Source: Bacteroidota bacterium
GTDB taxonomy: Bacteria; Bacteroidota; Bacteroidia; Palsa-965
Assembly (NCBI GenBank): GCA_046046005.1
Contig: JBJOKQ010000003.1
Span: forward strand, 1 to 43,156
Length of the DNA: 43,156 nucleotides
Reading direction: 5' to 3'
Position numbers and translations under genes: made by a program. The notes below the pieces were generated by a model. It had not been told where the DNA came from. It searched no databases and worked only from the letters and a program-made list of their open reading frames with translations. Shown piece after piece: positions 1 through 43,156 of this stretch. Each line of letters begins with the position of its first letter. Position 1 is the first letter of the stretch.

Positions 1-780
1 CAGGTTGCACAGCGTTTCGGTCGCAGCATTCTTGAGCTCGGAGGAAACAATGCTATCATCGTTTCAGAACACGCCGACTTGAGCATGGTTCTTGTAGGCG
101 CGGTATTCGGTGCCGTGGGAACAGCAGGACAGCGTTGTACCTCAACACGTCGTTTGATCGTTCACGAAAGTGTTTATGACAAAACGATCAGTGTACTTAA
201 GAATGCATACGGACAGTTGAAAATCGGAAATCCGCTTGATGCTGCGAATCACGTTGGTCCGCTGATCGACAAAGGTGCGGTGAATGATTATCTCAACGCA
301 ATTGAAAAAGCAAAGAAAGAAGGCGGCAAAGTTGTGGTTGAAGGCGGTGTTCTCGAAGGAGAAGGTTACGAAAGCGGATGCTACGTAAAGCCTTGCATCA
401 TTGAAGCGAAGAACGAATATCAAATCGTACAGGAAGAAACATTTGCGCCAATTCTTTACGTTCTGAAATACAAAACGATTGACGAAGCGATCGCAATGCA
501 GAATGGAGTACCGCAAGGTTTGTCATCTTCTATCTTCACCAACAGTATGCGTGAAATGGAACAGTTCCTTTCACACGAAGGTTCTGACTGCGGTATCGCA
601 AACGTGAACATCGGCACTTCAGGTGCGGAGATCGGTGGTGCATTTGGTGGTGAGAAAGAAACCGGAGGCGGTCGTGAATCAGGTTCTGATGCGTGGAAAG
701 TGTACATGCGTCGTCAGACAAACACAATCAACTATTCAACAAGCTTACCGTTGGCGCAGGGAATCAAGTTTGATTTTTAA
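1..780 (+). CDS. Aldehyde dehydrogenase, ALDH7/antiquitin-like (piperideine-6-carboxylate dehydrogenase family); 5' truncated by window edge
   Basis: Frame is open from base 1 ([18 protein letters not shown]). Catalytic motifs LELGG and [15 protein letters not shown], and the ALDH7-type C-terminus [21 protein letters not shown]...LPLAQGIKF. Confidence 0.93.
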
Positions 781-788
781 AAATTAAC

Positions 789-812
789 CACGGAGACACG
801 GAGCCACAGAGA
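789..812. repeat. Degenerate octamer tandem repeat, 3 copies
   Basis: CACGGAGA CACGGAGC CACAGAGA read directly. Confidence 0.6.
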
Positions 813-830
813 AAATGTCTGTGGCTTTTG
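802..830 (+). terminator. Probable intrinsic terminator after the ALDH gene
   Basis: Stem AGCCACAGA (802-810) / TCTGTGGCT (818-826), followed by a short T run. Confidence 0.55.
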
Positions 831-856
831 TGTTTTATGCACATAGTTTAACTTTG
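827..856 (+). promoter_or_regulatory. Bacteroidota primary-sigma promoter (-33 TTTG, -7 TAACTTTG)
   Basis: TTTG at 827-830 and TAACTTTG at 849-856, 5 nt before the ATG at 862. Confidence 0.6.
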
Positions 857-861
857 GTCGA

Positions 862-2097
862 ATGAAATTATCCCGTTTGTTACTGATAGTTGCATTGTTT
901 GTCGCAACAGTGTTGAGTGCACAAAACGATCTGCTTCGTGCAGGGCAATGGCGTGGCATACTCACGCTGAACGACACAACAGAGTTGCCTTTCAGTTTTG
1001 AGATTCAGCAAACGACTTCAGGAATGCAACTTACTGTGATTAACGCAGCGGAGCGAATTGTAACAGAAGGTTTCCGTTTCACAGAAGATTCGGTTTGGTG
1101 GACGATGCCGGTATTCAATACCAAGTTCAAATGCAAGCGTGATAGCGAAACATACATTTCAGGTGAATGGCATAATACAGCAGCGGGGAAACCTTATGTC
1201 CTCAAGTTCTATGCAATGTATGGTAAGGAAAGATTCCCTGAAGATTTTGTTTGTGCCGGCAGCCACAACTTTGCAGGAAAGTGGGAATGTACTTTTTCAC
1301 CCGGAACAAAAAGCGAAAGCAAAGCTATCGGATTGTTCAATTATAAAGGCAACGGAAAGCACACGGGTACTTTCGCAACGGAGTTCGGCGATTACCGCTA
1401 TCTGGAAGGAGCGTATACAGGATGTAACACCATGACATTGTCCATCTTCGACGGACAGTTTGCGATGTTGTTCGTTGCACATCTGAACAACGACACAATA
1501 TCAGGTGAATATTGGTCAGGGAAGTATTATCACGAAAACTGGAAGGCAAAGCGCAATGACAAATTTGAATTGCGTAATCCGGATGAACTTGCGTGGGCAA
1601 AGGACTCGACGGATGTTGACTTTACTTTCAATGATCTCACAGGGAAACCTGTTTCGCTTTCTGATTACCGCGGGAAAGTAGTGATCGTGCAGATAATGGG
1701 AACATGGTGTCCGAATTGTTTGGATGAAACCGCATGGATGCAGGATGTGTATGGCAAGTATCATTCACAAGGATTGGAAATCATCGGACTCGCATACGAA
1801 CGTAAAGGAGATACTGCAACACAGAATGCAGCAATCAGAAGAATACGCGATCGTTATCATGTAACTTATCCGTTGCTGAACACCGGGAAGAGCGGTAAAG
1901 ATTCTGCTTCAGCAAGTTTACCTTTCATCAGCGGAATATTTTGTTTCCCGACATCGATTTACATTGATAAAAACGGAAATGTTCGTCGCATACACAGCGG
2001 GTACAACGGTCCCGCAACAGGCGTTTACTATCAGCGCGATTCAGAGGAAGCTTTACGTTTCATACAGCAGTTGCTTGCTGAAAAGCCCAAGCAATAA
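862..2097 (+). CDS. TlpA/ResA-family thiol-disulfide oxidoreductase with N-terminal extension, exported
   Basis: Signal peptide; C-terminal thioredoxin fold with SLSDYRGKVVIVQIMGTWCPNC (CxxC) and FPTSIYIDKNG. Confidence 0.85.
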   Translation: MKLSRLLLIVALFVATVLSAQNDLLRAGQWRGILTLNDTTELPFSFEIQQTTSGMQLTVINAAERIVTEGFRFTEDSVWWTMPVFNTKFKCKRDSETYISGEWHNTAAGKPYVLKFYAMYGKERFPEDFVCAGSHNFAGKWECTFSPGTKSESKAIGLFNYKGNGKHTGTFATEFGDYRYLEGAYTGCNTMTLSIFDGQFAMLFVAHLNNDTISGEYWSGKYYHENWKAKRNDKFELRNPDELAWAKDSTDVDFTFNDLTGKPVSLSDYRGKVVIVQIMGTWCPNCLDETAWMQDVYGKYHSQGLEIIGLAYERKGDTATQNAAIRRIRDRYHVTYPLLNTGKSGKDSASASLPFISGIFCFPTSIYIDKNGNVRRIHSGYNGPATGVYYQRDSEEALRFIQQLLAEKPKQ

Positions 2098-2864
2098 TGG
2101 CTTCAACAACGAGATATTTCCTGCAGCTTTCTTACAACGGGGCAACATTTTCCGGATGGCAATTTCAACCAGGTCTTCCAACAGTGCAAGGAGAATTGGA
2201 GCGCGCACTGAGTGCTTTGCTTCATGAAAAAATTACGGTAATGGGTTGCGGAAGAACAGATGCCGGAGTTCATGCCTTGTTATATTATGCACACATCGAT
2301 GCAACTGCACAAGGATTGGAAAACGATCAGCAGTTTCTGTTTCGTTTGAACAAAACATTGCACGAAGGAATTGCAGTACAAAGAGTTTTCACTGTAGCTG
2401 ACAATGTACATGCAAGATATTCGGCCAAGAGGAGAACGTATGAATATTTTATCTGCAGGAGTAAAAATCCTTTTCAGAAAGATCAACGTTGGTTGTTGCA
2501 TGAAGATATCGACATCGGAAAGCTGAATGCGGCTGCTTCAATTATATCACAACAAAGTGAATTTATTTCATTCAGTAAATCGGGCAACGACTCGATGACA
2601 ACACTTTGTACAATTCAAGAATCAGCGTGGAGAGTTCAGGATGATGTTCTGATTTACAGAATCTCAGCGAATCGTTTTTTGCGTTGTATGGTAAGAATGC
2701 TTGTCGGCACAATGGTGGAACACTCGAAGGGCAGAATATCCGCAGAACAATTTCAGAACATTTTTCTTGCAAAGAAGCAGCCCGATGTGGTGTATATCGC
2801 TCCGGCAAACGGATTGTTCCTGATAGACATCGAATATCCTGAGGGAATTGTGCAGGAAAACTGA
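2097..2864 (+). CDS. truA: tRNA pseudouridine(38-40) synthase
   Basis: YNGATFSGWQ, catalytic GRTDAGVHA, HARYSA, NRFLRCMVR, APANGLFL. Confidence 0.96.
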   Translation: MASTTRYFLQLSYNGATFSGWQFQPGLPTVQGELERALSALLHEKITVMGCGRTDAGVHALLYYAHIDATAQGLENDQQFLFRLNKTLHEGIAVQRVFTVADNVHARYSAKRRTYEYFICRSKNPFQKDQRWLLHEDIDIGKLNAAASIISQQSEFISFSKSGNDSMTTLCTIQESAWRVQDDVLIYRISANRFLRCMVRMLVGTMVEHSKGRISAEQFQNIFLAKKQPDVVYIAPANGLFLIDIEYPEGIVQEN

Positions 2865-3063
2865 TCCGGCTTCAAAGTATTTATCGCAAAAATTGCGTGC
2901 AGCTTCATTCTGATTTTGCAGCATTTGCATTTAATGCAACCCCCGTTCGTTTAGATTTCATGGCAGTATTCTTTTTGCAAATTTTGCAACGATGCTTAAT
3001 TCCATCGCAAAATCCAGTTTCGATGCAGCTCCTAACAGTGCGAAGTTTGTGAAAACAAAAGTT

Positions 3064-3747
3064 ATGAAAGCACTGAAAGTTCTTGCTGCAATATTATTCT
3101 CTGTTTCATTACTCGCACAGACAGATGTTAATCCGGCTCCGGAGTTTATTCGCCCTCAGCGTACATTAGCATGGGCTCCGCTGGCAATGGCGGATATGAC
3201 AGGCGGCGCAGGATTACGTTTATCATCTGAATATCGATTGAATGGAATCTGGAACGGTATGTCCGAAGCAACTGTTTACTTACCGTACAACAACTTTTAC
3301 AGGAGTACTTCCGGAGTTCGCGTTCGTCAGGATTTCAGAAAGTACAATCCGGGCAAAAATTATTTTTACGGTGTTTCGTTCATGTTCAAATATCAGCAGA
3401 TTGATCATATTGCGATTGTGCCAATCAGCGATTCCACGCGATACAGGAAAAATTATTCATTGATCAAGAATATTATTTGTCCGGCATTTGTAATTGGAAC
3501 ACATACTTACATGGGAGAAACCGAAGGATGGTACATTGAAACATCTGCGTATCTCGGTTTACGTTTTAAAGACGCGCACATGGAAGGATTGACCGGATCG
3601 GAAGCGGGATCAATGTGGCCGTATGATTTAGAGGCCACTGACTTTGCGTTGAGAATGGCTCTTCAGGACGGGATTTATGTTCATCCTGAAATTTCAGGTA
3701 CAATTAAAATCGGGTTTGATTTCGGGAGCAAAAGCAAAAGAAGCTGA
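3064..3747 (+). CDS. Hypothetical exported protein, probable outer-membrane beta-barrel (DUF3575-like)
   Basis: Start moved to ATG 3064, which gives a signal peptide (MKALKVLAAILFSVSLLAQ) after an A-rich leader. Aromatic/Gly-rich amphipathic strands and a near-terminal IKIGFDF. Confidence 0.6.
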   Translation: MKALKVLAAILFSVSLLAQTDVNPAPEFIRPQRTLAWAPLAMADMTGGAGLRLSSEYRLNGIWNGMSEATVYLPYNNFYRSTSGVRVRQDFRKYNPGKNYFYGVSFMFKYQQIDHIAIVPISDSTRYRKNYSLIKNIICPAFVIGTHTYMGETEGWYIETSAYLGLRFKDAHMEGLTGSEAGSMWPYDLEATDFALRMALQDGIYVHPEISGTIKIGFDFGSKSKRS

Positions 3748-3906
3748 TTGAACTCAACTGCTTCCATGGAGAAATACATAATCCTCCATGACAGTTAACA
3801 TACATTTTGATTTCTTGTGTCACATTCATCGATCAAATTCACTTAAACATCTCAATTTGCGTCTGCGCTCAGCAGGGAGTAAATTTGATTAACAAAATCC
3901 GCCGTC

Positions 3907-4647
3907 ATGACATTCTATATTATCGGAATCGGACTTTTATTAATAATTCTAGAACGTATAATTCCGGATCAGAAGTTGCCGCATGTAAAAGGTTGGTGGC
4001 TTCGGGTTGTAGTTCTCAATATTTTCCAAATCGGAGTTCTGTTTCTGGGAAAGGCAACGTGGGACAACTGGTTTGTCGGCGCATCTGTATTTGATACATC
4101 GGCTTATTTTTCGGAACCTATTGGCGGATTTCTGGGATATATCGCTGTAACTTTCTTTTACTATTGGTGGCATCGCTGGAGACATACTGTCAATTTTCTT
4201 TGGCTAACGATGCATCAGGTTCATCATAGCCCTCAACGTATCGAGACTATTACGTCTTTCTACAAGCATCCACTGGAGATTATTTGTAATTCAATAATAA
4301 TCGGCGCAATAAATTTTCTGATACTGGGATTGTCTCTTGAGGCAGCATCGTGGAGTTTATTGTATGCGGCACTGGGCGAATATTTTTATCATATGAACAT
4401 CCGCACGCCGCATTGGGTTGGATACTTTTTTCAAAGGCCGGAAATGCATCGCATCCATCATGAGCGCGGAAAGCATTACTACAACTTTTCTGATCTTCCG
4501 GTATGGGATATGTTATTCGGAACATATAAGAATCCTCGAGACGAGCGCACTGTTTGCGGATTTAAGCCGGAGCGCGAACGAAGATTATTTGATATGTTGC
4601 TTTTTCGAAATGTGAATAAACCGTTTTCAGGCAAGAATAGGAAATGA
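3907..4647 (+). CDS. Sterol desaturase / fatty acid hydroxylase family membrane di-iron enzyme
   Basis: His boxes YWWHRWRH, HQVHH, YFYHMN and HRIHH; WDMLFGTY; several hydrophobic segments. Confidence 0.9.
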   Translation: MTFYIIGIGLLLIILERIIPDQKLPHVKGWWLRVVVLNIFQIGVLFLGKATWDNWFVGASVFDTSAYFSEPIGGFLGYIAVTFFYYWWHRWRHTVNFLWLTMHQVHHSPQRIETITSFYKHPLEIICNSIIIGAINFLILGLSLEAASWSLLYAALGEYFYHMNIRTPHWVGYFFQRPEMHRIHHERGKHYYNFSDLPVWDMLFGTYKNPRDERTVCGFKPERERRLFDMLLFRNVNKPFSGKNRK

Positions 4648-5108
4648 GAAAGGCGGCATACTTTTTAATTGTTGTCATCGGCTTATTGCAAATAGCGGGT
4701 TACTGTTTCAGATCTCCGTCTATTCGAGGTTTGGGACAAGCGCTATCATCTTCTCCGTTACCGATTGTTTTCACAGAGGTGAAGGGAGTGGAAACTTTCG
4801 CTGCCGACTTCTTCATTGGTTTTACAGATTCGACCGGTGCGTATAAAGAAGTGGTTATAACTCCGGAAATGTATAGTAAGTTGAAGGGTCCTTACAACAG
4901 GAGAAATGTTTACGGAGCTGCTATTTCATATGGTCCTGTTTTGCCGGAGAAGATTTGGAAGTCTGTACTGAATTACGGTGTGTGTAATAAAACATTGCTA
5001 ACGGAACTCGGCGTTCCGCATAATGGAACGAACTATGTAGTTCGAATTAAATCGAGAACGGAAGGAAGAATCGGTCAGACATGGGAACTTCATACAAATT
5101 GCCAATGA
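4644..5108 (+). CDS. Hypothetical protein with N-terminal membrane anchor or signal
   Basis: ATGA overlaps with both neighbours (4644-4647 and 5105-5108); hydrophobic N-terminus; no family recognised. Confidence 0.75.
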   Translation: MRKAAYFLIVVIGLLQIAGYCFRSPSIRGLGQALSSSPLPIVFTEVKGVETFAADFFIGFTDSTGAYKEVVITPEMYSKLKGPYNRRNVYGAAISYGPVLPEKIWKSVLNYGVCNKTLLTELGVPHNGTNYVVRIKSRTEGRIGQTWELHTNCQ

Positions 5109-5971
5109 TCGCACCGATATCAGCCAAACACTTTGCAGTGTTTCGTATAATACTGGGCGTGTACTTGATCCAGCATTTTGCTTTTTTAATTCCCTATGCG
5201 CAGGAAATCTGGAGTAATACCGGTGTGTTTCCTTCGCCGAGTTTAAATTTCACTCACGGTGTGTTCCCGAATGTTCTTAACTACTGTGATAGCACGGAAT
5301 TTATCATTGCGTTCCTGATTGCATTGCTTCTTTTCTCCGTTCTGTTTACGTTAGGTTTTTACAGGCGATTGGCAGCACTCTTTATTTGGTATGGGTGGGT
5401 GTGCTTGTTTGACAGAAACAATTTAATCAGTAATCCTGGTATTCCTTTTGTTGGCTGGTTGTTGTTGTGTTGCACTATGATTCCGGGCGGAGAATGTTAT
5501 TCTTTAAAACCTAAAGCGAAATCGGATTGGGAGTTTCCGAGAGTTCTCTGGATCGGGGCATGGATTGTCATGAGCTTGTCCTATACAATCAGCGGTATTG
5601 ATAAGTTGCAATCGCCGAGTTGGCTTAACGGCTCTGCAATTTTACACTTGGTTAATAATCCTCTTGCAAGAGACTGGTGGCTGCGTGAAATAGTTGCTGA
5701 ATTGCCGGTTTGGATTATTAAACTAATGACATATTCAATCTTAACCATTGAAGTGCTTTTTGCTCCTTTTGCTCTATTGCGTATAACCAGAAAATGGATT
5801 TGGTTGGCTGCAGTTTTAATGCACGTTGGTATTTTACTTTTGGTTGACTTTGCAGATTTGACCGCGGGAATGCTAATGATTCACATTATAACGTTTGATG
5901 TGAACTGGTTTCCGCGGGTCCATCAATTCATTCGTGATCGATTTATGAATCGTTTTTCTCTATTCCGCTGA
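5105..5971 (+). CDS. HTTM-domain membrane protein (SdpB / vitamin K-dependent carboxylase-like membrane domain)
   Basis: Start moved to ATG 5105 (ATGA overlap). FRIILG, LFTLGFYRR, YTISGIDKL...W.NG.A and MHVGI segments in a polytopic membrane protein. Confidence 0.75.
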   Translation: MIAPISAKHFAVFRIILGVYLIQHFAFLIPYAQEIWSNTGVFPSPSLNFTHGVFPNVLNYCDSTEFIIAFLIALLLFSVLFTLGFYRRLAALFIWYGWVCLFDRNNLISNPGIPFVGWLLLCCTMIPGGECYSLKPKAKSDWEFPRVLWIGAWIVMSLSYTISGIDKLQSPSWLNGSAILHLVNNPLARDWWLREIVAELPVWIIKLMTYSILTIEVLFAPFALLRITRKWIWLAAVLMHVGILLLVDFADLTAGMLMIHIITFDVNWFPRVHQFIRDRFMNRFSLFR

Positions 5972-6034
5972 CAGAATACCTTCCTGTTTTAATTCAGAAT
6001 CTTAAGTTGCCGATTCAATTTTGTTTTGTAAAAT

Positions 6035-6069
6035 AAATTTTCAGAGGCACTTGCGGCCCCTGAAAATTT
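6035..6069. terminator. Terminator-like hairpin between convergent genes
   Basis: AAATTTTCAGAGGC / GCCCCTGAAAATTT; the one mismatch is a G-U pair on the minus strand. Confidence 0.65.
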
Positions 6070-6080
6070 GATCATTAATG

Positions 6081-9000
6081 TTATTTCAGCAGCGAAACAT
6101 GTCCGTTGTACTTGTGTGTTCGTCCCTCAAAGTCTTTCAGAATTACTTTGTAAACGTAAACATCCTGTTGCGCAATAGCTGATCCGTCATTGGCGCGTCC
6201 GTCCCAACCTTCTCTGAGATCATCACTTTCATATATCTTATTTCCCCAGCGATCGAAGATCATCATTTCAAATGTGGTGATCTCTTCACCGTAAACATAG
6301 AATACATCGTTTGTGCCGTCGGCATTCGGGGTGAATGCATTCGGAATGAAAACTGTGAATTCAGGAATGATTTCCAGAGGCTGAACCAAAGTGTCAGTGC
6401 ATCCACCGGTAGCAACAGCCACCAGCTTTACATTGAATGTTCCTTCGCGCTGATAAGTATGAACAGGAGATGCGACCGTTGACGTAGTTGAGTCGCCGAA
6501 ATCCCAGAACCAGCCGATCGTGTTTGTACTGGATTCGTCTTCGAACATAATCGTCGGCTCAATCATGGATACTTCGGTTCGCGACATTGAAAAATTAGCT
6601 ACAGGAGAATCGTAAACAATAACGCTGACAAGCGTATTCGATGTTCCGACACATCCCGCCGGACTTGTTGCTGTGATACTCAGCGTGTAGGTTCCTGATG
6701 AGGTGTAACTGTGTTGCGGACTGTTACCCGTTCCTGTGGAATTATCGCCGAAATCCCAGAAGTAAAAACAGTTCTGGTTCGCGAAAGTTGTATCCTGGAA
6801 CACCAATGATACCTCATCACATCCGCTCGCATTCTGGGAAGGAACATTGACAAGCGGAAGAGGATTAACAGTAATCGTTGTAACAGCCGGCACAACAACA
6901 CCGCAGATATTGGAAACGTTTACGGAGTAAGTTGTTGTAACTGCAGGATAAACTGTGTGCGGGCCGGAGCCAAATAAATTGTTGTTCCAATTCCACGTTA
7001 GCGGACCTGTGTTACCATTCACCAGAGTTGTAATTACTGCACTTGCTCCTGCACAGATTGCGGGAGTGGAAACGATTTGCAGATTGGCAGGCGAGAACTG
7101 ATACACATCTGCGGTTATCGTCGACGGCATACTTGAGCAACCGTTCGCATCAATGGCTGTAACGGTCCAGGTTGTTTGTGTGGATGCATATACTGTATAC
7201 GCATTACCGTTACCAATATTCGGTGACCAATTGTATGTGAAGTTGCCATTACCTCCGCTGCCAATTGCAGTAATATAGAATGGCGAGTTAGGACATATGG
7301 TATCGCTTGGTGAAACTATAACTGATACCGGTGACGGCTGAGTGATTGTAACTGTACTGATCGTTGCACAACCATTTGCATCGGTTACTGTTACGGTGAA
7401 TGTTCCTGCGATCATGTTCGTTGCAACGGGTGTGCTTTGCGCAGGAGCGGTGTTCCAATTGTAAGTATACGGCGCTGTTCCTCCCGAGGCTTGCACTGTT
7501 GCAGACCCATTGTTTCCGGCGTTGCATGACACCGAATTTACAGCGCCGATTAGTGCATTAAGAGCAGGAGGTTCTGTTATTACAGCGTTGATGGCGGATG
7601 TACATCCATTAGCATCTGTAACAGTTGCTGTATAATTTCCCGCCTGCAGATTCAATATGGTATTACCGAATTGAATTGGGACAGTATTCCAACTGAAATT
7701 GTAGTTTCCTGTTCCTCCGCTCGCATTCACACTTGCAGATCCGTTGGAGCCGCCATAACATGTAACGTCTGCAGTTGCAATGTTCGCTGTAATAGGCAGT
7801 GGTTCGGTGACGGTAACCGATTGCAGAGAAGTACAGCCATTCGCATCAGAAACAACAACGTTGTAGTTTCCGGAGTTCAATCCGGATGCATTTGCTGATG
7901 CCTGTGCAGGTGTGGAATTCCAGCTGTAACTGTATGGTGCGGTTCCGCCTGTTGCCATAGCGTTTACTTGTCCATCGTTGCCATTAGCGCACGAAACGTT
8001 ATTCACAAGTAGCGCGTTAACACTCAAAGGTGATGAAGGTTGTGTAATTGTATACGTAGCTGTATTTGTGCACCCGCTGGCAGTAGTTACTGTTACGCTG
8101 TATACACCTGCTGATGCGTTCAGCAAATCCTGGTTCGTAGTATTATTCGACCATGCATAAGTATAAGGTTGCTGACCTCCGTTAACATTCAGGTAAATAT
8201 TCTGTGTACCGCCGAAGCAATTGATGTTTGAGTATGTTGCGTTGATGTTTGAATTCGCAGGACCTGAAGGAACAACAGCCACCGCAGACATTACGCATCC
8301 TGCGGCATCCGTTACGTACACTGTATAAGTTCCTGCGGTTAACCCGTTGGCATTTGCGTTGTTCCCTCCGCTTGGTTGCCAGTTGAAACTATACGGACCG
8401 GTCCCTCCGGTTGCTAGTGCACTCGCGGTACCATTGGATGCGCCGCAATTGGTGGCTGTTGTTGTCACACCTACACTGAATCCTGAAACTGTAATGCAGA
8501 AAGCGAACGTTTGTGATCCGGAATACGGACAAGCATCATCGCTTACGGTTACTGTGAAGCAATATGGAATTGTACTGATGTCAGCTGTTGTTGGTGACCA
8601 GTTGAAAACTCCTGTTGGAAGCGGAGTGCCGGTTACCGTAAATGATGCAGCGGGTATTCCGTTATTCCATGACATTGTTACGACTTGTCCCGCGTCTGCA
8701 TCGAATGCATTTACGTTAAACGTGAACGGCGATCCGGCGCAAATCGTTGCGCTGTACACATTCGTGTTGTTAATTCCTGCTGTATACGGAAGTTGGTTAT
8801 TGCACATCACTGTGCGAACCTGAATATCGCGAACAACTGTACCGATGAGAACGCCGTTTCGCCATTCTTCAACACGAACCGACATAACCGCAACAATAAT
8901 CTGACTTGGCGTCATGCAGATATCTCCTGTAACAGGATTCAATGTCATTGCGGGAGATGAAGGAATGGGTTGTGTAGTAGAGTAGGGAGCAATGAATGTT

Positions 9001-9644
9001 ACAGGTTGCGCGGGTCCGCTCATTGGATTCACGAGTGAATACGCAAGTGAATCGCCGTCAGGATCTAAAGCGCCGTGATTGAAGCAATACGTTTGTCCTG
9101 CACAAACAAACGGTACAGGATCGTTGGAGAAAGCAGGAGAATTATTGCACGGTGCAGCAACGTTGTTGAGCGTTGTTTCTATGTAGATGTTTTGTCCGCC
9201 GGGATTTACTATCGTATTAATTGCAGCATTGCGACAACACAGATTGAAACTGAAAACCCAATCTGTACAGGCTGCTGGCAGATTGATGATGCCTTCATAA
9301 ATCCATTCCTGCACGCCCGGATTGTTACCTCCGTTGCAAACCGTTTGCATTTGCGGACAGATCGGTGTTACGTCAATTCCTGTTCCCGGAATAGGATATA
9401 GCGTAGTGTTGAAATTCTGATTGCAGGTTGCTGATGACGTGTTGATCACTACTGATCCGGGAGCCGCGGATCCGGAACAATCCCGATAAAATGAAAGGCG
9501 CAGCAGATATTGATTTCCGCCAAGGCAGGTGTATGTGAGATCTCCGCCCTGTGCATGTGAAGCGTAAGCTTCTCCCGATAATTGAATGAATAACACTATA
9601 AGCAGTAGCCGTAATTTCCAGATAATCGTGTAAGCGTTTTTCAT
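6081..9644 (-). CDS. Large T9SS-secreted adhesin-like protein: Cys-rich N-domain, SprB-type repeats, two PKD domains, type B (CHU_C / gliding-associated) C-terminal domain
   Basis: Signal peptide; five repeats of the form C.G...G.A...A.GGT.PY.Y.W...G.Y.V.V.DANGC; two FWDFGD PKD motifs; C-terminal IPNAFTPNADGTNDVF...IFDRWG...GWDG...DVYVY...GHVSLLK. Confidence 0.9.
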   Translation of the reverse strand: MKNAYTIIWKLRLLLIVLFIQLSGEAYASHAQGGDLTYTCLGGNQYLLRLSFYRDCSGSAAPGSVVINTSSATCNQNFNTTLYPIPGTGIDVTPICPQMQTVCNGGNNPGVQEWIYEGIINLPAACTDWVFSFNLCCRNAAINTIVNPGGQNIYIETTLNNVAAPCNNSPAFSNDPVPFVCAGQTYCFNHGALDPDGDSLAYSLVNPMSGPAQPVTFIAPYSTTQPIPSSPAMTLNPVTGDICMTPSQIIVAVMSVRVEEWRNGVLIGTVVRDIQVRTVMCNNQLPYTAGINNTNVYSATICAGSPFTFNVNAFDADAGQVVTMSWNNGIPAASFTVTGTPLPTGVFNWSPTTADISTIPYCFTVTVSDDACPYSGSQTFAFCITVSGFSVGVTTTATNCGASNGTASALATGGTGPYSFNWQPSGGNNANANGLTAGTYTVYVTDAAGCVMSAVAVVPSGPANSNINATYSNINCFGGTQNIYLNVNGGQQPYTYAWSNNTTNQDLLNASAGVYSVTVTTASGCTNTATYTITQPSSPLSVNALLVNNVSCANGNDGQVNAMATGGTAPYSYSWNSTPAQASANASGLNSGNYNVVVSDANGCTSLQSVTVTEPLPITANIATADVTCYGGSNGSASVNASGGTGNYNFSWNTVPIQFGNTILNLQAGNYTATVTDANGCTSAINAVITEPPALNALIGAVNSVSCNAGNNGSATVQASGGTAPYTYNWNTAPAQSTPVATNMIAGTFTVTVTDANGCATISTVTITQPSPVSVIVSPSDTICPNSPFYITAIGSGGNGNFTYNWSPNIGNGNAYTVYASTQTTWTVTAIDANGCSSMPSTITADVYQFSPANLQIVSTPAICAGASAVITTLVNGNTGPLTWNWNNNLFGSGPHTVYPAVTTTYSVNVSNICGVVVPAVTTITVNPLPLVNVPSQNASGCDEVSLVFQDTTFANQNCFYFWDFGDNSTGTGNSPQHSYTSSGTYTLSITATSPAGCVGTSNTLVSVIVYDSPVANFSMSRTEVSMIEPTIMFEDESSTNTIGWFWDFGDSTTSTVASPVHTYQREGTFNVKLVAVATGGCTDTLVQPLEIIPEFTVFIPNAFTPNADGTNDVFYVYGEEITTFEMMIFDRWGNKIYESDDLREGWDGRANDGSAIAQQDVYVYKVILKDFEGRTHKYNGHVSLLK

Positions 9645-9815
9645 AGGGACCTCTCTTTTCTGGTTTAGTGTGTGTGTGATTCAAGGAACTGGTATTTTGA
9701 ACGGCACAAGTTCCGTGTGGTTACATCAATTCATTCGTTCAAAGCTGTTGATAAATTATTATGCATGCATAGTAAATGCCTAACACCCTGAAAATGTGAA
9801 GCCGGGGGAGAGTAT

Positions 9816-9846
9816 AAAAAAAGGTTTCACGTTTTCACGGAAACCT
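9816..9846 (-). terminator. Terminator-like hairpin about 170 nt upstream of the adhesin start codon
   Basis: AGGTTTC (9822-9828) / GAAACCT (9840-9846) with an inner CGT/ACG pair and a GAAA loop on the minus strand, followed by a T run. Confidence 0.5.
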
Positions 9847-10005
9847 AAAAAAAGTCCTGTCGTATAATATGCTTGTGGGGTTTCGCGAAAAAATCGCGAG
9901 AGCAGGTTCGTATTGTGTTTCACTTGAAATACTACCTGCGCGGAGCATATTCATGAGCGCAGAACGCCGGTCTGATCGGAAAAAACTACTGCTGTACCTA
10001 TCAAT

Positions 10006-10036
10006 AAAAAACGCCCCGGGTTATAACCCGAGGCGC
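10006..10036 (-). terminator. Intrinsic terminator of the Spo0M-like gene
   Basis: Minus strand reads GCGCCTCGGGTT-AT-AACCCGGGGCG-TTTTTT. Confidence 0.75.
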
Positions 10037-10057
10037 TTCAGTTTCAGAAAGTATTGT

Positions 10058-10525
10058 TTACTTCTTCTTCACTTCTTTTACATCATTCGGATCAAAAGTT
10101 GCGCCTTTTACATCACAGGTTGCAACAATCTCGAATGTTGATTTTTCTCCGTCAGCAAATTTGGAAAGCTTACCAAGTCCGCCAACTACGCCGCCTTTTT
10201 CAGCCATGCGATCATTGCTTGATTTGGAATAGGTAAACGGCACTGTGTATTCGAACTTTTTCGTTTCACCCGCTTTCATTGTGAAGCCAGGGAATTTCTG
10301 AACACCAAGATCAAAAGTTTTTTCTGTTTTGTCGTCGCCGCGCCCTGTGCTCCACTTTTCTTCAAATTTCACTTCAAGGCTTACGATTTCCTGATCACTT
10401 TTCGCAACCAATTCTACTGTTCCGCTGATACTCGGATCGTCAACCGAGAAAGTAGCAGGTACCGTTACATTTACTTTTACAGTTCCAATGCCGAAGAACT
10501 GCTTGATTTTACCTAAGAATCCCAT
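10058..10525 (-). CDS. Spo0M-like / arrestin-N-fold protein
   Basis: Start moved to ATG 10525 after an A/C-rich leader. N-terminus MGFLGKIKQFFGIGTVKV resembles the Spo0M N-terminus; beta-rich pattern ISGTVEL...AGETKKFEYTVPF. Confidence 0.6.
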   Translation of the reverse strand: MGFLGKIKQFFGIGTVKVNVTVPATFSVDDPSISGTVELVAKSDQEIVSLEVKFEEKWSTGRGDDKTEKTFDLGVQKFPGFTMKAGETKKFEYTVPFTYSKSSNDRMAEKGGVVGGLGKLSKFADGEKSTFEIVATCDVKGATFDPNDVKEVKKK

Positions 10526-10628
10526 ATTGTTTTTGTGTTTAATGTTTAACGGGCGCAAGATACAAAAGTGTTTCGGGAATCAATTGTCATATTTTTCTGC
10601 AAACGAATATTGACATTCGCCTGACAGA

Positions 10629-12731
10629 TCAGTTAATTCTCACACCGATTACCAACACATCATCCACCTGCTCAAGAGCGCCTTTCCATTGATCAAAAGA
10701 TTTTCTGAGTTCACTTTCCTGTGCTTCAACCTTCATTCCCGAAATCCGAGTTAATAAATCACGAAGTTGATTGTACTTGAATTTCTTTCCTTGAGGCCCT
10801 CCGAATTGATCAGCATAACCATCAGAAAAAAGATAGATCATATCACCGGGTTGCATCTGAATTTCATGATTGGTAAATGTGTCGACTATGCCATTTACAT
10901 TCACTCCGATCGGAGATTTATCTGCTTTAATCTGACTCAGTATTCCGTTACGTACTAGATAAAGCGGATTAAAGACGCCGGCAAATTGCAACATGCGGGT
11001 GTTTTCATTGTAACTGCATAATGCAATATCCATTCCGTCCTTAACAGTGTTACCTGATTCAGATTGCCGAAGTAATTTGTTGACACCGTAATCCAATTCG
11101 CGCAATATCTCCGATGGTTTCGTAAGGCGCAATTCATTAACAGCCCGGTTGAGTAAATTGAAACCGACAACAGACATTAATGCTCCCGGCACTCCATGTC
11201 CCGTACAGTCGACAGCAGCGAATATTTTCTGATTGTCAATTGTGTCGATCCAATAAAAATCACCGCTCACAACATCTTTCGGCAAATAGAGAATGAAACT
11301 TTCCGGTAGTGTTTTCTTGACAATGGAAACCGGAGCCAATATGGAATCCTGAATTCTGCGCGCATAATTGATGCTGTCCGTGATTTCGTCTTTTTGTAAA
11401 GTAATTTCTTTGTTCTTCTTCTCAAGAACATCAGCCAATCTGTTTTTTGAACGAAATCTATTGTACAGCAACAATGACAATAGTACAAGGACAGCAACAC
11501 CGCCAATCAAAATGAGAATACGATTGTTCAGTGCTTCCTGCTTCAATTCTGCTTCCGCTTGTCGGAGTTTCAGTTCCTGATCTTTCTTCCCGATATTATA
11601 TTTCTGTTTTTCCTGATCAACGCGGCTTTGCTCATCTTCACCATGTAATTGATCATTTAAAGTGATGTATTTGCGCAAATAGATAAGTGAAGAATCGTAC
11701 TCTTTCTGCGATTCGAAAACCGAAGATAAACTGTAGTACGTGTCCATGAGATGCTGTTTCAAATTGTGTTTCATTGCGATCTCCATTGCATTTCTGAAAT
11801 AGTGCAATGCAGAATCGCGATTACCGAGGCCGTCATGAATTTTTCCGAGTGTTCCCAGATTCCCCACTGTTCCATCCGGTCGATTCAGTTTCATATTCAT
11901 CGAGAGTGCAATATGTGCGTAAAAGAGTGCGCTGTCCAATTTCTCCATGTGTAAAAAGCAATTGGCAATATTGTTCACTGCCATACTTACTTTTGAATCA
12001 GCTCCGATAGAACGAAATGTTACTTCTGCCATTCGCAGATAAATCAACGAAGAGTCATAGTCCCCGCGCTGATCAAGAATTGCGCCGATGTTGGATGCAG
12101 CTGCCGCTTCAAACCCCGGATTATTCTGACTGCTCTTGTTCATTTCCAGAGCAGTGACATAGTTGAACAGCGCAGAGTTCAGATCTTTTTGAGAGTAATA
12201 AATGTTACCAAGCGTGAGTCTGCAAACTGCAATTGCGAAAGTGTCGTTGAGTTTTTCATTGATCTGAAGCGACTGCAAACAGAACGCAGCAGAGTTTCCG
12301 TAATCCCCCGTCTTCTGGTAAAGATTTGCAGTGTTGAGCAAAATCTTCGCCTCTTCTCCGGATGACTTCATTGTGCGCGACACAATCAACGCACTGTCGT
12401 AATACATCAGCGCATCTGCAAATTCACCTTGACTTTCAAAACTCTGAGCGAGCAGGTTGTATCCATTTTCCAAGCCGAGATTGTAATTCTGAAGCCGGGA
12501 ATATGCAATCGCTCTGCGAGAATATTCTCTTGATTTGTTTGCGTCTGTAAATCTGTAGCTATCGGCAATGCGGTTGCATAGATTAGCTTTTGCTGTATCA
12601 TTTTGTTCAAGCAGAAGCAGTTTTTTCAAGCTGTCCGCTTTTTGATTCTGTTGTCCGAACAACGAATCACTGCGCAAAGAATAAACGAGCAGCAGAATAA
12701 ATGAACAGTAGCTAAAATAGGATTTGATCAT
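10629..12731 (-). CDS. Membrane sensor: extracytoplasmic TPR repeats, TM helix, coiled coil, SpoIIE/PP2C phosphatase
   Basis: TPR-like repeats; TM ILILIGGVAVLVLLSLLLY; VSGDFYW, DCTGHGVPGA, DGMD, FSDGYADQF, QVDDV. Confidence 0.9.
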   Translation of the reverse strand: MIKSYFSYCSFILLLVYSLRSDSLFGQQNQKADSLKKLLLLEQNDTAKANLCNRIADSYRFTDANKSREYSRRAIAYSRLQNYNLGLENGYNLLAQSFESQGEFADALMYYDSALIVSRTMKSSGEEAKILLNTANLYQKTGDYGNSAAFCLQSLQINEKLNDTFAIAVCRLTLGNIYYSQKDLNSALFNYVTALEMNKSSQNNPGFEAAAASNIGAILDQRGDYDSSLIYLRMAEVTFRSIGADSKVSMAVNNIANCFLHMEKLDSALFYAHIALSMNMKLNRPDGTVGNLGTLGKIHDGLGNRDSALHYFRNAMEIAMKHNLKQHLMDTYYSLSSVFESQKEYDSSLIYLRKYITLNDQLHGEDEQSRVDQEKQKYNIGKKDQELKLRQAEAELKQEALNNRILILIGGVAVLVLLSLLLYNRFRSKNRLADVLEKKNKEITLQKDEITDSINYARRIQDSILAPVSIVKKTLPESFILYLPKDVVSGDFYWIDTIDNQKIFAAVDCTGHGVPGALMSVVGFNLLNRAVNELRLTKPSEILRELDYGVNKLLRQSESGNTVKDGMDIALCSYNENTRMLQFAGVFNPLYLVRNGILSQIKADKSPIGVNVNGIVDTFTNHEIQMQPGDMIYLFSDGYADQFGGPQGKKFKYNQLRDLLTRISGMKVEAQESELRKSFDQWKGALEQVDDVLVIGVRIN

Positions 12732-15700
12732 CAGAGTCTGATTCCAATTATTAGAACATCATCCACTTGCTCCAGATTTCCTTTCCATTTTGTGAATGAA
12801 GTGTGAAGAATATCCCGTTGTTGTTGAAGACTGAGATTGGAGTTATTAAGCAGCAACTCCTGAAGTTTTTTTACCATGAACTTCTTTCCCTTCGGGCCGC
12901 CAAATTGATCGGCATAACCATCAGTTGTCATGTAGATCGTGTCGTTCGCTTTCAATTGAAAGCTATGCGTGTTGAAATGTCTGATTTCTTCGTACTGATC
13001 ACCGGCAATGCCGCACTTATTTGCTTTTATTTCAGAGAACGATCCGTTGCTGATAATCCACATGGATCTGTTGGCGCCGGCATATGTTACACTACGGGTT
13101 AATGGATCTATAGCACAAATTGCAATATCCATTCCGTCTTTTGTGCTTCCTCCTGCATCTTGCTTCAGAGCTTTACGTACGCGAATATGAAGTTCCTGAA
13201 GAATTTGTCCCGGGTCGATAATTCCATCTTCAACTATAATCTGATTGAGAATAGTATTTCCAATCATACTCATTAATGCGCCCGGAACGCCGTGTCCGGT
13301 GCAATCCGCGCACACAGCGAACGTTAACCCGTTTCTTTGCGCAAACCAATAGAAATCTCCGCTTACAATATCACGAGGTTCAAACAGAACGAAACTTTCA
13401 GCGAAAAGTTTTCGCAATTCTTCTTCTTCCGGTAATATCGCGGTTTGAATACGTTTAGCGTATTGTATACTGTCCTGAATTCCGGTATAGGCTTCCTCAA
13501 GATCTTCCTTTTGTTTTTCTATTTGATGTTTCTGCTGTACGACTTCCTGTGTACGCGTTTGGACGATTCTTTCAAGTTTTTCTTTCTGCAAGCGTAATCG
13601 TCTTGCACTCAAACGTACGGTTGCAAACAAAGTCAAAAAGAAAACTACACCATATCCTGCATAAGCCCAGCCTGTTCTGTACCACGGAGGTAAAATTGTA
13701 AATGTATAACGCGACTCGGTACTTTGCATTCCGAAGGAATTGGAAGCGCGCACTACAAACGTGTAAGTTCCCTCATGCAGATTTGTATATTCTTTCCAGG
13801 CAACAGCTGAGAGTGAAGACCACGTTGTATCAAAGCCGATGAGTTTATATTGAAAAGTTACGGATGTGTTATAAGTGAAGTAAGGTGCAGCAAAGTAAAA
13901 GGCAACGGAGTTTCGTGAGTATGGAATCTCAAGCGCGACAGAAGGAAAGAAAACCTCGGACGTGTCGCCGGTGAATTTTACTCCTGTAATCAATGCATTG
14001 AATTTAACCGAAGTGTCAATATGATTCGAAAGATCATATTGAACAAGTTGCTGCTGATTCATGATCCAAAGAATACTATCCGGCATTGCAATTCCGAATT
14101 GAATGTTTTCTCCTGCGAAAAGTTCACCAAGCAATACCGGTACGGGATAAACATAATCTTTACGCCATCCGTAAAACACGGTATACTCGTTACCTTCTTC
14201 TTCGCTGAACATACGGAAGTTGAATCCGTCGGATTTTATTTTAAGCACTCCGCTTCTGACTTTTTCATTGATGTCAGGAGCAAGACGAAAGCATACGGAA
14301 GAATCATTTTTGTCAAGCGAAGGAATATAACGGTACGAACCGAAGTAACTTACATAATATACCGAATCACCAATTGTTACCGGGAAGTAATCGTCCAACG
14401 GTAAACCGTTGACAGAAGTATATTCTTTCATAGAAAATACAGAGTCTGTGATTCCGGCATTGATACGCAACACAGTTTTGAATCTTGTGAAGGCTGAAAA
14501 AGAAATGGTTCCGTTATTTTCATGTTGCGCCGGTGACATACGCAGCAACTCTGTGCCCGGAAGTTCGTACGTAAAAGCGGACTCCCATTTTCCGTTAGTG
14601 TTTTTGATTACAGATAGTCCGCCTTTTTCTGCAGTCATAAATACTTTGCCCGTATCAATCCATTGCATTTCATTGGTGTACCAATTGGTAATGGCAACGT
14701 TTGAATTTCTGACTTTATCGTATTCAAAAACACCCATGGAAGATGAGATGAGCAGATATCGTCCATAAGGTTTTACATCCCACACTTCATTCTGCGGAAT
14801 ATTCAATTTGATAAACTGCAAAGGACCACCGGGTATTGAAGGCCCTGTTTTCTTGTATAAACCTTCGGAGGTTCCGACATACATTGTATCGCCTGCAAAA
14901 ACACCTACTTCCAATGTGCCTGTTAATCCGGTTTCTTCTCCATAAGTAACAGCCGGAACATCATAACAAATCATGGAACAACCATCATTGTGCATGAGCC
15001 AGATATTTTTTTCACGATCAACGAACAGTTCCGTTATCGTTTCATTACTCAAGCCGCTTTTACGATTGAAGAATGCTTTCATTCGAAATGAACGATCATA
15101 GATCGCAAATCCGATCCGACTGTTAACGGCAAACTCATTCGCATTAATCCATTCGCAACCAAGCACAGTACCACTCGTTAACAATGTATCGCCGGATACA
15201 TTGAATAAAGTGAATGATGGGTTATCTGAATTTACATTCCCCATTTTGTAAAAACCGTGATCACCAGTAAGCAGCAGAAGTGTATCGGGTGTATATTCCA
15301 GTATTCCCAACAGACGTTCTTCACCGATGAATGCAGAATTCGCTACTTTTTTCATTTCGGTTCCGGCAATTTCCATTAAACCGACACCGCGTTGTTTTAC
15401 AAAAAGTCTATTTCCTGCACCGAACATCAATGCGAACGAATGGCCTGATTCCGGCTCAATTGTACCTGTAACATTTTTTCCTTCGAGAATGAAAATCCGC
15501 TCACCGCTTTCAAAATAGATTCTGTTGCCTATCTGGTATGATTCCCATACATCTGTAAAAACCGCCTGCTCAGGAGTAAGTTGATCGACAAAACTTCTGT
15601 ATTTAAACATGCCGCTGGCATCGCGCTCGAGACAACCGAATTCACCAACGGCGCCTACATAAATTATTCCGGATTGCTCGTCAAGATGCAATTGTCGTGT

Positions 15701-15931
15701 TGCCGCACCGCGTTTAACGGGTACAGTGTACCAGCGAATGCCATCATAAACATAAATCGCCGATGTGGAAGCAATGTAAAGTAATCCGCTGCTGTCCTGA
15801 ACGCATTGCCATGTTTGATTGAAACCGTGATACTCACTCGATTTATAGTTGCGGATGTAATACGGACTTTGTTGTGCATCACATACGATGCAGAAGAACA
15901 AAATCGAAATTACAATCAGCGCTGCTCTCAT
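12731..15931 (-). CDS. Membrane sensor: beta-propeller and Y_Y_Y domains, TM helix, SpoIIE/PP2C phosphatase
   Basis: Propeller repeats (QDSSGLLYIA, GLSNETITELFVDREKNIW); Y_Y_Y segment FQYKLIGFDTTW...YTNLHEGTYTFVVRA; ILPPWYRT before the TM; GDFYW, DCTGHG, DGMD, TDGYADQF, VDDV. Confidence 0.9.
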   Translation of the reverse strand: MRAALIVISILFFCIVCDAQQSPYYIRNYKSSEYHGFNQTWQCVQDSSGLLYIASTSAIYVYDGIRWYTVPVKRGAATRQLHLDEQSGIIYVGAVGEFGCLERDASGMFKYRSFVDQLTPEQAVFTDVWESYQIGNRIYFESGERIFILEGKNVTGTIEPESGHSFALMFGAGNRLFVKQRGVGLMEIAGTEMKKVANSAFIGEERLLGILEYTPDTLLLLTGDHGFYKMGNVNSDNPSFTLFNVSGDTLLTSGTVLGCEWINANEFAVNSRIGFAIYDRSFRMKAFFNRKSGLSNETITELFVDREKNIWLMHNDGCSMICYDVPAVTYGEETGLTGTLEVGVFAGDTMYVGTSEGLYKKTGPSIPGGPLQFIKLNIPQNEVWDVKPYGRYLLISSSMGVFEYDKVRNSNVAITNWYTNEMQWIDTGKVFMTAEKGGLSVIKNTNGKWESAFTYELPGTELLRMSPAQHENNGTISFSAFTRFKTVLRINAGITDSVFSMKEYTSVNGLPLDDYFPVTIGDSVYYVSYFGSYRYIPSLDKNDSSVCFRLAPDINEKVRSGVLKIKSDGFNFRMFSEEEGNEYTVFYGWRKDYVYPVPVLLGELFAGENIQFGIAMPDSILWIMNQQQLVQYDLSNHIDTSVKFNALITGVKFTGDTSEVFFPSVALEIPYSRNSVAFYFAAPYFTYNTSVTFQYKLIGFDTTWSSLSAVAWKEYTNLHEGTYTFVVRASNSFGMQSTESRYTFTILPPWYRTGWAYAGYGVVFFLTLFATVRLSARRLRLQKEKLERIVQTRTQEVVQQKHQIEKQKEDLEEAYTGIQDSIQYAKRIQTAILPEEEELRKLFAESFVLFEPRDIVSGDFYWFAQRNGLTFAVCADCTGHGVPGALMSMIGNTILNQIIVEDGIIDPGQILQELHIRVRKALKQDAGGSTKDGMDIAICAIDPLTRSVTYAGANRSMWIISNGSFSEIKANKCGIAGDQYEEIRHFNTHSFQLKANDTIYMTTDGYADQFGGPKGKKFMVKKLQELLLNNSNLSLQQQRDILHTSFTKWKGNLEQVDDVLIIGIRL

Positions 15932-17094
15932 TTGCTATGTTCAAGTGCCTGTTCGAGATCCGCAACTATATCCGTGATGTGCTCCAGTCCGACAGAAATA
16001 CGTACAAGTCCGGGAGTAATTCCAGTACTGAGTCTTTCCGCTTCCGTTAGTTTTGCGTGCGTTGTTGATGCGGGATGTGTAACTGTTGTGCGTGTATCGC
16101 CGAGATTCGCTGTAAGTGAGCACATCTTTATTGCATCAAGAAATCTGCGCCCTTGTTCAAGTCCGCCTTTCAATTCAAATGTAACAACACCGCCTCCGCC
16201 TTTCATTTGCTTTCTGGCGATTTCATATTGCGGATGTGAAAGCAGCCAAGGATATTTAACGGATTTCACTGAAGGATGATGTTCCAGCAGTCCTGCAAGC
16301 TTTAATGCATTTTCTGAATGACGTTCCATGCGAAGATGCAATGTCTCCAGACTTTTTGAAAGTACCCACGCATTGAAAGGCGATAATGAAGGACCTGTTG
16401 CGCGACAGAAAAGATAAACTTCTTTCACCAGATCTTTTCTTCCGCAAACAGCACCACCCATTACGCGACCTTGTCCGTCAATGAACTTGGTTGCAGAATG
16501 TGTAACAATGTCGGCACCAAACTTTGCAGGCTGCTGCAATGCCGGAGTAGCGAAACAATTGTCAATATTCAGAATGACCTTGTGCTTGCGTGCCAATTGT
16601 CCCAACCATTCGAGATCAACCAAATCCAATCCGGGATTTGTAGGCGTTTCAGCAAAAATCATTTTTGTATTCGGGCGAATCAATGCCTCCCACGTTTCAG
16701 GTTTATTGATATCCGCATACGAATATTCAATTCCCCAACGCGTCAGATATTTTGTAATTACAGTATGCGTTGATCCGAATATGGAACTGCAAGCAAGCAG
16801 ATGATCTCCCGCTTTCAGAAACGCAAGAAATGATGCCGTGATCGCCGACATTCCTGAAGCAGTTGCAAAGCAATCTTCTGTTTCTTCAAGCGCCGCCAGC
16901 TTCTGTTCAAATTCGGTTACATTCGGATTTGAAAAGCGACTGTAAATATTCACGTCCTTCTCATCAGCGAAAGCAGCGCGCATTTCTTCGGCATTATCAA
17001 AAACAAAACTTGATGTAAGGAAGATTGGAGTTGAATGTTCCCCCTCGTTGCTGCGCTCGGTTTGAATGCGGATCGCTTTTGACTCTGGTCTCAT
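15928..17094 (-). CDS. metZ: O-acylhomoserine sulfhydrylase (Cys/Met metabolism PLP enzyme)
   Basis: YSRFSNPN, ASGMSA, ETPTNP, DNCFATP, PLP lysine in HSATKFIDGQGR, NLGDTRTTVTHPASTTH. Confidence 0.85.
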   Translation of the reverse strand: MRPESKAIRIQTERSNEGEHSTPIFLTSSFVFDNAEEMRAAFADEKDVNIYSRFSNPNVTEFEQKLAALEETEDCFATASGMSAITASFLAFLKAGDHLLACSSIFGSTHTVITKYLTRWGIEYSYADINKPETWEALIRPNTKMIFAETPTNPGLDLVDLEWLGQLARKHKVILNIDNCFATPALQQPAKFGADIVTHSATKFIDGQGRVMGGAVCGRKDLVKEVYLFCRATGPSLSPFNAWVLSKSLETLHLRMERHSENALKLAGLLEHHPSVKSVKYPWLLSHPQYEIARKQMKGGGGVVTFELKGGLEQGRRFLDAIKMCSLTANLGDTRTTVTHPASTTHAKLTEAERLSTGITPGLVRISVGLEHITDIVADLEQALEHSK

Positions 17095-17119
17095 TACAAT
17101 TAGATATTAGGCAGTCGTA

Positions 17120-17551
17120 TTATACAAGTTTGTTGCCGTTGAGCACTATTTCCCAGCTGATCTTGGCGCCGGCTATTTCAAGGGTCTTCGATACCGAACA
17201 GTATTTTTCCATAGAAAGTTGACACGCACGCTTTGCTTTTTCAGGATCAATTGCGCCTTCCAGATGATAAACGATGTGCGCCTGTTGCCACAAAGCCGGT
17301 TCCTTACCTTTCTGCCGTTCGCCGTCAATTTCAATCCTGAAATCTTTGATTTCCTGTTTCTGTTTTTTCAGAATCATGATGATATCAATCGCACTGCAGC
17401 CACCAACAGACATGAGCAAGGCCTGCATCGGGCGAACACCTTTGCCTTTTCCTCCGATTTCCGGATTCGCATCAAAATGCATGATTTCTTCTCCCTGACC
17501 TTTCGCTTCGAAATGAAACGCATCGTCAAGTCGCTGAAGTGTAACTTTCAT
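17120..17551 (-). CDS. OsmC/YhfA family protein
   Basis: RPMQALLMSVGGCSAIDI...ILKKQ and EKYCSVSKTL (two conserved Cys). Confidence 0.88.
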   Translation of the reverse strand: MKVTLQRLDDAFHFEAKGQGEEIMHFDANPEIGGKGKGVRPMQALLMSVGGCSAIDIIMILKKQKQEIKDFRIEIDGERQKGKEPALWQQAHIVYHLEGAIDPEKAKRACQLSMEKYCSVSKTLEIAGAKISWEIVLNGNKLV

Positions 17552-17603
17552 GGGTAATAATTTATATCTGTAAAGATAGAAATTAGCGTATCATGCACTG
17601 TGG

Positions 17604-17611
17604 TATATTTG
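17604..17611 (+). promoter_or_regulatory. Bacteroidota -7 element for metX
   Basis: TATATTTG, 7 nt before ATG 17619. Confidence 0.5.
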
Positions 17612-17618
17612 CAGTGTT

Positions 17619-18635
17619 ATGAAGGAAAACCTCTATAGGTTCAACAGGGATTTTCAGACAGAATCAGGGATTGTGATCTCCGGACTGGAACTGTTCTATT
17701 GCACTTCCGGCGAATACGTTCAAGGTAAATCGCGTGTTGTTTGGGTATGTCATGCATTAACGGCAAGCGCAGATTGTGAATCGTGGTGGCCTGATTTGAT
17801 AGGAGCAGGTAGAGCTTTAGGGAAAGTTGATGAGTTTGTGATTTGTGTCAACATTCCTTCCAGCTGTTACGGCAGCACAGGTCCGTTGAGTGTTAATCCG
17901 AAAACCGGAGAGAAATATTATTCGCAGTTTCCGGTGTTCACAGTGCGAGACATTGTAAGCTCGTTTATAGAATTGAGAAAGCATTTGCAAATCGATACTA
18001 TTGATTTACTCATTGGAGGATCAATGGGCGGTTATCAATGTGTTGAGTGGGCAATCATGGAGCCTGAAGCAATTAAGAATCTTGTTTTGGTTGCAACCGG
18101 TGCGCGCGAATCGGCATGGGGAATTGCTATTCATACTTCACAACGTTTGGCAATTGAAACTGATCCTTCATTCGGAGAGAAGCGGGACGAAGCTGGTGCT
18201 AAAGGTTTGAAAACAGCCCGTGCGATAGGCATGCTTACGTATCGCAGTTATGAGGCGTTCGTTGCTTCACAATCGGATGAAGATGATCGCACGGATAATT
18301 TCAAAGTATCATCATACATACATTATCAAGGTGATAAGTTGGTGAATCGATTCAATGCGTATTCATATTGGTTACTTACAAAAACCATGGATTCGCACAA
18401 CGTTGGTCGCGGTAGAGCAGGTGTGGAGTCCGCTTTGAAATCAATCAGTGCACGGACATTGTGCATCGGTATCAGCAGCGATTTTTTATGTCCGGTGAAA
18501 GAACAGAAGTTTCTTGCGGCTAATATCCCGGATGCAACGTACGTGGAAATAGATTCACCCTTCGGGCACGATGGTTTTCTTGTGGAAGGGAAAGTTATTG
18601 GCGATATAATTCAGAACTGGGCGGATACGAACTGA
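17619..18635 (+). CDS. metX: Homoserine O-acyltransferase (MetX family, alpha/beta hydrolase)
   Basis: CHALT, CYGSTGP, nucleophile GGSMGG, LTYRS, YQGDKLVNRF, catalytic GHDGFL. Confidence 0.92.
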   Translation: MKENLYRFNRDFQTESGIVISGLELFYCTSGEYVQGKSRVVWVCHALTASADCESWWPDLIGAGRALGKVDEFVICVNIPSSCYGSTGPLSVNPKTGEKYYSQFPVFTVRDIVSSFIELRKHLQIDTIDLLIGGSMGGYQCVEWAIMEPEAIKNLVLVATGARESAWGIAIHTSQRLAIETDPSFGEKRDEAGAKGLKTARAIGMLTYRSYEAFVASQSDEDDRTDNFKVSSYIHYQGDKLVNRFNAYSYWLLTKTMDSHNVGRGRAGVESALKSISARTLCIGISSDFLCPVKEQKFLAANIPDATYVEIDSPFGHDGFLVEGKVIGDIIQNWADTN

Positions 18636-18660
18636 TTCCTGCAAGCAGTAATAATGCGGG

Positions 18661-19047
18661 TTAAAAATTTTCGAGCGCTTCCCACAACTCAATCTTGTTT
18701 CCTTCCGGATCCATAATGTGCGCAAACTTACCATAGTCGTAAACCTGCATTTCTCCGATAACCTGCACGCCTTCTTTTTTCAATTCCTCTAGAAGCTCCG
18801 GGAGATTTTCAACGCGGTAATTGATCATGAATTCTTTTTGGGAGGGCTCAAAATATTTGGTGTCGTTTTTAAACGGATTCCAAACAGTTTGTCCTTTCAC
18901 TTCGGGATTTTCTGCATCGCGCCAATCAAAAACAGCTCCGTATTCAGTAGCCGGAATGCCGAGATGTTTAGCATACCATTCGCGTTGCGCTTGCGGATCA
19001 GCACACTTGAAAAACACTCCGCCCAGTGACGTTACTCGCTTTTTCAT
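18661..19047 (-). CDS. VOC / glyoxalase family protein
   Basis: KRVTSLGGVFFK...WYAKHLG, FMINYRV, YGKFAHIMDPEGNKIELWE. Confidence 0.9.
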   Translation of the reverse strand: MKKRVTSLGGVFFKCADPQAQREWYAKHLGIPATEYGAVFDWRDAENPEVKGQTVWNPFKNDTKYFEPSQKEFMINYRVENLPELLEELKKEGVQVIGEMQVYDYGKFAHIMDPEGNKIELWEALENF

Positions 19048-19073
19048 AGGAAGTCAGGTTTAGCTTTTTATTT

Positions 19074-20795
19074 TCATTCAACAATTACTACTTGTGCCGT
19101 ACGTATTGAGGAATCATCCTCTACGGAAATGAAGTAGCTTCCATCGGGCAATGTACTCAGATCTACAGCAGATGAATTCAAAGTTTTTGAAAGCACCAAT
19201 TTTCCGGTATTATCAGTAACGCTCAACACGCAAGGGAATGCAGCATTGATGTTTAATTGTCCTGAACTCGGATTTGGATAAACTTCAAGATCATTGATGA
19301 CACTTTGATTTTCGCTCACGCCTGTTCCCGAAAAAGCTTCTTCATCGAAAATTCTTGCATAAACAATATCGTAATAACCGCCGTTTCCGTTAGGTGTGTT
19401 ATATGTGGAGTCAAATGTCCACTGACTGATTTCTCCCAGTGATCCGGTAACTGCAACCGCTCCGTTACCTGCAATACATAATCCTCCGGAGTAGTCATTC
19501 AGATATTCTCCTCCGGCTTTGAACCAACGGAAGTTGCCTGTTGAATCCGTTTTCAAAACTCCTATATCAAAACTGCCGGGATAAGGACCGTTTAATGTGT
19601 TGCTCTGATAGTACACAGGTGTGTAGAAACTTCCACTGATATAGATTTCTCCTTCTCTACCCAATCGCAATCGTACAAGCTCATCGAATGCGAAGGAAGT
19701 ACCTATCACCTGCTCTGACCACACGGGATTTCCTGCATTGTCAAACTCCACTAAATAATTTCCCAGCTGCGCTGAATTGGAATTGTTCCCATTTAGGGTA
19801 TCATTTCCGATTATCAACTGACCGTAAAAAGTTCCGATACAAATAGCGTGACCTTCTGCGTCAGCACGCACGTCTTTATACATTTCCAGATAGGATTGCA
19901 CCATAGATCCTCCGTAATTTCTGAGCCATAGCGGTTGCAGTGCAGTTGTATATTTTGCAATGAAAGCATCTTCTGTTCCGTTTGAATGCGCTACGACATT
20001 ATTCCCTTGCCAGCAACTGTCGCGAAATGTTCCTGTTACATACAAAGCATTCTCGTGAGCAGAGTAGTCCATCGCCCAACAACCATAATATGTTGCTCCG
20101 CGTTCAATATTTCTTTGAAGCATAGCCCCGTTGCTGTTAAACTTTGTCAGATACATCGCATAAAAAGAACCCGCAATGTTTGAATTGAAATTACCGTTTG
20201 ACGCCTGAATCGTCAGCGCGCTGTTGTCGTAAGAAAATCCGCCGAGATAAACATTGCCGCTGTCGTCAGCAGTTAATCCCGGACCCATGCTCAGTTGCGT
20301 ACCTGTTACAACATTTGCCCACAACATTTGCCCTGAAGAATCTATACATGCTACATAATCAGCACTGCCGATGTAACTACGTGTAATGATTCCGGATTGA
20401 GCATCTCCGAATTGGCAAGGGCCTTGACTTGCTTGTCCGGCAATGTATATTCTATCGCCGTTTTCTGAAACCAAAACACGGCGACCGTAATCAATACCTC
20501 CGGTGCCAATTGGCAACGCCCACAACGGAGTTCCGTCGGATTTTGTTTTGATCAAACACGCATCATGGAACGTCGACTGATTGTAAAGCAAGTCTCCATT
20601 AACATTCAGCGTATCATAGAAATCACCTACGATGTAAAGATTTCCGAATTGATCCGCTTGAATATCTGAACCGTCATCAGGTTTGTACGTACCTGTGTTT
20701 ACTATTCTTTTTGCCCATTCAAAATTTGCAATTTGCGAATTTGCGGAAAGCGTGAATAACAATGCAAAAAGAGTGGCGAATCGGTTTAATTTCAT
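19074..20795 (-). CDS. T9SS type A cargo protein with SBBP-like beta-propeller repeats
   Basis: Signal peptide; repeats of the form D..GN.Y..G.F and K.D..G...W; C-terminal VYPNPSSG...DLSTLPDGSYFI. Confidence 0.85.
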   Translation of the reverse strand: MKLNRFATLFALLFTLSANSQIANFEWAKRIVNTGTYKPDDGSDIQADQFGNLYIVGDFYDTLNVNGDLLYNQSTFHDACLIKTKSDGTPLWALPIGTGGIDYGRRVLVSENGDRIYIAGQASQGPCQFGDAQSGIITRSYIGSADYVACIDSSGQMLWANVVTGTQLSMGPGLTADDSGNVYLGGFSYDNSALTIQASNGNFNSNIAGSFYAMYLTKFNSNGAMLQRNIERGATYYGCWAMDYSAHENALYVTGTFRDSCWQGNNVVAHSNGTEDAFIAKYTTALQPLWLRNYGGSMVQSYLEMYKDVRADAEGHAICIGTFYGQLIIGNDTLNGNNSNSAQLGNYLVEFDNAGNPVWSEQVIGTSFAFDELVRLRLGREGEIYISGSFYTPVYYQSNTLNGPYPGSFDIGVLKTDSTGNFRWFKAGGEYLNDYSGGLCIAGNGAVAVTGSLGEISQWTFDSTYNTPNGNGGYYDIVYARIFDEEAFSGTGVSENQSVINDLEVYPNPSSGQLNINAAFPCVLSVTDNTGKLVLSKTLNSSAVDLSTLPDGSYFISVEDDSSIRTAQVVIVE

Positions 20796-20838
20796 GTGTG
20801 TGTGTTTTATAGAATTTCAAATTCATTTCCAAGTGAAA

Positions 20839-21174
20839 CTACATGTTGAGACGGGAACCCTGAATCATGTCATTGCCTGTTTCATATTTGCCTGTTTTCT
20901 CATCAATGAAAACATCGCGATCCTTACGCCGTTGCAGTTTTATATTGATCAATACTTCGTCGGTACCGGCGTCGAAAACGATCTGCTGTATTCTTTCCAC
21001 AAGGCTCATCACCTCAGTATATCGTCCTTCAATCACAGTTTCAAAAGGACACACTTTGTACTTCAAGCCTGATTGATGAATACAGTTTATTGCTTTATCA
21101 ATGATCTCATATTTATCTTCATGTCCCGCGAGTGGAAGAACCTGTATTGCAAGATTAACGATGTTGTCTTTCAT
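20839..21174 (-). CDS. Thiamine-binding protein family (MTH1187/YqgV-like)
   Basis: Start moved to ATG 21174. VNLAIQVLP...IDKAINCIHQSGLKYKVCPFETVIEG. Confidence 0.8.
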   Translation of the reverse strand: MKDNIVNLAIQVLPLAGHEDKYEIIDKAINCIHQSGLKYKVCPFETVIEGRYTEVMSLVERIQQIVFDAGTDEVLINIKLQRRKDRDVFIDEKTGKYETGNDMIQGSRLNM

Positions 21175-21183
21175 AAGTTCCAA

Positions 21184-23292
21184 TTAATAAAATCGAATCC
21201 CCGCAATCAATACATCGTCAACTTGAAACATGTTCCCTTTCCAGGTCTCGAACTCTTTCACAAGTTCATCGCGTTGTTGAGTTGCAGAAGATTGCTGTAT
21301 TGCAGCCAGTTTTGCTTTCAGTCTGCTGTATTTGTATTTCTTGCTGTAATAGGCTCCCGGAATTCCGCAGAACTGATCGGCGTATCCATCCGTACACATC
21401 CAAACATTAGTGACGTCTGTAAGAGAAATTGAATGTATTGTGAATCGTTTGTGTCGATCCATATAATATCCGATAGGTTGACGATCGCCTTTCAGCTCCA
21501 GTAATTCCTTTGATGTAGTAGAATAGAAAAGTGAATTGTTCGCACCTGAAAAATGCAGCATCTCATTTTTTTCATCAACAACCGCAATTGCAATATCCAT
21601 TCCGTCGCTTGTCGAATCCCGATCTTCATTCTGTCGTAGCGACTTGACGACTTTTTCCGTGAGCAAATTCAGTATCTCGTCAGGTTGCGTCACACCCTTT
21701 TCATTCACTATTTCATTGAGTAACGATGTACCGATGAGCGACATAAACGCGCCCGGTACTCCATGGCCTGTACAATCTGCTACAGCAAATATTTTCTGAT
21801 TGTTTTTACTCGTTACCCACCAGAAATCTCCGCTTACAATATCGCGCGGTTTGTAAATGAGAAACGATTCCGGAAAAAGTTCTTTCAGATATTCTCTCGA
21901 CGGCATCACTGCATGCTGAATACGCAGTGCGTAGTTGATACTGTCTACAATATCACGATGTTGCTCTTCAACTATTTTTTTCTGTCCTGCAATTTCAGTT
22001 TTCTGTTCTTCAAGAAGCACATTCACTTTCCGCGTGCGACGCATATTTCTCCAGATTACAATCGCAACTATCAATACGGCAACAAACCCAATGGCGAACA
22101 ACCACCCTTTAGCGCGTTCTTGCTGCAAAGCCGCTTCGCGTATGGCACTTTCAGATGAAAGCTGATCTATTTTACGTTGGTTGCGTTCATTCTCAAGCGA
22201 TGCATTCAACTCATCAATTCGTTTTCGGCTTTCTTCTCCGTTCAGCTGTTCGTACGTTGCATGATATTTACCGTAATATTCATACGCAGTTTTATAATCT
22301 CCATCAACGGAATATATACCTGCAAGCGACAGATAGTTGGTCGCCATCATGTCTTTGAACTGTAGCTCTGTTGAAATTTCCAGACTGCGATTCACATAGT
22401 ACAATGCGCTGTCAATCATTTTACGCTGACCGTAAATTTCACCGATGTTGTTCAGCAATATTGCAACACCGTTTCTGTCACCGATTTCTTCACGAATCTT
22501 CAGTGCCTGATGATACATTGCCGCTGCCCGTTCAAGATCACCGCGATCACTGTAAATCATTGCCATATTATTCAGGCAGATCGCTACAAGACGATTGTTA
22601 TTGGTTTGTTGCGAAAGAGCAAGGGAACGTTGATAATACAGAAGCGCGGACGAATCCTGCTTCATGTCCAAATACACATTACCGATGCGTGCTAATGCGT
22701 TTGCGGTTCGTTTGTTGTCGCCGCTTGATTCATACATACTCAATCCAAGCAATTCGTATTTCAACGCGTCTTTGAAATTGTCCTGATCGTGGTAAATAAC
22801 ACCGATGTTGAGATAGGAATTTCCTGCCTCGGATTTGTCGGCTTCATTTTTATTGCTGCGCAACGACTGATTATAGTGCTGTAACGCTGCAAGCGGATCG
22901 CCCTTTTCCCGATGAATGAATCCCATCTTGTTGTAACAGGATGCGACCTTTGATGAATCGCCAAGACTTCGGTAATCTGTCAGGAGATCGGTGTACATCT
23001 TCAGTGCACTGTCCGATTTCCCGGAATAGTATACAGCGTATGCACGTTCAAATTGCGCATCAGCTACGCCTTTTTTACTGTTCATCCGCTTCGCATACTT
23101 CGTTGCTTCGTCACAATAAAAAAACGTACTGTCGAGATTGTTGTTGGTGAATTGTGCCGCCAATGATATGCAGATACGAAGTCGGACGGAGTCGTGTGAA
23201 GCAGACTTTATATCCGAAGCAGATTGCGCATGAATCCTGCACAATGAGAAAAACCAAATGAATGAAGTAAGGAAGATGCGCCGGGAAGACAT
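21184..23292 (-). CDS. Membrane sensor: TPR repeats, TM helix, SpoIIE/PP2C phosphatase
   Basis: TPR repeats (NIGVIYHDQ, NNIGEIY); TM WLFAIGFVAVLIVAIVIW; GDFWW, DCTGHG, DGMD, TDGYADQF, QVDDV. Confidence 0.9.
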   Translation of the reverse strand: MSSRRIFLTSFIWFFSLCRIHAQSASDIKSASHDSVRLRICISLAAQFTNNNLDSTFFYCDEATKYAKRMNSKKGVADAQFERAYAVYYSGKSDSALKMYTDLLTDYRSLGDSSKVASCYNKMGFIHREKGDPLAALQHYNQSLRSNKNEADKSEAGNSYLNIGVIYHDQDNFKDALKYELLGLSMYESSGDNKRTANALARIGNVYLDMKQDSSALLYYQRSLALSQQTNNNRLVAICLNNMAMIYSDRGDLERAAAMYHQALKIREEIGDRNGVAILLNNIGEIYGQRKMIDSALYYVNRSLEISTELQFKDMMATNYLSLAGIYSVDGDYKTAYEYYGKYHATYEQLNGEESRKRIDELNASLENERNQRKIDQLSSESAIREAALQQERAKGWLFAIGFVAVLIVAIVIWRNMRRTRKVNVLLEEQKTEIAGQKKIVEEQHRDIVDSINYALRIQHAVMPSREYLKELFPESFLIYKPRDIVSGDFWWVTSKNNQKIFAVADCTGHGVPGAFMSLIGTSLLNEIVNEKGVTQPDEILNLLTEKVVKSLRQNEDRDSTSDGMDIAIAVVDEKNEMLHFSGANNSLFYSTTSKELLELKGDRQPIGYYMDRHKRFTIHSISLTDVTNVWMCTDGYADQFCGIPGAYYSKKYKYSRLKAKLAAIQQSSATQQRDELVKEFETWKGNMFQVDDVLIAGIRFY

Positions 23293-23377
23293 GACCTTAT
23301 TCCGTGTGGATGAGCTTACAATATAGGAAACTTATCCGCCTGAATGCAAGCGTTTAATTAACGCATCAATGCGGGCA

Positions 23378-24127
23378 TTAGTAAGCCAGCAGGACAATGC
23401 CTACCGCGAATTTGAAATAGCGAAAATCATCTTTCACTTCTTCGCCAATGTAGTTCGGCGGACTCATGCTGTATGATGCGAAGTCTTGTGGCAAACTGTC
23501 GTAATCAGTGTCTTTGTCGGCATCGTCAAGCCGGATCGGGAAAATGGATAAATGATAACTGCAATTTGCTCTGATTCCAATATAGTCTGTCAACATGTAA
23601 GCCAAGCCAAGACCGCCGGAAAGTTCTCCGTGAAATCCTGTGTATTTGCCATCTAAAGCAGCGGAGTTTACCGGACTGCTGCCCTGGACGTAACTTGATT
23701 TTATTACAGCACGTCCGATTCCAAGACCGAGGTCAATGATACCGTTAAGTGTATTGGCTTCATGTTCTCCCAATATAATGTTCCACCGTCCGTTCAGCAT
23801 GTTAGCGTGAAGACTGAGGTTGCGTTCTCCACCGTCGTTACGTATGAATGACGCGGAACTTTTCGCGCGGGAATACTCGACAACCCAAAGGATAGGATTG
23901 TCTTCAAATGCAAATCCGGCACCAATTGTAAAACCAACTCCGGGGGTTGATGGTTTTACGGTGCGTAACTGACTGCTGTTTGCTGCAGCATAACTGTCGG
24001 CGAATCTGGTAAATGTTTTAGACTTGATAGTCTGAAAATTCGGGTATACATACGCGATCAATTGCGCGTGAACGGTAATTGTGAAGCAAGCGCCAAGCGT
24101 TGCAAATAGGAGTGCGATTTTTTTCAT
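23378..24127 (-). CDS. Hypothetical outer-membrane beta-barrel protein
   Basis: Signal peptide ending VHA-Q; Gly/aromatic alternating strands (GFTIGAGF, GGLGLAY); terminal strand ending in Tyr. Confidence 0.6.
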   Translation of the reverse strand: MKKIALLFATLGACFTITVHAQLIAYVYPNFQTIKSKTFTRFADSYAAANSSQLRTVKPSTPGVGFTIGAGFAFEDNPILWVVEYSRAKSSASFIRNDGGERNLSLHANMLNGRWNIILGEHEANTLNGIIDLGLGIGRAVIKSSYVQGSSPVNSAALDGKYTGFHGELSGGLGLAYMLTDYIGIRANCSYHLSIFPIRLDDADKDTDYDSLPQDFASYSMSPPNYIGEEVKDDFRYFKFAVGIVLLAY

Positions 24128-24178
24128 AATGTTTAATTAATAACCCTCAACAATCAGGAAAGTCACATTGTAAAACGA

Positions 24179-24203
24179 AACCCTCTTCAATTTGAAGAGG
24201 GTT
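24179..24203 (-). terminator. Terminator-like hairpin after nrdA
   Basis: AACCCTCTTCAA / TTGAAGAGGGTT perfect inverted repeat with a T-rich tail on the minus strand. Confidence 0.7.
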
Positions 24204-24231
24204 CATTCACGTTTTCAAAACACTTAACTGA

Positions 24232-26607
24232 TTAGCTTCCGCACGCCTCGCATCCTTCCGGATCATCGAGTGAGCAGGTGATCTGTTCCATTCCGACTTC
24301 TGCTGAAATCGTTGTGTCTTCTGCTTTCGGAGTAAGTTGCAATGCAGCTTGATCAACAGTAAACTTGATCGCATCTGCTGCAGCTTTCGTACGCAGATAA
24401 TACATTCCGGTCTTCAAACCTTTCTCCCATGCGTAGAAGTGCATAGAAGTTAATTTTCCGAAGTTCGGGCTCGACACAAAGAGGTTCAGTGACTGCGACT
24501 GGCAGATAAATGCGCCACGATCAGCAGCCATATCAATCAATGCACGCTGCGGGATTTCCCACACAGTGCGGTACAGATCCTTGATGTTTTGCGGGATCTC
24601 AGGAATTTCCTGGATAGATCCGTTTGCTGCAATGATCTTGTTTTTCAAATTGTCATTCCACAATCCGAGTTTCACGAGATCTTTCAGCAAATGTTTGTTT
24701 ACCACTACGAATTCGCCTGACAGAACGCGGCGTGTGTAAATGTTCGAAGTGTATGGTTCGAAACATTCGTTGTTACCGAGAATCTGTGAAGTTGATGCAG
24801 TTGGCATCGGTGCAAGCAACAATGAATTGCGTACGCCGTATTTTTTCACTTCATCGCGAAGAATATCCCACTCCCAACGTGCGCTTGGTGTTACACCCCA
24901 CATGTTGAACTGGAAAATTCCTTTTGAAATCGGTGAGCCTTCATAAGTTTCGTAAGGACCTTGTTCTTTCGCAAGATCTTTAGAAGCTGTCATCGAAGCG
25001 TAATAAATTGTTTCGTGAATCTCTGAGTTCAACGCACGAGCCTCAGGAGAATCGAACGGGAAGCGCAAGAGAATGAATGCATCTGCCAAACCTTGAATGC
25101 CAAGACCGATAGGACGGTGACGCATGTTGGAACGACGCGCTTCAGGAACCGGATAATAATTTCCGTCAATGATTTTATTGAGGTTCTTCGTTACAACGTA
25201 CGTTACATCGAACAATTTCTGATGATCGAATTTTCCGTCGATCACGAAACGTGGCAATGCCAATGATGCGAGGTTGCACACTGCAATTTCATCAGGAGAT
25301 GTGTACTCCATGATTTCCGTGCAGAGGTTTGAAGATTTGATTGTTCCGAGGTTCTGCTGGTTGCTCTTGCTGTTGGCAGCATCTTTGAACAACATGTAAG
25401 GGTTTCCGGTTTCGATTTGCGATTCGAGAACTGCAAACCAAAGATCCTGCGCAGGAATTGTCTTGCGACCTTTTCCTTCAGTTTCATACTTGGTGTACAA
25501 CGCTTCGAATTCTGCGCCCCAAGTATCTGAAAGTCCCGGACACTCATTAGGACACATCAATGTCCAGTTGCCGTTTTCTTTCACGCGCTTCATGAACAAA
25601 TCCGGAATCCAGAGTGCAGTGAATAAATCACGTGCACGCATTTCTTCTTTACCGTTGTTTTTGCGGAGATCAAGGAATTCGAAAATGTCAGCATGCCAAG
25701 GCTCAAGGTAAATTGCGAAAGAACCTTTACGCTTTCCACCGCCCTGATCCACGTAACGTGCTGTGTCGTTGTAAACACGCAGCATCGGAATGATTCCGTT
25801 TGAAGTTCCGTTGGTGCCTTTGATGTACGAACCTGTAGCACGCACATTGTGAATGCTGAGTCCGATTCCGCCGGCGCTCTGAGAAATCTTCGCGCAGTTT
25901 TTCAATGTGTCGTAAATGCCGTCGATGCTGTCTTCTTTTACTGTGAGAAGGAAGCAGGAAGACATTTGCGGTTTTGGAGTTCCTGAATTGAAAAGTGTTG
26001 GTGTTGCGTGAGTGAACCAACGCTCGCTCATCAGGTTGTATGTTTCAATCGCAGACTGAACATCTTCCTTGTGAATACCAACGGAAACGCGCATCAACAT
26101 GTGCTGCGGACGCTCTGCAACTTTACCGTGAAGCTTCAGAAGGTAAGAACGCTCCAGAGTTTTGAATCCGAAATAATCGTAACCGAAGTCGCGATCATAA
26201 ATGATTGACGAATCAAGAAGCTGTGCGTTGTTCATGATGATTTCATACACATCATCAGCAAGCAATGCCGCTTTCTGTCCGGTTTTCGGATCAATGTATT
26301 TGTAGAGATTCTCCATTGTTTTGGAGAATGATTTCTCTGTGTTCTTGTGCAGGTTGGAAACCGCAATGCGCGAAGCGAGCAAAGCATAATCAGGATGCTT
26401 TACCGTCATCGAAGCGGCAGTTTCTGCAGCGAGGTTATCCAGTTCGCTCGTGGTAACTCCGGGATAAATCCCCTGAATTACTTTCATGGCTACTTCAACC
26501 GGTTGAACATGCACCGGATCCAGTGCATAACACAGCTTCTGAATACGCGCTGTGATTTTGTCAAACTTGATTGATTCTTTGCTGCCGTCTCTCTTAATTA
26601 CGTACAT
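24232..26607 (-). CDS. nrdA: Ribonucleoside-diphosphate reductase class Ia, alpha subunit, with ATP cone
   Basis: ATP cone MYVIKRDG...FDKITARI; [37 protein letters not shown]; C-terminal CEACGS. Confidence 0.97.
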
Positions 26608-26669
26608 AAAACGTGCGTTTTATCGGGTGGGTGAATGGGAGTATTGTATTGTGTAGGGAAATTGTTCTG

Positions 26670-27647
26670 TTAAAAATCTTCGTCGAGTGAGAAAATGTTC
26701 TGGCTCCGGTCGGAAGTAACTCCGGCCTTCTGGTATTCTGCAACACGCTTCTCGAAGAAGTTTGTTTTTCCTTGCAGTGAAATCATTTCCATGAAGTCGA
26801 AAGGATTTGTTGCGTTGTACACTTTGTCGCAACCGAGTGCAAGAAGCAAACGATCTGCAACAAACTCAATGTACTGGCACATCAGTTCGGCGTTCATGCC
26901 GATGAGTTTCACCGGAATAGCATCTGTCACAAATTCTTTTTCGATTGTCACTGCATCAGTGATGATTCCTGTTACAGTTTCTTTCGAAAGTTTTGTATTG
27001 AGGTGCGAAGAGTAAAGCAGACATGCGAAATCGCAATGCAAGCCTTCGTCGCGTGAAATCAATTCATTGGAGAATGAAAGTCCCGGCATCAAGCCGCGCT
27101 TCTTCAACCAGAAGATGGAGCAGAATGAACCGGAGAAGAAAATTCCTTCAACGGCAGCAAATGCAATCAGCTGCTCAGTGAAAGTTCCATTGGTAATCCA
27201 GCGCAAAGCCCAATCTGCTTTTTTGCGAACAACCGGAATGTTGTCGATTGCGTGAAAAAGTTTGTCTTTCTCTGAAGGATCCTTGATGTACGTGTCAATC
27301 AACAGCGAATAAGTTTCACTGTGAATATTCTCAATCATGATCTGATAGCCGTAAAAGCAACGTGCTTCCGGATACTGAACATCATTGATGAAATTAATGG
27401 CAAGGTTCTCGTTAACGATTCCGTCAGAAGCAGCGAAGAACGCAAGCACGTGCTTAATGAAATGGCGCTCATCGTCCGTCAACTTGTTTGCCCAGTCCTG
27501 TAAGTCAGCCGATAGATCAATTTCCTCTGCAGTCCAGAAGCTGGCTTCAGCCTTCTTGTACATTTCCCAGATGTCGCGATGCTTGATCGGGAACAAAACA
27601 AAGCGGTCTTTGTTTTCTGCGAGGAGTGGTTCGTTGGCTGTACTCAT
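26670..27647 (-). CDS. nrdB: Ribonucleoside-diphosphate reductase class Ia, beta subunit
   Basis: [20 protein letters not shown] (radical Tyr), [27 protein letters not shown]-terminal FSLDEDF. Confidence 0.97.
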
Positions 27648-27854
27648 AAAATGGGTCCTCTTCCGGGGTTATTTGTTTAATTCCTTGAATGTTAGTGTCT
27701 TCTGGCGAAAAAAGCAGGCGGGTAGCCTGCTGTTATCTCGTAAGGTGTTTGCTGTGAATCACTTAAATCAAAACAGACTCGCGCATCGACCTGGAACAAA
27801 TTTTTGCAAAATGCGGATGGAAGTCAAGTCCATTCCATTAACAAAACACCGGAG

Positions 27855-27900
27855 TTATTCACACAGTAACGCGGAGGCGCCTGTTAGTAATGTGTGATAA
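27855..27900. promoter_or_regulatory. Inverted pair of DnaA-box-like sites upstream of nrdB
   Basis: TTATTCACA at 27855-27863 matches TTATNCACA. TTATTCACACA and TGTGTGATAA (27891-27900) form an imperfect inverted repeat. Confidence 0.4.
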
Positions 27901-28046
27901 GTAGGCTACTTTTCAATAATGACGCGGACTCTAGAGGATCGTCCAAAAAATCTGATAAAAATCGCGCCCCGGATTTAGGAAGTTCAGGAAATTTTGTTTG
28001 GAGGCGTTCCCGTTTCACCGTTTACCGTTGGATAGTTCATCGTCCT

Positions 28047-28119
28047 TGGTTCACCGTTCACTGTTAATGGTTACATCGGTCTACCGTCTAATGTCTCGCA
28101 CCTCAGGTCTCAAGTCTCA
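28047..28119. repeat. Degenerate heptamer tandem repeats
   Basis: TGGTTCA CCGTTCA CTGTTAA TGGTTAC (28047-28074) and GGTCTAC CGTCTAA TGTCTCG CACCTCA GGTCTCA AGTCTCA (28078-28119). Confidence 0.6.
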
Positions 28120-28692
28120 TTTCTTCGACTCAATATAATCCGCGGCCAACTCTAATTGTTGATACCAATCTTTCCCGAATTTCCGGATCAAAGCGTTCTT
28201 AACAAATTTATATACAGGCACCTGCAGTTTTTCGCCGCATGCACAAGCCGGCTTGCAGATGTCCCATTTTTCATAGTTCACCAATACGTTTCGTTTACCG
28301 TTGGTAATTCGAATCGGATATAAATGACACGATACCGGTTTGGCCCATTTTACCTTGCCATCACGATAAGCTTTTTCAATGCCGCAGAAAGCAATATCAT
28401 TTTCGAAAATCGTGTAAGCACATTCCTTGTCGCCGCCAACCAAAGGCGTTACTTTATCGCCATCGCTGTCCACCAACCACTTGCCGTATTTCTTAATTGC
28501 TTTTTTGCCTTTCTCTGTAAGATACGGCTCAACGTCATCATAAATTTCTTCGAGAATCGTTTCTTCTCCGTCTTCAAGCGGCGCGCCTGAATCACCGTGA
28601 ATACAACATGCTCCTTTGCACGCATTAAGATCACAAACAAATTGTTTCTCCACTACATCAAGTGAAACGAGCGTCTTTCCGATTTCAATCAT
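28117..28692 (-). CDS. DUF3109 family Cys-rich protein
   Basis: FVCDLNACKGACCIHGDSGAPL, CGIEKAY, KPVSCHLYPIR, WDICKPACACG, ALIRKFG. Confidence 0.88.
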   Translation of the reverse strand: MIEIGKTLVSLDVVEKQFVCDLNACKGACCIHGDSGAPLEDGEETILEEIYDDVEPYLTEKGKKAIKKYGKWLVDSDGDKVTPLVGGDKECAYTIFENDIAFCGIEKAYRDGKVKWAKPVSCHLYPIRITNGKRNVLVNYEKWDICKPACACGEKLQVPVYKFVKNALIRKFGKDWYQQLELAADYIESKK

Positions 28693-28725
28693 GAGGCAAA
28701 TTTACTCAATCACAACCAGATGTGA

Positions 28726-29421
28726 CTATGCTTCGATTCTCTGATAATTTTTCACCCACTCATACCCCGCCACATTCATCATGATCAGAAGCATGCCGTA
28801 GAACAAATCTTCGAACGGAATTGTAAGCATGCGTACGCCGAGATTCTCATCGTCGTTGTACCACACAACAGGTGACTCAAGTCCGGTGCCGGTGAGAATT
28901 CCGTTAGAGAGCAGGAAAAACGGAATCACCGCGATGTAGCTGAGAATGAAAATGCGAAGTCGCTTTACATTGCGCCACGCAAGTATGAGCAGCAATGCGG
29001 CGTTGGAAAATGCGGTGAAAGCCGTGTAAGCTTTGTGGCTGAAAATGATTCCCGCAACGAGAAACAGCAGTGCTGAAATCAATAGAATTGCACGCGCATT
29101 TTGCCACTCCGGATTTTTAAAGAACAGTCGGAAACAGTGATATGTGAATACGCACGAATATGGAATGCAGATGAAAAACAGAATTTCCTCCAGCGGAAGA
29201 TTGTAAATGAAAATTCCTGTGACGTATTGCGGATTGAATCCCCAAACGCCGGCTTTGGTGAACGCAGCATCCCATACCAAAAAGAAAAGTGGTGTGATGA
29301 GTCCGGGCAGCCAGAGATATTTCCATTCGCGGTGAAAGCGAAGCTTCGGATGGAAAGAAAAAAGAAACGGAACTAAAATGCAGCCGAGATCAACAAGCAG
29401 GTAGGTGAGGTGCGGATTCAT
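28726..29421 (-). CDS. Lycopene cyclase, membrane CrtYcd fusion type
   Basis: Two cyclase halves with PLEEILFF and PFEDLFY; WDAAFT..GVWGFN; NGILTG; last gene of the crt run. Confidence 0.85.
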   Translation of the reverse strand: MNPHLTYLLVDLGCILVPFLFSFHPKLRFHREWKYLWLPGLITPLFFLVWDAAFTKAGVWGFNPQYVTGIFIYNLPLEEILFFICIPYSCVFTYHCFRLFFKNPEWQNARAILLISALLFLVAGIIFSHKAYTAFTAFSNAALLLILAWRNVKRLRIFILSYIAVIPFFLLSNGILTGTGLESPVVWYNDDENLGVRMLTIPFEDLFYGMLLIMMNVAGYEWVKNYQRIEA

Positions 29422-29422
29422 T

Positions 29423-29881
29423 TCACTGCTGGGATTTCAGCGCATCTTTAAAATAGCGAACGGGAACCCAAAGCATGCCGAAGCATTCTCCTTCTTCTTT
29501 ACCAAGATGCTTGTGATGCACTTTGTGCGCTTTGCGAATAGCACGCACATAGAAATTGCTGCTGCGTGTAAACAGTTTGATGCGCTGATGAATGATGATT
29601 TCATGCACCACGAAATATGCAAAACCGTAAGCGGTAATTCCGATTCCGATGAAGAGCATGTACCATTTCGCGGGATCATTCACACCGAACCAGATTAACG
29701 CCATTGCAGGAAGTGCGAAGATCACAAAGAACAAATCATTCTTTTCAAACACACCGTAACCCGGCTGATGATGATCTTCATGCAGTAACCATAAAAATCC
29801 GTGCATGACAAATTTATGCGTCAGCCATGTTACGCATTCCATGAGGATAAATGTTCCAAGTACGATGGCAAATCCTGTCAT
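29423..29881 (-). CDS. crtZ: Beta-carotene hydroxylase
   Basis: Start moved to ATG 29881 (ATGA overlap with idi). HKFVMHG, HEDHH, FEKND, HEIIIHQR, HKVHH, ECFGML. Confidence 0.92.
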   Translation of the reverse strand: MTGFAIVLGTFILMECVTWLTHKFVMHGFLWLLHEDHHQPGYGVFEKNDLFFVIFALPAMALIWFGVNDPAKWYMLFIGIGITAYGFAYFVVHEIIIHQRIKLFTRSSNFYVRAIRKAHKVHHKHLGKEEGECFGMLWVPVRYFKDALKSQQ

Positions 29882-30399
29882 GCTACGATGGTCTGCGGAG
29901 TAAGATTGGGATAAATCATGCGGAACCACACAGTGAACAACTCCGGATTATCCCGCAGTTCAAGAGCGATATCTTCTTCGCAAATGTATTCCCATGCTTC
30001 CACTTCATCAGGATTCGGTGCAGGCAAAGCATCGCTGATTCCTGTGAATACGTGATCGAACTCGTGCTCTGTCAAACCGTTCTCCAGTTCCGCTTTGTAT
30101 GTAAAATCGAATGCATGAACAAGATTGCATGTCATTCCCATTTCTTCCTGCAAACGGCGCATTGCTGCTTCACGCGCATCCTCGCCCGGACGCGGATGAC
30201 TGCAACAGGTGTTAGTCCACAAACCGGCAGAGTGATATTTTCCCGCTGCACGTTTGTGCATGAGCAATTCACCTTTGGAGTTGTAGATGAAAACAGAAAT
30301 GGCGCGATGAAGTTTCCCGGAGCGATGTGCTTCCATCTTCTCCATTACACCGGTTTCGTTGTTTTTTTCGTCAACAAGAACTACGTATTCGTTCTGCAT
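29878..30399 (-). CDS. idi: Isopentenyl-diphosphate delta-isomerase type 1
   Basis: LHRAISVF, WTNTCCSHP, RRLQEEMG, EHEFDHVF. Confidence 0.95.
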   Translation of the reverse strand: MQNEYVVLVDEKNNETGVMEKMEAHRSGKLHRAISVFIYNSKGELLMHKRAAGKYHSAGLWTNTCCSHPRPGEDAREAAMRRLQEEMGMTCNLVHAFDFTYKAELENGLTEHEFDHVFTGISDALPAPNPDEVEAWEYICEEDIALELRDNPELFTVWFRMIYPNLTPQTIVA

Positions 30400-30428
30400 G
30401 GCTGTGTAAGTTACGAATGATTAATGGA

Positions 30429-31265
30429 TCAGAACATGCGCATGCTATGACGGAAATAGGATGTGGCAAGCAATCCCATTTTACGGTAATTCGGAATACG
30501 CACGCGTTGCGTCATAATCTGCACAGGGCTTACAGAGCGGATTTTACTGAAAAGCTGACGATAGTACACGTAGGCTACATAAACACCGAAGCGAGAACTG
30601 GTCGGGAGTTTGCGAATGCCTTCGAGCGCAGCATCAAAGTCTGCTTCAATATCTTTTTCCACCTGAGCCTTCACGTCAGCATTGAATTGCGACATGTTTA
30701 CACCCGGGAAGTAAATTCTTCCAAGAACATGGTAATCGCTTTTCATGTCGCGGAGGAAATTCACCTTCTGGAATGCGGCACCTAAGCGCATTGCAGCCGG
30801 CTTCAGTTCGCGATACATCGCATCGTTGTTTTCAGTGAACACGCGAAGGCACATAAGGCCTACAACTTCAGCAGAGCCAACAATGTATTCTTTGTATGAA
30901 TCTTCAGAGTGGCGCGACTGATCGAGATCCATCTCCATACTCTTAAGAAACGTATCTATCAATTCCCATTCGATGTTGTACTTGTGTACCGTTGCCTGAA
31001 AACTATTCAGCACCGGGTTGAGACTGATTTTACGTTCGAGCGCTTTCACGGTTTCGCTGCGGAATTCCGCCATGAGCACTTCACGATCGTAGTCGAGAAA
31101 CGAATCCACAATTTCATCGGCGAAGCGCACAAAACCGTAGATGTTGTAAATCGGCTCGTGCAATCGCTCATTCAAACAGTAAATGCCAAGAGAGAAACTT
31201 GTACTGTAAGCTCTCGTGGTTTTTTTACTGATCTCAGAAGAAATCCGGTCAAACAATTGTTTCAT
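30429..31265 (-). CDS. crtB: Phytoene synthase
   Basis: Start moved to ATG 31265. YSTSFS, YGFVRFADEIVD, YIVGSAEVVGLMC, FQKVNFLRD, GRIYFP. Confidence 0.93.
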   Translation of the reverse strand: MKQLFDRISSEISKKTTRAYSTSFSLGIYCLNERLHEPIYNIYGFVRFADEIVDSFLDYDREVLMAEFRSETVKALERKISLNPVLNSFQATVHKYNIEWELIDTFLKSMEMDLDQSRHSEDSYKEYIVGSAEVVGLMCLRVFTENNDAMYRELKPAAMRLGAAFQKVNFLRDMKSDYHVLGRIYFPGVNMSQFNADVKAQVEKDIEADFDAALEGIRKLPTSSRFGVYVAYVYYRQLFSKIRSVSPVQIMTQRVRIPNYRKMGLLATSYFRHSMRMF

Positions 31266-32742
31266 GGTAGCGGGATTGTAATTGTTTATGAATTTCACTT
31301 GCGGCAATTTCTCCTGAAATCAATGCAGGAGGAATTCCCGGACCCGGAACGGTGAGCTGTCCGGCGTAAAACAGATTTTCAACTTTGCGGTTACGCAATG
31401 ATGGTTTCAACACTGCGGTTTGTGATAATGTATTTGCGAGTCCGTAAGCGTTGCCTCCGTAAGCATTGTAATCGTTAACGAAATCGCGGATGCAATAACT
31501 GCGATTGTAAACAATATCATTTACGAAGGAAGTACCTGTGAAGGATTCCATTCGTGAAATGATCATGTCGAAATACTTTTTGCGAGTTGCGTCGGAATCT
31601 TCGAGACCCGTTGCAACAGGAATCAATATGAAAAGATTTTCGGAACCGACAGGAGCAACAGAAGGGTCTGTTTTCGAAGGACAACACACATAAAAGAGCG
31701 GATTTTCAGGCCACTCCGGAGTTTGATATATTTCTCTTGCGTGCTGATCCAGATCTGCATCGAAAAATAAATTGTGGTGATGCAGTCGATCGATTTTCTT
31801 CGAAACGCCTAAGTAGAAAATCAAACACGAAGGAGCGAATACTTTATTCTTCCAATAAGTTTCGCTGTAATTGGCGAATTCCTTTCCGAGAAGAACCTGT
31901 TCTGTATGGTGATAATCTGCAGATGAGATGATGCCATCGGTTTTCAAATCCACACCGTTCACATTCAATGAAACTGCGCGCTTGTTACGCACATTAATGC
32001 GTTTCACTTCAGCATCTGTTTGAATTTCGACACCGAGTTCTTTCGCCAACGATGCCATTCCCTGAATGATGTTGTGCATGCCGCCCATAGGATACCATGT
32101 TCCCATGTCCAACGCAGCGTAATTCATCAATGTATAAAGTGCCGGAATCTGTTGCGGCATTGCTCCTAGAAACAGCACCGGAAATTCCATGAGTGCAATG
32201 AGTCGCGGATCTTTGAAATATCTGCGAACATAAGAACGCACGCTTTTGAATACGTGACTTCCTGCTACACCGCGCAGCACATCATAGTTCATGAACTCGA
32301 ACCAGGAATATGCCGGCTTGTAAACCAATTGCTGCATTCCCACTTCGTATTTGAACTTACCTTCTTTTAAAAACTTCTTCAGTTTTGTGCTGCTGCCCGG
32401 TTCAATCGACTCGAAAAGACTTTCGATGTCGTTCATTTCTGCGGGCACATCCACCACATCATTCTTCCCGAAAACCATTCTGAATCCCGGATCGAGTTTC
32501 ACCAATTGATAGTAATCAGAAGGTTTGCGATCGAAACGCGCGAAGAACTTCTCGAAAACATCCGGCATCCAATACCAACTCGGACCCATGTCAAAGCCGA
32601 AACCGTTATCCTCATAGAAACGGCAACGACCGCCGATCGTGCTGTTTTTTTCAAGCACGGTAACGGAGTGTCCTGCCTTTGCAGCAAAGCTGGCCGACGC
32701 CAATCCGGAAAAACCGCTTCCTATGATGGTGATTTTTGACAT
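31249..32742 (-). CDS. crtI: Phytoene desaturase
   Basis: FAD-binding IIGSGFSGL, FDMGPSWYWMPD, YNAYGGNAYGLANTL, GQLTVPGPGIPPALISG. Confidence 0.92.
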   Translation of the reverse strand: MSKITIIGSGFSGLASASFAAKAGHSVTVLEKNSTIGGRCRFYEDNGFGFDMGPSWYWMPDVFEKFFARFDRKPSDYYQLVKLDPGFRMVFGKNDVVDVPAEMNDIESLFESIEPGSSTKLKKFLKEGKFKYEVGMQQLVYKPAYSWFEFMNYDVLRGVAGSHVFKSVRSYVRRYFKDPRLIALMEFPVLFLGAMPQQIPALYTLMNYAALDMGTWYPMGGMHNIIQGMASLAKELGVEIQTDAEVKRINVRNKRAVSLNVNGVDLKTDGIISSADYHHTEQVLLGKEFANYSETYWKNKVFAPSCLIFYLGVSKKIDRLHHHNLFFDADLDQHAREIYQTPEWPENPLFYVCCPSKTDPSVAPVGSENLFILIPVATGLEDSDATRKKYFDMIISRMESFTGTSFVNDIVYNRSYCIRDFVNDYNAYGGNAYGLANTLSQTAVLKPSLRNRKVENLFYAGQLTVPGPGIPPALISGEIAASEIHKQLQSRYHETIV

Positions 32743-32781
32743 GATTAAAGATTAGACAGAATGTCTGTAGTATGTCGACTC

Positions 32782-33666
32782 TTATTGTTTAAGTATGGAC
32801 ACCAAAGAGTCAACAGAATTGCAAGGCAAAAGGTTCACTGTTTGTTTGATTTGGCGCAACATTTCATCGCGTCCTACAACAATGAGTTTCGCTTTCGGGG
32901 CGTCCTCAGCAAGTCGTCTGTATTCTTCAGGCAGATTGATTTTTTTCTTCTGCATGATATAGAATGTGACCAAATGTGTTGGCTTCACGTAAGGAAGCAT
33001 TTCGCGAATGTTGCTCAACGGAACGTTCTGTCCGAGATAAACAGTTCGCAAGCCTAAACTTCTTGCAATGTAATCGCTGAACACCAATCCGATTTCATGC
33101 CATTCGTCCGGAGGAAGGAATAAAAGAACATTCTTATCCGGAACGTGCGCCGGAGGCAAACCGTCAATCGCAGCAATCAGTTTGCGACGAATGATGCACG
33201 TTGCAAAATGCTCCTGCGTTGGCATAGCGGCATTGGTGCTCCACATTACGCCGGTCTTGTGCAGAAAAGGATACACCACATCAACCATTGTTGTGAATAT
33301 TCCGTAGCGTGTAATTACTGCCGATAAAACTTTTTCGAATTTAGTTTCATCATAAGTAAGCATCGCTGATGTCAGCTCAGTTACAAATGAAGCTTTCACT
33401 ACATCATCCGATTGCGCAGACTGCAGTGATGAAACCATTTCGTTAAGTTGGACCTCGGAATAAGATGCAACACGTGAAATTTTGTGTCCGAAATTGACCA
33501 GGGTCGAGATGTTGAGAAGCTTGCGTACCTGACTGTCATCGTAGTAACGAATGTTGGTCGCCGTTCGGAACGGCTCAATCAAGTTGTAGCGCTTTTCCCA
33601 GATGCGGATAGTGTGGGCTTTGATGCCCGTCATCTTCTCAAGATCGTTTATTTGATATCTGTTCAT
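32782..33666 (-). CDS. MerR-family B12-binding light-responsive regulator (CarH/LitR type)
   Basis: MerR HTH GIKAHTIRIWEKRY; W-x9-EH (WSTNAAMPTQEH); E-x-H-x-x-G (EWHEIG); YLGQNVP; heads the crt operon. Confidence 0.88.
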   Translation of the reverse strand: MNRYQINDLEKMTGIKAHTIRIWEKRYNLIEPFRTATNIRYYDDSQVRKLLNISTLVNFGHKISRVASYSEVQLNEMVSSLQSAQSDDVVKASFVTELTSAMLTYDETKFEKVLSAVITRYGIFTTMVDVVYPFLHKTGVMWSTNAAMPTQEHFATCIIRRKLIAAIDGLPPAHVPDKNVLLFLPPDEWHEIGLVFSDYIARSLGLRTVYLGQNVPLSNIREMLPYVKPTHLVTFYIMQKKKINLPEEYRRLAEDAPKAKLIVVGRDEMLRQIKQTVNLLPCNSVDSLVSILKQ

Positions 33667-33697
33667 TGTTTAACAAAGGTATAAAAAAATTAAACAA
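33666..33697 (-). promoter_or_regulatory. Promoter -7 element overlapped by putative CarH/LitR operator repeats
   Basis: CAAAGGTA at 33674-33681 is TACCTTTG on the minus strand. It is flanked by the palindrome TTGTTTAACAA (33666-33676) and TTAAACAA (33690-33697). Confidence 0.55.
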
Positions 33698-33955
33698 AAG
33701 GACGAATCCAATCCTGCTAAAACCCTTGGTTACGTTTAATTATTTGTTTGTCAGCACATTAAAATCGCAACAAACGGCAACTTTGTTCATGTTTACATGC
33801 GCACAGTTTCAGCAATTGTTCTGATTTCGACCGACTTCGAATTGAGGCCGGATATCACCTCTTCAATGTGACTTTTACTTAAAAAGCGCTTTATCCTTAT
33901 TAAGAAGTGGTCTTCATTAATAATGATCGTGAGTTTTATTTATCATTGAAGCCTT

Positions 33956-34516
33956 ATGAAACAAAAGTCATTGGTGATGGTTGCAGGATTTCGATTTCCT
34001 GTTCTTGTTGTAGCAGCTTTAATGCTCTTAGGTTTTGAGTCGTGTATCAGAGACGATGACGACAAAGCCTACGTGACACTTCGCAAAAAAGGGCCATGGA
34101 AAGTGGAGTCGCTGAAACTGTCGCGCTACGACAGCGCAACGCAGACCATTGTGGTTTGGGATACGACATTCTATAATCACGGCAAACTTGAATTTTTCAA
34201 AGGAAGCGGAGGTCACGGTGATTTTTCGAGTGACTGGTATTTCCCAGATGGAAGTGACAAAGTCGGAATCATTAATGCATTAAACGGTGAGGCAGGCGTA
34301 GATCTGTATCTGCGTATGATTCCTCAAATGGGATTGGCTCAGGTTGAGCACGGAAGCGGATATCTGGACAACAAGAAAGGATCGGAGCTGCGCATTTCCG
34401 GGGTAAAAGGATATTGGGAGCCCAGCATTTATACCGGATTCCATTATCCGTATGCGCCAACCATTACCCGCGCAGGATATTATTCATGCGACTGGCATTT
34501 GGTTGCAGAAGAATAA
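33956..34516 (+). CDS. Hypothetical lipoprotein
   Basis: Hydrophobic signal ending LLGFES-C, followed by acidic IRDDDDK; early GPW motif. Confidence 0.65.
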   Translation: MKQKSLVMVAGFRFPVLVVAALMLLGFESCIRDDDDKAYVTLRKKGPWKVESLKLSRYDSATQTIVVWDTTFYNHGKLEFFKGSGGHGDFSSDWYFPDGSDKVGIINALNGEAGVDLYLRMIPQMGLAQVEHGSGYLDNKKGSELRISGVKGYWEPSIYTGFHYPYAPTITRAGYYSCDWHLVAEE

Positions 34517-34534
34517 ATTTTGGCTGAAACGTAA

Positions 34535-36637
34535 TCAGCAGCGAACTCCGATAACGCAAATGTCATCAACCTGTTCCAGATTGCCGCGCCAATTTTCAAG
34601 CGCATCGGCGAGCAATTTGCGCTGCTCCGATGTGTTCTTTCTGCTGTTTGCAGTAAGCAGCTCTTTCAACGGACGATATTTGAATTTCTTTCCGCTCGGA
34701 CCGCCGAACTGATCTGCGAAGCCATCGGAAAATAAATAAATCATATCTCCTTTTTGTAATTGCACAGCGTGTGTTGTAAAAGGCCTGCGGTTTTCGTATT
34801 TGCCGATCGGTTGTTTATCCGGTTTAATTTCATTCAGGATCTCAACGCCGTTTGAATCAGACACAATCCAAAGCGGCAGATTAGCTCCGCTCCATTGCAG
34901 CGTACGCGTTTTCGCATTCCACGAACAAATCGAAATGTCCATGCCGTCATAAACCTGTTCCGAACTTCCCGAAAAGGTTTGTGTAACGAGATCCGCAACT
35001 TTATCAAGTAACTCACCGGTTGTGCGTATGTGCGAATCATGCAACGCACTGTTCAATGCATTACTGCAAACTACACTTACCAAAGCGCCGGGAACTCCAT
35101 GACCGGTGCAGTCTGCTGCGGCAAAAAACACATCGTCGCCCACAACTTCCATCCAATAAAAGTCACCGGCAACAATGTCTTTCGGCTTGTAGAGAATAAA
35201 GCTGTCGGGCAAGTGCGTTTTCCATTTTGCTTCCCAAGGCAAAATAGCTTCCTGCAGTCTTTTCGCGTATGCAATTGAACTCAGAATTTCGTTGTTCTTT
35301 TCTTCAATTACTTCTTTCTGCTTCAATGTGAAATCATGACTCTTTTTCTTGAGTACATAACTGCGATATGCAAAAAGTCCAAGTCCTATGGAAAGCAGCA
35401 AAACGATTCCGGTAAACAATAAAGCCATTTTATTTCTCCGACTTTCTTCGCGTGATTTCTCTTCCTCGCTTTTCAATTGCGACTCTCTGATGATCTGCGC
35501 TTCTTCTTCTTTCAAACGTTCTTCAAAACTTCTATAGATAATTCCATTCTGAATAATCGCCATGGAATCTTTCAAATCCGCATATCGCTTGTACAAGTGA
35601 TTCGCCGTTTTCATATCTCCCGCAGCTTCATAAATTCCTGCACCGGTGAGATACAATTGAGAAAGCAGAAAAACGAAATTGTACTTTCTGGCGGTATCGT
35701 AACACAATTCCCATTTCGCCTTTGCTTCTTCCAGCATTCCGAGGTCTTTGTACGCATCAGCCAACCCTCCTTGCAGATACATCGTCAATTCTACATTGCC
35801 GAACTTTTGGGCTTGTATCAGTCCTGTTTCAAATTCAGTTTTCGCTTCTTCCGGCTTCCCGAGTTTTAAAAAACAACTTCCCAATCCTTCATGGCCCGCC
35901 GCGCTCACCCAAGTCAGATTTATAGAATCGGAAAGATGAATCGCCCGTTCGTAATACCAAACCGCAGAATCAATTTGCTTCAGATCTTTGAAAGTATTTC
36001 CAAGGTTCAGATAATTGATTGCCTGATACCTTCTGAATTTCAAAGGAATATTCATTGCCAAAGCCTGCTTGTAAAATGTCAGCGCTTTTTCATAGTTCTT
36101 GTCGGAGTAATAAACATTGCCAATGTTATTCAGCGTAGCTGTGATGTACTTCTCCATTCCCGGTCTGCTCTGATCCATGTTCAGACTGCGGAGCATATAC
36201 ATAATGGCAAGCTGGTTTTGCTCAACGCCCTGATAGTACGATCCGAGATGCGAGTAGGTAGCGGATAATCTTACACTGTCATTCAGATCCCGAAAAATTG
36301 CTGCCGCTTCCAGATACAACTGCTCTGCCTCCTTGTTATCGCCTTTGAACTTCAATATCGTTGCATGATTATCCTTCGTTCTGGCGATGTCGAACTTCCG
36401 ACCGGACTGCTGCGCAATCTTAACCGCTTGCATACTGTAATCGAAACCAACAGCCAGTTCACTGTCTTTAAAATGAAGAGACAATTGAATCAGCGCGGAA
36501 ATTTTGGCAGAATCGGGTGATAAAGGATTGTTTGCTACCTGTTTCAACGAGTCAATTTTGGCTTGCGCAAAAAGAGCCGTCGACAAACAGAAGAAGAATA
36601 CAGTAAACCTGAGGTAGCGGGAAATCATGAAGTTCAA
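34535..36637 (-). CDS. Membrane sensor: TPR repeats, TM helix, SpoIIE/PP2C phosphatase
   Basis: TPR repeats (NNIGNVYY, NLGNTF); TM ALLFTGIVLLLSIGLGLFAY; AGDFYW, DCTGHG, DGMD, FSDGFADQF, QVDDI. Confidence 0.9.
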   Translation of the reverse strand: MNFMISRYLRFTVFFFCLSTALFAQAKIDSLKQVANNPLSPDSAKISALIQLSLHFKDSELAVGFDYSMQAVKIAQQSGRKFDIARTKDNHATILKFKGDNKEAEQLYLEAAAIFRDLNDSVRLSATYSHLGSYYQGVEQNQLAIMYMLRSLNMDQSRPGMEKYITATLNNIGNVYYSDKNYEKALTFYKQALAMNIPLKFRRYQAINYLNLGNTFKDLKQIDSAVWYYERAIHLSDSINLTWVSAAGHEGLGSCFLKLGKPEEAKTEFETGLIQAQKFGNVELTMYLQGGLADAYKDLGMLEEAKAKWELCYDTARKYNFVFLLSQLYLTGAGIYEAAGDMKTANHLYKRYADLKDSMAIIQNGIIYRSFEERLKEEEAQIIRESQLKSEEEKSREESRRNKMALLFTGIVLLLSIGLGLFAYRSYVLKKKSHDFTLKQKEVIEEKNNEILSSIAYAKRLQEAILPWEAKWKTHLPDSFILYKPKDIVAGDFYWMEVVGDDVFFAAADCTGHGVPGALVSVVCSNALNSALHDSHIRTTGELLDKVADLVTQTFSGSSEQVYDGMDISICSWNAKTRTLQWSGANLPLWIVSDSNGVEILNEIKPDKQPIGKYENRRPFTTHAVQLQKGDMIYLFSDGFADQFGGPSGKKFKYRPLKELLTANSRKNTSEQRKLLADALENWRGNLEQVDDICVIGVRC

Positions 36638-36732
36638 TTTTAAGGAATTTATTCGGCATAATGCAAATGCGTTGAAGTAAAAACATCACTAAACAGATGC
36701 AGATGATTTCTTCTTTGTACAATGAACTCCGT

Positions 36733-36740
36733 TATCTTTG
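36733..36740 (+). promoter_or_regulatory. Bacteroidota -7 element for glyQS
   Basis: TATCTTTG, 4 nt before ATG 36745. Confidence 0.55.
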
Positions 36741-36744
36741 TACC

Positions 36745-38319
36745 ATGTCACAGACTACAGAAAAAGCGAAGCAATTAACAGGAGAAGATAAGTTCAAGAA
36801 TATCGTTTCTCACTCGAAAGAATACGGATTCATTTTTCAATCCAGCGAAATTTATGAAAACGGTCTCAGCGCTGTTTACGATTACGGTCAATATGGCGCA
36901 GAGCTGAAGAAAAATATCCGCGAATATTGGTGGCGTGCGATGGTTCAACTGCACGACAACATTGTGGGAATTGATGCAGCTATTTTCATGCATCCTACAA
37001 CATGGAAAGCTTCCGGGCACGTTGATGCATTTAACGATCCGCTGATTGATAACCGCGACTCGAAAAAACGTTATCGTGCAGATGTGCTGGTGGAAGACGC
37101 CATGGCAAAGATCGAAGATAAAATCAACAAGGAAGTAGAGAAGGCAGCAAAGCGTTTCGGGGAAACTTTCGACGCGGCCATGTACAAGTCTACGAATCCT
37201 CGTGTGCTTGAATATCAGAACAAGATTGATGCAACTCTTGCACGTTTCAAAACGGCGCTGGAGAATAACAACATGGAAGAGCTGAAACAGATCATCATTG
37301 ATCTGGAAATTGCTTGTCCGATTTCAGGTACGCGCAACTGGACAGATGTGCGTCAGTTCAATCTGATGTTTTCAACGCAACTCGGTTCTGTTGCGGGTGA
37401 ATCCGATACTATTTATCTGCGTCCGGAAACTGCTCAGGGAATTTTTGTGAATTTCCTGAACGTGCAGAAAACCGGAAGAATGAAAATTCCGTTCGGTATT
37501 GCACAAACCGGTAAAGCATTCCGCAATGAAATTGTAGCGCGTCAGTTTATTTTCCGCATGCGCGAATTCGAACAGATGGAAATGCAGTTCTTCGTTCGTC
37601 CGGGAACTGAAAACGAATGGTATGAGAAATGGAAGCAGACGCGCATCAGCTGGCATCGCACACTTGGATTCCCTGAAGGGAAATACCGTTTCCACGATCA
37701 CATCAAACTTGCGCATTATGCAAAAGCGGCGTGCGATATTGAGTTTGAATTCCCGTTCGGATTCAAAGAGCTTGAAGGTATTCACTCGCGCAGCGATTTC
37801 GATTTGAAGCAGCACGAACAGTATTCAGGAAAGAAACTGCAATACTTCGATCCGGAATTGAATCAATCGTATGTTCCGTATGTAATCGAAACCTCAATCG
37901 GTCTCGATCGAATGTTCCTCGCAACAATGTCGCAGGCGTATCAGATTGAAACGCTGGAAGACGGATCAGAGCGTGTTGTGTTGAATCTGCCTCCGTTCCT
38001 CGCGCCGATTAAAGCAGCAATTCTTCCATTGGTAAACAAAGACGGTTTGCCTGAGAAAGCAGCCGAGATTGTGAATCTGCTGAAGTTTGATCACATCGTT
38101 ACATCAGAAGATAAAGACACAATCGGTAAACGTTATCGTCGTCAGGATGCAATCGGAACACCATATTGTATTACGGTTGATCATCAGACTTTGGAAGACA
38201 ATACTGTAACGATTCGCGAACGCGACTCGATGAAACAGGAACGTGTTCACATCAGCGAACTTGCTCGCATCATTGATGAGCGCGTGAGTATGACAGCTGC
38301 GTTGAAGAAGCTGCAGTAA
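36745..38319 (+). CDS. glyQS: Glycine--tRNA ligase, homodimeric (alpha2) type
   Basis: Start moved to ATG 36745. WKASGHVDAFNDP, FNLMF, LRPETAQGIF, FRNEI..RQFIFRMREFEQME, IETSIGLDR, IGKRYRRQDAIGTP. Confidence 0.96.
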   Translation: MSQTTEKAKQLTGEDKFKNIVSHSKEYGFIFQSSEIYENGLSAVYDYGQYGAELKKNIREYWWRAMVQLHDNIVGIDAAIFMHPTTWKASGHVDAFNDPLIDNRDSKKRYRADVLVEDAMAKIEDKINKEVEKAAKRFGETFDAAMYKSTNPRVLEYQNKIDATLARFKTALENNNMEELKQIIIDLEIACPISGTRNWTDVRQFNLMFSTQLGSVAGESDTIYLRPETAQGIFVNFLNVQKTGRMKIPFGIAQTGKAFRNEIVARQFIFRMREFEQMEMQFFVRPGTENEWYEKWKQTRISWHRTLGFPEGKYRFHDHIKLAHYAKAACDIEFEFPFGFKELEGIHSRSDFDLKQHEQYSGKKLQYFDPELNQSYVPYVIETSIGLDRMFLATMSQAYQIETLEDGSERVVLNLPPFLAPIKAAILPLVNKDGLPEKAAEIVNLLKFDHIVTSEDKDTIGKRYRRQDAIGTPYCITVDHQTLEDNTVTIRERDSMKQERVHISELARIIDERVSMTAALKKLQ

Positions 38320-38353
38320 TCACTACGTAATAGTTTTAATAGACTGAAGCCGC

Positions 38354-39352
38354 TTATTGAATGATAAGCGGCTTTGTTGTTACGCCTGTTTCTGTAAGCA
38401 CGCTTACGAAATACATTCCTTTCTGCATGCCGTTCAAATCAAGGCGAACAGAAGATGAGTTGTTCGATTGCTGCTCACTGATTACGCGACCGCTTGCATC
38501 AACAAGTGTTACTGTAATTTCACTGCCGGGCGTATTGATGAAGCAATATTCCGTTGCAGGATTCGGATAAAGAGAAAATCCTTCACGTGAAAATTCTTCA
38601 ACGGAAACTGTTACAAGATTGTAGAACAAATACACGGAACTGTCGGCAGGTAATCCGTTCATCAATGTATAATTCGGAACATCGGTTTCCGTTCCGCTTG
38701 ATCCGCTGACATAAATTCCGTTACCGAGCAAATACATGCTGTTGGTTGAGTTCATCGCGAATGGAGCAATTCCTACAACAGGTCCTGTTCCGCCTCCTAA
38801 GCTGATAGCATCAACATAAGAAGTTCCGTAATGACATTCAACATTGCCGCTGAATTCGTGAATCCAGATTTGAAAGTTCACGAAGTTGGTGAGCAGTGCA
38901 GATGTGTCTTCGTAGAAGCCAGCATTTCTCCATTCGAGTTTCATGATGCGCGCTCCCGGATTACCGCTTACTTCGTAAAGTATCGGTGATTGTCCGCCGC
39001 CCTTCGACATCAAATCCATCGAACCGAAATTCGTAACGAATTCGCCGAACGGCATGATCACATGCACAGTGTCATTTACATCCCAAGGATCGAGTCCTGA
39101 CCAATCGTTATAAAATATAAGCGTACTGTTTGCTTCAATTAAAACGGAATCGTACCAAGCGCCATATACATTCACCTGGAACGGTAAACCGAAGCGCACG
39201 TAATCGTCGTCCCACGTCCACGCACTCATGTCAAGCGTATCCGCGCCTGAGAGCGGAGTGTACACACCAGTGGTATCAGTAAATGAATATTGTGCTTTTA
39301 ATCCGGAAACGGACAAAAGACAGATCAGTAAAGCAGTGTAAATTTTTTTCAT
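38354..39352 (-). CDS. T9SS type A cargo protein of unknown function
   Basis: Signal peptide ending LKA-Q; C-terminal LYPNPATE...DASGR...LNGMQKGMYFV...TKPLIIQ. Confidence 0.85.
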   Translation of the reverse strand: MKKIYTALLICLLSVSGLKAQYSFTDTTGVYTPLSGADTLDMSAWTWDDDYVRFGLPFQVNVYGAWYDSVLIEANSTLIFYNDWSGLDPWDVNDTVHVIMPFGEFVTNFGSMDLMSKGGGQSPILYEVSGNPGARIMKLEWRNAGFYEDTSALLTNFVNFQIWIHEFSGNVECHYGTSYVDAISLGGGTGPVVGIAPFAMNSTNSMYLLGNGIYVSGSSGTETDVPNYTLMNGLPADSSVYLFYNLVTVSVEEFSREGFSLYPNPATEYCFINTPGSEITVTLVDASGRVISEQQSNNSSSVRLDLNGMQKGMYFVSVLTETGVTTKPLIIQ

Positions 39353-39439
39353 GGTTGAAATTTTACCTGAGACAGCTCAGCGTGTGAATTTGTTACACGA
39401 AAGTAGACGTTTATTGTAGTGAAAGGTTGCGGATATAAA

Positions 39440-39590
39440 ATGAAAAAGACCGGTTTCCCCTCCGGTCTTTTTCGTGTGCTGGTGTGTTGAGCAGAATAAG
39501 GTGTGTTGAGCAAACCCAGATTCCAATGTATCATCCCCAAAACCCCTTTCGGACAATCACTGTAAACAGCAATTGAATTGATGATCCAGC
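39440..39590 (-). ncRNA. Candidate small non-coding RNA or attenuated leader (~150 nt)
   Basis: Bounded by TACTTTTG (-7 element, minus strand, 39595-39602) and the 39442-39473 terminator. Contains a 13-nt direct repeat. No family recognised. Confidence 0.4.
39442..39473 (-). terminator. Strong intrinsic terminator with no CDS ending next to it
   Basis: 12-bp stem GAAAAAGACCGG / CCGGTCTTTTTC with T runs on both strands. Confidence 0.75.
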
Positions 39591-39725
39591 GATACAAAAG
39601 TAATAGCGGTATTTTAGCTCCTGTAATTCAATTTTAGCTAAAACTTTGCGTAAGTTGACGCGATTCCTTAACTTCAGACTTCCAATTGATTAAAATCAGG
39701 TTAATATCCTGTTAATATTGATAGA

Positions 39726-40607
39726 ATGAAAGCACTTCCGTTCAAAATACCCGTAACAACACGTGAGTCGGTTGTAGTTGAAGAAGATATTCAGCCGCAT
39801 TTCTACACATACCTTCATCAACATGAGGAAGTGCAGCTCACGTGGATTTTGAAAGGCGAAGGAACGTTGCTCGCCGGAAATTACACGGGGAACTTCGGTT
39901 CCGGAGATATTTATTGGTTTGGTCCGAATCAGCCGCATGTATTTCGTTGCGACTCTGTTTACTTTCAGAATAAATCGTGGTTGAAAGCGCAATCAATATC
40001 TGTGTTCTTTCGTGTAGATGACCCTTCGCAAGGCGGGTTGCTTTCATTGCCTGAATTGGGATCGTTGCGAAAGTTTGCGGTGCGCAGTCAAGGCGGTTTC
40101 CGGATTGATCCCGAACATTATGTTGAGCTTACAGAAGCATTTCTGAAAGTTCGCGTGCAACACGGTTTAGCGCGACTCACTGCATTCATGCAATTGATCG
40201 ATCAGGTGCTCAATCACAGCAAGCACATTCCGCTTTCTGATGAACCTATCGGCATGCAGATGTCGGAGAAAGAAGGTTCGCGCATGCATTCCATTTTCGA
40301 TTACACACTGAAAAATTTCCACAAGGATATTTCAGTGACCGACGCGTCGAATGTTGTGCACATGACACCTGAAGCGTTCTGCAGATTTTTCAAAAAGCAC
40401 ACGCGTAAAACGTATGTAACGTTTCTTAATGAAATCAGAATTGAAAATGCCTGTCGTAAACTGAAAAACGGCGACGACAAACTGGTTGCAGAAATTGCTT
40501 ACTCCTGCGGATTCGGAAATGTCTCGCATTTCAATCGTGTATTCCGTAAGGTAACGGGCAAGACTCCGAAAGCCTATCAGCAGGCACAACTCGCGAGAAT
40601 GAAATAG
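39726..40607 (+). CDS. AraC family transcriptional regulator with cupin sensor domain
   Basis: LHQHEEVQLTWILKGEG and NQPHVF cupin motifs; C-terminal AFCRFFKKHT...IAYSCGFGNVSHFNRVFRKVTGKTPKAY. Confidence 0.95.
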   Translation: MKALPFKIPVTTRESVVVEEDIQPHFYTYLHQHEEVQLTWILKGEGTLLAGNYTGNFGSGDIYWFGPNQPHVFRCDSVYFQNKSWLKAQSISVFFRVDDPSQGGLLSLPELGSLRKFAVRSQGGFRIDPEHYVELTEAFLKVRVQHGLARLTAFMQLIDQVLNHSKHIPLSDEPIGMQMSEKEGSRMHSIFDYTLKNFHKDISVTDASNVVHMTPEAFCRFFKKHTRKTYVTFLNEIRIENACRKLKNGDDKLVAEIAYSCGFGNVSHFNRVFRKVTGKTPKAYQQAQLARMK

Positions 40608-40651
40608 TCGCACTTGCGAACGGCTGCATTTTTCTTTCCCGCCCATTTGGC

Positions 40652-40659
40652 TAACTTTG
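40652..40659 (+). promoter_or_regulatory. Bacteroidota -7 element for the dlt-like operon
   Basis: TAACTTTG, 27 nt before ATG 40687. Confidence 0.55.
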
Positions 40660-40686
40660 CGACACAGTCATTAAGTAAAATGCACT

Positions 40687-40929
40687 ATGAATAACGAAGA
40701 GATCCGTAATATCATCCGAGGTAAAGTCAAGGATCTGACCTTCGTTAATGCAACGGACGATCAATCATTGCTCAAAGCAAAACTTCTCGACTCGATTATT
40801 GTAGTTGACCTTGCAGTTGAATTGGAGCAGGAGTTCGGATTCAAAATTCCGTTCACTGAAATTACAGAAGATAATTTCGAAACGATAAGTTCCATCGCTG
40901 CTTATATTCAGTCGCGAATCACCGCATAA
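40687..40929 (+). CDS. Acyl/aminoacyl carrier protein, DltC-like
   Basis: 80 aa, acidic; phosphopantetheine site LLDSIIVVDL...ELEQEFG..IP; immediately upstream of the DltD-like gene. Confidence 0.8.
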   Translation: MNNEEIRNIIRGKVKDLTFVNATDDQSLLKAKLLDSIIVVDLAVELEQEFGFKIPFTEITEDNFETISSIAAYIQSRITA

Positions 40930-40933
40930 ACGG

Positions 40934-42169
40934 ATGAAAGATTTCCTGTTCAAACATTTGATTCCATTGTCATTGGCAATGGGAATTGCAATTGTTTTGC
41001 TGAATACAGGTTTCCGCGATTTCGCATTTCGTGAGGACAGAAGAAATCTAAAAACGCAAGAAGTAACCGGTTGGCCTGTGCGTTTGTTTCCTTCGTTGGT
41101 ACAGAATCCTTCCGACTACGAACTCTTCACCACGCATTGGTTGCAATCTGATCCGATTGTGATTTTCGGGTCTTCTGAACTTTCATACTACAATTACAAA
41201 TCCATTCCGTATCACTTCTTTTCAGAACGCGGCATTCCCTGTGCAGGAATCGGTTCCGCCGGGAATCAATGCATGAACATTATGGGTCAGCTGATGTTTC
41301 TGAAACCCCATGTCAGAAAGATGCGTGTTGTGATCATGCTTTCTCCAGGATGGTTTGAAGAATATTCGGAAGGAACGGCTCTGGAAAATTTTCTCTTCTC
41401 TCAAAACGATCACACGTTGCATTTGATGAACGGAATGAACGACTCAGAATCCATGCGGTACATTGATGCATACGTGAGTGAAAACATCAACGCAATTTCA
41501 CACCCTTCATCTGTGTTGAGTATGATGGCTTATCGTCACCGCATACATGAAGTTCCGTTAGGAGAAGTTGTTTACAGCCCGCTGTTTAATTATCACGAAC
41601 ATTTCAGTGCATACAAAGCAGACAGAATGCAATCGCTGTGGAATGCGGGCAGAAGTAATTGGTCGTACAGCAACACAACGTCACCCGATGCAACTGTGAT
41701 AGATTATCATGCGCTTGAGTTTAATTGGGACAGCGCAATCTCTGCTGAACGAAAAATGTTTCTCGAAATCAGCAACGGGAACGATCGTTCGGTGAACAAC
41801 GAATATTACGAACAGTGGTTAAAAGGAAAACCATTACATCATTTGAAAATCCGCCCGATTGCAGAGCAAAGAGAATTTGCAGATCTGAAGATGCTGTTAC
41901 AGTTTCTGAAAGAATGCGGATGCAAACCTTTGTTCGTGATGCAACCTTTCAATCCGTATTGTATGCAGAATCTGAAGGAGTTCGATCAAACCGAAAAAGA
42001 AGTGGCGCAGTTGGTGACTTCAGGCGGATTCGAATACTTCTCCCTTTACACGTCAGATAAAAAGACCTATCAACCCGGAACGTTGACGGATATACATCAC
42101 CTCGGAGAAGCAGGCTGGTACATGATCAACCGAAAAATCAACTCTTACTTTTTCGAAGACAAAAAATGA
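40934..42169 (+). CDS. dltD: DltD-like membrane-anchored SGNH-type acyltransferase
   Basis: N-terminal TM; IFGSSEL (catalytic Ser block); VVIMLSPGWF; EFADLKMLL; DIHHLGEAGW (D-x-x-H-L-G-x-x-G-W). All resemble DltD blocks. Confidence 0.8.
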   Translation: MKDFLFKHLIPLSLAMGIAIVLLNTGFRDFAFREDRRNLKTQEVTGWPVRLFPSLVQNPSDYELFTTHWLQSDPIVIFGSSELSYYNYKSIPYHFFSERGIPCAGIGSAGNQCMNIMGQLMFLKPHVRKMRVVIMLSPGWFEEYSEGTALENFLFSQNDHTLHLMNGMNDSESMRYIDAYVSENINAISHPSSVLSMMAYRHRIHEVPLGEVVYSPLFNYHEHFSAYKADRMQSLWNAGRSNWSYSNTTSPDATVIDYHALEFNWDSAISAERKMFLEISNGNDRSVNNEYYEQWLKGKPLHHLKIRPIAEQREFADLKMLLQFLKECGCKPLFVMQPFNPYCMQNLKEFDQTEKEVAQLVTSGGFEYFSLYTSDKKTYQPGTLTDIHHLGEAGWYMINRKINSYFFEDKK

Positions 42170-42300
42170 AAAAAGCGCTGTTTCATTTTCTACTCTACAC
42201 AGTTCTGATTTGCGGATTGATCTATCTGTATTATCCGTTCAACGATAATTCAGAAACGCGTCCGTCTTCACAAATTCAATTCGTATACCAGAACTTCTGA
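42166..42300 (+). CDS. dltX: DltX-like 44-aa single-TM acyl-shuttle peptide (not in ORF track)
   Basis: Hand translation: MKKALFHFLLYTVLICGLIYLYYPFNDNSETRPSSQIQFVYQNF*. ATGA overlap with the dltD stop; C-terminal F-x-Y-x-x-F like FIYNEF of DltX; 1 nt before the MBOAT start. Confidence 0.75.
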   Translation: MKKALFHFLLYTVLICGLIYLYYPFNDNSETRPSSQIQFVYQNF

Positions 42301-42301
42301 G

Positions 42302-43156
42302 ATGCTTCCGTTCACCGGCATAGATTTCTTTCTGCTCTCCGCAATATTTCTGCTGAGCGTTTATGCTGTTAAAGCAATTGCGGGCACGCGATTCCCGCTA
42401 AAATGGTTGCTGCTGTCAGGATCTTTAATCTACGTTGTGTGGTATGTGCCGCATGCAATAAGCGCTTTCGCATTTCTTACATATACTTATCTCGTTTATT
42501 ACTGTGCAGAATATGTTTTTAAATCGGAAAAGAAATGGCCGGCAGTAATTCTGTTGCTCGCTCCTATGATTCTCGTCAAAGCATCCGTAGCGGTTGATGT
42601 AATTTCTTTCACAGGACTTTCGTACATCACGTTCCGTGTTATTCAGATTTATCTCGACAATAACAGGAATGAAAAACCTGTGCGCCCCGACGATTACGCA
42701 CTGTTTATGTTTTTCACGCCAACTTTGATGATCGGTCCTATTGATCGTTTCAAAAGATTCAACGATGATGTGAAAACAGGATTCGCTTCGTTGACGATTA
42801 CAAATTTCACACAGGGTTGGGAAATGGTGTTGCTCGGCCTGGTGCAGAAGTTCGTTCTCGCGGAGGCGATTAATAGATATTTACTTTCTCCTCTGAACAC
42901 TGAAAGCACTTCATTGTCTGAAATGCTCAGCAACATGTATGTGTATGCGTTCTATTTGTATTTCGACTTTGCAGGATATTCTTCACTCGCGGCAGGTTTT
43001 GCAAAACTCATCGGAATCAATGTGCCTCAAAACTTTAACAACCCTTTTATCGCAGTCAATCCTCAGGATTTCTGGAGACGCTGGCATGCATCGCTCAGTG
43101 ATTGGCTCCGCGATTATCTGTTCCGTCCGTATTACAAATGGATTTCGGGAAAAGAA
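42302..43156 (+). CDS. dltB: DltB-like MBOAT membrane acyltransferase; 3' truncated by window edge (not in ORF track)
   Basis: Hand translation from ATG 42302: MLPFTGIDFF..., FTGLSYITFRVIQ, FFTPTLMIGPIDRFKRF, YAFYLYFDFAGYS, PQNFKQPF, DFWRRWHASLSDWLRDYLFRP. Open to the window end. Confidence 0.85.
   Translation, partial: MLPFTGIDFFLLSAIFLLSVYAVKAIAGTRFPLKWLLLSGSLIYVVWYVPHAISAFAFLTYTYLVYYCAEYVFKSEKKWPAVILLLAPMILVKASVAVDVISFTGLSYITFRVIQIYLDNNRNEKPVRPDDYALFMFFTPTLMIGPIDRFKRFNDDVKTGFASLTITNFTQGWEMVLLGLVQKFVLAEAINRYLLSPLNTESTSLSEMLSNMYVYAFYLYFDFAGYSSLAAGFAKLIGINVPQNFNNPFIAVNPQDFWRRWHASLSDWLRDYLFRPYYKWISGKE

Follow-up and report, generated by a model that had tools for sequence, protein, structure and literature searches.

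An uncultured freshwater Bacteroidota bacterium encodes a relative, with all components, of the machine by which Gram-positive bacteria decorate their envelope with D-alanine. The Dlt pathway is the textbook Gram-positive route to a lower surface charge and thereby to resistance against cationic peptides. The window (the whole stretch of DNA that was analysed, 43,156 nucleotides) in all likelihood ends with the front four-fifths of a self-contained five-gene dlt-type cassette. This cassette belongs to a WNG subfamily and would carry out a carrier-dependent aminoacyl transfer to an acceptor not made by TagF, at the periplasmic face. The assignment is built on gene content, gene order, motifs, conservation and family relationships.

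Organization of the locus

Four tightly packed ORFs occupy the plus strand at the end of the window, with spacings of 4, -4 and 1 nt, exactly as in the original prediction. They encode an 80-aa phosphopantetheine carrier in the DltC position (40687..40929; PF00550), a 411-aa SGNH acyltransferase of the DltD family (40934..42169; PF04914), a 44-aa DltX-like membrane microprotein with a C-terminal F39-V-Y41-Q-N-F44 (42166..42300), and a DltB-type MBOAT (42302..43156; TIGR04091), of which the first 285 of approximately 380 codons are present and whose frame is open at the contig end. All of the motifs that had been quoted for these proteins were found again (LLDS, GSSEL, DIHHLGEAGW, GLSYITFR, GPIDRF, YFDFAGYS). 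The interpretation of the region as a dlt-like acylation operon is upheld by profile scores far above chance and by the finding of dltA downstream.

Since the window is an entire contig (G000:C3), dltB has been cut by the assembly and not by biology. The intact order dltC-dltD-dltX-dltB-dltA is seen on L059, a metagenome contig that is 92-94% identical, with protein identity above 90% between the MAG and L059 across the locus. Another contig of the same genome, C182, opens with the last 57 codons of dltA; the encoded peptide is 91% identical to the C-terminus of L059 DltA and has the NHK variant of the A10 motif in common with it. Collinearity with L059 extends over both C3 (92.5% nucleotide identity) and C182 (93.5%), with about 1.6 kb unassembled between them, and the break point is spanned by contigs of three other studies (X3 record 9, X4 record 17, X8 record 27). 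This assembly gap accounts for the missing end of dltB and for the bulk of dltA. The part of dltB that bears a critical asparagine (see below) and nearly all of dltA were read in L059, that is, in a 92-94% identical proxy rather than in the genome's own assembly.

The element noticed previously upstream of the carrier gene, TAACTTTG, is located at 40652..40659 on the plus strand, 35 nt 5' of the carrier ATG. We take it to be a -7 promoter element of the Bacteroidota type, with the consensus TAnnTTTG. In L059 the element is likewise at -35 relative to the carrier. Of 28 loci, 16 have TAnnTTTG in the 150 nt preceding the carrier gene; among random 150-nt windows from those loci, 456 of 5600 (8%) do. 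The gene directly upstream (39726..40607, plus strand) encodes an AraC-family regulator with cupin and HTH_18 domains (Pfam HTH_18, 76.7 bits; HTH_AraC, 50.7 bits). It is 99.7% identical and unchanged in position in L059, and is a possible local regulator lying outside the conserved cassette.

Conservation and distribution of the cassette

The non-canonical C-D-X-B order that had been pointed out is conserved. All 19 Bacteroidota-type loci that reach dltA have the order C-D-X-B-A, and none of 8 further loci that are cut earlier deviates from it. The order is not a property of Bacteroidota only, since C-D-X-B-A is also found in Photorhabdus. A carrier homologue is the first gene in 27 of 27 Bacteroidota-type loci, and of the 19 complete loci, 18 have each of the five genes as an intact ORF; one locus (L035) has a split dltB match. 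No flanking gene family is common to more than 3 of 20 regions (19 related loci and the upstream side of the window), which argues for a self-contained cassette.

The cassette is rare, being present in 1 of 400 other sampled genomes of the phylum and in 4 of 24 in the genus. A search of named genomes with a single DltD protein gave no close relatives; these were found by an alignment-based scan, and no isolate was seen among the Bacteroidota records that it returned. Annotated dlt genes in Bacteroidota are already in print, though uncharacterised: dltA-D are listed among the annotations tabulated for Parabacteroides distasonis (PMC12996385).

Carrier protein, adenylation enzyme and cargo

The carrier matches the PP-binding family PF00550 (36.1 bits, E = 8e-9, cut-off 20.8), and the Ser of its LLDS motif is the presumed Ppant site. 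The protein is 98.8% identical in L059. Its best NCBIfam match is DltC PRK05087 (34.9 bits, cut-off 68), followed by AmcB (33.6 bits) and AsbD (33.0 bits), and a second DltC model gave 22.6 bits (cut-off 52.35). With these scores about equal and all under the cut-offs, the carrier is as generic in appearance as had been suspected.

The adenylating enzyme, predicted to lie downstream of the window, is indeed encoded directly after dltB, both in L059 (NF003417, 408.7 bits) and in 19 related loci; in two congeners the gene at this position scores 434.6 and 419.1 bits. DltA scores are under the curated cut-offs (476 and 559.85 bits; for one model, 402.9 versus 559.85), and DltA models outscore generic adenylation domains by more than 100 bits. 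The best single-domain structure match of the relatives' enzyme is B. subtilis DltA (3e7w, 317.5 bits). The system thus includes a stand-alone adenylation enzyme encoded with the other genes. Several other DltA candidates in the genome were set aside: C29 (265 bits with the DltA model) sits in a cluster of carrier, acyl-CoA dehydrogenase and halogenase genes, and C162 (107 bits), C76 and C152 have far lower DltA-model scores.

The A4 Asp of DltA, equivalent to Asp197, which holds the alpha-amino group of the substrate (PMC4176424), and the A10 Lys are both kept, supporting an amino acid as the cargo. In canonical DltA the methyl group of D-Ala occupies a cavity lined by Leu, Met and Cys, of which Cys is a major determinant of D-over-L selection (PMC8972799, PMC4176424). 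When the three positions are mapped by sequence motif rather than by structure (the fuller 10-residue code is not reliably mappable), L059 DltA has Ile for Leu, Ile for Met/Phe and Leu for Cys, so that the D-alanine specificity feature, Cys269 with a Leu/Met cavity, is absent. Among 18 Bacteroidota-type DltAs the Cys269 site is Met in 11, Ile in 3, Cys in 3 and Ala in 1. The Leu site is Val or Ile in most, and the Met/Phe site is Cys, Val, Ser, Tyr, Gly or Ile. Leu, Phe/Tyr and Cys are all kept in the Firmicute reference, in both Photorhabdus enzymes and in three Bacteroidota loci. This retention of the canonical pocket by some members indicates that the pocket difference is real variation within the family.

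The cargo would be an alpha-amino acid whose side chain is small and aliphatic, either D-Ala itself or something close. The original prediction had questioned D-Ala as the cargo, and the L059-type pocket does differ from that of D-Ala-specific enzymes. It is quite possible, if not the expected case, that the same machine loads L-Ala, Gly, D-Ser or a slightly larger aliphatic residue and carries out a different envelope modification. The D-selecting Cys is replaced in most Bacteroidota-type DltAs, and variation at the other two cavity sites points the same way. However, DltA remains the best family by the margin given above, the pocket is still aliphatic and of small size, and L-Ala could be kept out even with a bulkier residue in place of Cys.

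DltD-type enzyme and acceptor

The DltD-like protein matches Pfam DltD PF04914 (150.3 bits, E = 1e-43, cut-off 22.7) and no other family at E<=1; with TIGR04092 it scores 111.1 bits, under the cut-off of 150. Its best solved relative is DltD 7dxm (E = 1.8e-8), in which DTIHMGWKGW aligns to DIHHLGEAGW. Hydropathy indicates an N-terminal hydrophobic stretch at residues 3-27, a putative membrane anchor. The putative catalytic triad consists of Ser80 (in GSSE), Asp386 and His389 (in DIHH). An alignment of 5 Bacteroidota DltD-like proteins shows no variation at G79-S80-S81-E82, D386 and H389. The features of DltD, a membrane-anchored SGNH protein with a Ser/Asp/His triad, are therefore present.

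A search for TagF-type enzymes (PF04464) gave no match in the 5 dlt-positive genomes of the genus, which are 71-99% complete (two below 80%), and a match in 1 of 41 genomes overall. As judged by PF04464, and in agreement with the non-teichoic acceptor proposed before, the acceptor is something other than a classical teichoic acid made by TagF. Neither the cassette flanks (19 loci and the upstream side of the window) nor the TagF-type search identified an acceptor pathway. Our guess is LPS/LOS or another lipid-linked glycan.

Lipoteichoic acid is the only known acceptor of DltD-family enzymes, which speaks against a membrane lipid or protein, rather than a glycan polymer, in this role. Such an acceptor, for example a lipid head group that becomes aminoacylated or an outer-membrane protein as proposed for Bordetella, is on balance unlikely. 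It would fit with the lack of a linked glycan-synthesis gene in any locus, with the lack of a TagF-type polymerase in the dlt-positive genomes, and with a lipid density seen by cryo-EM near the DltB active site (PMC11035591). Missing linked genes, however, fit equally well with any constitutive envelope component, LPS included.

A DltB-type MBOAT lacking the catalytic histidine

The DltB fragment of 285 aa matches NCBIfam LTA_dltB TIGR04091 with 212.6 bits (E = 1e-62). The L059 protein, 97.5% identical over the 285 shared residues, has 380 aa and ends in GRCPLL; TIGR04091 is its sole NCBIfam match (258.9 bits, cut-off 375). Among solved structures, S. thermophilus DltB (6bug, E = 4.9e-47) is the closest. 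The locus thus has the kind of MBOAT found in dlt systems, about 380-415 aa long and with no FxYxxF fused at its C-terminus. For alignment, the ORF adjoining an Ileibacterium dltA was rejected as a Firmicute DltB reference because it is not an MBOAT, and S. thermophilus DltB was used instead. An Achromobacter ORF picked by position as DltB did not align.

DltB His336 is described as invariant and required for activity (PMC11035591, PMC12148441). In L059 and 17 Bacteroidota relatives, W335-H336-G337 is replaced by W309-N310-G311, and the same Asn is found in two Photorhabdus DltBs; the Tyr345 position is Ser. The replacement is invisible from the window because that part of dltB lies past the contig end. 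The window fragment does hold the equivalent of His289, namely His262 in FWRRWH. The 18 Bacteroidota DltBs are only 38-60% identical to the L059 protein, and H262, W309-N310-G311 and H330-N331 are invariant in all of them, as are about 60 further positions. WNG-type DltBs, from Bacteroidota and Photorhabdus, fall into a clade of their own with a support of 0.999, represented by 28 sequences after clustering at 50%. In long proteins of this clade (about 600 aa) the extra part has no Pfam match.

With Asn at position 336, the textbook DltB mechanism cannot simply be assumed, and catalysis in WNG-type DltBs probably relies on the retained His289-equivalent, His262. Eukaryotic MBOATs have an Asn...His pair, which is mirrored by the Asn at 336 together with the His289-equivalent. 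Relocation of the catalytic His to 20 positions downstream (N356 to H) was considered and is weakened by the presence of Tyr in 10 and Gln in 1 of 32 WNG-type sequences.

Loss of a residue described as invariant and required (PMC11035591, PMC12148441), the patchy occurrence in the genus and in the phylum sample, and the split dltB match in L035 might instead suggest what is left of a dlt operon acquired by horizontal transfer, now decaying or inactive, in which a DltB without its catalytic His performs no transfer. This is very improbable, given that the Asn and some 60 other positions are invariant among such divergent DltBs, that the WNG-type clade is well supported and extends to Photorhabdus, and that the five genes are intact in nearly all complete loci and conserved between the MAG and L059. 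Moreover, a Dickeya dltB mutant is polymyxin-sensitive according to a source that lists P. luminescens among the Gram-negative holders of dlt genes (PMC3544676; Dickeya by description only).

DltX-like peptide

The DltX-like ORF has a hydrophobic stretch at residues 1-23, forming a single N-terminal helix, and ends in FVYQNF, which conforms to the acyl-shuttle motif FxYxxF (for motif and role see PMC12148441). The features of DltX, one TM helix and a C-terminal FxYxxF with invariant Tyr, are present. The window's ORF matches none of the profiles searched, Pfam DltX PF12459 included, and PF12459 matches 10 of 23 relatives weakly (best E 0.00075). The genome has 78,705 stop-to-stop ORFs with a length of 25 aa or more, of which 11 end in F.Y..F; five of these are other MBOATs and one is the DltX-like ORF. 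An ORF with this ending lies between dltD and dltB in all 23 Bacteroidota-type loci that extend past dltD, and L21, Y22, F39, Y41 and F44 are invariant in the 23 sequences. Prediction of a complex between DltB and the DltX-like peptide, run without controls, gave scores of 0.16 and 0.25 against a mark of 0.32 and counts neither for nor against their binding.

The five other MBOATs of the genome (469-499 aa) all end in FIY..F, as PatA/AlgI-type enzymes do, with the motif fused on extra helices and the WHG histidine kept. The DltB type lacks this end and has the motif on a separate peptide (model: PMC12148441). The window MBOAT does not group with AlgI/PatA, its SGNH partner does not score better as AlgJ/PatB, and an adenylation enzyme is present, all in favour of the original prediction. 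Ordinary AlgI/AlgJ- or PatA/PatB-type O-acetylation from acetyl-CoA, with an incidental carrier gene, is scarcely credible: MBOAT-SGNH pairs are common in Gram-negatives, five other such MBOATs exist in the genome and equivalog cut-offs were missed throughout, those for DltB and DltD included, but the SGNH partner matches Pfam DltD only, the MBOAT scores 212 bits over 285 aa with the DltB model whereas the five others, at full length, score 130-163 bits, it has neither the two extra helices nor the fused FxYxxF of AlgI/PatA-type enzymes, and a carrier and a DltA-type enzyme, which those systems lack, are fixed in every locus reaching dltA.

Proposed pathway and relation to other dlt systems

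In the aminoacylation pathway that we favour, the chemical steps, topology, cargo and acceptor are inferred by homology with the characterised Dlt pathway. The DltA-type enzyme would adenylate a small alpha-amino acid and load it as a thioester onto the 80-aa carrier in the cytoplasm. Tyr41 of the DltX-like peptide (FVYQNF) would then receive the aminoacyl group across the inner membrane by way of the DltB-type MBOAT. The membrane-anchored, periplasm-facing DltD-type SGNH enzyme (Ser80/Asp386/His389) would take the group from Tyr41 and, on the periplasmic side of the inner membrane, attach it as an ester to a hydroxyl of the acceptor.

The cassette and Firmicutes dltXABCD (B. subtilis, S. aureus, S. 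thermophilus) have five components in common: an adenylation enzyme, a Ppant carrier, an MBOAT without fused motif, an FxYxxF microprotein and an anchored SGNH protein (GSSE, DxxH). For every part, the closest matches in family and structure are these components (solved: DltA 3e7w/3dhv, DltB 6bug/8jem, DltD 7dxm/3bma). By contrast, the gene order is C-D-X-B-A rather than X-A-B-C-D, Asn and Ser stand in DltB for His336 and Tyr345, respectively, and DltA lacks Cys269 in most members (Leu in this lineage) and has NHK or SHK for NGK in A10. The host is also a diderm, with no TagF-type teichoic-acid enzyme found in five dlt-positive genomes.

The Photorhabdus loci also have the order C, D, small ORF (ending YEYQQF), B, A, and their DltBs have the WNG/HN signature and the clade in common with those of Bacteroidota. 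The proteins are only 27-40% identical, however, Photorhabdus DltA keeps the canonical Leu/Tyr/Cys pocket, and the shuttle motif starts with Tyr instead of Phe. Dickeya is described as having a dltBAC operon and a separate dltD (PMC3544676). Two genomes of Achromobacter, with homologues of Bordetella dra, have a DltD-like gene and, after it, a small ORF that ends in EFQYSKF; identity to the cassette is about 25%, and the other genes were undetected with Bacteroidota queries. PatA/PatB and AlgI/AlgJ use the same relay logic from MBOAT to Tyr to SGNH protein (PMC12148441), but with acetyl-CoA as donor and without a carrier or adenylation enzyme, unlike the cassette.

For Gram-negative Enterobacterales with dlt genes (Photorhabdus, Dickeya, Pectobacterium), PMC3544676 leaves the acceptor unidentified, explicitly so for Dickeya; PMC9410548 does likewise for the outer-membrane acceptor of Bordetella dra, again in a diderm host. 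For this question the Bacteroidota cassette provides a phylogenetically distant and compact test case, with five genes and no linked ones. All MBOATs are held to need an invariant His; a Gram-negative-type DltB clade that lacks it has a bearing on how catalysis is modelled across the superfamily, and the variation of the D-Ala pocket within the clade suggests a family of related envelope aminoacylations, not a single one. Tentatively, the locus might represent a distinct, largely diderm WNG-type Dlt system, with an MBOAT without the universal His and a DltA retuned to a cargo other than D-Ala, that aminoacylates LPS or another outer-membrane-bound component in Bacteroidota. If so, Bacteroidota would have an envelope modification that has so far not been described in them.

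The organism turns up repeatedly in metagenomes from freshwater and activated sludge; none of the sequencing runs listed for it was of RNA. In such habitats the modification may therefore matter for survival of cationic antimicrobials or for surface properties.

The dlt-type cassette and its surroundings

The cassette occupies positions 40687-43156, and its four ORFs are co-directional on the plus strand with intergenic spacings of 4, -4 and 1 nt. An 80-aa carrier (40687-40929; PP-binding, 36.1 bits by profile scan) is followed by a 411-aa DltD-like protein (40934-42169; Pfam DltD, 150.3 bits, E 1e-43), a 44-aa DltX-like small ORF (42166-42300) and a 285-aa truncated MBOAT that is open at the sequence end (42302-43156; NCBIfam LTA_dltB, 212.6 bits, E 1e-62). 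Every motif named in the original prediction of a dlt-like acylation operon is present in the window sequence. No cassette protein reaches an NCBIfam equivalog cut-off, and the carrier (34.9 bits to the DltC model) is no nearer to DltC than to the AmcB or AsbD carriers. The mechanism attributed to the cassette is by homology throughout. The element TAACTTTG is located 35 nt upstream of the first (carrier) ATG. In 16 of 28 loci the 150 nt ahead of the carrier gene contain TAnnTTTG, versus 8% of random windows.

An AraC-type regulator lies immediately upstream of the cassette. Housekeeping genes around it in the window include those for glycyl-tRNA synthetase (identified from its ORF), ribonucleotide reductase and carotenoid synthesis. 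A T9SS sorting tail on another protein encoded in the window is consistent with a Bacteroidota host. The carotenoid cluster (28726-33666, minus strand) comprises lycopene cyclase, phytoene synthase and a desaturase-type amine oxidase and adjoins a MerR-type regulator with a B12-binding domain, an arrangement that suggests pigment synthesis under light control.

AlgI/PatA-type O-acetylation, the alternative to a dlt-type system, was rejected on all three points that bear on it: the SGNH partner matches DltD alone, with no other Pfam family at E<=1; the MBOAT scores 212 bits over 285 residues with the DltB model, versus 130-163 bits for five full-length MBOATs with a fused motif; and a DltA-type adenylation enzyme belongs to the cassette as a fixed component.

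Completion of the operon across an assembly gap

The window is the whole of contig C3 of its own assembly (301 contigs, 89.8% complete), so the truncation of dltB is an assembly effect. No full-length DltA was found in these 301 contigs. The best adenylation gene in the assembly (265 bits, on contig C29) was rejected as the cassette DltA because it sits in a carrier/acyl-CoA-dehydrogenase/halogenase cluster. At the start of another contig of the same genome, C182, are the final 57 codons of a gene for an adenylation enzyme. The metagenome contig L059 (50 kb) matches the last 6.4 kb of C3 at 92.5% identity and the first 2.7 kb of C182 at 93.5%, connecting the two through about 1.6 kb that are missing from the assembly. 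Its gene order is AraC regulator, carrier, DltD, 44-aa ORF, DltB (380 aa, 258.9 bits) and DltA (493 aa; NF003417 408.7 bits, TIGR01734 402.9 bits), followed on the opposite strand by pth, bL25 and prs; the same three genes, by size, are found on C182. Protein identities between this genome and L059 are 99.7% for the AraC regulator, 98.8% for the carrier, 92.5% for DltD, 90.9% for the small ORF, 97.5% for DltB residues 1-285 and 91.2% for the DltA stub on C182.

Contigs from three runs of other studies (X3 record 9, X4 record 17, X8 record 27) read continuously from dltB into dltA across the break point, and in the possible source run the contig begins at the same point as C182. The dltA gene that was expected downstream of the window is thus confirmed by the joining of C3 and C182 through L059, by the C182 stub and by the three bridging contigs. 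Copies nearly identical to 40687-43156 (sharing at least half of the words sampled) were found in metagenomes classed as freshwater, freshwater sediment, aquatic, activated sludge and wastewater. They represent six studies, the possible source being left out of this count, and no RNA data set was among the runs with a match.

The DltX-like small ORF

DltX is a membrane microprotein in which the tyrosine of an FXYXXF "acyl shuttle" motif takes D-Ala from DltB and hands it to the DltD serine; in other bacterial MBOATs the same hexapeptide forms the C-terminus of the enzyme itself, carried on two additional helices (PMC12148441, PMC11035591, PMC13721041). The small ORF of the window ends in FVYQNF. 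All 23 Bacteroidota-type loci that continue beyond dltD have an ORF ending in F.Y..F between dltD and dltB, and L21, Y22, F39, Y41 and F44 are invariant across the 23 aligned copies. Pfam DltX is the commonest family match, to 10 of the 23 (best E 0.00075); the window copy is unmatched. ORFs ending in YEYQQF (Photorhabdus), EFQYSKF (Achromobacter) and ITFIYNNF (Ileibacterium) occupy the same place after dltD. Judged by position and motif, the 44-aa ORF of the window appears to be DltX.

Of the genome's 78,705 ORFs of 25 aa or more, read from stop to stop, only 11 end in F.Y..F: the DltX-like ORF, five short ORFs and five other MBOATs of 469-499 aa. These five MBOATs all end in FIY..F, which is the acyl-shuttle motif in its fused form, as in O-acetyltransferases of the PatA/AlgI type. 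Their genes lie on contigs C48, C66, C156, C25 and C194, an unusually high number for a genome of 3.4 Mb.

A DltB subfamily without the canonical histidine

His336, the histidine universal to MBOATs, is described as the active residue that never varies in DltB (PMC11035591, PMC12148441). The corresponding site lies past the end of the window and was read in the L059 orthologue, which is 97.5% identical over the shared part of DltB (L059 being a 92-94% identical proxy), and in relatives. When L059 DltB is aligned with the solved Streptococcus thermophilus structure 6bug (E 4.9e-47), Asn310 faces W335-H336-G337, serine stands at the Tyr345 site and His330-Asn331 at Asn356-Asp357. The equivalent of His289, His262, is retained and lies within the DltB fragment of the window itself. 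H262, W309-N310-G311 and H330-N331 do not vary among the 18 Bacteroidota DltBs aligned, and Photorhabdus DltB likewise has asparagine at the His336 site. The five fused-motif MBOATs of the genome retain WHG, unlike the cassette DltB.

A search of 1.84 billion representative proteins with DltB gave 20,473 matches at E<=1e-3 and 719 at E<=1e-30. WNG occupies the His336 site in 31 of the best 150 matches, including nearly all of the top 30; the others are canonical DltB-like (WHG with Tyr) or AlgI/PatA-like (WHG with Trp, often with a fused FxYxxF). In a FastTree phylogeny of 138 sequences covering the region (13 being removed for low coverage), 28 WNG tips and one WWG sequence form a clade with support 0.999 under midpoint rooting. 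The fixed asparagine in relatives, the spread of WNG in the library and this clade all indicate that the cassette DltB belongs to a distinct subfamily. WNG-type sequences have serine at the Tyr345 site and, with the query counted, His (21), Tyr (10) or Gln (1) at the 356 site. Since the residue at the latter site varies from histidine, it is doubtful that the catalytic histidine has simply been relocated; the retained His262 is more likely to serve as the base. Three members of the clade (P0009, P0014, P0019) are about 600 aa long, with a C-terminal extension of about 220 aa that matches no Pfam family.

The DltA pocket and the cargo

Of the known enzymes, DltA is nearest to the relatives' adenylation enzymes, both by family score and by single-domain solved structure (3e7w, 317.5 bits). 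In canonical DltA the D-Ala methyl group is held in a Leu/Met/Cys cavity, with Cys the main determinant of D over L (PMC8972799, PMC4176424). The pocket positions were placed by sequence motif rather than by structure, and were read in the 92-94% identical proxy and in relatives. In this motif-anchored alignment the canonical trio of Leu, Phe/Tyr and Cys is found in the Firmicute reference (545.9 bits to TIGR01734), both Photorhabdus enzymes and 3 Bacteroidota loci. The Cys site in 18 Bacteroidota-type DltAs is Met in 11, Ile in 3, Cys in 3 and Ala in 1. In L059 DltA, which stands in for that of the window's organism, the three cavity residues are Ile, Ile and Leu (FDISLI...FILLGE). The A10 motif reads [NS][HY]K instead of NGK in 14 of 17 full-length DltAs, in L059 and in the C182 stub. 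Because the alpha-amino-binding Asp and the A10 Lys are retained but the cavity residues differ, the predicted cargo is an alpha-amino acid with a small side chain, and D-Ala cannot be assumed.

Occurrence and gene order in relatives

Of 24 other genomes of the genus, 4 have a DltD-like gene; none was found in 16 other families sampled in the class, and Pfam DltD was found in 1 of 400 other genomes sampled across the phylum. These and the other tallies over relatives draw on sampled genomes that are not independent of one another. Named genomes, one per species, were scanned with a pattern, which returned 34 loci. Twenty-six, all from MAGs, are titled Bacteroidota, Bacteroidia, Bacteroidales, Flavobacteriia/-ales or Chitinophagaceae; the remainder are from Photorhabdus (4), Achromobacter (2), Ileibacterium (1) and a "Bifidobacterium" MAG with Bacteroidota-type genes (1). 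The last (L034, uncultured Bifidobacterium sp.) carries a cassette with 53-58% identity to the proteins of G011, and its contig is probably mis-binned.

The order carrier-DltD-small ORF-DltB-DltA is found in all 19 Bacteroidota-type loci that reach dltA; the remaining 8 of the 27 stop earlier at contig ends, and none deviates. Gene order in the Photorhabdus loci is identical. Comparison of the flanks of the 19 loci and the upstream side of the window revealed no gene family common to more than three. As the flanks vary between loci, the five genes behave like a self-contained cassette.

In one MAG (L035, 6150-7308) dltB is matched in two overlapping pieces and dltA begins at query residue 43, and the split may reflect a frameshift or assembly error. 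In the Ileibacterium MAG, a Firmicute (L056/L057), the DltD-like gene is followed by its DltX-like ORF, and DltA (545.9 bits) lies about 9 kb off on the same contig, indicating that non-canonical dlt arrangements occur in Firmicutes too.

DltD of the window is about 31% identical to that of a congener (G009), versus 60% for DltB. On these figures the periplasmic DltD appears to evolve much faster than the membrane DltB, as might be expected if acceptors vary among lineages.

Acceptor and setting among known systems

Genes of the dlt type are known in a few Gram-negatives (PMC5541007, PMC3544676); in Dickeya the substrate modified "remains to be identified" (PMC3544676). Our search of the literature on dlt genes in Bacteroidota yielded one relevant item, a table in which dltA-D are annotated in three Parabacteroides distasonis strains, without characterisation (PMC12996385). 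The present cassette is a complete dlt-type machine in a phylum where such systems are rare and uncharacterised, and its subfamily departs from the textbook Dlt system at the MBOAT catalytic histidine and the DltA specificity pocket.

Synteny gave no clue to the acceptor, either from the flanks of the 19 loci or from the upstream side of the window. A search for the TagF-type glycerophosphotransferase family PF04464 found no match in the genus's five dlt-positive genomes (71-99% complete), and a match in only 1 of 41 genomes searched; the controls Bacillus subtilis, Lactococcus lactis and Bacteroides thetaiotaomicron all matched. Given its topology, the DltD domain would work on the periplasmic side of the inner membrane; on this basis our guess at the acceptor is a lipid-linked glycan that has yet to be exported (LPS or another), a lipid head group or a protein.

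A second carrier-linked locus

Outside the window, contig C29 (locus L012, 1418-9951) encodes an 845-aa ORF with an MBOAT-like N-terminal part (hhalign probability 80.5%, E 1.3e-5 against the DltB alignment) and a weak GDSL/SGNH-like match in its C-terminal part (E 0.07). Two sulfotransferase genes lie upstream, and downstream are genes for a 99-aa PP-binding protein, a 476-aa adenylation enzyme, an acyl-CoA dehydrogenase and a tryptophan-halogenase-like flavoenzyme. This locus is possibly a second carrier-dependent acyl-transfer system.

Follow-up and report, generated by a model that had tools for sequence, protein, structure and literature searches.

The window, which is the whole stretch of 43,156 nucleotides analysed, ends in a set of dlt-like genes with the order dltC-dltD-X-dltB(-dltA), where X is a small open reading frame (ORF) lying between the genes for a DltD-like transferase and an MBOAT acyltransferase, and where dltA has been seen after the MBOAT gene in relatives (Table 1). 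A 44-aa ORF at this position, overlapping the dltD stop codon and ending 1 nt ahead of the MBOAT gene, had been proposed from an inspection of the letters alone (hereafter the original prediction), and both its coordinates and its translation agree with our own. The start codon of the ORF forms an ATGA with the DltD-like stop codon (TGA, 42167-42169), and one nucleotide separates its own TGA (42298-42300) from the following ATG. The description of the product as one transmembrane (TM) helix, a polar linker and a C-terminal FVYQNF is likewise borne out by hydropathy and sequence: the best 19-residue Kyte-Doolittle mean is 1.98, and this segment is preceded by an N-terminal MKK, presumed to be cytoplasmic by the positive-inside rule, and followed by a polar tail of 21 residues.

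Table 1. Positions of the dlt-like genes, their upstream neighbour and the features of the microprotein in the window
Feature	Position	Strand	Details
AraC-family regulator, directly upstream	39726..40607	+	Pfam HTH_18 1.7e-21 plus Cupin/AraC_binding
DltC-like acyl carrier protein, 80 aa	40687..40929	+	Pfam PP-binding 8.1e-09
DltD-like SGNH-type transferase, 411 aa	40934..42169	+	Pfam DltD 1.2e-43
DltX-type microprotein gene	42166..42300	+	44 aa, MKKALFHFLLYTVLICGLIYLYYPFNDNSETRPSSQIQFVYQNF; stop codon included
Predicted single TM helix	42175..42234	+	residues ~4-23, ALFHFLLYTVLICGLIYLYY; hydropathy, aligns to DltX helix
C-terminal hexapeptide F39-V-Y41-Q-N-F44	42280..42297	+	Tyr41 codon TAC at 42286-42288
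DltB-like short MBOAT acyltransferase	42302..43156	+	first 285 aa only, contig end; Pfam MBOAT 8.6e-14

The dlt operon context that had been proposed for the ORF holds, given a carrier with a PP-binding domain, a Pfam match of the transferase to DltD and an MBOAT that scores 212.6 bits against the DltB model TIGR04091 (profile positions 2-285 of 380). For the carrier, NCBIfam ranks the DltC model NF003464 first, with 34.9 bits as against a cut-off of 68, while the DltD-like protein scores 111 bits against TIGR04092, under the cut-off of 150; the latter protein also matches the solved DltD chains 7dxm, 3bma and 6o93, and its GSSEL and D-x-x-H motifs are invariant across 6 relatives. The MBOAT stops at the contig end, ahead of the second conserved His, and its full-length DltB-like relatives are of 380-388 aa and lack the terminal motif. 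The genome encodes five further MBOATs, of 468-483 aa, and each of these has FIY[FY][RQH]F fused at its C-terminus.

In a relative locus (L017), the protein encoded after the MBOAT gene scores 434.6 bits on the DltA model NF003417. The assembly, which is 89.8% complete, was searched for a contig continuing the operon past the break in the MBOAT gene, and none was found; nor was there a DltA as strong as those of the relatives, the best (265 bits, contig C29) belonging to a different cassette. The claim that the full relay is conserved here stands in part: genes for DltC-, DltD- and DltB-like proteins are adjacent, but the MBOAT is cut by the contig end and DltA has been seen in relatives only. 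The genes upstream vary among relatives, and the AraC-family regulator is a neighbour that we do not assign to the dlt system.

Conservation of the microprotein gene

Many other ORFs of 30-60 aa are present in the same stretch, and since chance ORFs of such size are common, length alone is no evidence of a gene. An ending of the form F.Y..F was found in 4 of the 27,378 ORFs of 30-80 aa in the whole assembly, and amongst these only 42166..42300 has both a membrane-like hydrophobic stretch and an MBOAT neighbour. DNA contigs of four runs show no substitution or indel in 42166-42300 while the flanks vary; this lack of variation is not significant, as the most divergent full-length contig has 7-8 differences per 1257 bases.

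On searching 60 genomes for the DltD-like gene, 6 were found to be positive, and all of them encode, between DltD and the MBOAT, an ORF of 44-50 aa ending in QF[VI]Y..F. The system is patchy, being present in 4 of 26 genomes of the same genus. A wider search yielded 48 loci, 44 of them evaluable, from Bacteroidota, Photorhabdus, Achromobacter and one Chthoniobacterales MAG, with DltD identities of 25-34%. The original prediction had suggested that orthologous loci be checked for the frame and its terminal F-x-Y-x-x-F, and both are kept, as a small ORF with this ending follows DltD in 43 of the 44 evaluable loci (42 by filter and locus L063 by inspection). Amongst 39 distinct tails, Tyr (TAC in 21, TAT in 18) and the final Phe (TTC in 17, TTT in 22) occur in every one and Phe at -6 in 38, with the stop codon varying between TAA, TGA and TAG; entropies for the three codon positions are 0.40, 0.20 and 1.19 bits. 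Of 35 loci compared, 24 have an ATG that overlaps the DltD stop, and 31 have a spacing of -1 to +3 nt between the microprotein stop and the following start. Conservation across related loci marks the 44-codon ORF as a gene, well beyond chance, and the comparison shows it to be real and, as judged from its codon pattern, under protein-level selection.

Relationship to DltX

The window's microprotein has no match at E<=10 to the Pfam DltX family (PF12459, gathering score 25 bits) when searched as a protein, is not found by a six-frame search of the genome with the same model and is matched by none of the NCBIfam models. Across the 62 members of its family, PF12459 matches 3 at E<=0.001 (best E 2e-5) and 26 at E<=10, and it is the only Pfam family matched at E<=0.001. 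An hhalign comparison of the alignment of the 62 members with 6 annotated Firmicutes DltX gave a probability of 95.1% (E 3e-8) over 39 columns spanning helix and tail, falling to 92.9% (score 31.6) once the 6 final columns were taken out. Neither real score was reached by 100 column shuffles, whose maximum was 15.3 when the motif was included and 16.6 when it was left out, and the reversed control scored 11.6. The aligned helices of the family and of annotated DltX have in common the pattern Y-x5-G-x4-Y. Because the profile match persists without the motif columns, the microprotein is, on the evidence of these profiles, a divergent DltX homologue of an unnamed subfamily rather than the carrier of a shared motif alone, and "DltX-like", the term used in the original prediction, thereby extends to profile-profile homology with annotated DltX.

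The ESM Atlas provided a lead only: its top clusters are unnamed and score 0.87, below what the tool counts as more than a lead, and PF12459 is assigned to 15% of the members of a cluster at 0.79. The family profile found a chance match only amongst solved structures (E 0.58), and the Firmicutes DltX profile found no DltX chain in the PDB copy searched.

Firmicutes DltX (PF12459; "teichoic acid D-Ala incorporation-associated protein DltX"; gene order dltXABCD) resembles the microprotein in length (43-50 aa in six proteins, 44 aa here), in its single TM helix, which is predicted here, in a C-terminus that is exactly F-x-Y-x-x-F and in being encoded with homologues of DltC, DltD and DltB, joined by DltA in relatives. 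There are also differences. The gene follows dltD here and in 43 related loci, whereas it precedes dltA in six Firmicutes records, and the motif is F[VI]YQ[QN]F as against an invariant FIYNEF in Firmicutes DltX. The linker between helix and Tyr has 19 residues here and 12 in Firmicutes DltX, corresponding to an insertion of 7 residues in the hhalign alignment, and the N-terminal cytoplasmic part is shorter. Unlike the hosts of Firmicutes DltX, the host here is a diderm and, to our knowledge, bacteria of this kind have no teichoic acids. The mechanism of DltX is said to have been solved only in 2023, and in Firmicutes, the founding paper being that of Schultz et al.

The premise of the original prediction, namely that DltX ends in a hexapeptide such as FIYNEF whose Tyr shuttles the acyl group, is sound, as all 6 annotated DltX end in FIYNEF and the shuttle from DltB to DltD is described in PMC12148441 and PMC13653941. 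The former describes FXYXXF as an acyl-shuttle motif whose Tyr, it reports, carries D-Ala in DltX and becomes auto-acylated in PatA.

Proposed acyl relay and alternative explanations

Taken together, the ORF very probably encodes a single-pass inner-membrane microprotein of a divergent diderm branch of DltX, translationally coupled within dltC-dltD-X-dltB(-dltA) and taking part in an acyl-Tyr relay as in Firmicutes; its topology, its binding, the acyl-Tyr, the acyl group and the target are what we infer. Translation of the microprotein gene would be coupled with that of dltD, which lies upstream, and of dltB, which lies downstream. In the cytoplasm, a DltA-type ligase would charge the DltC-like carrier with an aminoacyl group, probably D-alanine or close to it; relatives of DltA, DltB and DltD all score under the NCBI equivalog cut-offs, and an acyl group other than D-alanine is conceivable. 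The short DltB-like MBOAT would then pass the group across the membrane to the hydroxyl of Tyr41 in a periplasmic tail ending ...QFVYQNF, and the tail may hand it on to the DltD-like SGNH enzyme, at its catalytic Ser; this enzyme would in turn esterify an envelope polymer.

MBOATs of the PatA/AlgI type, which have a fused tail and are paired with an SGNH protein, offer a second comparison, and the five MBOATs ending in FIY[FY][RQH]F in this genome are of this kind. Such MBOATs end in the hexapeptide, its Tyr likewise invariant, and a relay from MBOAT to Tyr to SGNH Ser has been proposed for them (PMC12148441). In contrast to these, the motif here lies on a separate 44-aa ORF upstream of the MBOAT gene, every one of the 39 distinct tails being closed by a stop codon, and the MBOAT is of the short DltB type (~380-388 aa in relatives) without the motif. 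The donor in the present system would be a carrier protein, to judge from the adjacent PP-binding gene, as opposed to acyl-CoA in the PatA/AlgI type.

Co-folding of the microprotein with the MBOAT, which had been put forward as a check, was performed on the pair of a relative (genome G010, locus L009) rather than on that of the window, with alignments made in-house. The design was confined to two chains, because with DltD as a third a control that swaps the longest chain alone would retain the other true partner. The ipSAE was 0.51 (median of 0.51, 0.47 and 0.57) and that of the best control 0.00; the pLDDT of the partner was at least 63, and 75% or more of the contacts agree between runs. Of 157 solved complexes, 116 attain the mark used, as do 2 of 215 mismatched pairs, and those reaching it at a value of 0.60 or below comprise 18 of the 157 solved complexes and both mismatches, a value of 0.51 being graded by the tool as weak support. 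The model lends weak support to an association of microprotein and MBOAT in the relative.

Three other explanations may be considered against this background. It is improbable, in our estimation, that the microprotein is a membrane subunit that only scaffolds or stabilises a DltB-DltD complex, its tail being a binding epitope that carries no acyl group. Conservation, synteny and the weak co-fold speak of selection and a likely association and not of chemistry, and a binding role does exist for the DltX tail, as binding of DltX's C-terminal motif to DltD is reported in PMC13653941. Against a mere epitope, the Tyr is invariant in all 39 tails and in all 59 fetched clusters, the hexapeptide Tyr is auto-acylated in PatA and bears D-Ala in DltX (PMC12148441), and the fused MBOATs of the same genome have the same motif ending, a pattern which fits a catalytic element better.

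We consider it quite improbable that an unrelated microprotein has converged on the terminal motif, with a function like that of DltX but without descent from it, even though the Pfam DltX model misses the window's copy and 59 of the 62 family members at E<=0.001 and though composition alone may align short transmembrane peptides. The hhalign match without the motif (92.9%, score 31.6) stands far from the shuffles (16.6 or less in 100 trials) and from the reversed control (11.6), the aligned helix has the common Y-x5-G-x4-Y, and the partners DltB, DltD, DltC and DltA are themselves homologous to their Firmicutes counterparts. The last alternative is that the frame arose by chance in the short gap between genes, or that it is an upstream ORF with a regulatory role and an irrelevant product; it is recommended by the frequency of ORFs of this length by chance, and we assign it a negligible probability. 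The amino acids are kept while the third codon positions vary, the ORF recurs in 43 of 44 evaluable loci despite DltD identities of 25-34%, and its ending is found in just 4 of the 27,378 small ORFs of the genome; the conservation data already contradict such a frame. A divergent DltX that serves as an acyl shuttle hence appears to be the explanation to prefer.

Diderm dlt operons and their annotation

On searching the family profile against 1.84 billion representatives, 60 matches were obtained at E<=0.001. Small proteins of 39-65 aa account for 59 of them, and F[VI]YxxF is the ending in each of these 59 clusters. Public gene callers do predict the family, under the name "hypothetical protein"; the description of the ORF as unannotated applies to the ORF track of the original prediction. 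The proteobacterial peptides are of 41 aa, end in EYQQF, QYSKF or EYQKF and match the Bacteroidota profile weakly, with E-values of 0.08 to 2.8. On a Klebsiella plasmid (L074), DltD is followed in order by a 40-aa ORF, an MBOAT, an AMP-binding gene and an ACP, and the 40-aa ORF is labelled "hypothetical protein" in RefSeq.

The dlt-like genes of Dickeya, Pectobacterium and Photorhabdus (dltD plus dltBAC) represent the same gene set, which in the Photorhabdus loci L058-L060 has the order D-X-B-A; a gene placed between dltD and dltB and not at the head of the operon, as the original prediction had it, is in fact the rule in the Bacteroidota and Photorhabdus loci. In PMC3544676, Gram-negative dlt-like genes are set out as dltD plus dltBAC, acting on a substrate that the account leaves unidentified, and the passages covered name no small gene between dltD and dltBAC. 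A literature search, which covered papers other than Schultz et al. 2023, found none that places a DltX gene in Bacteroidota, or between the dltD and dltB genes of Gram-negatives. The diderm DltX subfamily is undescribed by annotation pipelines or by the literature searched.

We lean slightly towards a broader reading, in which the shuttle microprotein extends beyond Gram-positives and diderm dlt operons have an unnamed DltX subfamily to themselves, its members here coming from Bacteroidota, Photorhabdus, Achromobacter, plasmids of enterobacteria and a single Verrucomicrobiota MAG. The gene of this subfamily would have a fixed place, directly after dltD and ahead of the following gene, and the periplasmic linker would be ~7 residues longer, the microprotein serving the aminoacylation of an envelope target other than teichoic acid. 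This would extend a known principle and adds no new one. It suggests that the DltX models of Pfam and NCBI should be widened, and an acyl-Tyr intermediate that can be trapped, or the tail peptide as a probe, may provide a handle on the target. Gram-negative dlt-like operons would contain a conserved DltX homologue that is now annotated as "hypothetical protein", and since this homologue lies inside the operon, it would be a fifth gene needed when such systems are reconstituted or deleted.

A small reading frame between the dltD-like and MBOAT genes

The assembly comprises 301 contigs at 89.8% completeness, and the window is one of these contigs taken whole (C3). A 44-codon ORF encoding MKKALFHFLLYTVLICGLIYLYYPFNDNSETRPSSQIQFVYQNF lies here within a gene set, the upstream neighbour of which is an AraC-type regulator. 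The peptide begins with MKK, is hydrophobic over approximately residues 4-23 and continues into a polar tail of 21 residues. Its ATG and the TGA of the preceding ORF overlap as ATGA, its own TGA ends one nucleotide before the next start, and the MBOAT that follows reaches the contig end short of the second conserved His (position 330 in the MBOAT of a relative, locus L009). The original prediction, made from the sequence alone, had described this frame, the overlap and the single-nucleotide gap, which the coordinates confirm, and the identities that it gave to the two neighbours are borne out by Pfam and NCBIfam matches.

Peptide ORF and adjoining dlt-like genes, with their domain matches
Feature	Position	Strand	Length	Matches
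Carrier protein	40687-40929		80 aa	PP-binding, 8.1e-09; best NCBIfam match is the DltC model, below its cut-off
DltD-like protein	40934-42169		411 aa	Pfam, 1.2e-43; TIGR04092, 111 bits (cut-off 150)
Small membrane-like peptide	42166-42300	+	44 codons	
DltB-type MBOAT	42302-43156		285 residues to contig end	TIGR04091, 212.6 bits, profile positions 2-285 of 380

The further claim that the full relay is conserved here stood in part: DltC-like, DltD-like, peptide and partial MBOAT genes are adjacent, but the DltA of the operon was not seen in this 89.8% complete genome, where the best DltA-like match (265 bits) is an adenylase on contig C29, belonging to a cassette distinct from the peptide's operon. 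That contig (locus L066, 1-4012) carries an SGNH/GDSL-like protein of at least 391 aa, a 99-aa carrier, the 476-aa adenylase and an acyl-CoA-dehydrogenase-like gene, and no MBOAT match was found on it.

Comparative evidence that the frame is a gene

ORFs of 30-60 aa number in dozens nearby, so the length of the frame alone is no evidence that it is a gene. The ending F.Y..F is rare, closing 4 of the 27,378 ORFs of 30-80 aa across the whole assembly, and the sole membrane-like ORF amongst these four that adjoins an MBOAT is the one studied here. The decisive evidence for a real gene is comparative. A DltD-like gene was found in 6 of 60 related genomes (4/26 of the same genus, 6/34 of the same family), and none was found in the 26 genomes searched that represent the class outside this family; such patchiness of the operon (40687-43156) is in keeping with a gene set that is accessory and possibly transferred. 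All six such relatives, with DltD proteins 24-31% identical to that of the window, have an ORF of 44-50 aa between DltD and MBOAT that ends in QF[VI]Y..F. Additionally, a wider scan with one genome per species gave 48 loci, partly from the same genomes as the set of 60, of which 44 were evaluable, with the stop of DltD present and no fewer than 200 bases beyond it. The small ORF was detected by our filter in 42 of these 44, and inspection of a Chthoniobacterales MAG (L063) recovered the motif inside a longer ORF ending EKFIYQGF, which the filter had missed, giving 43 of 44.

Amongst 39 distinct 3' tails, none lacks the Tyr (TAC 21, TAT 18) or the final Phe (TTC 17, TTT 22), 38 have Phe at -6, and the stop codon varies, all three being used. 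Over the last seven codons, entropy was 0.40 bits at the first codon position, 0.20 at the second and 1.19 at the third. Judged from the nucleotide sequences, this pattern is what a translated gene shows when under purifying selection. Of 35 tabulated loci, 24 have the ATG overlapping the stop codon of DltD, and 31 have the peptide stop within -1 to +3 nt of the start that follows. The frame and its terminal F-x-Y-x-x-F, whose conservation had been put forward as the check on the original prediction, are indeed kept in related loci, and both these loci and the window agree with the predicted placement of the gene between dltD and dltB rather than at the operon head.

On inspection, a Bacteroidales MAG (L037, 3227-4900) showed neither small ORF nor MBOAT after DltD; its carrier gene and DltD are kept, the spacer behind them is AT-rich and a peroxiredoxin-like gene comes next, and the locus looks like an operon remnant. 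In Photorhabdus antumapuensis (L054, 3285-4487), the DltD frame is broken in two (280 aa and 91 aa), and the small gene and MBOAT downstream are intact.

A search of 1.84 billion representatives with a profile built from seven peptides yielded 60 matches at E<=0.001. All but one are proteins of 39-65 aa, and each of these 59 ends in F[VI]YxxF; the sixtieth, a 1302-aa protein without a scored stretch, was left out of the ending count. The window's peptide has 95% identity to one database representative, and the public names of family peptides are 'hypothetical protein' or none.

Relationship to DltX and to fused MBOATs

The window's peptide, searched as a protein, gave no match to the Pfam DltX family (PF12459) up to E 10, a six-frame search of its genome with that model did not match it, and no NCBIfam model matches it. 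Amongst the 62 aligned family members, PF12459 matches 26 at E<=10 (best 2e-5) and is the sole Pfam family matched at E<=0.001, by three members. For comparison we took six genes annotated as DltX in Firmicutes records of a plasmid collection; all six proteins end in FIYNEF, the example that the original prediction gave of a DltX ending. Profile-profile comparison of the two sets gave a probability of 95.1% and a score of 37.9 (E 3e-8, 39 columns over helix and tail); with the last 6 or 8 columns removed from both alignments these became 92.9% and 31.6, or 92.0% and 30.1. The maximum score of 100 column-shuffled controls was 15.3 with the motif and 16.6 without it, and a reversed control scored 11.6. 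Since the signal persists above the controls without the motif columns, the resemblance goes beyond the motif, and a Y-x5-G-x4-Y pattern is common to both helices. We read the family, on these alignments, as a divergent DltX branch that is mostly missed by the current Pfam model. It differs from Firmicutes DltX in its motif (F[VI]YQ[QN]F versus FIYNEF), in a linker of 19 rather than 12 residues from helix end to Tyr, aligned as a 7-residue insertion, in a shorter N-terminus and in a gene position after dltD rather than at the operon head. The peptide is very probably a DltX-type acyl shuttle, the chemistry of which we infer.

The peptide and full-length MBOAT of G010 (L009), the closest relative with both (50% and 52% identical to the window's counterparts), were co-folded with an ipSAE of 0.51 (median of 0.51, 0.47 and 0.57), against 0.00 for the best of three controls; the pLDDT of the partner did not fall below 63, and contacts agreed between runs to at least 75%. 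In calibration, solved complexes reached the mark in 116 of 157 cases and mismatches in 2 of 215; only 18 of the 157 complexes, and both mismatches, did so with scores of 0.60 or under. These counts are only rough here as our own alignments were supplied for both chains. No chain in the PDB copy searched matches the DltX profile, so recall of a solved complex of this kind is less likely. The co-fold that had been proposed with the MBOAT argues weakly for the pairing, with this relative's proteins in place of the window's.

The available portion of PMC12148441 states that DltB is without the two C-terminal helices and FXYXXF motif found in other bacterial MBOATs, that the motif is furnished in trans by DltX, and that the DltX Tyr carries D-Ala from DltB to the Ser of DltD. 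The source genome has five other MBOATs of 468-483 aa (contigs C48, C66, C156, C25 and C194; loci L011-L015), all ending FIY[FY][RQH]F, with the motif thus fused to the MBOAT, and the relatives' DltB-type MBOATs have 380-388 aa and a C-terminus without it. Fused and split designs coexist in one organism. The DltX mechanism was reportedly described by Schultz et al. in 2023; sections of PMC12148441 and PMC13653941 also cover it. In one Bacteroidota MAG (L032, 4551-7328; L028, 2120-2998), a single 925-aa ORF covers the MBOAT and DltA regions, either a possible natural fusion or an artefact of assembly; the ORF finder also carries this ORF upstream across the small gene.

The acyl group and dlt gene sets of Gram-negative bacteria

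GSSEL and D-x-x-H are invariant in the DltD-like proteins, and the window's DltD matches solved DltD chains. These motifs are consistent with the Ser-Asp-His triad of L. plantarum DltD, in which Asp373 and His376 are three residues apart according to the accessible text of PMC13653941. In relatives, an adenylating enzyme follows the MBOAT and gives strong matches to DltA models, with 434.6 bits on NF003417 (cut-off 476) and 416.1 bits on TIGR01734 (cut-off 559.85). Because the Dlt homologues here all fall below NCBI equivalog cut-offs, the acyl group may be other than D-alanine.

A dlt-like cassette on a Klebsiella electrica plasmid (L074; NZ_CP041250.1, 1618-5670) is flanked by IS110 and IS1 transposases and has the order DltD, a 40-aa ORF ending HFEYQKF ('hypothetical protein' in RefSeq), MBOAT, AMP-binding protein and ACP, with near-identical matches on Enterobacter cloacae and Klebsiella pneumoniae plasmids. 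In the Chthoniobacterales MAG (L063, 3121-7481) the genes run carrier, DltD, small ORF, DltA-like and MBOAT, the adenylase being ahead of the MBOAT, and in Achromobacter kerstersii (L046/L047, 3291-6137) the small ORF is followed by an ORF of 491 rather than 380 aa.

No DltX gene inside Gram-negative dlt operons was described in the literature searched. The Dickeya dlt genes are given as dltD and dltBAC in the available part of PMC3544676, by which the target of the Dickeya and Photorhabdus dlt genes was not identified, and the B. thuringiensis DltX paper, in its accessible portion, describes the family as conserved among Firmicutes (PMC5541007). The peptide family is, on our reading, a divergent, unnamed DltX subfamily, the mechanism itself being already known.
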